The notes: generated from the letters alone by a model not told the origin. Numbered from the stretch's first letter, positions 1 through 64,000 are shown. The stretch is DNA of 64,000 nucleotides from Phoronis australis (GCA_002633005.1 NMRA01000111.1:800656-864655), one strand, 5' to 3'. A program made the numbers and translations.

Positions 1-100
1 ATGATCAACCTTGGCCGTCGCCAACACCTCCGATTTTGAGCCTGATCCCTCAGCGGGAGTCCGGCGGTGCCCACACGACTATTATTGTTATGACTGTCCA
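1..100 (-). CDS. Possible further exon of the WSC/Sushi gene, running off the window edge
   Basis: Acceptor TTTACAG ends at 101. Only the phase-1 frame is open (VDSHNNSRVGTAGLPLRDQ...), matching the phase of the upstream exon. No recognisable domain. Confidence 0.3.
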
Positions 101-696
101 CTGTAAAGTTTTAAATTCGTGCTCACAGTTGTTTTTGCCTTCGTCTAATGGAAATATGTTTCAGCCACGTCGAATGAAAAAATTGTCCAATAATTATTAT
201 GAGAGGAGTTACATTAACTTAAAGAGTGAAAGTCACGGTATAGGCACAATGAGCTCTGCTTGTAAACTGTTTTCTGTAGAAACTGAACACGCTGGTATAT
301 TTACTATGTGTAATTGAATTAGGCACAACACCATGGTCCACACAGAAATTGCGTAACTCAAAGCAACTGTTTTGACCTCATGAGAAAATTTGGCTATACG
401 ACGTCTGGTTATAAATAATGAAATCAGTCTCATTTCCAAGATCTATTCTAGCGGACATTAAATAGATAACGAAAAGCAAATGAAAGCGTAGTAGCTAGGC
501 CTACCTGACAGGAGATTTGCCATTTGGTTTAGATTAAAGGGGGCGCTTCGTTTGTGCCTGATGAGGTGATAATAACGAGCATTATTTGAAGATAGATAAA
601 TGCCTCTGATTTCCACCTGCGCGCCTAATTCGTTGTTTGACATGTCGATTTGTTAAAAATTCAAATACGTGTTGGTAAAATTCCCTCCTCTGGGGT

Positions 697-867
697 CAGG
701 GGCGAATCCACGATGTTGAGTTGGGGGGNNNNNNNNNNNNNNCCCCCCCCCCCCCCCCGAGCGCACACATGCTAGTCAGCAATTCGCACCCGAACTGCCA
801 TATGGTATCTTGGACAATTTTAGGGGTGGCCATGGCCCCCTTGCCCCCCTCCCTAAATCCGCCACCG
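697..867. mobile_element. MITE family A (CAG[G/T]GGCGGAT termini, 5-bp TSD)
   Basis: Termini CAGGGGCGAATCC ... AAATCCGCCACCG. Internal sequence is shared with the copies at 30627, 33123 and 61830. Contains the N gap. Confidence 0.75.
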
Positions 868-1389
868 AGGGTAGCTTGCATTGTATAGTGAGCATGCCGG
901 ATTGCGGAAAATATACAGCTGACGTGCTTATGCCGTGTTCGATTTTGCAGTCAACAATATCTGATTCAGTAAGAAATTAAAAGACATTTGATCACAAAGT
1001 AAACTTTTGTTAGACAAATGCAATCGTGAAAGTGTCGAATTGCGGCTATTTTTGTCTCTTGTGAATTAATAGACTGGTAAGGCACAATATCACGACTTCA
1101 ACGGAGTTGATAGTAACATCACTCAGCGGAACTCATTAAAGAAGGAATTGGAGCATTCTTCCTGCTAGGGATACTTTTACGATTCGTTCAACCACGTGGC
1201 GTGTGGACCAAAGTTAAAACTGTTTGCGGAATAACCAAAATATTCTGATTTGTTGCTGTCTTAAAGGCTTGTAAATTTAACTCAGGTTCTTTGATGGTTT
1301 ATTTTTTAATCTTGGCGAGAGCTTAGGGGCCTGTGCCGTGGACGAGTTCAATCGCATAAAACATAACAAAGTTAACAAACAACCATCAC

Positions 1390-3441
1390 CATTGCAGCTG
1401 GACAGTTGTTTGTTCCAGCTTCCGTTTTCTTGGCAGACAATGGTGGAGCTGACCAATCCATCTGTAAACGAGTGTCCATCTGTGCACTTGAATGCAACAG
1501 AACTGCCGGGACTGACGGTAGCCGAGCTGGTGTCTTTGACCGAGTTCGCCACGGTCGGAGGTGTACATGTGATAGCTGTGGATAAAATATTATAACATAA
1601 TTTTAGTATTTCGCGGGAAGCATGATAAGAGCTTTGATAGCTTGTGTTATCTTCGACTGTTGCCCCATATACCCAAAAAACTTCGGTTCCAGGGAGTTTC
1701 AACAATTGGTCAGAATTATGTCAGTGCTGAGTTGCAAGTCATATTTTATTAGATATTATGATGAATATATGTGAATTCGGTACTGTTTGCTTTAAAGAAA
1801 ACCCAAAGAGTATCAATTACGTTGCTCTCAAGATGTATATTTTTGGCGGGCGCTATTCAGTTTTTATTAACTTCACCAAAGATGTCCGGTCAAATCCAGC
1901 TAACGCAATGTGCAAGGTCTGGACCAAAAACCTAATTTGCCAATTCGGCCAGTTGTCTGTCAGTTCGACCTAGGGTAGTTTGTCTGTTTGTAGGTTTTAT
2001 GAATGCTTTATTTCCTTTTCGGAGCTCGCCACGGTCGGTAGAGTACACGTTACAGCTGTTGGCAATTTACGACGGGATGTCAGTGTTTTTCGGATAACTA
2101 GATCAGCAGCTTACAAATGTTACAATTTATCAACGATTCAGAATTCAGCCCTAATTGACTTTCGATTGACAACTAGTTGCACTACTTGTGAGATTGCGAT
2201 TTTTTATCATCTTTGTAGTGAAGAGCAGCTAAAAGAATTCAACTTTCCCTGGAAAACAACACCTTAAAAAATAATCTTCATCTATTATCTGCATGCATTT
2301 GTATTTAAAAATAAATTACTTAGACTGATTTGTCTCTGGGCCGTGAATCTTATCATTGTGCTCCAAACTTGATTCGCCAAAGACAGATTGCTTGTGTTAC
2401 ACTTCGAGTAGACTTAGAATAACTTTTGTATTCAAATCATGCGGCGCGGTTGATTAAGTTTCCTGTTTGAGTTCAAAGATGGCATTACACTCTATCACAG
2501 TGCTAAACGAACCACTTTGCAGTATAGGTGGCGCTGTGTCAGAGGGTAAGATGACATGAGGTCGGAGATTACATCCTTCTAGTCTTAGGTTTTCTACTAA
2601 CACAGTTATGTTGTAGGACGATCTTGACTAACAGGAGTGAAACGTGACAAACCAGTAAAGCAAACCTACCGTTGCAGTTTGTCAGTTGTTTATTCCAGCT
2701 GCCGTCATTTCCACAAACAATGGTGTGGCTTGCAGAGCCGTCCGTGAATAAATATCCAGTATCGCACGTGAATATTACAGAAGTTGTAGGATTGACTGTC
2801 GATGAGCTGATGTCCTTTACGGAGTTCGCAACGGAAGGAACAGTGCACTCTGCATCTGCTGACAAATTAATAAATAATTTCAGCATTTTTTCGACATAAT
2901 TAAGCTGAGGGATGAATGTTACACGTTCATGTTCTTGTAGCAATTTTGATTTCAATTTGAAAGTGCTTACCTACAGATTTCGCAAATGATATGGATTCTT
3001 CCGTCAGTGAGGTGATTGGCATTTGACAGACTATGCGATGCCTACCATAAGTATATTCTTTCGTCGCCGTCGAGCAAAATTAAAAGATTATTTCACAATT
3101 TCTGAGATTTTGAAATACATGGGAACGCAGCTAGGAATACCTACCTGTTGCTGACACATCCATAACCCAGTTACGCCATGGTCCTCCACATATCTGACTG
3201 GAGTCTCCTGGACATGTTGAGCTACACTCGGCGGTCGGTGCTGTGCCGTATTTCCCGTAGGAATTACCGCAGTAACACTGATTGCTGGACTGTGCACCGG
3301 CATACCTATAACCCATATCAGCACAGGTCTGCTTACAATAGGTCTCACTGTTGGAAGAGCCGTCAAAGCCAGCACGGCCAGACTTATAATAGGGAAGGTC
3401 TCGACCATTTGATCGAGAATCCACGTAGCATCCTGGTAAAG
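1390..3441 (-). CDS. Partial multi-exon gene for an extracellular WSC-domain + Sushi/CCP-repeat protein
   Basis: Three phase-1/1 exons with AG/GT boundaries. 3145-3441 is WSC-like (GCYVD...CKQTCADMGYRYAGAQSSNQCYCGNSYGKYG...CSSTCPGDSSQICGGPWRN). 2670-2855 and 1390-1575 are 186-bp Sushi exons (C-x-x-P...F-x-C-x-x-G...C-x-x-x-G-S-W...C). The 5' exons were not identified. Confidence 0.85.
1997..2055 (-). pseudogene. Truncated Sushi exon copy (pseudo-exon or alternative terminal exon)
   Basis: Acceptor CAACAG, then (A)VTCTLPTVASSEKEIKHS* in phase 1. It is homologous to the start of the 1390-1575 exon (AITCTPPTVANSVKD) but stops early. Confidence 0.6.
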
Positions 3442-4651
3442 CTGCAACAGGAAAAAACATACTGTGGAGAACAACTTGCACTTAATTTTCAATACATCGG
3501 CCCATAGCCAAATCAAGGCACTGTTTTTCAGTGCCGTATAAACAATTCTTAGCCAGTAGTAGCATACATATGTTTTTGGCCCCGCGTGCCCTGCCTGTTG
3601 ATCCGCGCCCACAGCATTTTTAGAAGCATCAACACAAGTTTCTACGCCTCTCGAAGCACTGTTCTCAGGTAGTGCGAACCCTATTCGTGGGAAAGTTTCA
3701 GTGAGTTGGTCAAGAGTATGGGGCATTAATGATTAAGCGATATTCAAAGAATTGTAGGAGTCGTATTGCTCCTGGAAGCATAAGCTTGCTCACAAAAAAG
3801 CGCGGACGCCTAAAAGTGCAGAGACTCGCCAAGAAAGCGCTAGGAATTCCTAATTAACTTTTTAAACGATTGTTGAACTTTCAGTTCTGTTTTTGCTAAA
3901 ATACAGGACTGCAAAGTCTGCAAATTTTGAATTTACGCAAAATGTAGGCTATATATATTTGACAAAGGTAGCATTCTTGACTGGCACAAGCACAGGCCAC
4001 TGATTAGCGATGCGTGAATTCTTGAAATCATCCAGTTCGATAGACAACCAACGTTGCTTAGTGGACACATTGTTGTCTCATCGTTTAGAAGCTGTCTGAA
4101 TTGCTTTCCTTCAAAGTGAAAATATCACCCATGTTTGCATTGCTGTGCCTCGTTTTATGAGCATTTGATAAGGGGCTCTTCGACTTATGCTTTGGGTCCC
4201 GCAGGTGCTTTTTATAATTTCCTGCGCCGCGATGAGACTGAGGTCCGTGAAGTCCGCTCAAATTAAAAAAGTTCCACGTAATATCAAAGATGTTATAGAG
4301 TATCTTTGGTAATATCTGAACTAATGCTCCAACGAATCATGCCACCTCTACTTGTGATGAAATGCTTCACTGAGTATCTTACTGGCTTTAGCAGGAGGGC
4401 ACACACGAGTAAAGAAAATACAAATGTGAACATTACACACCATAGAATACATGAACATAACAAAAACAACAGAAAAATGAAAATAAAATAAAATAAAATA
4501 AAGTGAACTTCTATAGTGTTGAGAAAAACATGAAAATGTTATCATGACATGTTACAGGCCTAAATAAATAATCATAAGGAGAATCATGATAAAGACAAAA
4601 CTAAGTAAAGAATGAACCTTAACCACAGATATTGTAAATAACAGATTACAT

Positions 4652-5414
4652 TGAAACTCGTCACCGGCTTTATTTTTGATCTTTTTAATACAACTACGCG
4701 CAACAGTGGATCGTGTGATAGAATATGGAGCACACATGAAGACATGACACCAAACTAATATATCGCACGATCGTGAATCTGAAACACAACGAAAGTTTAC
4801 CAATTAAATAGAAATTACCTCGACAAGGAACAACGAAAATTATGTAGCCCCAGCATATGGTTTGCATCAAGACCTTTGTGAGGCAATTTGAACTCATCTC
4901 AGTTTCACGTAGTGGTGACGGACATGTATCTTTTCACTGCTAGCGCAGGTAAACTTTATCCCTGCCGTTGACCAATGAGCTATACCTGGTATAGCTCATT
5001 GCGTTGACTTAAAGAAAAAATCCTGTGCGCTTATTTAATCTGTGATGCACTAAACGGCTAATCCGTACTCGGAAATCCACTCTGCATGCCGTAAGCAGCA
5101 GATTTATTTGTTACGGTTCATGAGGAACGTGTGCGTGGTAAACATTGTCCAACTTGATCAAATTTTGGTGACCGCCTTTATTTGAACTTTTGCCACCGTA
5201 TAGTTTAAGATATGTATGATTACCACCTCTGCGAGTTAATTGTTCATTTGTTCATAATTAACGAGTTTCCGTTTGTTTGAATTCACACAGCTTACAATAT
5301 AGACCTTTTACCGTTTGAATAACTTACATTGTAGTTCTATAATATCTTTCTAATGTTGATTATGTAAAATATAATAAACACTAATTGGAGTTAAGCCAGA
5401 AAACACTGGAAAAC
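4652..5414 (+). repeat. ~750-bp diverged direct duplication, copy A (copy B at 7064-7766)
   Basis: Co-linear blocks, e.g. CACAACGAAAGTTTACCAATTAAATAGAAATTAC, CCCAGCATATGGTTTGCATCAAGAC and CCAGAAAACACTGGAAAAC, occur in both copies. Confidence 0.85.
4973..5001. mobile_element. 29-bp perfect palindromic insertion with 7-bp target-site duplication
   Basis: CGTTGAC | CAATGAGCTATACC-T-GGTATAGCTCATTG | CGTTGAC. The paralogous copy B has a single CGTTGAC (~7385). Confidence 0.8.
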
Positions 5415-6935
5415 TGGATCTGGGCAGCCTAGTAGATTTAACCATCTAAAGATTATGATTCATTGACTTCATAATTATAGATTATAGATTTATCAAGGTT
5501 ATCTCCAACCTTATTTAGTGGCCTCTATTCTAACTCGTATATCAAAAAAAACTAAGCTTTGTCAACTAGTATACATGTAAGTATATATTTTCTGAAAGAA
5601 AAAGATTAGGGAATATGAAAATACTTTTTGTATTAATGTACCATTATTATTTTTACGTAAAAACCTTTTTAAGTCAAAATTATATTTTTAAGAATGGTAC
5701 TTTCATAGCAAATAAACCCCTCGGTCGATTTTTATGAAACCTTTTTTAAGTGAAAACTTCACCAGTTAACTAAAAACGTTGTTTGGAATTTTCGATTAGT
5801 CTTTTCGTTTGGTTTCTATGACAAATCAACTCGCAAAACATAAGATATCTTTGTAAAATACGGAAGTCGTATTCGTCTTTGTTACATTACGCAAAAATAG
5901 GCCTTTATATCGAAAATCTTAACAGTGCTTTTGAGACTGATGAGTTAATATTAACTTTGGAAAGCTTTAGCGAAATCTACCGATCCGTTGTCGAGAACTC
6001 GCGTTCCTAAGTTCAAATGAAGTCGATTTGCCGAAGCCGAAAAAAGCGGATTAAACTGGGACGAGTGAAAATCTCAAAGTCTTCGGTTCATTATTCGGTG
6101 AAAGCTTGTTTTCGGTACACATAACCTATACAAGCCTTAAATATGTTCGCTATTTCAACATTCACTCGCAATGTCAACTCATTTTGCAATGCATAATTAA
6201 CTTAATTACCATTAAAACGTACCGTTCCCCAGCTAACAACTGTTGTTTGCGACCATTTGACCTACTTTTATATGTAAATAGGTTCATTGTTATACACATA
6301 GCCTGTACACGTCACGTGCTGGGGGACTAGCTGATAAGAAACCAAGTAAGAAATGGATGACAAAAATTAAATCGGTGGTTAAAGCATGTCATTAGCATGA
6401 GACCGAAACATTGAAATGTCAATTTATTAATTGAATGAAGGAATTAGGATGAGAATTTATCTCTTTTCACGATTTGCTGTGTTCATGACCACAAAGGCCT
6501 GAGGCGACAGTAGCATTCGTTCTCAACGCCAACGGTCGTATACATGTAGACGGAAAACTTCCTTTAGGATCAAAACTACGTTTGTCTTTGTTTTCCCCTT
6601 CACCATTCTACCATAAGTAGGCCTACACCTCGTTTACACAATGTTATAGCGATTTTGTGAATGAAAGGACTGAGGGTATACGAATCTGTTCTGTATCTGG
6701 CGGGAGATTCGATTTGATTGAAAGCCCTTTAACCTTTGACCTCGGATAAGTAGTAAACAAATATCCACGCGGTTGTGCGGTTCCAAGATGATTCTGTTAA
6801 ATATTTTTTTCTCACTACGCTGTATATATTTTGTATTTGAAGTTCCCCGATTATGAAGATAAGGTATTTTACTTGACACGTGAAATATTGTAGAAATGGC
6901 CATTTTTGTGAATAAGGTTGGAGATAACCTTAAGA

Positions 6936-7045
6936 AACTGAAAACATGTCCCATGAACAATTCCCCAAACAACTTTTATTCATTACCACAATCTTATTCA
7001 GGTAATTTATCAACATTATTATGCTTTCACAGTTCAAAGTAATTA
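6936..7045 (+). repeat. ~110-bp duplicated segment (second copy ~8816-8930, in or downstream of the USO1 3' UTR)
   Basis: AAAACATG.CCCATGAACAATTCCC.AAACAAC...CAATCTTATTCAGGTAATTTATCAACATT...AGTTCAAAGTAATTA is present at both sites. Confidence 0.8.
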
Positions 7046-7063
7046 ATTGGAATGTTTTGGGCT

Positions 7064-7766
7064 AGAAGCTCGTCACCAGCTTTAGTTTTGACCTTTTTAA
7101 TAAGACTACTCGCAACAGTGCCGTGTGATAGAATATGATGGATCCCACATGAAGCCATGACAACAAACTAATATATCGAATGAGCGTGAATCTGGAACAC
7201 AACGAAAGTTTACCAATTAAATAGAAATTACATCGGCATCGGAACAACGAAAGTTATGTAACCCCAGCATATGGTTTGCATCAAGACTTTTGTGAGGCAT
7301 TTTAAACTCATCTCAGTTTCACATTGTCGTGGTGACAGGCATCTATTTCTTTTCAATGCTAGCGCATGTAAACTCTACCACAGCCGTTGACTTTAAAACA
7401 TGTTCCTGTGCGCTCCATTGAATCTGTGACGCACTAAGTCGGGATAATATACGTACCCGGAAATCTACTATCCCGTGTAAATTGCAGATTTATTTGTTAC
7501 GTGTCCGTGGTAATCATTGTCCAACCTGATCAATTTTTGTGAGCGCAATTGTTTGATTTGTCCACCGTAATCATCGTATAAAACGTGTGATTTACCACCT
7601 CTGCAATTTATTCATTTGTTCATAATTAACGATTTTCCGTTTGCTTGAACTCACACAGCATATAACTGAGCTCTATTACCGCTTGAATAACTAACATTGT
7701 AATCCTATAACATTTTTTAATGTTGATTACGCAAAATTGGAATTAAACCAGAAAACACTGGAAAAC
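7064..7766 (+). repeat. ~700-bp diverged direct duplication, copy B
   Basis: Co-linear with 4652-5414 and lacks the 29-bp palindromic insert. Confidence 0.85.
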
Positions 7767-8239
7767 CACATAAACAACCGTAGTTTTTACTATGACATTA
7801 TGATCATGTCAACATATCTGCAAAAGAGTGATTATTCCATCAACGCTATAAACAAAATTTTTGGTGAGACACTAAACAAGGAAAGTGTTACCACCAATCA
7901 CATTTACAAAATATTACCCATTTTAGAACACCATACATTGAGAAATTTTCCACGCAGAAATGAGCACACACTAAACTCAGGAGGCTATTGTGTACGTGCT
8001 GCGATGGTATTGCTGTGCAATTAGCGTTTCCATCTTTTACTGTAGGAAGTTTGTTCTCAGTCTTTGAAGTCTATGGTAATGTGCAGGATATAAATCCCGT
8101 GGTATTGCCAAAACCATGTAACGACAATTGAGGAAAAACTTAACAGGGATGCAAACTCAAATATTACTAAACACCTACAAGCTTCAAAACACTATGAAGG
8201 CAGTTATACATGTGATTTTCTCACTGTAACGGATTCAGG

Positions 8240-8370
8240 AATAAGAGCAACGCAGAGCGTTGAAATGCGCCCACGAATACATTGCAAATGGTGTGCTTTT
8301 NGACGCTGGACGGACGCCGGACGGAGATGACGGCATAATGCGTCCTCATATAAATATGTGGGCGCATAAA
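8240..8370. mobile_element. Helentron-associated (HINE/DINE-1-like) element, interior collapsed at N 8301
   Basis: One end is AAGAGCAACGCAGAGCGTTGAAATGCGCCCAC. The other is a (GGAC)n-like tract + GATGACGGCATAATGC + short hairpin + ATAAAAA. These are the same ends as 27478-29160. Confidence 0.75.
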
Positions 8371-9379
8371 AAGTGTCAAGACCTCAAGATCAACGAAGCC
8401 TTCTTCGTGCACACCACTGAATATGCTTCTGATCTGAACGTCCAGGTCACACATTACTGTACGTCACTGTACATCTACAGGACTGTGATAAACATCCAGG
8501 TACAGTATCTCACTGTACATGTAGGACAATGATTCCACATTTTGTAGTTAGCCTTTCTTATGTAGGTTTTCTCAATTTATTGACACCCTGTATTAGGGCA
8601 ACCATTCTTTTTGTCAGTCTTGAAAATGACAGTGGAGCTGAACAAACACGCTGGCCATTGCAATATGCTATTTTCTTTCCTCGCACATTTTGTACTGGTG
8701 AGTTTTTTGATAACCTTTGCAGATAACAAAAAAGGAAAAGCTCCAATTTAAGAATTGACTCAGATGAAACAAAGTTTAACCGCTTAAAATAAGATTTATT
8801 AAGATGGTATGCGCAACTAAAAACATGCCCCATGAACAATTCCCTAAACAACTTTCATACATTACAACAATCTTATTCAGGTAATTTATCAACATTTTTA
8901 TGCTTTCACAGTGCTAGTTCAAAGTAATTACCACACTTCTAAACATGGGTGTAAAATATAAACTCCACTGTTAACGTGTGGTGCTGAATAAATTCACTGT
9001 CACCACTATTGCAAAAAAAATGAAACTAGACTACACTGCACCCACGACTGTCAGATCAGGACAGTTACATTTCATCAACCTTTGTTTGAGTGAAGGCAGG
9101 AACAGATAAAATGGAAAATTCTGAAGCCAATAATTTATTTTATTAGAATTAGTAAAATGATTGCAGAGAATTCTAACACAACACTCTCGGTGAATTGTGA
9201 GACGATTGGCGAATGAGAATATTCACAATCAAAGAAACATTATTTTCCAGTTTGTACTCCAGCAATCATGTCAAGTTCACAGAGCAGTTCATTGTACTGA
9301 CTCAGTACAATCAGTCCATGAGGATAACAAAAAAATAAATATACGTCGCTGTAACATTGCGCTCTTCTCTTTTTGTTCA

Positions 9380-12300
9380 CTAATCATCTTCTTCCTCATC
9401 TTCTTCATCATCTTCAAAATCGTCATCACTCTCCACCTAAAATGGAACAAAAAGACCAATGGGACTTGGATGCAACTAGCACTGAGCACAACGCACAGAT
9501 GAGAACATGTGGAACACTAGAGGATGATGTCATTAATTGACATGGCAGTTATTAATTTGCTCCTATTATCATTTTCACAAGAACAAAGCAGTGGGATTCG
9601 TGCCTTGTGTCCAGAGGTCACGAGTGACTAGAGAGCGTTTTACATTTGTGGAGGTACTTGATCTAGTTTAGTTAGGGCTGCGCCCTTGACTATTGAAAGA
9701 TCCACTCAGCAACATTTGCTCATCACCTGGCTGTCACCAACAAAGCACACCCCTACTATAACTTTATTGTGAAAACTTTGACCATATTTTATATTTTTGG
9801 CAAAATAGTACCTTTACCCCCAGGAATACCTAATCAAAAATGAACTAAGATTTCATGTTTGCAGTTCAACAGAGACCCTATGCTTAGTCAAACATCCACT
9901 TTAACCACTGAATGGGTGTACAGTTGGGCCCCTGCACCATTAACTGTGGCAACCCTCACCTTATCCCCCAGCTCTTTTAACCTGGCCTTGAATTTTTCCA
10001 CCTTTGCGTCTTGGTCGGCCAGTAACACCAGTAAATCTTCTGACTCCTTCTTCATGGATGATACTTCCTCATCCTTGGAACCCATCTTTGACAACATCGT
10101 AGTATTCTCATCTGTTAGATTCTGAAACATAATAAAGGCTCTGTTGCAAAAGCACATATCTGTAAACTCGTGAGATGAGCTGTAATTTCAAAGTGATAGT
10201 GGGGTCACACAACTAAAGGGATTATTGCATGGAACGTGCTAAGAAAAGGCTGAGAATCGTACTTCTTTGGAAACTATATTTTCAGATTTGAAACAAACTA
10301 GAGAAATGCGGAGCGTTGAAATGCGAATCTGACAGCACCGCAAACAGTGTGCTTCTAGGGGAGTTTATTATTATCACAATTGGCCATTAGACGGCACAGA
10401 ATACATTGAACACATTTGAAAATGGGAAGGTGTCATTGTCTCTCAAAGCTATATACCAAATTTCATGAAAATCCATCTAAAAACTCTGAGATACAAAGGC
10501 AAACGTAAAAAAAATAAATTGCCAATGGTAACCTCAGCGGTCAAATCCATCCATATGTTGTCAACTTAAAAGGAATACAATTGCTAAGTTTCAAAAACAT
10601 TTTGCAAGGGGTATAGGAGATACAGCCATAGATGCAAAAACTGTCACTAGAGGGCACCACAGAATTTGAACCCATCTGAAAATCCATGTCAGTCATGATT
10701 TTGTCAGTAAGAACACGTCTGCTAATAACGATCCACAGCATGGTTTGGTAGATACAAAAGCAGACAACAAAAAACAGATTAAATAAAAATGGCCACTAGT
10801 TGGCGTAAAATACGTCAAATCCAAAACAAAATGGAAAGGTGCTGTCATCTTCATAACAGAAACGTATTTGTCAAATTTCATGAAAAAGCATCAAAGAACT
10901 CTGAAGTTACAGACTGAAGCAAATGCAAAAACACAATTGCTGCTAGGGAGCACACCTGTAGTGGGACTTGTCTGAAACTCATCGTCATCTATTGCCATCT
11001 CCAAAGGAACACATCTGCTAAACTTCACAAAACTCCTGCAACGGGCAAAGGAGATTCAGCAGTGGACAAAAAAAATGACACTAGAGGGCTCAAGAGTAGT
11101 CGACCATGTCTGAAAATCGACAGCCTCGGTCTTCTCATCAGGAACACATCTCCCAATGGATGAAGAGAGTGACACCAAAACATACCAAAATTTTTTAACA
11201 TGACCACCAGATGGTACAGAACACGCCAAATCTATCCGTTGTCGTCATCTTAATAGAAACCTATTTGCAAAATTTCATGATAGCAAAACTGGCCACTATA
11301 CATCGAATCTATCCAAAAAATGGAATCTGTCATATTCTCTTCAACAGAAACCTATTTATTAATTTTCATAAACATTTATCAAGGTACTTTGCAGCAGATC
11401 CCGAAAAGAATAAAATTGCCACTAGGCGGGCACAGCAGTAGTTGGATCCGTCCAAATGTCGTCATCGTCCGTAGTCACCTTCATATAAATACACTTTCCA
11501 AAATTAATAAAGATCCTGCAGAGGGTTTGAGATGCAAAAAGCTGCCACTAGGAGGTGCTACAGGTGTTGGAGTTGTCGTTCAAAATCATCACCAGCTGCC
11601 CTCTTCACACTAGAAACATACATGCCAATTTACATAGTCATCCTTATAGTGGTTTGGTTGACAGTCTAGAAAACTAAAAATGGTCACTAGATGGTGCAAA
11701 ATATGTCAAATCCATCCAAAAACGGGATCATTTCATTATTCCTTTAACAGCAACCTATTTGCCACTTGAAATTTCATAAAAATATGTCTAACAACTTCAA
11801 AGAAACAAGTGAAAACAAAAAATGAAACTGCCACTAGGGGGCACAGCGTTCATTGGATCCGTCCAAAAGTCACCATTGTCTGTTGCCAACTTATACACTT
11901 GCCAAATTTAATAAAGATCCTGCAATGAATTTTGGAGATACAGCCATAGACACAAAAAACTACTGCTAGAAAGCGCCGCAGCAGTCAAAATTGTCAGCTG
12001 TCCTCTTCCTAGTAGGAACATATATGCCAATTTTCAAAATCATCCTTTGCGCAGTTTGGTTGATAGAGGGCAGACACCAAAGAAAAGACTTAAAAACAGT
12101 AAAAATGGCCACTAGATGGCGCAAAATACCCGAATCCATCCAAAAATGGGAAGGTAGCATCATCTCACTAATAGTTACCTAAATGCTAAATTGATGGAAA
12201 TCCGTTAAGGACCTCCAAAGATATAGAGGTTAACATAAAAAATCAAAATTGCCACTAGGGGGCACACTGGTAGTCGGATTCATCTGAAAATTCGCTCATG

Positions 12301-15300
12301 CTGTCCCATCCATGAAAGAAACATATCAGCAAAATTTAATGAACATAAATATGGAATGGTTTTGGAAAAAGAGCAACAGATGCCGGATGGACAGGGATGA
12401 TGGCGCATAAGAATAATTCCAAGCATGCATTCTAGAATAACATGACTACCCCATGATTGTGGTGACTTAAGTTCAGTGGAGCCTGCACACCCTCAGTTTC
12501 GACGTAAATTATGATAAATGAGATATTCCATTAGATGGGTTCCAACCACATTGATGAGCTGAGCATGTTACATAGAGAATCTGAGTGTAAGACAGCTAAA
12601 CAGGAAACAAAAGATTTGCTCCAAGTTCAGACAAGTAAAATGAATTGAAGATGGATTAGGTTGTTTTTCAATAGAAAATCAAACTTAAGGTACACATAAA
12701 AAGAAGCAGAACATCAATTCTGCAGACTTTTCAATGTGAATGTCTGAAAACAAGACAATAAATCATGACATGCGGATGATTTTAAAAGCGTTTAATGGGA
12801 AATGGTTGGTTTAATAGGAAATGGTTCGTTTTTGACACTTGAGGACAATTACCAGGACATTCTGTTATCAGGTATGACAATAAGTGGACTTCATTGTACA
12901 ACCATTAATTGCTATTGTTAAATCCTTTCAAAGTTATATTACCTGAGCTTATTAAGTCATTGACCTCAAACGCTGCATTTACTAATGATCTAATCACAAT
13001 TAATTCTTGACATCTAAATGTCAACCTAATCAAAGAAGATTATACTATAAAGTCAAAAAATTAATTCCATTGCATTATATTTCGTAATTTCATCTTTCAA
13101 GAATCCAATTTCTCTTGACTTCGATAATTAAGGGACTATTATACAAAAATTCAAGTCGTGCTTAACTGCCACAAGAACCATACATGAAGTGACATATGGC
13201 TGGACAACAGGTATTTACAGTAGCAAATAACAGAATCACAAACTTTTAATAATTAAAAACAAACCCACATTATGTCAAGGTGAACAAGTCTACATTTAAT
13301 CATAACAAAATACTTTGTTGAGAATAGTCCCAAACTGTGTTTTAATAATCAATTTAAAAATGAATTCAAATTGGAAAAATTTTTAATTTTGAATATACCC
13401 CGTGCACAATTTATGTCCATGGCACGTTTTCGTTGTTCTAGCCACAGTCTCATGATTGAAGTAGGCAGGCACATGAATTTGGATAGGGCAAACAGAGTGA
13501 GTCCCTTCTTCTCCAATGTTGTAGAAGAAGAGTATAATTTCCTTCTAAGCTGCGATAAATATTCTGAACTGAGACAAAATTATATTGAAGTGTACAACTG
13601 GAATTTTCCGTCTTTTTTCAAGTTCAACAGATTAATGTCAACAAGTGATGATGCTTAAAATTAGTTAACCTATGTAAATACTTTTTTACGCTTTTTGACT
13701 ACGTGATAGCTTGCTGCACTCTTAAGTATGTTATATGTTGTCCCTGTGTACAGTAGGCCTATGGCTTTTTTACAGGAATAGATAGATTGAGAAAATAACT
13801 GTATATAATAATGTAACCTGCATTACCTTGCACTTTTCCTGCAGTCTCATATTTTCTTCGTTGGAACTTTTCAGCCTGTCCATTAAACTCAACTTTTCAC
13901 TTTCCAACTTCGAACAGTCATTTTCCAACTCTGTGATCCTTGTAGTTAACTTTGACCTTTCCTCGTCAAACGAGTGATCGTCCCCATTAGGCACCTGTTG
14001 AGCTGTGCTGTCAACCTGCATAACAGTGGACGTACACTACATTACAACAAAGGTCAAACATGTGGGAATCAGATTATTTTGTCAGCTATTACTTGGGCCT
14101 CGTGTTTAATGGTTATACTCAAAACCCAACTATTGTCTAATTGCAAGCCAAGCTTGGAGTTAACGTACAAGTGTGTAACTCTAAATCATGCACTGTGATT
14201 AAGTTCTGAGACTGAGTTCAGAGATTAAACCTTGGGCCAAGATTAAGATGAGTTCCAAACTTCTCTACCTTAACCACAATAATCTAATATGTTCATCCTT
14301 AAGAACAGAAAATATACATCAAAATAAAGGTGAAGTTGGAATTTAAAGATTAGATGTTGAGCCCAGCCATAGCTAGACACACAAATAGCAAAGCTTTCTC
14401 ACCACTTCAGCCGATCGACTCTCATATTCCTGTATCTTTCCTTGATATGTCTTGATCTCGTTGTCCTTGTCTGACAGAGATCTATTCAAGCCCTCTAATT
14501 CTGTATTCAGCCTGTCCACTGTAGCTTGTAGTATGCCCACTTGTTCACTGTTCACCCCTTCCTCACCATCTTCTGTTAACATGGCTTTAGCCTCCGCCAC
14601 AGTTACGTCATTTCTCTGTTGAGATGTGAACAAGAATTAAATATGGAATTGACTAGTCGTGAAGCAGTAGCAACTCTTATCACTGAGCACAGCTTAACTT
14701 CACGTTTAGGCAACCATAGCAATGTGACATTTACAGAACAGAGAGGGAAATTGGTGTTTTTGACACTGCACCTCATATCCACCATTTTGCACACCTTAAG
14801 TCATCCAATAAATGAATTCATCAATTGATTTTTTCAGAAGTGATTTCCAATTAACAGTCAATGTGGTTACAGTTAGCTTGTAACTGCTCTCTCCTACAAT
14901 GAAAAATAACTTTGAAAACTCCAAAACAACACATCTTATACATTTACTCTGACCAAACAAACAAAAACTCAAATACTCCATCACTTTCTTTACACTGACA
15001 TACTGGTACATAAGATTCCAGCCTACTGCTTTGAATTTTGGCAACTGCACTTTCATTCCATTTAATGAACTCATTCCAAAGAACTCATGCTGATCAGACA
15101 ACCACGGCTGTAGAGCAATCTACGCACCAGCTTCTGAATGGCTTCATCCTTCTCCGCTAGTTGCGACTTTTGTGTCTCGATTTCTTCGAGTAGTCTGGAT
15201 ATGTCGTCTACCGTAGCACCATTCGTGACTCCGTCCACATGTAGTGAGTTCTGTGTTCCTGGTGAAGAAATTAGGGGTTAAAACCACAGGGAAACTTCCA

Positions 15301-18300
15301 ACACAAACACCACATAAGTTTTTTTAAACTACTGTTGAAAGTAATTGCTCAAGACACTGCATCACACTGAGATAAATGTAAATGACAAGGGAATTATGTT
15401 CAAAGTATCTCAAGATGAGGTACCTTAGATGACATGTTCAGGAATGGAAGTCATTTTTCAAATAAAAGTTTAAGACAGAAAAGGCATGATGTTTAACTGT
15501 TGATACATAACTTAACATTTACTTTTATACACGCCCCTATTTCATTCTTTCGGTCACCAGAGCACAGTTAATGTTAAGGGTTAGTTCTCAGTGACTAGGG
15601 AATCATAGTCTAATATGCTGACACCACAAGGCCATATTACAATACAGTAACACTGTGTACTAAACAAACAGAGCATTTTGAAGAAACAATGATAGCTTTT
15701 TAGGCTTTCATACATCATCACCATAAAATCTAAACAACAAAACATGACTAAATTAATGCTGCTCAATACACACAAAGACATCTAATGATACTACAGAACC
15801 AATAGAACTACATAAGGTCACTGTTGCTGGTTGCATGAAACAGTCACAGATAGTGACAACACTATGTTCCCCAAATTTCTCTGCATCTGTGTATATGCAC
15901 TAACACTGATCATCCTTCTGGTATTGTGTCGCTTTTCCTGACCCAATTTTTAGCTCTGATACATGCCAAGAGTAAACATGAATTCTTATTATAAAATAAA
16001 CAGGGACCTTTTCATGCAACATCCGTAATTTAAGGACTTATTTTATATTTTCAATAGAATAAGGAGTCACTTTTCAGATTATATTAGGAATTGCCACCAG
16101 TAAACCAGAAGCTCATAATGAATATCAAGAGAAAGAGAGTAAACAACCTCCAAAAATGCCAAGGGGGCAGTTTCATGCAACAGTGTTAGTATGTTGTATA
16201 CCAGGATGGCCACAGGCACATGGTCGTGAACGTGACATTGTTTTATTCAAGAATGAAGACGGTACCCACACTTATAGACTTCACAAACCACACGATAATC
16301 TTGACTACGACAGGGCGTACATTAAAATAGACGCCAGACTCCTCATACCTCCACTTTTCGTCTTGAGCAGAGAATTCTGGTCCTTCAATAGCTGCACCTG
16401 CTGTTTGAGCTCGTCAATTTCTTTATTGCTGTCTTCAAGTGTTTTCAGTTCACCTCGCAACTTGGTTAACTCCATATCCTGTATACGATTATAAAAACTA
16501 TCACCACTACACCTTGTGAGAAAATGAACATGGGAATGATTTTCAAACTCTTAACTTGTTTCAGGTATACTCATTAACATTAGTTAGGTCTATTCTCAAC
16601 TCTTCTCAGATTACCTTCTTGTATTCACTCACGATTCTCTCCTGTTCTTGTACACTATAGTCAGGTATATCCTCGCCTGTTGCCTAACTAACTCCTAATA
16701 TTGGTTCACAATACTCTCCTGCGTCTATATTCTATAGTAGAGACCCTGGCTTTCTGTTTGCGAAAATAGAGAAATTCGTTTCAGCAAATACTAAATTAAA
16801 TTCTTTGTTTTGTATATTTAGAAAAATCCATTTTACTAATTTCAAAGTGAGTTATAACTTAAAAATAATCAGTTGAATTATGTCACAGTTATGTCACTAC
16901 CAACAACTTGCTGCACACCATGTTCATTGTTTCTCAAATCTGGAAAACAACAGCGCCACCTTCAGAAAGTATGAACAACAACTTGAACGTGTTTGTTATA
17001 CAACGATCGCGGATCGATTTATGGCAAGAATTACTGAATATGATGGATTAACATATTCTTACTTTTCGGTGATTAAAACCAGAATATTTACTACAATTAC
17101 GTTGAAATTTCAATCATAATTTCCTGAACAAGTGAGATTCCGAGAATTCTGTCCATCACTGCAGAAAACCAGGGAGTCCACTAGTCAGGTATAGCATTAC
17201 CTGGTCTCTAATCAGTTCCTTGTACTGACTCACAATACTCTCATGCTCCTGCACATTATGATCCTTTTTCTTCTGTTCAGCTGCACCCTCAGGACTGACA
17301 CACTTGTGGACTTCATCTGAAGATGACACAATCACAGCATAAATAAACACGAGACAGAGCACAAGTAAACACAAGAGACACTATTCACCTCGCACTTCAT
17401 TGCTTTTCAAAACAATCTCTTTGTTAGTTCAAAATGTTAGGAAAATTCATAACACCAGAGAACACCATCTTTAAAATATTGCTTTCTCTTACCATCTCCG
17501 CATTCCTCGGGAATGGATCGGTCAGCAGGCAAAGAAAAATTTTCAACTGTTAGTTGTCAGGCGCACTGAGTGCTCAATATACGTCAAGACATTCCTTTTG
17601 TCAGATGGTGTTAACCCACTTACTTTCTGTACTTTTAAAAAGCCTGCAGAACTCGTAATCAAACAACACTTCACTGGACTGTTTGTGGTTTAAGTGAGGT
17701 TTTTTGGCCGCTTTTGTGTATGCTTCATGTTTTGACACCTGGTTCAACTTGTCGGAAAATGTCTCGAAATTTATCCTCTTGTCAACTATTTGTGTAAGTC
17801 GATCCCTGAAAACATAAGTGAATATTAATCACAGCTTGAATAGCACAGAAAACACAGTTTTATAGCAAAGAGTAAGTCACACCATCTGTTATTTCAAAAC
17901 CATTGACCAAAAGTAACATGAAGCTGCAGTCATGACGGTTTGGTTGCTGCAGGTTTTATACTTTTTTGTTGTTCTAAAACTGAATTCCTTGGCAAGAAGA
18001 ATTTTCGAATTACAATAAAACCTGAGATCAATCCATTTCTTTCCAAATTTTAAACAGCTAAAAAATTGTTCTCTACAATGCATTCACACGTGAGATGTTG
18101 TGTTCTAAATAGAGCTTTTTAAATATCAAATTAGACTTGCTAAGAATACCTGGATAACTTTCTTTAAACTACTGCAACAGTCATGCATTGTAACAGTACA
18201 TAACATACCTAGTGTAGTTTGGCACCTGGTTGTCATTGTAGAAGACACAGAGACCAAGGAGGAAGGCACAAAGACCGTGAATAAGGAGTTCAGTTTCATC

Positions 18301-21300
18301 CGTCTCTGAAGACGACACTTGCGATATTAGCTATGGCTGGTTAAGGAAAAGATTACAAGAATGTTTTTTGACAGACAACAGGTTTGTAGCATGCAACATC
18401 AAGCCTAGAAGTACTGTAAAGCCCAGATTTACAATCAAGTATCTACTGCATCTTATCAAGGATGTGGTTTGTCAACATGGTCATTTCAACACCTGCAGAA
18501 TAAAATTGTGCAAATGTTGATAAGAAAAATGATAGATTTAAATTGGCTTGAAATGTTTTGGCATTTATTAAAACATCATCCTCAGAAGCAAAAACAATGA
18601 CCCCCTTGCTAGACCCAACAACATGTAATGATACACAGACAGTCAGTTACAGGAGAGTAACAATAGACTAGACCAGACTAGCAATGACAACCTGTGGTGT
18701 CCCAGATGCCTATTGAGACAGGTCTTACACCAACTGTTGTGCAGAGCTTTGTATTCACCATTTGAAAACCTGGACCAGGGAACATCTAAATTCTGATAGA
18801 AGTTCACATATTAATATTCATCTGCAGAGCTCCAATCATTGTTATGAGCAATGCTCTTTCAATGTCTTTGCTATAATAGACCAAGCAGAAACAACATGGG
18901 AGCTGAAAATTTGTGAGGCTCTACATAACAATTGATGCAAGACCACTCTCACTTAGGCAACTGGGACACCACAGGTTGTCATTGTTAGTCTAGTCTATTG
19001 TTACTTCCCTGTTAGTGACTGTGTCTGTGTATCATTACATGTTGTTGGGCCTAGCAAGGTGGTCACTGTTTTTACTTCTGAGGATGGAGTTTTAATAAAT
19101 GCTGAAACTTGTCAAGCCGATTTAAATCCATCATTGTTTTTATCAAAATATGTTGCTACTCGCTATCATGGAGAAAACTGTGGATAACATTGAAACCATA
19201 CTACATTACAATGAATGTTGACTGAATTGACAATAACACGTTACAAAATCAATGAACATTGTTCCAATCATCACAGACTTCCATTGGCTGAATAATAATT
19301 ACACAAATCTATAGTCAACATCAGCAGCATTTATCAGTGGACAAAAAGGCCAAGAACAACTTGTGTGCAACATAACACAATACACAACGAAGCGTGGCAA
19401 TATGAAGGATACGAATGAAACATTAGCATCATTGGTGAGGAACTGTTGAACAGCAACAGGGCACTCACTCAGCCACACACAGATCATCATAAGTAGACCT
19501 ACACGAGTCTGCAGTTTGGTGCTCTGCAAATGGTGGATAGAAATGAAAATTTAAAAGTTAACAAGTCACAACTTCAAACAATTATCACCCAGAGAATCAT
19601 AACAAAGGTGAATTTTTACTTTTCAAACTACAGATGACCCCATCCAGAGCATAGTACACAGTTTTTTTACTTAACTTACAAAAGAGATCAACAATTTTAT
19701 TGGCTTTGTCACTTAGCACCCGCACCTGGCATATGTCCTATTAGTGAGATCCTACTGAAAACTACCATGCTGTGAATGTCCTATGATTCGTACATAACGT
19801 GGGAACTTGTCACATCAGACATATAGGAGAGAAACAAACTCTGCATCCAATCTTTGTCACTGGGAGATCAAAAAATGTCCACCCGATGACATTCAAGAAG
19901 AGACTGAAACCGGTACTTTTGACAGTAAGGTGCTGATGAACATAAACAAATCTTCAATGAAATAGTGCAAGGGACCCCAGTTAACAAAACCAAATTTAAG
20001 TGCAAAGTAATATATGCGGTATAGAATACTTCAACGAGATGGTTGGCCATCCTTGAGTGATCACATTTGTGTCCCTTACTCTCTAACACACATGACATGC
20101 TTCAAGCCATACCCAAGACAGGGGACATATTCTTGATACAAGCATAAGATCGCTAAAATATCAGACACTTAATATTCCAGACCATTTTCAATGGCAACAC
20201 ATAACTACAGGTGGCTTTTTACTACTTATTATAATTATATCAGGAGTTAGTTTTGTTTTATGCTGGTAATAGTGACTTTTATTCATTTCTATCTCAAACA
20301 GTATGTTAGTTCATAATTTATCCTCCATCTCAGACAGTATTATAGAACATATTTCATTCTCTACCTGAGACAGTATGTTAGTACACAATTTATCCCTTAT
20401 CTCAGACAGTATTATAGAACATATTTCATTCTCTACCTGAGACAGTATGTTAGTACACAATTTATCCCTTATCTCAGACAGTATTATAGAACACATTTCA
20501 TTCTCTACCTGAGACAGTATGTTAGTACACAATTTATCCCTTATCTCAGACAGTATTATAGAACATATTTCATTCTCTACCTGAGACAGTAAGTTAGTAC
20601 ACAATTTATCCCTTATCTCAGACAGTATTATAGAACATATTTCATTCTCTACCTGAGACAGTATGTTAGTACACAATTTATCCCTTATCTCAGACAGTAT
20701 TATAGAACATATTTCATTCTCTACCTGAGACAGTATGTTAGTACACAATTTATCCCTTATCTCAGACAGTATTATAGAACATATTTCATTCTCTACCTGA
20801 GACAGTATGTTAGTACACAATTTATCCCTTATCTCAGACAGTATTATAGAACATATTTCATTCTCTACCTGAGACAGTATGTTAGTACACAATTTATCCC
20901 TTATCTCAGACAGTATTATAGAACATATTTCATTCTCTACCTGAGACAGTATGTTAGTACACAATTTATCCCTTATCTCAGACAGTATTATAGAACATAT
21001 TTCATTCTCTACCTGAGACAGTATGTTAGTACACAATTTATCCCTTATCTCAGACAGTATTATAGAACATATTTCATTCTCTACCTGAGACAGTATGTTA
21101 GTACACAATTTATCCCTTATCTCAGACAGTATTATAGAACATATTTCATTCTCTACCTGAGACAGTATGTTAGTACACAATTTATCCCTTATCTCAGACA
21201 GTATTATAGAACATATTTCATTCTCTACCTGAGACAGTATGTTAGTACACAATTTATCCCTTATCTCAGACAGTATTATAGAACATATTTCATTCTCTAC

Positions 21301-24300
21301 CTGAGACAGTATGTTAGTACACAATTTATCCCTTATCTCAGACAGTATTATAGAACATATTTCATTCTCTACCTGAGACAGTATGTTAGTACACAATTTA
21401 TCCCTTATCTCAGACAGTATTATAGAACATATTTCATTCTCTACCTGAGACAGTATGTTANTAACCACTAAGGCAAGTTACTGAAACAAAATACCACAAC
21501 CACCCCCACCTACTAATCTGTAAAACGTACCATCAGCAGAAGATGGCAACAACGTCTGCACAATCTGTGACTGTCCCACCTCGTTCTTGTACAGGAATGA
21601 CTGGAAACAGTATAGCACGGCACAGCGCAGCACGAATGGCTGCTTCTCATTCACCATGGACATGAGCAGAACAACGATGGCCGGTCTGGGAGGGTTAGAG
21701 GGAGCCATGACTGAGGCAAAGTGTTCCTGGTTGGCATGATTACCGCGGATGACCTCTGACACCGTGTTTATGGTCTGGAAGATAAGTGAATACTTGGATG
21801 TATTTAGTGCTTGCCATGACAATCAAAAGACAGAAATCAAACTAAAAAAGCCGAGAAATCGGAGAGTGACATGTTACATTAAAGTACATGTTGTACACCT
21901 GGGTTAAAATTCATCGATTTTTTAAACCACATAACAAAACCAATGAATAGACATCATGCACTCAACACACCTTTATAAAGATAATTAATGCTATATAAAT
22001 GGTTCCGAATATTAAGTGACACAGAAAGTCACTACTACAAGAAAAAAATCATCAGAAACTAACAGAAAATCAACCTACTTCTGTAAGGACCTCTGCTGGC
22101 ACCCCACTTGCCATCAAAATGGAAGATAGCTGCTGTAAGAGTCCACACTGTGACATGGCCTTCTGACTCAGGGTGGCCTGCTGTTGAGGGTTGGTCGGTG
22201 ACACCAGGCTACGCACCAACTGGACAGAAATTAGAAATAAAATGATCACAACACATGCTGCTAGTGGTGGCACTTGTACAGTGTGCTTGAATTCATTATT
22301 GATGCAATAATAGTATTGTTTTAGCAGCCACACATCTCTTGATGGCTTTGGTCATACCAATCTGTCAGGAAATATGTAACACAATGGAAATGTATTAGCA
22401 ATTAATGCTTTATCTTTCCCATGGTATTTACTATCCTAGCCATGCATTAAATTTAACCAGCGAGGTAGAGTTTGGGTGACCTGTAGCCCATGCCTTGATG
22501 ACAAAAGCACACACTTTACAACAAACAACATGTTCTCAAAATATTTCAAATTTGTAGTTTTGTTCAGAGTTCCTTTTTAATTCTTCATGTTTGTCACAAT
22601 AGAGGTTTGCTTACAAGCCAACTGAAAATTGCACCCTGAATGCAAATCGATACAAAATTCCTTGAATTTCCTTATCTATTATATACATTCTCAAGTATTG
22701 CTAGGGCAACACAACTATACATCCAAACTAGCTTTTTAATCCAGATATTGTACTGAGGATATTAAGAGGGTATTTCTGAAACCATTCTACCTGTAACATA
22801 AGATGAATGTTGGATACTTTTTGCGCTGACCATCCTCCCTGAGGGTTGGTGTCTGCTTGGTGCAGGTCAAAGTATGGTGTCAGTCTCTTAATATAGCTGC
22901 CCTCTCTGAACAAGGTCTGGTTAGATGAGTTATTCTTGAGCAGGTTCAACAACAGCATGAGAGAGTCTTCCACTACAATACCTGTGAAAGACAGTTCACA
23001 TCTAGCTTTAAGAAACAGGGTTCAGGCCGAACACGCAAGGTCAAACCCGGTCAGATTCTTTCGTTTTCAACCACTCTGATTACGACATGGAGATCAGGAG
23101 AGAGAATTGATGCCCAGTAAAACAATGTGAGCATACACTTACAGAATCCTGGAGTGGACAGAAAGTGAGTATTAGGTCACAAGTCTATTTCTAACTCAGT
23201 ACACGACGTTTTATGCACTTAACAAAGCTCCAAGAATGAGCGGACAGAAAGTGAGTATTAGGTCATAAGTCTATTTCTAACTCAGTACATGACGTTTTAT
23301 GCGCTTAACAAAGCTCCAAGAATGAGAGCCACTACATAGCAATGTTATGTGTTTTCAGAAGTGTTACATACGTCAAAAAAGTCAAACTTTTTAATACATC
23401 TTCATCATTACACAACACTTAAACACAATCAAACTGAAAGCAAAAAGCTACCAAACAAGTGATTCTGATTACGAGTGACCAGTAAACCCACCGTACCTCC
23501 ATCACTGTTTCCCTCCTCTGTCACAATGTCCAACAGTCTCTCATAAGCATTCTCAAAGGCGACAATCTTCTGGATGTTAGCATTGCCTTTGGTTAGCTGG
23601 ATAAGCAGAAGTAAGGCCTGCGGACAAAAGAACACTTTGCAAAATTCGTCCTTTTGTGTGTTTTGCTTTCAGGAATTTTAAAAGCATGTCTCTGCCAGTG
23701 GACCTGCATGACAGTGTACAGATGATCTATGACGATGCAAGTCACTGAGGTTAACATAATGCATTAAGCTGATGAAGAATGAATCGGCATGAAATCGCTC
23801 AGATAAACAGCCATGATTACAATATCACACGTAAAATTTCAGCCAAATGCTTCCTCACCCAAAAGTATGATGCTTTAATGCAGCCATTCCACAACAACAA
23901 AGTCAGTATCATGGAAAGTTACCAGATAGGATAACTTTCTTGCCACTAGTGCTTTGAGTGAGATAAAAAGTTCTTATTGATCACGTTTTTGCAACAACAG
24001 CCCCATATGATTGCGACGAGTGCAAAGTTTGGAGTTTATGCATGTCCATTAGCACGCAAACTTGGTGACGTTCATTCTGATGCCTTCAGCTCTTGTAACT
24101 AGAAGAACAAGCCTTTATGCACCTGGGGCGCATTTCTTCACTTTTTGTCGATGCCAGAAGCCACATTTTACACTTAATGTTCGCAACATGTTCCTATCTG
24201 GATCATGGGCACATGCTTTTCTCAGTCAAATGAGTGTGCATACACAATTTCTTTCAAATACTGATTTATCTATCCATTGGTTGACACAGCAATGCAGCAA

Positions 24301-27300
24301 CAGAATGACAAGCTGAAAGCAATTACTAATAATTGATCGTTTTGGCAGTAGATGTAACCTCACATTACAATGAACTGTGGGAAGTCACTCAGCTAAAAGA
24401 GAATGAAACCAACCAATCAAAACAAAGAAAGCACAATTTCCAACCCACAGGTGGTGTGATGAGAATGATACAAGTATGCTTAAAAACAGATATGGATGAA
24501 ACACACAAGAAAAAAATACTTCAGGTGAGGAACTTACATCATTGCGGATGATTTCTCTGCTGTCTGACAACAGGTCCATGAGTTTGGAGACGCCCATTGG
24601 ACTGGCAAGGATGCAGTCTTGAACCTCTTTACTTCGGTTGGACAAAAGGCTTGTCATCAGCTTCACTGTTGGCCATCGCACATGGAAGTCATACTCCTGC
24701 AGAAATAACAAGAGAAGTGTCTTTTGGGATCAAAAGTCCATTTTGTCAACTTGAAAACAATCGACATCCCAAGATCAACTTTACAAGAGATTCAACTTGG
24801 AAATTTATTCTAAATGTAAAACACGGAAATTATCCGAGTCCAGATTAAAGTTTGGTAACCTTCAGGCATGGTTCAGACAAAAAATCAATGAACAGTTAGC
24901 AGATAGTCACCAACACATAGCACAAGACAAAAATCAACAAAATGAATCAAAACTCCTCATCATGATGACCAAGAGGAAACAGAACTCACTGTCAGAGGAT
25001 TTGGAATGAAGGGCCATTAACCAACATGACAGAGTTATATACTATGACATCTTTCCAACTTCTTCCTAACACTTAAAATAACTACGGGTTGTCAGCTACG
25101 CAATGAGTGGCATGATGAAAATTGACACAGTACGAGACGTGCAAACAGATAACAAACCTCAAGCAGCGACAGCAGAAGGCCCACATTCTCTGGGTTCTTG
25201 ATAAATATTTCTGTAAACTGTCCACCTAAGTCTTGAGGCTCACCTTGTTGGTCATCTGGAAAAGGACAAGGTACTGTCAAGGATATATTAGTTTCGACAA
25301 AAATAATACAGTGAAATGACACAAGAATGATGCACAATGCCTAGTAAAGGCAATTAGTTTTTGGCTTGATCTTGTTCATTTTTACAAACTGGAATTCACA
25401 CAACACATTTGTAGAATTTGCAATCAACAAACAGAGATAAGCCGTAATTTATCCTGCTTCATTTTCTCAGAGTTGATCATGCTGTGCGTGGGCAAGTAAA
25501 TCCTCAGCTAAGTCACACGACAACATCAAGCTTCAACGTTAAAAAAACTCTGGATAACCTCTGAGAAATTCAAAGCAATGGCCACTGAAGTTTGTTCCAA
25601 ATTTACGGACATCTTCCTACCTTCCTCACTGGGTTCACTTGACATGATGCAGCACAGGGTATCCAGTGCATAGCCCAGAATCTCAGAATCACTCCTGAAA
25701 GGTAAGGACAAGCTTTGAACATGTATATCAAGCTCTAAAGAACACTGACCAGACAACAACACCCAGAAAGAAGCCACTGCTGGTTTCAAACTCTCACATG
25801 GATGAAAGTGCAAATTAAAATCCTTATCAGGAGAATAGACACTACTAACTGCACAACTTTGCAAAATACTGAGATGAAGGAATTAAATTAATACAATACT
25901 ATAAACAAGTAAATTACTGACCTGTCAGTCTGTAGAACATTTATTAGAAGTTCCATGCTTTGGGTACCAACTTCCACACGGAATTTCTAAAAGGGTAGAA
26001 TTTCACATAAAACAACAAATTCAAAATGACTCATTGCTCCAGGAAGCGGAGATGTAATGGACAGTTCACATTTAGTTCCATTTTCATGATACAAACTTCA
26101 GAGATGGATAGGGTTCTAGGCCTTCTACGCACACGCTTTTGATGTCATTGATGAGGACGGATATGATATAGTCATGGTTTTTATATTATATTTTATATCA
26201 AAATGCATGAATAGCTGTTTTAAAATAATTATCACGTCAGTTTACAAACAATAGGTTTTCAAATTTAAAACAAGCGGCATGCCAAGCTTGGTATTCAATC
26301 CCGATGAGCATAGCACATATTTGTTGATGCCTGAGCAAAGAATGCACAGCGTTTAGATTTCAAGTTATATGGCCGCACAAATCTGTGTGCACACAGTGAC
26401 TGTTTTGTCAAAACTGAGCAAATAACACATAGGAGATTAATTACAAATATTCATCGGTTGGAACTGTCATAAACATCTACAACATTTGTAAATGTCAACA
26501 CAGTGTGTGGTGAATTTTCCATGATTAAAGGGGAGATAACGACTGACTGACACACGCACGCACACTGGGAACTCGGCTAATTTAATATTATTGTGAATAA
26601 ATATTCAATACAAAAATATAAACACTTTATAAACACTTCTGGGAGGAAAGAAAAGCACTGTTCAGTAAATTTACGACAATGCAATGTAAGTGAATGGCCA
26701 CTAAAATGGAATGGATTGAAACTATATCTCAAAGCTGGTGAGACTTGTAAAAAATTCCAAGCACTCACAATTAAATTGAAGAGAAAAATTGCAAAAATAC
26801 CTTTGATAAGGATTTAAGGGCTCTGACAGCATCCCTGCGATCTTCAAGCAAAGTGGATGACTGAACTCGGTCACACAACCGTTCAATCTAAAATGGAAGC
26901 AAAAGTCAAGTGCAAATTTTAAATTAAAACAAGTCATCAAAACACCCCAGCCATATCGTCACACTGTAAGTAGAATCTATCGACATGAAGCAGTACCACT
27001 GCTCAGTGGGAACTGATCTCAACACACAGTTCTCCATAACAATTCAAACAGCCAACCCACAAATGCCTTATCATATATTGTATGTCACAATTACAAGGCC
27101 TGGCAACAGCTTTCAGCAGGGCAAAAATGATTGAAATTGTATTGCCTAAGGGTACTAATTTTATTCAATGTTCAAAACAGACGATTTTGGAATAAGGGCA
27201 ATTCCGTGAAAGGATAACCTAGAGACAAAAAAATAAAACTGTGACTATTCTTACATTTCTGTTCTCATCTGAAAGCCCAGTCTCTCTTGTTTCACAACCC

Positions 27301-30300
27301 ATATATGACTGTCTTATAGCTTTTAATTTTTTATCTAAATGGACCCATTTCTGGGGTCAACAAAAAATTAACTCGATTTTCATGAGTGTCCCTAATTATT
27401 GTGACATAAATACATTAATTATGGGTATTTCACTATATTATCAAATTTGTGCAATCACATGAAGCCCAAACTTTATAAACAAGAGTAAAGCGGAGCGTTG
27501 AAATACGCCCACGAATGCATCGCAAACGGTATGCTTTTAGGGTTGTTTATTTGTGTCATAAAAATGGTCACTAGATGGTGCAAAAAACGTACAATCAATC
27601 CAAAAATGAGAACATGTCATAGCATCTTTAATAGAAAGCTGTTCACCAAATTTCATAGAAATCTGTCATGGAACTATCACAGAAACAAAGGAAAACAGAA
27701 TAAAATAAAATTGCCACCAGGGGGCACAGTGTTCATGGGATCTGCCTGAAAGTCGTTATTGTTGTTGTTAGCTTCATGTAAATACACATACTAAATTTAA
27801 TAAAGATCCAGCAGTGGGTTTAAGAGATACAACTATGGGTGCAAAACAAAACAAAACTACCATTGGAGAAGCCACAGTAGTCAAAGTCGTCATCGTCAAT
27901 CATCCTCTTCACAAAGAGAACACATACGCTAATTTTCAAAACCATCCTTAGAATGATTTTGGTTGATGGAGGGGTGGATGCCAAAAATCAGACTCGAAAA
28001 CAGCCAAAAGGCCACTAGGCAGCACAAAATACTTCGATTCCATCCAGAAACAGGAGGATAGCGTCATCTTACTAATGGACGCCTGCGTTCAAAATTTCAT
28101 GAAAATCCATTAAACCCTTAAAGATACAGAGGTAAATGTAAAATCTAAAATTGCCACCAGGGGGCACACCAGTACTCAGATGATCTGTCCGAAAGTCATC
28201 GTTGTTCTTTGTCAACATCATATAAATATACTTGTTAACTTTAGTTAAGATCCTGCAAGCAAACGATTTAAGAGATAAAGCCATGGGCTCAAAAAACTAA
28301 ATTGCCACTAGGAAGCGCCACAGTAGCTGAAGTCATCGAAAAATCATCGTCAGCCATCCACTTCAGAGTAAAAACATACATGCCAATTTTCACAATTATC
28401 CTGAAAGCAGTTTGGTTGATAGAGGGTTGGACGCCCAAAAACAGACTCGAAAGCGGTAAAAATGGCCACTGGGTGGCGCAAACTAAGTCAAATCCATCTG
28501 AAAACAAAGCCTGTATCTCAAATGTTTTGAAAAAATGTTAAGGACATTTGAAGATACAGAGGTTAATGTAAAAAAATAGAATTACCACCAGGGGGCACAA
28601 AAGTAGTCAAATCCGTCCGAACATCGTCGTCGTCCTTTGTCAACATCATATAAATACACTAACTAAATTTAGTAAAGATCCTGCAAATGGCTTAGGAGAT
28701 ACAGCCATGGTGCAAACAAAAACAAAACTGCCACTACGAGGCGCCACAGTTGTTGAGATTGTCGGAAAATCGTCGTCAGTCGTCCTCTTCATAGTAAGAA
28801 CATACAATCCAATTTTCACAATCATCCTTAAAGCTGTTTAGTTGATAGAGAGGTGGGTGCCAAAACAGACTCGAAAACAGTAGAAATGGCCACTAGGTGG
28901 AGCAAACTACATCAAATCCATCTGAAAACGGGAGGATAGCGTCATCTTCGTAATAGATGCCTGTATGCCAAATTTTATGAAAATATGGATCTGTCCAAAA
29001 GTTCGCTCATGCTGTTCCATCCATGAAAGGAACACGTGTGCAAAATTTCATGAACATGCGTCAAATGGTTTTGGAGATAGAGCAGCGGACGCTGTACGGC
29101 GCCGCCCGGACGGATGGAGATGACGGCATAATGCATCCACAAAAGTGGGCGAATAAAAATAACATTTAACTTTGTCACATCATCCACCTCTTGCAGTCAA
29201 AGGTCAACTCCCGGATATCATGGTGTCGTACGTCCGTCATAAAAAAAGTGCTAAAAAGTTTTCAACCAAAATTAAAATAATTTCAGATTCTCTTTGAACT
29301 TGTTATTCAATACTACTGACCAAAATTTTAGATCCCAGGGATTATTCGTGAAGTCGGAAATTGTGTGACAGACGTACAGCAATTTTGTACGTCCGTCACG
29401 TGTATCCGTCACACCCATGCAATTGCAACTTTTCAGCCAATAAAATAAACTTAGGTCTCACTTTTACTTTCTAAATTAGCAGAAGATAAAATGTATTTCA
29501 CACCTAAGAACCTTAAAATGATTAAATATTATTAAGGCAGCGTTAAAATCAAGTAAAGTAAAGTAGTTGCTACAGATTTTAACTTAGATGAACTGGACCT
29601 CTTCAATTTCAAAAGTATTTGTTGAAGTAGTTTACAGTGTCATCTAGTTATTCTTAGTAAAATTCAACTTGTTAAAATCAGACAGTTGGACCACATTGTA
29701 AAATCTAAATAAAAAAATGTTAATTTAATGAATTTATTGTTTATCTGTTGCTGCCCATGTTTGTAAAGAAAAACTTAGCTTTTGGAAAATTCAAGACACA
29801 AAACATTCATATCTAAACAAGAGACCTCAAGGAATACTTGCCAAGTTGCTATTGCACTGGAATCAAGTGAACGTGTCATTTCTACTCTGAACTACTATGT
29901 ATGCAATGTTTTGTGTTGAAAAAGCATATGCTGAATATTTTTAGTGGTAGCAACCTGTCATCTACTTTATTGAGCATTTTTGTCACACCTTCACTGACTG
30001 TAGCCACTCTCATTGTGTTTTTCAGTGTCTTGGCTGGCTTGTATGAAATGATTTCATAGCAAATGACTGCACTGTCTTATCTTACATATATTTTTGTCAA
30101 AACAAGAACTTTGAAACCGCAACCTTTTAAGAATGAGACTAATTTTTTTCTGATGGGCTTCGAGGAGATTAAATCAGCGTTTAGAAATGAAAGAGGAAAT
30201 TGTTGGAGACCACGGTAAAAAACAGAATGCAACTGGGAGAAGAATGAATATCTGCCGGATATTCCCTGAAACTCTAAAAAATGCCATCGTGGATCAAGAA

Positions 30301-31972
30301 ATTCATAAATGTACCATTATTTAATGCACCTCTTTAAAATTGAAAAAGAATGAGTTAAAAAACTTGATGAAAAGCTAATTATGCTAATCACTAAATAAAG
30401 ACCACCATCTGATAAGGGCTGTTCCAGTAAAATCCGTGTGGGAGGGGGGGGACGACAGTAGAAATAAAAATTCATGGGTGGTGGTCTTCAGAAAAAACTC
30501 AAATTATGGATGGTCGTNATTCAAATTCAGGTTTAGCAACAACTCAAGTTTAATGCAGGAGGGCGTAGGCCTATAAACTAATGAATACACAGAAGTGTCT
30601 AGAAGAATCGTTGGAAAAATAGCAACCAGGGGCGGATCCAGGATTTTTAGCTAGGGGGGGCAGGGCACGGAATAACCAGAATTTCGGCAGATACGCGCGC
30701 CCAGGGTAAATTGTGGGGACGCAGAGGCCTCGAATGAGGACCTGTTGACTAACAAAAAAGGTAAACGGGGTTTGTTAAGGGCCTATGCGTTGTATATCAT
30801 TCCCAATGAGCCCCTGCTTGCACACACCCGAACTCCCAAATGGTATCTGGTAGAATTTTAGGGGGAGCCATGGCCCCCCTAAATCCGCCGCTGGCAACTC
30901 ATGTATTCAGCATGCACGACACAAGAGGAGGCTCAGCACAGGCAGCCCTACGGTAACACATTACCTAGGTGTGCACATGCACGGTGCTATTTGGGAATGT
31001 ACTTGGGGCAAGTGAATTTGTTGTTCGGGCAAGTAAAAATTTCAACTACTTGCCCGAAGGGCCTAAAAAGTTAATGTTGAGCCCTGTAATATAACTCTTA
31101 TATCATTCAATTGGTTTTTATACGTCGTATACCGACGACGTTACAGGACTCAGATCACGAGGTAAGATTAAAAGGCGGTTGTCTGACGTAATAAGCGCCC
31201 ATGTTCGGTTAACCGCCCACCAACAATTCCTTGAAATTTCACGTTTAAGCGACCATGTCTGGTTAATGGCCAATCCTCGAATTTTTGGGTTTGCCAATTT
31301 AACCGCCTAAAGAGTTAACCTGAATGTTTACGGTAAATACATCAATGATTTTGGGAACTGAAATAGGGACTGCTCGAAGAAAAAGTTTGATAACAGGAGT
31401 ATTTGTTCAAGTAGGAAGGAATTAAACATCCTCCTAAGGTATTGTTCCTCTATGCCCAAAAGGTATTTGTAACAATGTGACTTTGATGTTTTAGTCGGTG
31501 CGAGGCATAATTCGCCGAAAAGCTTCCAGTGTATGGAGCTCCTATAGGAGCTGCATCGCCTCTGGTCGGGCCAACAGAGGCGATTGTCATTGCCTAGGTT
31601 AGGACTGGAGTAGGAAGAGTAGTAGTTTAAATGACACTAACTTTATGTCAGATTTTATTTGACCTGTGACTACGGCACGCAAAAAGGCTGAAAGAGGCGG
31701 CGCAAGTGAAAAAATGTGTACGTCTTATTGTGTAATGTGCACTCTCTGCCTGGCCAAGGGCAGGGCAAGGCCGGTCTCGTCAACTCCATCGCCACCGCCA
31801 CCGCCACCGGTGTCGGGTGCTGAGGAGACACGCGTTGTTTTACAAAGTCACGTCAAGAAGTTGGTAAAAACAGTACTATAGAAATAAAAAAAGATGTGTA
31901 TCCTACCGTGTCAGCACCAGATGGTTGAGCATCACCCTGTGGGGTGCCTACAAATTTTCGTATATAGTCCAT
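9380..31972 (-). CDS. USO1: General vesicular transport factor p115 (USO1)
   Basis: Exons in 5'->3' order: 31907-31972 (MDYIRKFVG..), 26801-26887 (IERLCDRVQSSTLLEDRRDAVRALKSLSK), 25922-25986, 25621-25694, 25158-25255, 24538-24696 (EYDFHVRWP..PMGVSKLMDLLSDSRE), 23497-23617 (NANIQKIVAFENAYERL), 22791-22981, 22079-22219, 21531-21774, [segment missing at gap 21461, ending CTNILSQ], 19413-19523, 18209-18330, 17624-17805, 17201-17316, 16349-16478, 15128-15258, 14403-14615, 13827-14015, 9960-10121 (EDLLVLLADQD), 9380-9436 (acidic tail VESDDDFEDDEEDEEEDD*). Phases are consistent between all adjacent exons found, and the peptides match p115 head, coiled-coil and acidic-tail motifs. Confidence 0.96.
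10296..12440. mobile_element. Helentron-like (HINE) non-autonomous element with internal ~125-150-bp tandem repeats
   Basis: Begins with ACTAGAGAAATGCGGAGCGTTGAAATGCG and ends with a GCCGGATGGACAGGGATGATGGCG tract. About 12 diverged internal units each carry a CCACTAG(R)GGGC-like core. Confidence 0.75.
13345..13775 (+). mobile_element. 3' fragment of a non-LTR retrotransposon (ORF2 C-terminal zinc-finger region, RTEX-like)
   Basis: ORF 13371-13658 reads MARFRCSSHSLMIEVGRH...R..R....VEEEYNFLLSCDKYSELR, the typical C-terminal motif of invertebrate LINE ORF2, with the Cys/His ligands degenerated. Confidence 0.75.
16581..16734. repeat. Two degenerate 77-bp tandem copies of the USO1 exon 17201-17316 3' end plus donor
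   Basis: 16581-16657 and 16658-16734 align without gaps to 17182-17258 (e.g. TAGTCAGGTATA...TCACAATACTCTC). Confidence 0.75.
16737..17181. mobile_element. MITE inserted at TA within the 77-bp tandem array
   Basis: Imperfect TIR GTAGAGACCCTGGCTTTCTG / CAGAAAACCAGGGAGTCCAC with TA on both sides. Removing it restores the 77-bp period. Confidence 0.65.
18331..19412 (-). other. U12-type (minor spliceosome) GT-AG intron of USO1
   Basis: 5' splice site GTATCCTTC. Branch site TTTTCCTTAAC ends 9 nt before the exon (TAG acceptor), with no polypyrimidine tract. The intron joins ...DANVSF to LISQV... in frame. Confidence 0.9.
18517..19146. repeat. Long inverted repeat (foldback), ~200-bp arms at 18517-18718 and 18947-19146
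   Basis: For example CCCAACAACATGTAATGATACACAGAC pairs with GTCTGTGTATCATTACATGTTGTTGGG, and CAATGACAACCTGTGGTGTCCCAG pairs with CTGGGACACCACAGGTTGTCATTG. Confidence 0.85.
20281..21460. repeat. 72-bp minisatellite (~16 copies; dimer of two 36-bp subunits) containing a USO1 exon end and 5' splice site
   Basis: Minus-strand unit TGTACTAACATACTGTCTCAG|GTAGAGAATGAAATA + TGTTCTATAATACTGTCTGAGATAAGGGATAAATTG. CTACCTGAGA recurs at 20361+72k up to 21441. The array ends at N 21461. Confidence 0.95.
23156..23326. repeat. 86-bp tandem duplication (2 copies), intronic
   Basis: GGACAGAAAGTGAGTATTAGGTCA...AACAAAGCTCCAAGAATGAG at 23156 and 23242. Confidence 0.9.
27478..29160. mobile_element. Helentron-like (HINE) element with internal tandem repeats bearing CTCF-like motifs
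   Basis: Ends are AACAAGAGTAAAGCGGAGCGTTGAAATACGCCCAC and CGGACGGATGGAGATGACGGCATAATGCATCCACAAAAGTGGGCGAATAAAAA. About 10 internal units, with CCACCAGGGGGCAC at ~27714, 28154 and 28586. Confidence 0.8.
30627..30893. mobile_element. MITE family A
   Basis: TIR CAGGGGCGGATCC / AAATCCGCCGCTG with 5-bp TSD GCAAC. Confidence 0.85.
31004..31086. mobile_element. Terminal fragment of a hAT-like MITE
   Basis: Subterminal GGGCAAGT/ACTTGCCC repeats ending in GTTAATGTTGAGCCCTG. The other end was not found. Confidence 0.45.
31350..31594. mobile_element. Solo arm of the long-TIR element family (see 54310-55237)
   Basis: Closely similar to ~54990-55237 (GAAATAGGGACTGCTCGAAGAAAAAGTTTGATAA...GGGCCAACAGAGGCGAT..TCATTGCC|TAG). 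Confidence 0.85.
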
Positions 31973-32411
31973 ATTTTTGTCGAACAAAAATAACAGCAAG
32001 AAGCTCGACTGAGTCCACGCATGCGCTTTCGACGTGGCAAAGTTTTACTTCCGTATATTCGTGGACTAGCCTTTTTCTCGTTTCTGACTTTTTCTTAGAG
32101 TAAATTTAAAATTTTCTGCTATCTGGTTGGACAGAAACGTATTTTGAAGTGTTCCACTTAGCCTCGAATAGTATGGACATAAATAAATTGTTATTCGATG
32201 ACCTTATTTTTGTTAACCTACTTATTGAAGAAGTTGACCTAGATAATAGAGAAAACACCGTCGGCGTTGACGAGCTCAAACACTATCGTCGTATGGTTCT
32301 CGAGTTTTGCATCCTCATCTTATTGGTTTCTTGCATGTAAAAGGCGTGTACGGGTATCTTTTTTAATTATTTTTGATCGTGTGATTTTGGGACCACATTT
32401 GTCGCCGCATA
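31973..32411. promoter_or_regulatory. Bidirectional promoter / 5' UTR region shared by USO1 and the ELOVL gene
   Basis: Divergent ATGs are 440 bp apart in a CpG-richer stretch, with an NRF1-like CGCATGCGC at 32018-32026 and an ETS-like ACTTCCG at 32047-32053. Confidence 0.65.
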
Positions 32412-35400
32412 ATGACAACTTTTTATGGTAAGAAATAAGAAATCATCTAAGGAATCACTTGTGCACAGTCATAGACCGTGTGTACCGGCCAGATATCACT
32501 GTCTAGCACTGACAGTGTACTTTGACTGTCTGCTGACCTGCTTCTAGTAGACAGTGCCACCGTCGCTGTTTAGCAGTGGAGACGGTGGTACTCCCATAGG
32601 CCCTTCATACGGATGCTTTTTGGCGAATTGTGCTTCACACTAAGTCACGCTGCTCTTGCTCTGGGAGTAATGTATAGTCCTAGTCTTGCTGTAAGTTGTA
32701 ACTAAGAAAAACTAAATACATTTTGTTGGCCTTTTGAAATAGAGCATGCGCACACCCAGCCTTCAAAATGGGGGGCTCGAATTCCTGACGTATGGACCTT
32801 TTGCTAACAAGAGAGCGGGCGGACTAAAAAAAACAAAAAAAAAAAACGGGAGCACACCACTGCGAATTGCGCGTTTGTGCTTATTTACTGGGCTTTTGTC
32901 CCATTTCCTCGGACATTTTGTCTCTCAGGGGCGGACCTTTTTGCCCACTTCGCCATTCGACCCCTGGGTGCCTACATGTAGAGGGACAGCTTAGGAGACA
33001 GTCAATGTCTTTATTTCCTTCTAACTCTAACAAATACTCCCGTAATCAAACTTTTTTCATAGTTCGGTTAGGCAACTGGCCATTTTTATCTTGAATTTAA
33101 AAACCCTCCAAGTGCATGAAACCAGTGGTGGATTTAGGGGGGGGAGGTGTTGGGCAAGGGGGCCATGGCCTCCCCTAAAATTCTACCAAATACCATTTGG
33201 GAGTTTGGGTACGAATTGCACATGCGCACAACGAACGGGGCTCGGAGAGGGGGGGGGGGGTGAATAAGCAATGCATAGGCTCTGAACATTCCCCGTTTAC
33301 CGTTTTTTTTTAGTCAACAGGGTCCGCAGACCCAAATTTTCGAGATCCCTGCATCCCTACATTTTAGGCTGGGCTCGTGCATCTGCCAAATTTCTGGCCC
33401 CCCCTAACTCAAAATCCTTTATCCGCCCCTGGAAACCACTCAAGTTTCTTTGATCTCAAGCATATCTTTAAGTTTTATCCAGTTTTCTGATTGTCAAAGT
33501 AGAAACAGCGTCATGCTGAGAGTGGACATCCTCTTAGCGTTTGGTTGGCTTGTGTTACAAATGCATCTTGCCTGACTCCACTAAAACATTGTTTCTACTT
33601 ATTTTTTGTGTTACTGTTGGGTGAATTTGTCTTTACTATTAACAAATATTCATAATTCATTTTTGAAGCATCAAAATTGACCCTTAAATAGTAATGTGAC
33701 AACTTGTGATTGATTTGAATGCGAGTCATCCAGCACACTGTCCAAAACAACGGCTCATAATGTAAAGCTGCTACTAGTATAATTGATATCGCCTGATTTG
33801 AATAGTTTGCGGACAACCTTATGTAAACAGTTTGGTGATGACTGTGTTTCACGCACTCTTTGAGTTTCAATTTTCGCCAATGAGATCGACATGCAACTAC
33901 TGTGTAGTATATTGGTAGTGGCAGTGGTAGTGCAAGTTTTTAATCCAGTAAAGTTTCGAGGGGGTTCCCTTACAAATTATGAGTTGAGGGCATACCAGTA
34001 GAGATTCAAATTCCAAACCAATGGAATATCTAGAAAAATGAGTATCTGCACTTATACTCAAAATTTTTTCTAATGCGTTCTGTGCCACCCGTTGTCCTCT
34101 ATCAAGCTCAAGTCACGTTTTTTGATATTCTAAAGTGACATCAACACAGGGAAACACTTATTACTTTCTTCAGTTTCTTTAATTTTCCTTCTTATAGATG
34201 GATTTTTATGATTCAAAAACAACCACCAGCATTTGATGACAGATTCAGAATAGCACAAAACTGAAAGTTTCTTAACTTCATTATGGTGTAGTGCATAAAG
34301 GGTGTAAGCTGCACATTATGCATCCAGGATGTGTATGCTGGTCATGTGTTATCATGTAAAAGGCCCATTAATGCTGCTATGAAGGTATGATAATCAGTCG
34401 CACACAGTTCAGTGGTTTGTAGCTGGACCACAAATTTGCCCCTAGCCATTAAAAGTTTATGAAGTCGTGTTCCCAGAAAATTAGGAAACTCAACCCTTAA
34501 GGGACCCAGCATCCTTGCAAATTTGGTTAGAATAACAAGGCACCTATTTGTGGAGAGCTTCTATGAGTAGTTCATCCACCCTCTTATGGTTATGGGTTTC
34601 CCATAGCATCAAGTTGTAAGGGTTCCAAACCATGCAAAATGCTTAGTGGTGAAATTAAAGTTCTAGTGGAGAACAGTTTATTTTGATCTGCGGTCCTTTT
34701 AACCCAGCAAGAAATGGACCCTTTTGTGACGTTCTTACCTCTTGAAGTTTGGAAGTAGTTTGGCTTTGAAAAAATAGGCTATCAGAGTGGTATGTTATGA
34801 AAATGTTACAGAATTTTTGAAAAATAAACTTTTTGGTACTTAATATCTTGAAAGACCTACAATTGCAAAGCCAGACTATAGCTTTCTGTAACAGTGGTCA
34901 TTCAATGAAGATTTCATTTATTTATGCTTTTTGTGATATTGTCTATCAGAGCTACAGAAACTGTTTTTTTTCCATAACCGGTGACGAGATGGCCATAATT
35001 TCACACTTTCAGCTCTGGTTAATGTTACAACTTATTTCTAAAGGTGCCTAGGTCAGAAATTGTTGTCATGCTAAATCGCATAAGCTTGGTAAAATAACTA
35101 CCTCTTTGAAAAAGGCAGTCGTCACTTACAGGGATCTGAATTTTGCTGGAGAATCTATGATGTCCATAGATCAGTAGAGAAAATTGGTTTCTCAAAATGC
35201 GGGACAGCAGTAGATGATTATTACCATGAAAATTCTCTAAATGATTTAAGGGGTTAAAAGCTGGCTCTCAGTGAAGTAATAATTTTTGTTTGGGCCATTT
35301 ACAGTTTCAAGGCAAATTCATTTCTGAGATCATTTAGACATGATTTCAGAGGTTTTGGTTTTAACTAACTGTTAACCTCTCAGTAACGTCTGCAGTCAGG

Positions 35401-37387
35401 TAATGACTTTCATGTCTTTCAGAACAAGGGGTCGACACAGTCCAAGGTTTACTTGCTTTCCTCACATCACTGCTCAATCTGTCTTCATTCCTTTTATTTT
35501 GTGTTTACTTGATTATTGCTTGGCTTGCCCCGGCATGGAGACAAGGCACCAGTCCATTGGAATGCAGAAAGGTATGGTAATATTTTGTGATTCAAACGAG
35601 GTTTATCTCAAATTTCATCTCTCATGTTCAGTTTGATTTCACACCATTTGCCATAATTTAAACCATGGATTTCTATAATACACAGGGTATTTCAAAATTA
35701 TGGAACTGATTACAAAAGCATGTGTGGTCTGATACAGCTGAATTAGAAAGTATATGTAATTCAAACTGGCGTGGAACTATGGGTATCAAAATTTCAAATC
35801 TGGTCAGCACGCCACCCGTTGGCCACATCATGTAACCTAATGGATATAAGTCTGAAAAGATTTCTATTCCTAGAATTAGAAAGTAGGTGCGTCGCAGTTC
35901 CATATTTTTATCAATTCACATTATATGTGTAAAAGCATAACGTCATTCTTGTTTGACATCCACTGCTTTATCTCCGAAAGCCTTTGATGGATGTTCCCCA
36001 TATTTTTCGGACATGTTCCTATTGTAATTGAAATGGCACAAGGCATTTTTTGGATGGACCCAACTACCGGTGTGACCTCTAGTGGCAATTTTAGATTTTT
36101 CTGTTTGCCTCAAGTCTGCAGATTTTCTTGAAATTTGGTAAATAAGCTTCCGTTAAAGACACAATGTCACGAACACATTTACGAATAAATTGACATACTG
36201 TATGTCACCTAAAATATCCATATTTATTGTTTTTGAGTCTTTTACCATATGGATCTTTATCCGACAAACTGCTCTAGCGGCTCTATTGGTCGTTATGAAA
36301 ATTGGCGCGTGTGATCATATTGAGAAGAGCAAAGCTGGAGATGATTTTCGGACAGCCGCTTGACACCTGAATCTACTCAATTGGTAGTAGTATCACCCAT
36401 GATTAAGAATGTATGGTGTAACTCTGTAAAACTGCACTCAATTTATAGCAGTTTAACTAGTACTATCAATCAAATGGAGAACACTGAGGCAGACTCTGTA
36501 AATTTGCACTCGTTGTTTTCTTCAATGCTGTGGAAAATATCTGGATGTTCTTAATTATAGCTCAGTGATGAATAAATTATGTTTCTGTTCTTATGGAACT
36601 TTCATATTAAAAAAACAACATGGGAACTTTTCAACCTAATTCACTGAAGGACCCAGAATTATTTATGACTGAGACGATCCCAGTTTATAATTTATTCACT
36701 GGCATCACATTATGAATGATAATTTGCACCATCTGTAGCTATTGTTACTCAACATTGATTTTTTATGTTAACTGGTACATTGGCACAAGTAAAACATTCC
36801 CAAAGTGTTTATTTCCATTTCAGCTGCTGATTGTCTACAACTTTTCTTTGACCATTCTAAGCACATACACCATGTTAGGCTTCTTACGTGGCTTATGGGA
36901 AGCTGGAGATTTGTTTGGAAGACAAACTAATCCTATTCTACAGCACATCTTCTATATGTACTTTTTATCCAAAGTATTTGAACTGCTAGACACTGTCTTC
37001 ATGATACTACGTCACAAAGAGAGACAAGTCACTTTCCTTCACGTCTTTCACCACTCCTCCATGTTGTTATTTGGTGACTTCACAGCATCTGTGGTACCAT
37101 GGCCAGCTATTGCTCCATTCCTGTGTACAAATTCATTTGTTCATATCATAATGTACTCATACTATGGACTAACTGCTCTCGATCCTCTCAATCCACCTAC
37201 GTGGAAGCGACAAGTGACTCACGTACAGTTGGTGCAATTTATAGTCTTGCTTTTCCATTCTCTATATGGATGGATGTATCATGGGTTCTGTATTTATGGG
37301 GCAGTCTATGCTCTTATTATGATATGTCTCTTTTCACAATTTTACCTTGGAACTTATGTGAAGAAGGAACATGAGCACAAAGATTAA
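32412..37387 (+). CDS. Very-long-chain fatty acid elongase (ELOVL/GNS1-SUR4 family, HVFHH type), ~242 aa, 3 coding exons
   Basis: Exons 32412-32427 (ATGACAACTTTTTATG|gtaag), 35423-35571 and 36824-37387 are phase-consistent (1, then 0). Motifs: KVFELLDT, QVTFLHVFHH, NSFVHIIMYSYY, THVQLVQF. The short first exon is the least certain; the subfamily cannot be assigned without phylogeny. Confidence 0.88.
32548..33060. mobile_element. Diverged arm of the long-TIR family, interrupted by a MITE
   Basis: GCTTTTTGGCGAATTGTGC, CCTTTTG..ATAGAG, CTTAGGAG and AACAAATACTCCCGT match 54380-54530 co-linearly. Confidence 0.6.
32745..32978. mobile_element. MITE family B (CATGCGC[A/G]CACCC termini, 5-bp TSD)
   Basis: TIR CATGCGCACACCC / GGGTGCCTACATG with TSD TAGAG. 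Related copies lie at ~39740-39982 and 63951 to the window end. Confidence 0.8.
33123..33431. mobile_element. MITE family A (reverse orientation)
   Basis: CAGTGGTGGATTTAG ... ATCCGCCCCTG with TSD GAAAC. Confidence 0.85.
35905..36400. mobile_element. Partial, diverged HINE-like element (reverse orientation)
   Basis: Internal units such as TGTGACCTCTAGTGGCAATTTTAG and TTCTTGAAATTTGG match the repeats in 59560-60398. Confidence 0.6.
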
Positions 37388-37980
37388 TTTCTATGGTGCA
37401 ATGTTAGCAAAAACGAGTTCTATTGAGCTAGCACATGTACCGTTTTAAAAAGGATTCTCAACTTTGTTTTGGTAATTTCAACCAGTCCTCTTTTGCCACC
37501 TGCTAATGCCTCTCTGGCGTCCCAGTCACTTGAGGGATGAAAGCAGGATTCAACTAAAAACTCACACCTTCTGCGTCTCATATTCAAGTTGGATATTATG
37601 ATTCTTGGTGGCCAGTTTTTCCCTAGTTGTCGTATAACTGGCCCAAAGCATAGGTTATGTCTACCTGCCTTGCAGCAGACAAAGAAAAACAGTTTTCAAC
37701 TTTTGCTAAAAACTTTTAAGGGTTGTGGTGGGTGGTGGGTTACACGTCATTTTGTTTCAGAGAACTGGATGGGAAGGTCGTTTTAATTATCTGTTAATAG
37801 GCGGAAATGGGGTTCGGTATCCTTTTAAGTTTAAACATGAGAAAGTATGAATACTTTGGTGACTAATGTCATACTTGTTGGAGTGTTTTGTATTTTGCTA
37901 TCAATTTTGTTTCAATAGTATCTATATCAATTTTACATGCTATGTGTTTGGTAGTGAATGTGTGTGAATTGTGGTTTTAA

Positions 37981-38247
37981 AGTGGCATTATTGACAAGGA
38001 AAGTGTTTTTTTGAAATAAGCCTCAGCGCATAAGTGCACCTACAGTCCTTGCATGCACAGCTGGCGGAGCTGCACTCTATAACTAGCAGAGCATTTCAAC
38101 CGCATTAAACTGATGAATAATATCACAAAAGATATGTAATTCTGTTGTTTTGTTGTGCTTGCCAAAGCCTAAGAACTTCTAAATGTCTATCCCATCTAAA
38201 AATAATCACTAAAATGCATTTTTGGCTGTAAAAGCAATAATGTCCCT
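37981..38247. mobile_element. TTAA-flanked MITE (Kolobok-like) downstream of the ELOVL stop codon
   Basis: TTAA|AGTGGCATTATTG ... CAATAATGTCCCT|TTAA. Confidence 0.7.
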
Positions 38248-39739
38248 TTAAAGTTGTGGGTTATCATGAAAAAGCAATTACTGTAGACAGCGTGAACCAT
38301 GGAAATAGAATGAGGAAAAACAAATATCAAAAAAAAATTGAAATAAAACAAACATCAAAACGTTCGTAATATTCTTTTACAGAAGAAATGTGATAACTTT
38401 AATGAAAATACAAATCTTTTATCAACATTTTCATCCAGAAAAAGGCTGACGTTGTGTTTCAGTCTCTTGTCTGAATAACGGGCATCAAACTCAATTTCTC
38501 AAAATCGAGGGTCCCTGTAAGTGACTGTTGCCAAGACAATAACTGGATTGTCACTTTATGTTCGCTACCTGGCTGCCAAAGCAATTAATTAGTTGAAAAT
38601 GCCTCTTCTGTAATCTGGGGTTTATATTTTAGCGAAGTATCAGCAGGAACTTTTGCTTTCCACTTTTAGCACTTCCTTAGTATATTTGATGTTAGACTAA
38701 ATTCTTTGTTAGACAATGTCTGACTTACTGTGTTGCTCTTGGGTAGACCACCAAGTAATTGAAAAACAGAAATGTTCGTCTTGTGATTGAAATATGTTGT
38801 GGTGACCCTGGTATTGATGTTGTGTCCATTGACTGCAGCTAATCTACTGTGATGTATTTTGTAGACTGGTCTATGCAGTATATGAGATTAATTAGACAAG
38901 ACCTGGGAGTATAGTCCTAGGCCAACATTCAACATATACGTCTTCAGCACAATTAAAATAGAAAATTGATAAGTGAGAGTACTCCAGGAGCACTTAATTG
39001 TGATTAGAAAAAGTTAACAGGGTATATTGTGTGCATATAGTTTTTTGTTCTTTACTACAAAAATTCATGTGTTTGTTGTGTCGTTTTTATTCAATAAACA
39101 TGCTTCCAGTTAATTTGTACCACTTCTTGACCTCAGTTATGGGAAGCTGTTTGCTTCTTATTCAAATTTGTCCACTTTTTCAGAGTAATATCACTTATTT
39201 AGTTGCAGAATTTACTGCACGTGCATCTGTGCTCTTCAGACAGTCTTTGACTGGCCACGATGAACTCACCCATTTGTAGGGGTTAGTTTCTGAAACACAA
39301 CCCTTTTGTTGTGGTTAATCCCATAAAGCCAAGTTCAGTTCCTTTCACAGAGATTATTTAGACATTCCAGTTTTAGCCCACCATGCTGAAACTTTATATA
39401 AAAAGAGATGCAATGTTGTCAAAAATGGGTTTATCCTTTGCAACAAATTTTTTAAAGATACTATTACAGATGATATTCAAAATCCTTTGGGCTGTAGGTT
39501 TGAGTAATGAGAAAAAGGAACCCATTCAGAGTTTGGAGCTCTGTTAGTCCTTAACCCTCATTTGTAGGTAATTGTGTCGTAAAAGGCGCCATTTTGTAGG
39601 GAATCTTGTCAGAAAATAAGCCCTTTCGCCAAGGGAAGCATGCCGTGCATAGTCACAATTCTGAGCTGCAGGTCGCGTATGTCAATTTCAAAAGTCACTT
39701 GATTCCGTTATCTCCTATCAGTCAGAGAAGCGCAGCTTT

Positions 39740-39982
39740 CGTGCGCGCACCCCGGAGGGGGGGGGGAGGACGGGGGGGCTCCAATGAGCCCCCCATTTGG
39801 CGAAGTGAGTAAAAAGGTCCGAGAAGACGAGACAAAAGTCCAATAAAAAAGCGCACACGCACAGTTCATAAACCTGAAGGTGGTACCCCGATTTTTTCTT
39901 TAATCTTCTTGCTTTTTTGTTAGCAAAAGGTCTACTTTGTCAGAGTTTCGAGCCCCCATATTAAAGGCTGGGTGCGCGGAGG
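39740..39982. mobile_element. MITE family B copy
   Basis: CGTGCGCGCACCCGGAGGG ... GGCTGGGTGCGCGG. The interior is the reverse complement of parts of 32745-32978. Confidence 0.65.
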
Positions 39983-41230
39983 GTTTTGCATTGAGCTGAA
40001 TCAATTTGCTCTGGAAACCTACCAAACCCCATATCAAGTTTTCTAGTTGTAGTGTTAATTGGAAGTATCTGTGACGGTAAAGTGCTGCTTTTGAAGTGCG
40101 TGTAGACGATACTGCAACATTTTTAGATTGGACCCCCAATAAAATGCCCCGTTCGCAGGTTACCCGCGGCCACACTGAGGATAAATCACCGGCACTGCTA
40201 CTGAGTTTTGTTCTGCCTAGTTATTGTGACTTATCTCCCCTATAAGTTTCGCTACAGTGTATCTATCATGCTTGACCATTGCCCCTTCCAACGCCGAGCG
40301 TCAACAATGTTTCCCCTTGCACTTCCAAATTGTTGTCAGAGGAGGAGTTACCCAGAATCACAGTGAATAGTGATCGAAAATCATAGATACCTTGGAATCT
40401 AGTATAACATGCGGCTGCCAGAATTAACAAATTATTAGCGCGAGCTAAATCGTCACCGACCAACATAACTTTCAAGTAGCATTGCCTTAGAAAATGGCCA
40501 ACCAGGGCCGGGAGAGAATCTTTTTACTCGAAGTAGAATTCGAAATTATTATGTTTTACTTTAGTACAACTTCTGATATAAGTCTATTATTTGTGCTCCA
40601 CTCGAGGTTGGATTGCGAAAGCCTAGTTTGCGCTAGGTGACTCCGTATCAAATGTTCTCACACGATATTAGCAGTCTCGAGTAACTGGGTGTTAAATGGC
40701 TACCCCTAAAGTTCTTAAAGTGAAATTTTTGACATTTTCTCATTTGTGCAGCCGAATGGAAGAAAAAGATAAAACATCAATACTGCCTTTAAGTTTGCTT
40801 ACGTGTAAAACAGACAAAGTTAAAATCAAACCTAAACATGGAAAAAAATCAAACCGTGTACGGGTTAAGACAGAAAGTTATAGCTTTACGCTCTCACTTC
40901 ACAATTGCTAAAAAAGCACATCCAATTAATTAAGAGCGCATCACAGGCTAGATATAATTAGAGGAATTATCTCAGTAACTATAGCAGTTATGTATTCACA
41001 CTTAATTATGCGCCTTTTACCAGAGGGATGGCGTCGATAGTGTTGCATCATCTGATTCAACCTTCAGTTAGCTAGGTATGCTGGTGAGCAAGGTACTTAA
41101 CGAATCCACCTCCAGGAACATCGGTTCAGATCCCATCCTTGACTGTCAAGTGAAAAACAGACAGCTTCCTCTCATGGGAGGAAACGTGTTGTCATGAGCA
41201 TCCTTTTGTCATATACTCAGTACATGAGGT

Positions 41231-41690
41231 TATAGGTTTGGGGAAACTGTACGCTCGTAACGCCGTCAATTACCACGGCGTAAAATTACGCTCGTAATTT
41301 AATCCCGAAAGCGTAAAATTGTGCTCGCAATTTAATTCATTACCGTGTAAATTTACGCTCGTAATTTATCTCTTGACGGATTACGTACTGAGTTGCAACT
41401 CGTGCGTGCGCGTTTGGACCTGAGCAGTGCGGCAATGTCAGTGATTGTGGATGGAAGAAGTCAAACTGCTAGCAACAGAAAGTCATCAGCAAGTCTTCCA
41501 CTCGCAGCCATATTGTTCAATTATTCGTGCATTTTAGGATAACCCCGATTGGTTCTTAAAGTAATCACGAGTGTACTAATTATACGGCGACATCTTCCCC
41601 ATTTAATTTACGAGTGTAATTTTACGGCAACATTTTCTCCATCTGAACTACGAGTGCAATTTTACGGCCAGTCATACATCCCCAAACATT
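41231..41690. mobile_element. Inverted-repeat element with subterminal GTAAAATTACGCTCGTAA repeats
   Basis: Three or four copies of GTAAA[A/T]TTACGCTCGTAA on the left and TACGAGTG[T/C]AATTTTACGGC (the reverse complement) on the right. Confidence 0.6.
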
Positions 41691-42122
41691 CGCCCATAGT
41701 CATATCGCGTTCTGATCAGCCACCGGAGTTCAAGTTGATTCGCACAGAGCAGCTCATGATAACCGAGTGGCGATAGGTGATACTCTTTAAACACCCACGC
41801 GTCCCAGCACTAGGAATCGAAATCATTCATCTCACTCAACAACATGACGACAACCAGATTACAGCTATACATGGATTTGCGCGGACCCTCATCTAATCTT
41901 CCCACCTTAATCGTTGATTGTGTGCTAGACTTACAGCCGACTTTACAAATTTAGGTGGTTTAACAAAATCAGGTTTAAGACTTAAACCAACTAGGAATTC
42001 ATAAACCTGGTACAATATCGTACCTAACTTGCATTTCACAAACGTGGTTTAATGAGCCCGATTTTGTTAGACCAGGGAGCGGGTTTAGTACAACGAGGTT
42101 ATAAGTATCCAAACTAACCTAA

Positions 42123-42239
42123 TAGTGGCGGACTTGGGGGGGGGGGGGGGGGCAANGCAGTCCTACGTTTTAGGCTGGGCGCGCGCATGCGGCGAAATTC
42201 TGGTTATTCCCCCCTAACTCAAAATACTGGATCCCCCTG
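42123..42239. mobile_element. MITE family A, short copy containing an N
   Basis: TAGTGGCGGACTT ... CTAACTCAAAATACTGGATCCCCCTG. Confidence 0.65.
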
Positions 42240-43044
42240 CCTACACTATCGATTTGGATTAACTCAGTCAACAAAGAAACTGTTGAGGTGCTTCAATGTA
42301 ACATTGGACATGTACACAGCATCCTAGCACCAAAGCTCTTGCATTGTAGGTCTGTTTCAAATAAAATGAGCCGAAAAATGCCTGAAAGTTTTTTTTCTTA
42401 ATGAAGACGGTTTTCTCATAAAAATGATCAGAGAAAACGTAAATGTTATAGAGAACGATAAAACTGGCGAGAAATCAAGTCAAAGTAAGCAGCATACCCG
42501 ATGAGGGAGCCAAAGGCGCATCTAGGATATCGTGAGTGGGGTCAAGGCTGTTAATTTTGTGAGTGTGTGCCCAACACACGTACATAGCCTAGTACATGCC
42601 TACGAATAGGCGCAACGTTATTATACGCCCACATGTATGTCCGTGTCATTTTTACTATTTATTCGGCGGCCAAGGGGGGGGGGGAGCGGCAGGACCCGGC
42701 CATGCCCCGTCCCTCTTAAATCCACCATTGAGACCTAAAGCAGGTGGAACACCGAATAAAAAAAAACAAATGATGATGCTGTCGTCAGTCTCGCCAGTCA
42801 ATGACGCTTACAATGAAGACACCCTGCTTTATCAGTCGTCACCTAATAAGTCCGAAGGAAACCCTGCAACTCGTACCGGCCTGTGTTCGAGTCCGTGTCG
42901 TTCTAAATCAAGAAATTAAAAATAGGCAATTTGCGCTCTAAAATTGCGTCGGTGATACACACTGCACAGCGTCTCTCAGCTGCACGGTTGGGCACGCGTA
43001 TGTCGCGCAAGTCTGCCATCTTTAACCGTGTTGGGTCCTATGTA

Positions 43045-43484
43045 ACCAGTGGCCGGTTGCATGATACAGTCCCAAATAGGGACTCAACTAAGGTCCCTAA
43101 GTCTTTTTGCACATTTTGTGTCTTTATGGACGCACAGGTGCAATATTTTTCTATCATGTCATCTTTATTATGATTATTTGATTAATGAAATTTTGTAATA
43201 ATATAAGTAAAAATTGAGCACAGCGTTCATTGAAAATAAATAGGACTCAGTCCTTAAATTGGGGGTGTTGCATGAAAAGATCCCTAATTATTTTCGATAA
43301 TATTGTCAATTCAACGTAGAGTTCACACTCGATTTGTATCAAAGTCAAAAGTTGACTTAGTAATGAAACTAAAACAATACAAAAAAGGGTGATTGATGTT
43401 TTCTCAAGTCCGCAAATAAGCAGTACATTTAGGGACCTTAGTTGAATCCCTATTTGGGACTGTTTCATGCGACCTAGCACTGGT
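43045..43484. mobile_element. MITE with ~55-bp TIRs
   Basis: GCATGATACAGTCCCAAATAGGGACTCAACTAAGGTCCCTAA pairs with TTAGGGACCTTAGTTGAATCCCTATTTGGGACTGTTTCATGC. Confidence 0.8.
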
Positions 43485-44031
43485 CTCTACATTAAGTTAT
43501 ACCTGACATAGATCTCGTTTGCGAAATGAAACCGGTTTTGACTAGGTCTAAACTGGAGTTTAATCAGGTTTTACAAGACCACTGGTCTTAAAGTTAAACC
43601 ACCTTTACGAAATCCAGATTGTTTTTACACCTGGTCCACGTCTAATTTAAACCAGGTTTAACTTTAAAACACCTTTGTGAAATCTGCTGCTAATGTCTGC
43701 GTCTCCGATTCTGCTTGTCAGCTATGACGATGGTTAAGTTATATCCGACACGTCTGTTTGTAGATATTTGTGTAAATATGTTTAACCTTTCATCATCACG
43801 TCCCTATTATCCTATGTTTTTAAGCAAGACTGTAACAGGCAATGCAGAAATTGAAAACATGTTTTTCATTTTCAAACTTAATTTTTTACCAAGACGTGAA
43901 TAAGTACTGCAGTTGGACTTTTTAATCAGATTTTGACGAATAAAGGGCAATCCAAATCTCCAAGCTCAGCAGCATATCACAGTCAAAGATGGGGTCAAGT
44001 AGAAATCATACCTAAAGACAAGGGAAAGAGG

Positions 44032-44145
44032 CAACTCCGTCCATACAATACAACTCCGTCCATACAATACAACTTCGTCCATTCAATATAACTCCGTCCA
44101 TACAATACAACTCCGTCCATACAATACAATTCCGTCCATTCAATA
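44032..44145. repeat. 19-bp minisatellite x6
   Basis: (CAACTCCGTCCATACAATA)6 with minor variants. Confidence 0.9.
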
Positions 44146-44463
44146 CAATAGAGTGCACTTGTTCCTTAGCTGGTGAAAGATTGTAATGGTGAGGAAATAA
44201 CTTTTATCCAACAAGTGTGACATAAAAGCAACTTTAGAAAAATGACACAGTGAGTTTCATGATTATTGACCACGTAGCAAATGAACAATTTAGGTTTTCA
44301 TTTTAACTTCATTACCAAACAACTCTGGCCTATCTTTTATTATCAGGAACATAGATTAATTTGCAACAAAAGTTATCAAAATGAATGGAAAAGATTGACA
44401 ACTAAAACGTTTTCAGGTACATATAATTTTCAAGATAAACAAAGCAACGATTTCACACCTTAA

Positions 44464-44987
44464 AGAGGCCTGGAACGCAATAAACAGGCTAAATTTCAAT
44501 ATTCAAAGTGGTTTTCTGCCACTCAAAACAGAATTCAATCTGCTCACCAAGTATTTTTAGGGTTTGTTGGTAAAGATTTTTAATATCTGTTGATATCAAA
44601 TCGTTTTCTTTTAGTTTTAAATTAAAAAACGACCTGTCCTTTTGTAGATTTTTCTTCCACAAGGCAAAGCACATCTCCTAATTTGGTATGGCAAGACATA
44701 GACTTAGCACATTTCCCTAATATAGAAAATGTGACCTTTGACCTCAAGCGACTTCAAGCAACTGACTGTGAGCGCATTTATCATAAGTGGGAGGGAGATT
44801 AGAAACTCTGCGGTAACCATAGAGTTTTTCCTTTGCGCGTATTTCGAAAAAATTAATTTTGTGATTTTTTCTGGAAATTTCCTGACGGGAAAGTTAATTA
44901 CTCTGTACTACAGGTTGCAAGATGGTACTTTCCTCAGGAATTGTTTATAAAAGATATTTTTGACGACCTTTTGCATTCCATGCCTCT
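44464..44987. mobile_element. TTAA-flanked MITE (Kolobok-like)
   Basis: TTAA|AGAGGCCTGGAACGCAA ... TTGCATTCCATGCCTCT|TTAA. Confidence 0.75.
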
Positions 44988-47131
44988 TTAACTCATTGGG
45001 ATTTCACACAAATCTCTATGTTAAACATCATTTTAACAAATGAAGCACAATTTTGCCGTGATTAGATGGCTAGAAACAAAAACCAAAATTAAGCCTTGTA
45101 CTCCTATACCATCAGTTTCATAATATTCCAACTCAAGTCACAAGCACTGTCTGCACATGCCACTTTGGAATTGGCAATTTTAGGCTTAGCCAACCCCAAT
45201 AAACTGAAGTTTTTCTTGGGTCGCTGATGGTTTTGATGTTGCTGTGACAAGTTAAATAGAATTCTATCAAGGTAAAAAATATTAGGAGACTAATTCTATG
45301 AGAGTAAAATGCCTCATTCTATTTTTTTAATCTGTTTGGAGTTAAACAAGGCGAAATGCAGCTCTAAATAAAGACAGCACTAAAATTACTTCTCATTTTA
45401 CATTATACATTTGAATTTCAAATTAATTTACTTTAAAACAACGGATGACGTATCTGGCCATTTCCTGTCTACAACACCATGTCAAAAACCAGGACTACCA
45501 CACCAATTCACTTCAAAGATATCTTAAGATTGTTGGTAGATAGGCAACCCAGGATTCGCACCCCAGAGAACTGATCTAGTACAAACGAACACTAACCAAA
45601 GTTCAATGTTTCATAACTAGTGTGCATGGAAGATTGAGTGACCTTTTGCCATTTTGTACCTGAGATTGGAACAAATTCTGAGCTCTGTGTCTACATACAA
45701 CGAGCTTTATACTGTTACTCAACATGATAACATATGTGCATGATTACATACTCAACATTTGAGCATGTACCATTAGTATTACAGGTCAAATATACGTGAC
45801 TAGAGAAGTAACCGCGGAGACCATCAACTCAATTTATAGCACAAAAAGTCTCACAAACTTACCCTGGAGAATAACAAGTAACAGTGCACACTAAATTACC
45901 AATATCTGCAGAATTATGCCCACACTCTGCCGTGCAAGTGTACCCAGTTCACATGCACTCCTTCGCTCATAGTTGAGATCAACCACCACCAGTTGAGGTC
46001 TGGTCTAAACTTGTGTATCCAATCTACATTGCTTCACTGCCCAGTACATTTTTTGATGGGAATGATGTTTAATGTCTGGTTACACATCTGCTATGGGCAC
46101 TAGTTGTCAGTGCAAATATCAATTAAGGGCATTATTAAAATGTAACAAAGTATTGCAAACGATGCAGTAACACAGCCATTTTCAATACAATCTCTTTAGA
46201 AAATGAATGCTGAATGTGAGCCATGAGCTAGTGTTCCAATCAATAAGACTCCACAGTGGCTCAATACTATAACCATTGTTAATCATTGGCCAGGGCATCT
46301 TTTGAATACATCACAAGTTGAGCGAGGATTAGAAACACTGGCTTACATTGATCAACTGAACTGGACCTGAATGTTAGTCAACTGAGACATTAAATGTGGC
46401 CAAGTCCATCTCAAAACAATGGCAGGTTCAGTGGCATGCAGTCACAACAACCAAGAAATGTTTTTGAACACTCCTTGCTAATACCTAAAGGAATGTTCAG
46501 CAATGCCACAACAGATCGTGACATGTTATCACACTTACATCTGTGATTGACAATTTAAAACTCAATACATAAAAATTTGACAAACGTAAGTCTCGTATAT
46601 CATTTTTGGTAATTAAATTCCTGGAATGATCCATTCATGAGCTTCCTAATACACACAAATAATTGCTAACACCTCATAATTAAACAATAACATGAAATTT
46701 TCTATCAAAAACATGGTTGCAGCAGTACTCTTAGCCTTGTACATGCGAAAAAAACATGAAATAATCGTTTCATGATTAAAATTTTAAAAGCAATGCATTC
46801 ACCTTGCGAGTTTTGCAGTCTCTGCGTATGGAGGTGACAACAGCTCCACATCCACAATAGTGCATATTTCATGTTTATTAGATTTGTCAATTATTATTAT
46901 TAAGCTTTCTTTGATGGGCTTTCAATCCAGCTTGTGGTCTCGGCTTGTCTTCACTCACCGATCCAATAGCCATCATTCAAAAGCATAGCCTAGCTTTCTG
47001 CACAATATTCAGTAATATCTATGCTCCTGAGTACCAGAAGAACAGCAGTACTTTCTAATATTGCTTAATCCACCAAAATAATTGTGAGTAACTAACCAGT
47101 TACATTATGCATTTTGTTTTGCATATTCGTG

Positions 47132-47947
47132 TTACTTCTGTTTCTTGGCATAGTCTTTAGGCTTCATATAGGCATTGTAGAAAAACTGTGCAAACAAGAA
47201 AAAGTAGCTCAAATACATCAGGGTCGAGTAACGTAAATTTTCATACGACTGACTGCATTTTTCACCATCAACTTTGATCTGGTAAACCCATATGTTAACG
47301 ATTGATCCAACGACCATTTGAGATATCTGCATCACAGTGATCACCATGTTCACTTGAACAGGAATGCGGAACCACCTCAGTGCTCTAGCAGCGTAATACG
47401 AATACATGAAAGCATGGACCGTGTAGTTCATACACATGAACCAGCGACCAGGGGCAGTTTTCTCTGTGTAACTATACCACACGTAGATTAGAACACTAAT
47501 ATGATGGTACCAGTGAAGAAATATTAGGTGCTGCTTTCTGAGGATGATAAATATTGTATCGCCAAGTTCATAGACTTTCGACACGGTAAACATAAACGCC
47601 CAGAACGCTGTCACTTTATCATCAAAGTAACTCGGTACACAGACAGAGTACTTTACGCCATGATCGCGTGTCACACGAATCAGTTCAGGAACGGTGCGCA
47701 CGGCTCCGAATATGCTAAATAGTGCCAAAGTTAAACTCCATAGAAACAAGAAGGGGCGTAAATCGTAGCCTTTTTTGTTTTGCATGTACCATTTTCCACC
47801 GAATACGACGACGACGTACGCTGCCGAGGCAACGTAACACAGAGTCCAGTTTACATCCATCCACTGCCTGAATTTGTTATCTTCCCACTGTCTTTCGAAT
47901 TCAAAGACTACCGAAAAATTTGAAATGTTGGAAGTTTCAATTGCCAT
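47132..47947 (-). CDS. ELOVL6: Elongation of very long chain fatty acids protein 6-like (ELOVL3/6 subfamily), single coding exon, 271 aa
   Basis: Uninterrupted ORF with SKVYELGDTIFIILRKQHLIFLHWYHH, MNYTVHAFMYSYY, ITVMQISQM and a C-terminal KKxx (AKKQK). The HWYHH box is typical of ELOVL3/6. Confidence 0.93.
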   Translation of the reverse strand: MAIETSNISNFSVVFEFERQWEDNKFRQWMDVNWTLCYVASAAYVVVVFGGKWYMQNKKGYDLRPFLFLWSLTLALFSIFGAVRTVPELIRVTRDHGVKYSVCVPSYFDDKVTAFWAFMFTVSKVYELGDTIFIILRKQHLIFLHWYHHISVLIYVWYSYTEKTAPGRWFMCMNYTVHAFMYSYYAARALRWFRIPVQVNMVITVMQISQMVVGSIVNIWVYQIKVDGEKCSQSYENLRYSTLMYLSYFFLFAQFFYNAYMKPKDYAKKQK

Positions 47948-50202
47948 CGCTGGTTTTTAGACGAAACCACACTATACTCACTGCTAATCAACGAGCGACA
48001 GCGAAAACTCGTGTTCACTGGAATGGGCTTAACAGAATTGATAGTGTTGAAACGATGAATCGTATTTGCTAATCATGAGAGATTGGGAAAATTGACCAAT
48101 CGTAAGCTCTGTTACAAAATCGAACGATTACTGGTGGCCGAGGTCACTTTAAGTGGGTCACTTTCCGGTCACTTTGCCGGCCGGGTCATAGGCTACCCCG
48201 GGTATACCGCAAAATCCGTTGTTCCAGTATTTTGCCGGCTATAGCTGTGTGGAATTAAGAAGAATTACTGAAGTTATGAACATCCACTCAAATGCGATTA
48301 AAACTGAAAAACCGGGTCACAGGTTCAAAGCACTGAATAATCACTGAGTTGTCCGTCATATCGGGGTCAGGCCAACGGCGCACCCGCGACTCATGGGGGG
48401 GTCCTTTTCTTATAGGCCTATTAAAAAGTTCCCGTGTTTAAAATTGCACATTGTCATAGAATTCGCAAAATGTTAGAGCGTCATGATGTAGCAGGAAACG
48501 TGCAAAAAGTGACGGATCCACTGAAATAGACTAAGCCTAGTAGGCTAAGCTTTTTTAAAATGACATGTCACCTTGAAATGAGCCCGATTGCCGCCGGTGA
48601 GTGCCCGGCTAGAATTTGCGGGACTATATTTATTTACAAATACCTGGACCGTTTTGGTGTTGATACTAAACAAGTGTCGCATTAGGTTTTCAAGCTGTTT
48701 CAACCTAACGAGGCCCCAGGCTGCCAAGTTTTTGGCCAGCAGCGGAAAAACTGTGGTCACGGCTAATTATAGGGACCCTGCGCTGAGGAGTGGGTTGTCG
48801 ACTATCAGACCAGAGATGGACATTCCATATCACAATCAGGGCTATTTATACTAGCATGCAACTTGAGTGTGCGGACTAGCCTGGGTATAACAATTTAATA
48901 TTGGTCAAAAGTATCAGAACGGTTATTCACAAGATGATATTTTATTTTCCGGCCAATTGCAGGCGCGGATTTAGAGGGGGGCCTGGGGTGTTGGAGTTTT
49001 TCTATTCCAAAAACCATAATGTTCAAGATCTTTCTGTACAAATAATAGAAAAACTCCGGTACCCCTCACAGACTCAAAAGAGAACGATATTGGATAGAAA
49101 AGCTCAATACACTAGAACCTCATGGATTAAACATAAAAACTTCTTAACTATCATTGAATTTTTTCGCAACAATGTATCATATTCATTACGCCACACCTTA
49201 AATGTCAGTTGTCATATTGTGTTGGATTTTATTTTATTTCTGGTGACGAAAGACATTATTATATCCGAAAATTTCAGTTGATCCATTCTTGTTGTTTTAT
49301 TTACCTATTTATATTCTACATTTCGTGAAACAATAGTATCCTTGGGAGGATCTGGATCGCTTTATTTAGTTTCAGATTTATTTTCTACGTTATATTTCAA
49401 CGTAATAAATGCGCGAGGGAAGTACTTTCGGGCACCTTTCATATCCACATTCGCAATAAGCTATACGCTTTTATAATAGTTCCTTGCGCCGAGAAGTTAT
49501 GTGATGAAGGAATTATCGACAAGGGGCTTAATTGCAATGGAAAATAAACCGGAACGAAAATTCTTATCTACTACATAACATCGTACGTGTAACAACGAAT
49601 GTACTAGATATTCAAATTACAATATTAAGAAAAAAGAAAATAACAAGTTCTTGTGTTTTACCGAGTCGAAAAAACACTGTAACAGGAACCAGTTTGTAAG
49701 TGAAAGGATTTTGTTGAAATTCACAAATTCCACATCAAAAAGTTTCAGCTAAATTTTTGTGTAAATAAGATTTCAATTGCAAGTACTCATGACGTGAGCA
49801 AAAAAATTGATGAAATTCAAGTTACGTATTCATTTTGATTGAAAGCAGAGACCGAAACGTCTTTGTTGTAGGGTTCAAGAACATAAATCGGAATAGCTTA
49901 GAAGCAAGTTGCCGCCTTAAATTTAATACCCCGAAGTTTTTAATTGTTAGTTAAACATAAGGAAGCATTTGCTAAAAATATCAAACTTAACAGAAGCGAG
50001 ATATTTGCTAGGCGAAGAAATTGTACTTTTGTTACCTACGTTTACGTTCAGAAGTGGCAGACCTCAGTGATTTTTGCCTAGTAGTAACAACCGCCGTACT
50101 AATCATTTTTGTTTTAGGCCTGAGGCCTAAGCCAGTGCGGTGCCGCCACAACCTCTACTTACTTGGTCAATAGCTTGTCAAGTCTCGCTGTCGTCACGAG
50201 GA

Positions 50203-53200
50203 CCGTAGTTATGATGATCTTCGGGCCTATTGTGTGGAATGTCGCATTTGCGATGGCTTCAAGGCAATCACGTACACTCAGGCTAAAATAAATTGAAACA
50301 TCGTGTCGTAAAACTGGCTGTGGGGCTTTTGAAATCAAAACTTTCGTGAAAATCTAACTTAGGGCCATTTTCAACCAAATAATAATTAGAGAAATATTAT
50401 CAAAATTTAATAGTTGCGCAGGTTTCTGTTCAGCTGCACCCGTTTGCCTGGGTCACGCAACTCTTGCAACACGTACACGTAAAACACATCTCGGCGTATT
50501 GTACACAGGGGAACAATCTGCGCCCTGTTTGAGGAGGATCAGCATTCATTACAGACGTCACTTTTGTGACACGAGCCACAATAGGTTCTCTACAAAAATG
50601 ATCCTTTGGACTATTTGAGTATTACGGTAGCCCAAGGATGACATCGCACGTTTCTCTTAATTATCTCAGGATCAGTGGTGCATGACTCTATGACCATATT
50701 GCTGCCCTGGCATCCAGGTATTTGTCAGTCTTTGAAACCAATTACACCATAAGTCTGAATAATCTGTTACTGCGCGCGACCCCTAAAGATTTTGTTTTTA
50801 AGCCAAAAAAACTAGTAGTACCAACTGCAGTTTTTAGCACTGAGAAAGAGTGACTTATCTTTAATATCAGGCACAAAAATCTGTTGTGGAGTACTAATAA
50901 ATCTAACTTCTGCCCTTTCTTGAGATCATATTATCTGGACTCTAGTGCTGATAGATGGAAGTTCTAAACATACGTTGTCATGTTTTGTTAATTGCTTTGA
51001 TGCGTCTTGTTAGCCTTAGACTACTGACAGTGTGTGTCCGTTGTATATGGGCTTATTTACTTGTCCTGATGATACCGATGTATGAGACACCAAAACTTGT
51101 TAAAGTTGAAAATTTCGTTGCTTTCATTAATATTGTCACTTTCCTTTCTTCGTTGAGACCATAAGTGTTATACCCGCTTTCACACCAAATAGAACTCTCG
51201 CGTGCTTTTGCAAGCATTGAAAGTTGAGTCATCGATCTTTTCGTTGAAAAAATTTCCAGTGCAACTGACATTTTAATTATTTCATAAGGTAATATGCCCA
51301 TCACATTGTCACGTCTCAGAAATATATGATTTAAGGGGTACGATTGAAAAGGTGAACTTGTGTAAAATTATTCTTTCGGAATACAGCAGTAGCCGGCGTC
51401 AGCCAAGAGCTATATTACAGTTTTGCTCGGAGTGGTACTCAGCTATTCGGCAAGGATGCCGTTGAATAGTACCTTACAGCATTTATCTTCTTGCAGAACA
51501 TATATGCCCGGTCTACAGCCCATATACGTATGTGCACAATACAAAGTTACATGATCATCTGCTACGTCTTTCAATACTGGCAGTGTCACATACAGTGTAC
51601 GTATCTGCCAGTGTAACATTTTTTGTTCCCGTTAAATTTTGACTGCGGCCCCTCGTGAGTTTCTGATTGTTATTATATCCTTGTCCAAATGAGGCCGACA
51701 ATTCCAAACTGGCTTTTTTAGTGGAACTTTTCTAATTTGTGTAGTCACGGTTTTTGTTTGGTCTTCATTCACCGACAGGTCAATCCCGTTGATTGCCATG
51801 AGCCCCCAGGTTGCCGGCCCTCCTGTCCACCCCTTCTCGACGACCCGGACCATATGCATACAATTTAGTTTGCAAAGTGTTTTTATCCAAACTACTTGGA
51901 GTATTCGTTGTGAATTAGCTTGAAACTGACCGCGAGACTGATACAAATGAATTGAGGCCGGTGGGCACTTGAAANCCGTAGTTATGATGATCTTCGGGCC
52001 TATTGTGTGGAATGTCGCATTTGCGATGGCTTCAAGGCAATCACGTACACTCAGGCTAAAATAAATTGAAACATCGTGTCGTAAAACTGGCTGTGGGGCT
52101 TTTGAAATCAAAACTTTCATGAAAATCTAACTTAGGGCCATTTTCAACCAAATAATAATTAGAGAAATATTATCAAAATTTAATAGTTGCGCAGGTTTCT
52201 GTTCAGCTGCACCCGTCTGCCTGAGTCACGCAACTCTTGCAACACGTACACGTAAAACACATCTCGGCGTATTGTACACAGGGGAACAATCTGCGCCCTG
52301 TTTGAGGAGGGTCAGCATTCATTACAGACGTCACTTTTGTGACACGAGCCACAATAGGTTCTCTACAAAAATGATCCTTTGGACTATTTGAGTATTACGG
52401 TAGCCCAAGGATGTCATCGCACGTTTCTTTTAATTATCTCAGGATCAGTGGTGCATGACTCTATGACCATATTGCTGCCCTGGCATCCGGGTATTTGTCA
52501 GTCTTTGAAACCAATTACACCATAAGTCCGAATAATCTGTTACTGCGCGCGACCCCTAAAGATTTTGTTTTTAAGCCAAAAAAACTAGTAGTACCAACTG
52601 CAGTTTTTAGCACTGAGAAAGAGTGACTTATCTTTAATATCAGGCACAAAAATCTGTTGTGGAGTACTAATAAATCTAAGTTCTGCCCTTTCTTGAGATC
52701 ATATTATCTGGACTCTAGTGCTGATAGATGGAAGTTCTAAACATACGTTGTCATGTTTTGTTAATTGCTTTGATGCGTCTTGTTAGCCTTAGACTACTTT
52801 CAGTGTGGGTCCGTTGTATATGGCCTTATTTACTTGTCCTGATGATACCGATGTATGAGACACCAAAACTTGTTGAAGTTGAAAATTTCGTTGCTTTTAT
52901 TAATATTGTCCCTTTCTTCGTTGAGACCATAAGTGTTATACCCGCTTTCACACCAAATAGAACTCTCGCGTGTTTTTGCAAGCATTGAAAGTTGAGTCAT
53001 CGATCTTTTCGTTGAAAAAATTTCCAGTGCAACTGGCATTTTAATTATTTCATAAGGTAATATGTCCATCACATTGTGCAAATGTGCCTGATTAATCAGT
53101 GGTTTGCTTATTGTACTTTGGGCCAGAGGCCTTCAATACAAATACAAATAAACTACACGTAAACTACACATGTCCATCACATTGTCACGTCTCAGAAATA

Positions 53201-53858
53201 GATGATTTAAGGGGTACGATTGAAAAGGTGAACTTGTGTAAAATTATTCTTTCGGAATACAGCAGTAGCCGGCGTCAGCCAAGAGCTTTAATATTACAGT
53301 TTTGCTCGGATGGTACTCAGCTATTCGGCAAGGATGCCGTTGAATAGTACCTTAGAGCATTTATCTTCTTGCAGAACATATGCCCGGTCTACAGCCCATA
53401 TACGTATGTGCACAATACAAAGTTACATGATCATCTGCTACGTCTTTCAATACTGGCAGTGTCACATACAGTGTACGTATGCTGCCAGTGTAACATTTTT
53501 TGTTCCCGTTAAATTTTGACTGCGGCCCCTTGTGAGTTTCTAATTGCTGTTATATCCTTGTCCAAATGAGGCCGACAATTCCAAACTGGCTTTTTAGTGG
53601 AACTTTTCTAATTTGTGTAGTCACGGTTTTTGTTTGTTGGTCTTCACCCGGCCCGCACTGAGGTCAATCCCGTTGATTGCCATGAGCCCCCAGGTTGTGG
53701 GCCCTCCTGTCCACCCCTTCTCGACGACCCGGACCATATGCATACAATTTAGTTTGCAAAGTGTTTTTATCCAAACTACTTGGAGTATTCGTTGTGAATT
53801 AGCTTGAAACTGACCGCGAGACTGATACAAATGAATTGAGGCCGGTGGGCACTTGAAA
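50203..53858. repeat. ~1.8-kb near-identical direct duplication (50203-51974 / 51976-53858) across a single N
   Basis: Both copies start CCGTAGTTATGATGATCTTCGGG and end GGGCACTTGAAA. They differ by SNPs and small indels, and the junction is the N at 51975. Confidence 0.92.
53078..53169 (+). mobile_element. 92-bp 5'-truncated retroelement-like insertion with 16-bp TSD
   Basis: ATGTCCATCACATTGT is duplicated at 53062-53077 and 53170-53185. The insert ends ...AATAAACTACACGTAAACTACAC and is absent from the other copy (~51293). Confidence 0.7.
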
Positions 53859-53871
53859 CACAACAGTACAC

Positions 53872-53980
53872 TAGATCCCGAGTTAATGAAGTCGGGATCC
53901 CGAGATAATAAATTCAGGATATCGAGATCCTGAGATTCCTAGACAATTAAAACGAGATCTTGAGATCCTGAGATAATTAA
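53872..53980. repeat. Short GAGATCC[C/T]GAG repeat cluster upstream of TXNDC15
   Basis: GATCCCGAG/GATCCTGAG/GATCTTGAG recurs about 5-6 times. Confidence 0.55.
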
Positions 53981-54122
53981 AAAAGAAACGCGCGATGTCA
54001 TCCGATCTTAGGGCAATCGAGACGGTACTCAGCGCATCGCAGCTTTTTATTTAGCGGCCACTAGAGGCGCTAGCAACACACTTCCGTTCTGCAGTTCCAT
54101 CCGAAGTGTGAAGTGGGTGATT

Positions 54123-57100
54123 ATGTCAAGGAGGTTGAATGCATTTGTTCGGTTGTTTCTTTTAGTATCAGTTTTAAATGGTACGTTTCTAGCTATCTGT
54201 TGTTTTTGTTTGTCGTGTAGTTACCATGTGGGCTCAGTTTCCTCTAACTGATGTTTTCTTGGCCCTGTTAATGCTAGCCCTACTTGGCCTGGGCCTAGGC
54301 CCTGGCCTAGGCAATGACCATCGCCTCTGTTGGCCCGAACCAGAGGCGATGCAGAGGCTATAGGCGCTCTGTACGCCGGAAGCTTTTCGGCGAATTATGC
54401 CTCGCACCGACTAAACCATCAAAGTCACGTTGTTATAAATACCTTTTGCGCATAGAGGAACACCTTAGGAGGTTGTCGATGTGTTTAAATCCTTCCAACT
54501 CGAACAAATACTCCCGTTATGAAACTTTTTCTTCGAGCAGTCCCTATTTCACTTCCCAAAATCGTGAAATCAACATTTTCATTTTTTTAACCAGGCCGAA
54601 GGTCAGAAGTGCGAACCTACCGGCGAACTTTGAAAGCTGAAGTTCCCACCCTTCGCGTACGTGCTGCCGGGAACCAGCCGTGAATTTGCCGCGTTGTTAA
54701 ACTTTAAAATGTCAAATATGTGCACAAAGACTATTTTAAAAATGTCACATCAACAGCATTTATTTTTATCAAATACAAACAATAATTCATTGAAATACAA
54801 CCAGTTTCAAGTAACGCCAGTTAAAGACAAGTATAAGTGGTGGCATTTTGGAAACGAACATTTGACTGAAAAGAACACAATGGCTCACCTTTGGCCTATT
54901 TAAAGATTGAGGTCATGAAGTCACATCACCTAGCGAGCGTGGTAAAAATTGGAGCATGCGCAGTATAAAAATGGTGAGTTCACGATTTTGGGAACTGAAA
55001 TAGGGACTGCTCGAAGAAAAAGTTTGATAATGGGAGTATTTGTTCGAGGTTGAAGGAATTAAACACATCGACAACCTCCTCAGGTGTTCCTCTATGCGCA
55101 AAAGGTATTTATAACAACGTGACTCTGATGGTTTAGTCGGTGCGAGGCATAATTCGCCAAAAAGGTTCCGGCGTACAGAGCGCCTATAGCCTCTGCATCG
55201 CCTCTGGTTCGGGCCAACAGAGGCGATGGTCATTGCCTAGGGTTGCCTGAGCTGAGTGCTTTATTTAGGGTTACCGTTTGGTAAACTAACTCTGGCCTAA
55301 CTCCTAATTGTTATTGTGTTTAAGAGCTGAGTATTGGCTAGGTTGCCTTTGGCTTTGATCGGATTAGTAGCAACTGGCCCTAGACTAGAGACGATAGCCA
55401 TCCCGTAGCTTTTCGGTAAATTGTGCCTCACAGTGACACCAACTGCCACCTATAAAGCTTACTCCTAAGCCTAAGTTGTCCCTCTGTGGGCAAAAGGTAC
55501 TTATAGAAGGCTTTGGTAGTTTCATTAGTGCAAAGCATAATTTGCTGAAAAAGCTTCTGGCGTATGGAGGGCCTACTGTATGCCTATGGGAAGTCTCTGC
55601 TGCGGCTAGTGAGATGGTGGTACTGTCTAGTGGGATTCTTTAAGTTTGATTGAACAATGTGGAGATGTGGGTAAAAGTTAGCCAAATAAAAGGTGACACA
55701 AAATTAATGTCATTAAAAATTACGATATATATACTTTTGTCCTTCAGTAAGCTAAATCTAGTTGGTAATGATTTAGCATTCTTCTTTTCTTCAGTTATCC
55801 TGCTTCTAACTTGACCATGGTATCATCACCGTATGCTTGAGCTTTCAGAGTGTGCATAGAGTTCACAACAAATTACCGGAATTGTTTTGACTTTGTTATA
55901 AGTTTGTAGTTTTTATCAGTAAACCAAATTTCTGAACAAATTTTTGCTTCTGGCGAAGTTATCGTCAAAATTCGAAAGATGTCTGAAAATTTAGCAAGTG
56001 GTGCGTGTCATGATAGTGCTGATTTCAAGTTGATGAAAGACTTTTCTTTGTTACAAAAGTCACAGTATGATGCCAGATAATGTCATGACAACGGCTGTAA
56101 ATGGCAAGATGAGTGTCAGTTGATTCCCATTGCATGCACACCATCCGGTCATTAGCTCTATTTCTTGATATAAATTCCACTTCCATGATGAAGAGACCTC
56201 AGAGCACTCAAGTTGTGTGAAATTTTGAGGTCTAAATAAAAATTACTCTCATCGATCAATAGCTGTATTTGATGCTAGTCTTCATACAGCTGGCCGGCTG
56301 GCTAACTTGAGCTTAGCCTAAACTTGAGGGGCCAAGGTTTGAGACTCAACATTGTCTCGAATCTGGCTCGAGCCAATACCAGTCAGGAAGACAGTAACTC
56401 TCACACGTACTGTCTGCTGTTTGACACACTTGTGAACCGAAATTTTCAATGAAATTTGCAATGGTTTACATTCACTGTTATTACCAAACATACCTGAATT
56501 ACAATAGAATCGGTCTCTGTTCACAGTCACATGACCCTTACAAATGTTTGCAGTTCCATAGTTTGTGACACTTAAAATTGGAGAATCTAGTTTTCAGAGC
56601 ATGTCTACTACCAAGCTGACATGTCTCTGCTGTGAGGGAATAAGCAGGTAGCTTGGAATTCAGGTGATTTTTGTAACCAAGTTCACAGTTAAAAAGTGGA
56701 TAACAATCTGAGGAAGTGCTCTTGTGAGGGAACTTTGATCTGGTAAATAGCTGCTTTGAACTCAGCTTGACATCTGGTCGATATTTATGTGAATTGTCAG
56801 TTACTGTAATTATGTTGAAATCACCACCCATTTCTTTATATTGAACATCAATAAAAATACCAGCCCATTGGACTACTGGCATAATTTTTAAATAAGTGCA
56901 CAGGCACAATGCTATCATTTAGGGTTTAGGTCTTTACTTTGAAGGCCCTTTATTCTGAAGAGCCTATACTGTGAAATGCATGTACTGAAGGCCCGTTACT
57001 TCAAAAAATGTTCATAGGGCCATTATTTCATGCATGTTTGTACTTTTTGCATGGTTGCCAATATTTCATGTCACTTGATGACCAAAAAGCGGGCTTGATT

Positions 57101-60100
57101 AATGTCAGTGTATTTACACCTTTCATCGGGGTAATTCACTTTAGATTCATGTTCCCTGAATTCAATCGAGACAGTCGTGTCGTGCTTTTTAAACCACTGT
57201 TGTCTCAAATTGTTGATATATCAGGTGTATCTAGTTTACCTATGGTTTGTATGTATATGGAAAGATGACTAACTTGTGTCTTTGCATTTACTAGATTTAT
57301 AGGTGTAATTAATAGAATGATACATATTTCAGTTCTTGGTTCTTCCTCTGCCCTTGAAGATTTGCCACCAGATTCCCAAAGCATTGCCAATGAAAGTCAC
57401 AAAGGTATTGGAACAAATGAAACTGAAGCGCTGACCACACATGACAAAACACGGGAGACAGTGTTGCAATCAAGGGGAGTATCTGTAAACTTTGAATTTT
57501 CGAAAGGCAAGCAAAATGATGAAAAACCTGACAGTGACTCAAATGCAGCCATTTTCAAAGAAGATGCTGTGCCAGGAAGTGCGGATGTTAACACAGACAA
57601 GGATATGTCTGACCAACCCACAGCAGAGTCCGTTTCTGACAGTGAATCGGAAGTGCAAAACAAAAAGTCATCTAAGAACAACAAGAGTTCTGTATTCTCA
57701 TTACAAGATATTATCAATAGCGTAATGACACCTGCTATCAGTAAAGTCCATGCTGTCTCTCAGGTGACAAATAACAGCTCTGATGTAAATTCATCAGTTG
57801 TCTTAAACTCAACTGGCGTCAATGGTACATCCAAGATAGAAAAGAACAAATTTTTGTGCATGCCTAGGAATGCTTCTGAAAACATTACTGCATTGGTGAA
57901 AATAGTCAACAGTTCTGAGCTAATACAAACATTGAACTTCAAAGAAGTGAATTCATCTGGTAACTGTGCCCTGGTTATGTTTTACGCCCCCTGGTGTATG
58001 TTTTGTGCGCGCACAGCACCTAGTTACAATGCAGTGGCAAGAGCTTTCCCACTGTTGATGGTGCTAGCTGTGGATGCCGTCCATTTTAACAGGTACATGT
58101 CACCATATCCCATAAAGGGTAGGGCCCTAGCCTTAGGTAACGCAATATCTTTCTTTTGTTCAGCTAACTGCCTGATACCTCGAAAAATTATGGAGCCATC
58201 TTCTTGCCATGGTGCTCATTTGACCTTCAAGTGAGCAATTTATGTGAATCAAAAAACATTTATTGCTCCAATTGCAAGAGTTGCAGCCAATCGATTGTTT
58301 TATCATTTGTGTAATGTACGTAGTATACCCAGGGACTATTAAACATACGCTCAAACCACTTGTGATGATGGGTGTAGTCATTTTCAAAAAAGAATTTGGT
58401 TGATTTGTCGAAGTCTGTGGCTCCTGCAGATGATTCTTACTTATATTGTCTGTTGCCGTTCAGTTGTGTCATTGTTAGATGCGTCTGAATTTAATTGACA
58501 TTTAAGAAGTCAATCACTAATTGAACTCGAATGAATGTCCTTCATCAAAAGCAGACTGATGTCAATCTCTTTAGTGCAAACAATTGTTGTCTTAGTAACT
58601 TTTATGTTTGACGTCTGATCACTGATATATTACTACGCACATTAAAAAGATTATTTGTCTTCGTCAAATACAAAAATAACTGTGGCCATGTTTGGAAGCT
58701 TACTAATTGGCATTATGATTTTGGCATCATTCATTTGTTTTCTGTTTATTTGTTAAAACCATGTTTGATTATTTCTTTCCATTTGATTTATGTAACATGT
58801 TTACAGTCTCAATGCAAGGTTTGGCACCGTGTCAGTTCCCAACATCCTCCTATTCCATAGCTCCAAAGCCGTGGTGAGGTTCAACCAAACTGATCGTAGT
58901 TTCCACAACCTTGTAGAGTTTGTTCACAAATATACAGGTGAGTAATCTTCATTCATGAGCATGTTGCAGATGGGTACTCGGGATTGACACGTACTGAATT
59001 CCAAATCCTTTATTTCTTTGAAGATGCATGTTGTGCTTTCATTTTGTAAGCTTGGTGCACACTCCAGGGCTGTGTTCTGTAGATACAAGCTATTGTGATT
59101 ATCACATGTCTCCTTTGTCTTGTGATCTTGCATTATCGCTAGGTTTTAGCATCCACTAAAAGCAGCTCAGTGCTTTGATTTTAATGTCAGTGGCTGTCCC
59201 AGACACTAGTTTGAACTTTCTTAACCAGTGATTGTAGGCTGAAATGTTGATTCCCTAGTATTTTGAAATTTGTTAGATTCTTGTGTGTTAACTGCCTTCT
59301 GAGACCACCTTTCAAAATTAAACTGCCTGTCGATGTTTTCTTTATCTTAATCAAGATTTGATGTAACAACAAATTTTATCAAGTTGGCAGCGTTACATCC
59401 CTGAATAAATAAAATTGTTTTGCAAAATCCAGATGATGGTTAATTTCTGTACAATATATGATAAACTTTTATTAACTAGGGTGACTTAAGAAGATCACTC
59501 TAATAATTGAAATAAAACCAGCCATTGGACCTGCAAAATGTGGTTAATTTGCAATCATGTTTTTATGCTCCCACATATTTGTATGCGGGTGCATATTGCC
59601 GTCATCTCTGTCTGGGTGTCCGGCGTCCGCAGCTGTATCTCCTAAACCCCTTGCAGGATCGTATTGAAATTTGGCAGGTGTGTTCCTATGGGGTTGACGA
59701 CAGAGGGAGATGAGTTTCGGACCGACCCGAATACCGCTGTGCCCCTAGTGGCAATTTTAGTTTTTTACGCTTACCTCTATATCTTCGGAAGTCCTCGACG
59801 TAGATTCATAAAATTTGGAATTTAGGCATCTGTTAGTAAAATGAATCTATCCTCTTGTTTTCGGATGGATTCTACCTAATTTGCGCCACCTAGTGGCCAT
59901 TTTTACTGTTTACGAGTCTGTTTTTTGGCGTCCACCCCTCTATCAACCAAACCGCTCGAAGGATGATGATTGTGAAAATTGGCATGTATGTGTTTACTAT
60001 GAAGAGAACAGTTGACGATGATTTTCCGACAATTTTGACTACTGTGGTGCCACCTAGTGGCAGTTTGTTTTTTTGTGCCTATTACTGTATCTCCTAAACG

Positions 60101-61211
60101 GTTCACAGGATCTCGAAATTTAGTAAGTGTATTTATATGAAGATAACAACAGACGACGACTTTCAGGCAGATCCAACGGACACTGTGCCCACTTGTGGCA
60201 ATTTCATTTTATTCTGTTTTCCTTTGTTTCTCGGAAGTTCCTTGACAGATTTTTATGAAATATGGCATGTTCTTGTTTTTGGATTAATTGTATGTTTTTG
60301 CACCATCTAGTGGCCATTTTTACGATACAGATAAACCCTAAAAGCACACCATTTGCAATGAATTTGTGGGTGCATTTCAACGCTCTGCGTTGCTCTTGTG
60401 AAATAACAATTCAACTCTCCTGTTTTTCATAGGCAGAAAAACGTATTGTGTGGATAACCTAGTTTTCAAAAAATAACGGCCACTGACATACTTCTGAGTT
60501 GAGTTGGACGAGATTTTCAAAAACTTTTTAATATCGTATCTGCATTGCAATAGTAGAAATTTGATGGTGTTAAATTGATGAATGGCAAGCTACATTCGGT
60601 GTGAAATAGTGATTAGCACAGAAGCAGAGGGGTAAATACCACATGATCAGAGAGGGAACTGTGAAATGGCTATTATTTATAATGGGAGACTTTCAAGAAG
60701 CAACATGGCGATTGATCACATGGGACAGATACTTGGGGCCTTTAGAGGACAAGGAGGCAATTTCACTTTCGTTTAAAGCGCATCATGTTAATGATGACAT
60801 ACATGTAGTGAAAGGGTCTTTTCACGAAGTCAAACATGTTCTCTTATGCCAGCCACTGTGGAGAAGTTTCTGCTGATACATCCAGGTGGTAATAAAGAGT
60901 CACCAGTCCCACATCGTCAGCTCTCACTGCTTCATGAAAGTCTCCTGTTAGAGTATGAATAGCTTGAGCACAAGACCAATGGTTCATTTGTTGTTTCAGG
61001 CCTCAAGCCAAATACTTCAATAGACATTTCTGATGATGACCTCAAGGGTCCGTTACCCAGTGTACCTAGCGATGACCCGGATAAATGGCTCTTCATATGT
61101 TGGCTGTTCATCATAACATTTGGAGGCTGGGTGTTTGCAAATTCTCAAACAGGACAGAACTTGTGGAGGACTATTACATCCTATGGGCATGAGCATATTC
61201 ATATTGATTAG
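54123..61211 (+). CDS. TXNDC15: Thioredoxin domain-containing protein 15, ~386 aa, 4 exons
   Basis: Exons 54123-54180 (signal peptide MSRRLNAFVRLFLLVSVLN), 57333-58092, 58807-58937 and 61000-61211; phases 1, 2, 1 are consistent. Motifs: VMFYAPWCMFCARTAPSYNAVARAFP, SLNARFGTVSVPNILLFH, RFNQTDR, GPLPS, then a C-terminal TM segment. Confidence 0.92.
54310..55237. mobile_element. 928-bp non-autonomous DNA transposon with ~270-bp TIRs, inserted at CTAG
   Basis: CTA|GGCAATGACCATCGCCTCTGTTGGCCCG ... CGGGCCAACAGAGGCGATGGTCATTGCC|TAG. The arms are near-identical, which produces the mirror ORFs 54314+ and 54913-. Confidence 0.9.
59560..60398. mobile_element. Helentron-like (HINE) element, complete, reverse orientation
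   Basis: TTTTATGCTCCCAC..hairpin..GCCGTCATCTC + GTCC tract at one end and GCATTTCAACGCTCTGCGTTGCTCTTGT at the other. Internal GCCCCTAGTGG / CCACCTAGTGG units. Confidence 0.8.
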
Positions 61212-61829
61212 TTGTGACTGTCTAGCTCAGCCATTATATTGAAATGTGGAGTCGGAATTTGTCATTTGTTTAGAGGTTCAGAATGATACTATAAGACAGA
61301 TCCTGGCTTGAGATTGAACATTGTGATGAAGAAATAAGGTCAGACATGACTTGTTCTGTGCACAGTGGTCATGATTCTCAAAAGGATGATTTGTTCTTTG
61401 GACAATATTGTCAATTAAAACTCAATCTTCACAAAAATAGACATGTAGATTCCCATGTTAATGTTTATTTATTTCTATTTATTTAGGGTATAGTTTCTGT
61501 GTAACTTACAAATGAGCAATATTTTCTAGACAATTCACATTGCGAAATACAGTATTCAGGCCTGTTTTCTTAGGGTACATATTCATTTGTCATCCACCTA
61601 CTGGCCCTCATTGTCTCACCTCATTGCCCGATGCATAGTAACTTGCCTAAAATTTCCTACACATTGGTTATGGTTTGACCTTTTCAAATATAACTGTTTC
61701 TTGCTTATTTCCAAACCGGTGTTCCTGTATCACATGCTTAATGTTGCACTCAAATTCTTAGCATTCTGACCTCTAATCCGTGTGTTAACATGAATATGGC
61801 TAAAGGAGTCAGAAAAAGAACACCCTGCG

Positions 61830-61968
61830 CAGTGGCAGGTTTAGAGGGGGGTCAAGGGGCCGTGGCCCCCCTAAAATTCTCCCAGATTCCATTTGGCAGT
61901 TCGGGGGTGTGAAAGTCTGACGGGCAAAATCTTGGCCCCTCTAACTCAAAATCCTGGATCCGCCCCTG
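61830..61968. mobile_element. MITE family A
   Basis: CAGTGGCAGGTTTAG ... GGATCCGCCCCTG with TSD CTGCG. Confidence 0.85.
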
Positions 61969-62202
61969 CTGCGGTGGTCCGAGGTTTGTCATCGGTGCAA
62001 AAGTTTTCAATAGGTTGAGAAAGTTTTCGTTTAAGTGGAAGATTGTGTAGAGCTGACTTAAGTTAAAATAACACCACTGAGCAGTTCTTACCATAACCTA
62101 GTAGAGCTAAGAGTTTATGAATGACACTTGGTTTTAGAACTTTAGCCTTCCGAGAAATTCCTAAAGTGGGGTCCCAAGGCACTATTTGGAAAATGTTCCT
62201 CC

Positions 62203-63597
62203 TTTTTACGGCCACACTCATGTTTATATGTGGGTGCATATTGTCATCTCGGTACGGGCGTCTGGCGTCTGTGCGGGCTGTATCTCTTAAAGCCCTTGCA
62301 GGATCTTATTGAAATTTAGCTATTGTGTTCCCATGTGGCTGGCGACGGATGACCACGAGTTTCGGACTAACCAGAGTACCGCTGTGCTCTCTAGTGGGAA
62401 TTTTAATTCTTTACGTTTGCCTGTGTATCTGCGGATCTCCTTGACGAATTTTCATGAAGTTCAGCAAATAGGTTTTTAATACGGAGGTGATGGTGCCATT
62501 CCACTTTCGGACGCATTCGATGAATTTAGGCAACCTTCTGGACATTTTTGTTATTTTTTCGTCCGTTTTTTTGGCGTCCGCCTCTGCCCGCTTCTCAAAG
62601 GATCATCTTGAGAATTTACAGATGTGTTCCCGATGAGAAGGCCATGACTGACTTTCAGACGGGTACGACTACTGTGTTGCCCCCTAGTGGAGATTTTCTT
62701 TCTGCGTCTGTAGCCGGATCTCCATAACCCTTTGAAGAAGCTTTGTCAAATTTGAAAGATGTTTTTCTATGGAGCCATCGACGAACGGTAACGAGTGTCG
62801 AGCGGATTCAAGTACCACTGTGCCCCCACTGAATGGGCAAAATGATTTTTTTTAAGTTTGCCTTTGCATCTCCAGAATTCAGCTTTGTATTTTATGAAAT
62901 TCGGCAAACAGGTTTCAATTAAGGAGACCACAACCGGCCTTCCCATTTTCAGACTGATTTGTTTCTTTGCGCCATCTGGTGGACATTTTTGTTATTTTTC
63001 GTCTGTTTTGTCCCCCTCCCTATCTGCCATACTGCTCAAAAGGTCATTATGAGAATTTAGTGACGTGTTTCTGATGAGAAGACTAAGACTGAAGTTGACT
63101 TTCGGACGGGTCCGACTACTGTGTCGCTCCCTATAGGTGATTTAGTTTTTTTACGTCTGAGGCCGAATCTCCTTACCGGGATTTTCTCTAAATACGCACA
63201 TAAGCGTGTATTTGAAAAGTAAACATTTTGTAACACCAAATAAACGCCGGGGCGTGTAAAGGAAAGTCCTAGTTTTGCTGACTTCGATATATCTTACTTA
63301 AAATTGTGTTTTTAAATTTTATGTTAATAGATATAAATCCATAGTTCGCCAACGCCTTGTTCGTTTTTATAATTGATAAATGCTGCACCAAACTGAATTT
63401 GTGACAAAAAGTTGACGCAGAGTGGACTTGACCCCAAAAGTTGTAACACCAAATCGGGTAGTCTTATCTAAGGAAAATCCCGGTAACCTTTTGAAGAAGC
63501 TTTGTGAAATTTGAAAAAAAAATTCTATGGAGCCGACGACAAACTAAAAAATGTCGAACTAATCCAAATACTACTGTGCCCACTCGTGGCAAATTAG
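62203..63597. mobile_element. Helentron-like (HINE) element, reverse orientation, truncated, with a nested MITE
   Basis: TTTTTACGGCCACAC..TGTGGGTGCATATTGTCATCTC end as in 59560, with internal repeats containing CCCCTAGTGG and CCATCTGGTGG. Confidence 0.7.
63176..63483. mobile_element. TA-flanked MITE nested in the HINE element
   Basis: TA|CCGGGATTTTC ... GAAAATCCCGG|TA. The empty site (CTCCATAACCCTTTGAAGAAGC) is visible in the preceding repeat unit at ~62720. Confidence 0.8.
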
Positions 63598-64000
63598 TTG
63601 TTAAATAGTAGTTAATAAAAGTTCAAGACATCGTATACATAACTGAATAATATACAAACGTCTGAGAATATCGAAGGCATTATATTTGCTACACGTACAG
63701 AACACTTGACTTCTGATAATTCTTTTAAAACTTATTAAAGATGATGCAGATAGATTTGGACTTGTAGATCGAATAGAGTGTTCTATATATAAGCCCCGCT
63801 GTAAGTAAATGATTATATTGCATTTCTGGATTTTGGCAAATTGAAATTGGATGTGCGTGAAACCCTGTGTCATGTAGCGAGTAGCAGTCATAGTAAATTT
63901 CATACTTTTAAGTACTTTGTTAGTACAAGACGGCTATAACAGTCATTATACATGCGCGCACCCGGGGAGGGCCCCCATTTGTTGGCGAAGTAGGCAAAAA

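What the first reader, a model, noticed from the sequence alone, without database searches (positions are those of the whole stretch)
20281..21468. Minisatellite built from a USO1 exon end plus its 5' splice site: 16 in-frame donor copies
Seen: the 72-bp unit reads on the USO1 strand as TGT ACT AAC ATA CTG TCT CAG|GTAGAG..., i.e. CTNILSQ followed by a GT donor. The whole array is stop-free (385-aa ORF of CTNILSQVENEICSIILSEIRDKL units). The next USO1 exon (19523) starts in phase 0 with STKLQTRVGLL. Known (from recall of human p115): the sequence reads ...LLQQCTNILSQ-GSKIQTRVGLL, so the unit is the real exon/intron junction. Inference: the junction was tandemly amplified. Because 72 is a multiple of 3 and the array has no stops, each downstream donor would insert a further 24-aa amphipathic unit into the armadillo head. 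A VNTR could therefore tune splicing and protein length. The unit is a dimer of 36-bp subunits, and only one keeps the GT.
Basis: partly seen in the sequence, partly recalled or inferred. Interest (0 to 1): 0.85.

Follow-up and report, generated by a model that had tools for sequence, protein, structure and literature searches.

The report
Assembly-inflated repeat, one spare splice donor
The 16 repeated splice signals in this animal's USO1 gene are most likely a genome-assembly error at a gap: read depth points to about two copies per chromosome, and all the spliced RNA reads seen use only the first, genuine signal, as in similar repeats known from human genes.

Summary
The window does hold 16.4 copies of a 72-bp unit, each carrying the USO1 exon end CTNILSQ plus CAG|GTAGAG, stop-free in the exon frame. 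But the array abuts a single N that hides at least 450, probably at least 805, bases including 62 codons. In three DNA runs of one sample that carries the window's haplotype, the unit core has 1.4, 2.0 and 2.9 times the depth of the real exon's contig, against about 15 expected for 16 copies. So the real locus likely has about two donors per chromosome; some 14 units were probably looped in by gap filling. In RNA, 11 of 11 junction reads go from the real exon through 22 shared bases straight to the acceptor at 19523, and none lies on unit-internal sequence. That bounds downstream-donor use below about 24%, in other individuals whose repeat is unseen. What remains is a short junction-spanning duplication with a silent pseudo-donor, like human F7 intron 7 (PMC1557585). 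The scan noted a similar silent case in another genome (e1-7275060, unchecked). Ordinary.

The parts
21531..21774 (-). USO1/p115 exon upstream of the gap (81 codons + 1 base; phase-1 donor at 21530)
   Evidence: Pfam PF04869 1.1e-11; 2600 homologues; RNA reads leave it at 21531 for sequence absent from the window
21462..21530 (-). Start of the intron, cut off by the assembly gap
   Evidence: Contigs of X1, X2, X3 run 385-387 letters past 21462 into sequence unlike the window
21461..21461 (.). Single N standing for a gap of at least 450 (likely at least 805) bases that holds intron and 62 USO1 codons
   Evidence: 805 is inferred from contig overhangs 385 + 450 - 30
20459..21460 (-). About 14 near-identical 72-bp units, probably looped in by gap filling (which units are spurious cannot be told)
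   Evidence: Depth of core and return contigs against the exon contig; inference
20282..20458 (-). Supported part of the repeat: about five 36-bp subunits (A B A B' A'), exon end + true donor, one identical spare donor 72 bases on, and subunits whose donor reads GAG|AT
   Evidence: Contigs of entry (474), core (60), return (72) and exit (154); subunit comparison
20365..20386 (-). 22 bases shared by the real exon end and every unit; the only repeat bases covered by RNA reads
   Evidence: joint 20365 to 19523 in 5+4+2 reads, side 22; loose ends at 20386 are the real exon
19413..19523 (-). USO1 exon downstream (STKLQTRVGLL...), phase-0 acceptor
   Evidence: Pfam PF04869 4.7e-08; RNA joints and loose ends
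20311..21477 (-). 388-codon open frame through the array; not a coding sequence, a product of the repeated 72-mer
   Evidence: no RNA depth on unit-internal sequence; chance level

Best explanation
The USO1 exon end and its 5' splice site are duplicated in the following intron, likely only about twice per chromosome, and the 16-copy array is most likely a gap-filling artefact; the spliced reads seen use the first donor only. Steps: (shown) the real exon joins the unit in DNA; a unit-to-unit junction exists in DNA; the N hides unique sequence; RNA goes from the real exon to the acceptor at 19523. (Inferred) a 36-bp piece, 21 exon + 15 intron bases, was duplicated long ago, its copy lost the GT, the 72-bp dimer was then duplicated about once, leaving one identical spare donor; the assembler extended the downstream contig round the 72-bp cycle until the estimated gap of about 1 kb was filled; the spliceosome takes the most upstream of identical donors, as shown for human F7 intron 7, so the repeat is spliced out and the protein is normal.
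For: Depth, (entry/core/return contigs): X1 8.26/11.2/5.05, X2 51.7/105.5/59.3, X3 7.35/21.1/11.5; pooled core/entry 2.05, 1+return/entry 2.13, expected 14.6 if both chromosomes were as in the window and 7.8 if only one were. Core is close to entry + return in all three runs (differences -2.1, -5.5, +2.3), as a two-pass cycle predicts. X2's one-haplotype depth is about 25.5, so the entry contig (51.7) is an ordinary two-copy baseline. The sample carries the window haplotype: five X2 pieces between 19507 and 20356 have 0 other letters. No 12-mer of the unit occurs elsewhere in the window. Fourteen surplus units are 1008 bases, near the 805 or more that are missing. Units 1-12 are identical and begin at the N. 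RNA: 11 of 11 joints (X5 5, X6 4, X7 2) cover only 20365-20386 of the repeat; the loose ends listed for 9 of them read GNPPVTLLQQ (translated by hand), the conserved residues before CTNILSQ; RNA depth is 0 at 20265-20334 and 20405-20430 and at 21360-21529 (X5). 96 of 99 scored homologues have no insertion at this junction. Precedent: PMC1557585.
Against: The tool warns that contig depth is no copy number; the three DNA runs are one sample; two are shallow; no long read spans the locus. Single changes in units 13 and 14 could be real copies removed from the contigs; allowing for them gives about 5 donors over both chromosomes, so up to about 4 on one. The RNA runs are other samples and carry non-window alleles at 19425, 19431, 19455 in all reads, so they may lack the spare donor; then 11 of 11 says nothing about donor choice. 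Only 18-19% of each RNA run was read; 11 reads bound downstream use only below about 24%. The assembler and its gap-filling step are not known; the looping mechanism is from my own knowledge and three searches (listings only) showed no paper on it.
Confidence: 0.85

Rival explanations
1. The 16-copy allele is real (in this animal or in another from which the window was assembled) but silent: a long junction-spanning minisatellite with only the first donor used, as in LMNB2 or PDGF.
For: Units 13, 14 and 16 differ from the rest, so more than two distinguishable units are in the assembly; contig depth is a rough measure; the source of the assembly is not proven to be sample S1.
Against: Depth ratio 1.4-2.9 against 7.8 or more; S1 carries the window's haplotype letter for letter on the flank; array GC 32% is like the introns around it, so a fourfold or greater loss of depth has no evident cause; the array abuts the gap.
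Confidence: 0.07
2. The spare donor is used in a minority of transcripts or in some tissues and adds 24 residues (VENEICSIILSEIRDKLCTNILSQ) in frame to the p115 head.
For: The spare donor is identical to the real one from -22 to +38 and in frame; 2 of 99 homologues (two amphioxus models) have a 6-residue insertion at this junction; in human 6-16 and CBS two pseudo-sites are used (as cited in the introduction of PMC1557585); 11 reads are few.
Against: 0 of 11 junction reads and no read on unit-internal sequence in 3 runs; open frame is at chance level; all older 36-bp copies in the window have lost the GT; junction length is fixed in 96 of 99 homologues.
Confidence: 0.07
3. One reading: a long variable repeat that tunes p115 length through a ladder of in-frame donors.
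For: Sequence anatomy of the window alone; a 36-bp length difference in the repeat tail between two haplotypes.
Against: Needs both many real copies and their use; speak against each.
Confidence: 0.01

Closest known systems
Human F7 intron 7 37-bp VNTR (PMC1557585; abstract, outline and 12 passages of introduction, results and discussion seen)
   Same: First unit spans the exon-intron boundary; identical donors follow in the intron; only the most upstream donor is used.
   Different: F7 has 5-9 units with 4 exon bases each; here about 2 donor-bearing 72-bp units with 21-22 exon bases, built from 36-bp subunits, in frame, in an invertebrate; function of the spare donor untested here.
Human LMNB2 (100-bp x 10-15) and PDGF intron 4 (81-bp x 16-18) junction minisatellites (seen only as cited in the introduction of PMC1557585)
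   Same: Unit of similar size reiterates the exon/intron junction; only the authentic donor is used.
   Different: Those arrays are long and real; the long array here is probably an assembly product.
Human 6-16 intron 2 and CBS intron 13 minisatellites (seen only as cited in the introduction of PMC1557585; PMC306954 was not held)
   Same: Reiterated donors at an exon-intron boundary.
   Different: There two pseudo-sites are used besides the authentic one; here no use of a downstream donor was seen in 11 reads.
USO1/p115 head (Pfam PF04869, PF18770; PDB 3gq2, 2w3c)
   Same: Flanking exons match; both solved chains read CTNILSQ directly followed by GSKIQTRVGLL, as the RNA here does with STKLQ.
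   Different: No difference in the protein predicted; only the assembly lacks 62 codons.

Membership tests
Junction-spanning tandem repeat with 5' pseudo-sites (F7 intron 7 type) | First unit spans the authentic exon-intron boundary | tested here: met
   474-base contig in X1, X2, X3 joins the real exon to the unit; RNA loose ends read the same exon
Junction-spanning tandem repeat with 5' pseudo-sites (F7 intron 7 type) | Donor reiterated, identical in sequence, in the following intron | tested here: met
   72-base unit-to-unit contig present in all three DNA runs with 0 other letters: at least one spare donor
Junction-spanning tandem repeat with 5' pseudo-sites (F7 intron 7 type) | Head-to-tail array of minisatellite-sized units | tested here: met
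   36-bp subunits 21-32 of 36 alike; about five supported by contigs
Junction-spanning tandem repeat with 5' pseudo-sites (F7 intron 7 type) | Most upstream donor used, pseudo-sites silent or nearly so | tested here: inconclusive
   11 of 11 junction reads use the first donor, but the RNA animals carry other haplotypes whose spare donor was not seen
Junction-spanning tandem repeat with 5' pseudo-sites (F7 intron 7 type) | Pseudo-site works when the first donor is inactivated | not testable with these tools
   Needs a minigene
Junction-spanning tandem repeat with 5' pseudo-sites (F7 intron 7 type) | Length varies between alleles | tested here: inconclusive
   X1 and X3 contigs show one more 36-bp subunit in the tail than the window and X2; one sample only; number of 72-bp units per allele not resolved
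Long pseudo-donor minisatellite (10-25 copies; 6-16, CBS, LMNB2, PDGF) | Ten or more real donor-bearing units | tested here: not met
   Depth supports about 2 per chromosome, about 5 over both at most
Repeat that adds coding units through downstream donors (6-16/CBS-like use, in frame) | Transcripts spliced at downstream donors | tested here: not met
   0 of 11 junction reads; no RNA depth on unit-internal sequence; 95% upper bound about 24%
USO1/p115 | Uso1_p115_head and Arm_vescicular domains in the flanking exons | tested here: met
   (above curated cut-offs for 3 of 4 exons scanned)

The most novel reading that the evidence does not exclude
The real repeat varies in length between animals, and in some tissue or allele the identical in-frame spare donor is used in a minority of transcripts, adding one or more 24-residue units to the p115 armadillo head at a junction where two amphioxus models carry a short insertion: a young, repeat-born exon extension in a conserved tethering protein.
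Probability: 0.06. Interest if true: 0.55.

Novelty: new member of a known kind. Interest (0 to 1): 0.12.

Why it matters
As found, little: it is a caution that a single N in this assembly can hide about a kilobase and a coding exon, and that perfect tandem arrays beside such joins may be made by the assembler, so the USO1 gene model from this sequence lacks 62 codons. It adds a small invertebrate case consistent with first-donor choice among identical 5' splice sites; one search for such repeats with the word invertebrate returned only the F7 paper. If the spare donor were used, it would show a repeat adding in-frame protein units by splicing.

Tried and rejected
No whole genome is held for this window, so the missing exon could not be sought on other contigs. 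The run search listed no indexed RNA holder; this blank was not used, the raw-read runs were laid instead. Pfam matches of the array frame (MgtE_N, CTD9, Phage_Nu1 and five more) were rejected as scores summed over repeats. The idea that the N is one uncertain base was rejected: contigs run on for hundreds of unlike letters on both sides. Candidate acceptors at 21481 and 21468 just before the N were rejected: RNA leaves 21531 for VNTITAGQLL, which is not in the window (translated by hand). The open frame as a sign of selection was rejected. The last part of the script (summed scores to place the organism) failed and was not repeated; the animal is placed only loosely. 21 of 120 homologues were not scored for the junction (fragments or motif not matched). 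Searches for a paper on gap fillers looping through tandem repeats and on a USO1 splice variant at this junction gave nothing usable in the listings. PMC306954 was not held. No supplements were read.

Full report
What is in the window. Tandem Repeats Finder gives a 72-bp array of 16.4 copies at 20282-21460. On the minus strand it holds 16 copies of CAG|GTAGAG, the G of GT at 21444, 21372 ... 20364. One frame is open over 388 codons and repeats CTNILSQVENEICSIILSEIRDKL. Units 1-12 and 15 are identical apart from the cut first unit, units 13 and 14 have one change each, unit 16 has four, and a degenerate part-unit follows. The unit is a dimer of 36-bp halves, 25 of 36 alike; the B, B' and tail subunits read GAG|AT where A reads CAG|GT. 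The array starts at a single N (21461); four more single Ns lie 9-13 kb apart.

The gene. The flanking exons are USO1/p115: PF04869 at 21532-21774 and 19416-19523, PF18770 at 22076-22219; 2600 homologues, the best listed mostly molluscs, annelids and their kin at 89-95% over this exon. Full-length homologues map exon by exon along the minus strand from 31972 to 9957, with one hole: 62 codons between the exon ending at 21531 and CTNILSQ are absent (3 homologues counted). In both solved p115 chains CTNILSQ is followed directly by GSKIQTRVGLL, and 96 of 99 scored homologues have the same length across this junction; two amphioxus models have 6 more residues, one termite model 1 more; 21 of 120 could not be scored.

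Is the open frame special? No. With the 21 exon bases and GT fixed, 14% of 20000 shuffles of the other 49 bases stay open; 472 of 1522 51-base windows of ordinary USO1 introns are open; one plus-strand frame of the unit is open too. Any open 72-mer repeated gives a long frame.

The N is a real gap. Four DNA runs of one sample and three raw RNA runs of other samples were listed. In X1, X2 and X3 a contig runs 385-387 letters past 21462 into sequence unlike the window, and a 474-base contig lies on the unit for 30 letters and runs 444 letters on into the missing exon. At least 450 bases are therefore missing; if the two contigs share at most 30 letters, as contigs of one 31-mer graph do (inferred), at least 805. 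The 474-base contig also shows that the real exon is contiguous with a unit.

How many units are real? The repeat falls into an entry contig (real exon to unit), a 60-base core shared by every pass and a 72-base return (unit to unit). Depths: X1 8.26, 11.2, 5.05; X2 51.7, 105.5, 59.3; X3 7.35, 21.1, 11.5. Core/entry is 1.36, 2.04, 2.87, pooled 2.05; 1+return/entry is 1.61, 2.15, 2.56, pooled 2.13. The window's own array predicts 14.6 if on both chromosomes and 7.8 if on one. X2's one-haplotype depth is about 25.5 (8 bubble arms read), so entry is 2.0, core 4.1 and return 2.3 haplotype copies. If the single changes of units 13 and 14 were real and dropped from the contigs, the total rises to about 5 donors over both chromosomes. 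The sample carries the window's haplotype: five X2 pieces between 19507 and 20356 have no other letter (8 of 20 pieces shown). The tool warns that contig depth is no copy number, the runs are one sample and no piece spans the locus; I use only ratios of neighbouring contigs within a run, and the shortfall is fourfold to sevenfold. Fourteen surplus units make 1008 bases, close to what is missing. The simplest account, inferred and from my own knowledge of short-read gap filling, is that the downstream contig was extended round the 72-bp cycle to the estimated gap length; (listings only) showed no paper on this. X1 and X3 also show a tail with one more 36-bp subunit than the window and X2, which suggests that the two haplotypes differ in length; whether that subunit keeps a GT could not be read.

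Which donor is used? Of 24 RNA reads laid on 19390-20430 (X5 10, X6 12, X7 2), 11 join 20365 to 19523 with GT..AG ends (5, 4, 2). All have 22 letters on the repeat side, and the bin depths equal exactly 11 reads over 20365-20386. Loose ends, listed for the 9 reads of X5 and X6, read GNPPVTLLQQ by hand translation: the real exon, not the ...EIRDKL of a preceding unit; the 2 reads of X7 also stop at 20386 and run on unlike the stretch. RNA depth is 0 on unit-internal sequence (X5 also). Five X5 reads leave 21531 for VNTITAGQLL, so the mRNA holds the coding stretch that the assembly lost. Limits: 18-19% of each run was read; 0 of 11 gives a 95% bound of about 24%; all RNA reads carry the non-window allele at 19425, 19431 and 19455, and differ from the DNA contig at one silent site in the missing exon, so these animals' repeat is unseen and may lack the spare donor.

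Mechanism. Shown: exon-to-unit and unit-to-unit junctions in DNA; first-donor splicing in RNA; a gap at the N. Inferred: duplication of 36 bases (21 exon, 15 intron), loss of GT in the copy, one or a few duplications of the 72-bp dimer, first-donor preference, and inflation by the assembler. The donor form is unremarkable for this gene: another USO1 donor at 22790 reads CAG|GTAGAA.

Known cases. PMC1557585 (abstract, outline, 12 passages) describes the F7 intron 7 37-bp repeat whose first unit spans the junction and whose identical pseudo-sites stay silent, and cites LMNB2 and PDGF (only the authentic donor used) and 6-16 and CBS (two pseudo-sites also used); those four I saw only as cited there. 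This locus works like F7 as far as tested and meets the structural features of that kind, but not those of a long array or of a repeat that adds coding units. That vertebrate USO1 has a short alternative exon at this junction is recalled only; searches did not confirm it from the listings.

Verdict. Observation partly confirmed, interpretation partly supported. A short, probably silent junction duplication of a known kind, made striking by a likely assembly error. Interest 0.12.

Noticed in passing
window 8301, 30518, 42156, 51975 (single N) and 729-742 (14 N between G and C runs): Contig joins 9-13 kb apart; as 21461 shows, a single N here can hide hundreds of bases and an exon.
   Followed up: partly
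P0072, P0091 (Branchiostoma belcheri and B. lanceolatum p115 models): Six extra residues (GKYAPQ) at exactly the CTNILSQ junction, 2 of 99 scored homologues; possibly a tiny alternative exon or shifted splice site.
   Followed up: no
window 20282-20330, contigs of X1 and X3: A second haplotype appears to have one more 36-bp subunit in the repeat tail.
   Followed up: partly
window 19507-20065: The DNA sample is strongly heterozygous: alternative contigs differ at 3-6 letters per about 130 bases.
   Followed up: no
window about 18450-18650 (minus) and about 18960-19190 (plus): Similar translations on opposite strands suggest an inverted repeat pair inside a USO1 intron, perhaps ends of a small mobile element.
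   Followed up: no
window 28121-28929 and 23152-23326: Two-copy tandem duplications (426 bp, 81% alike; 86 bp, 95% alike) in USO1 introns.
   Followed up: no
window about 1280-3480, minus strand: Cysteine-patterned frames that look by eye like two sushi/CCP modules and a WSC module; names recalled, not scanned.
   Followed up: no
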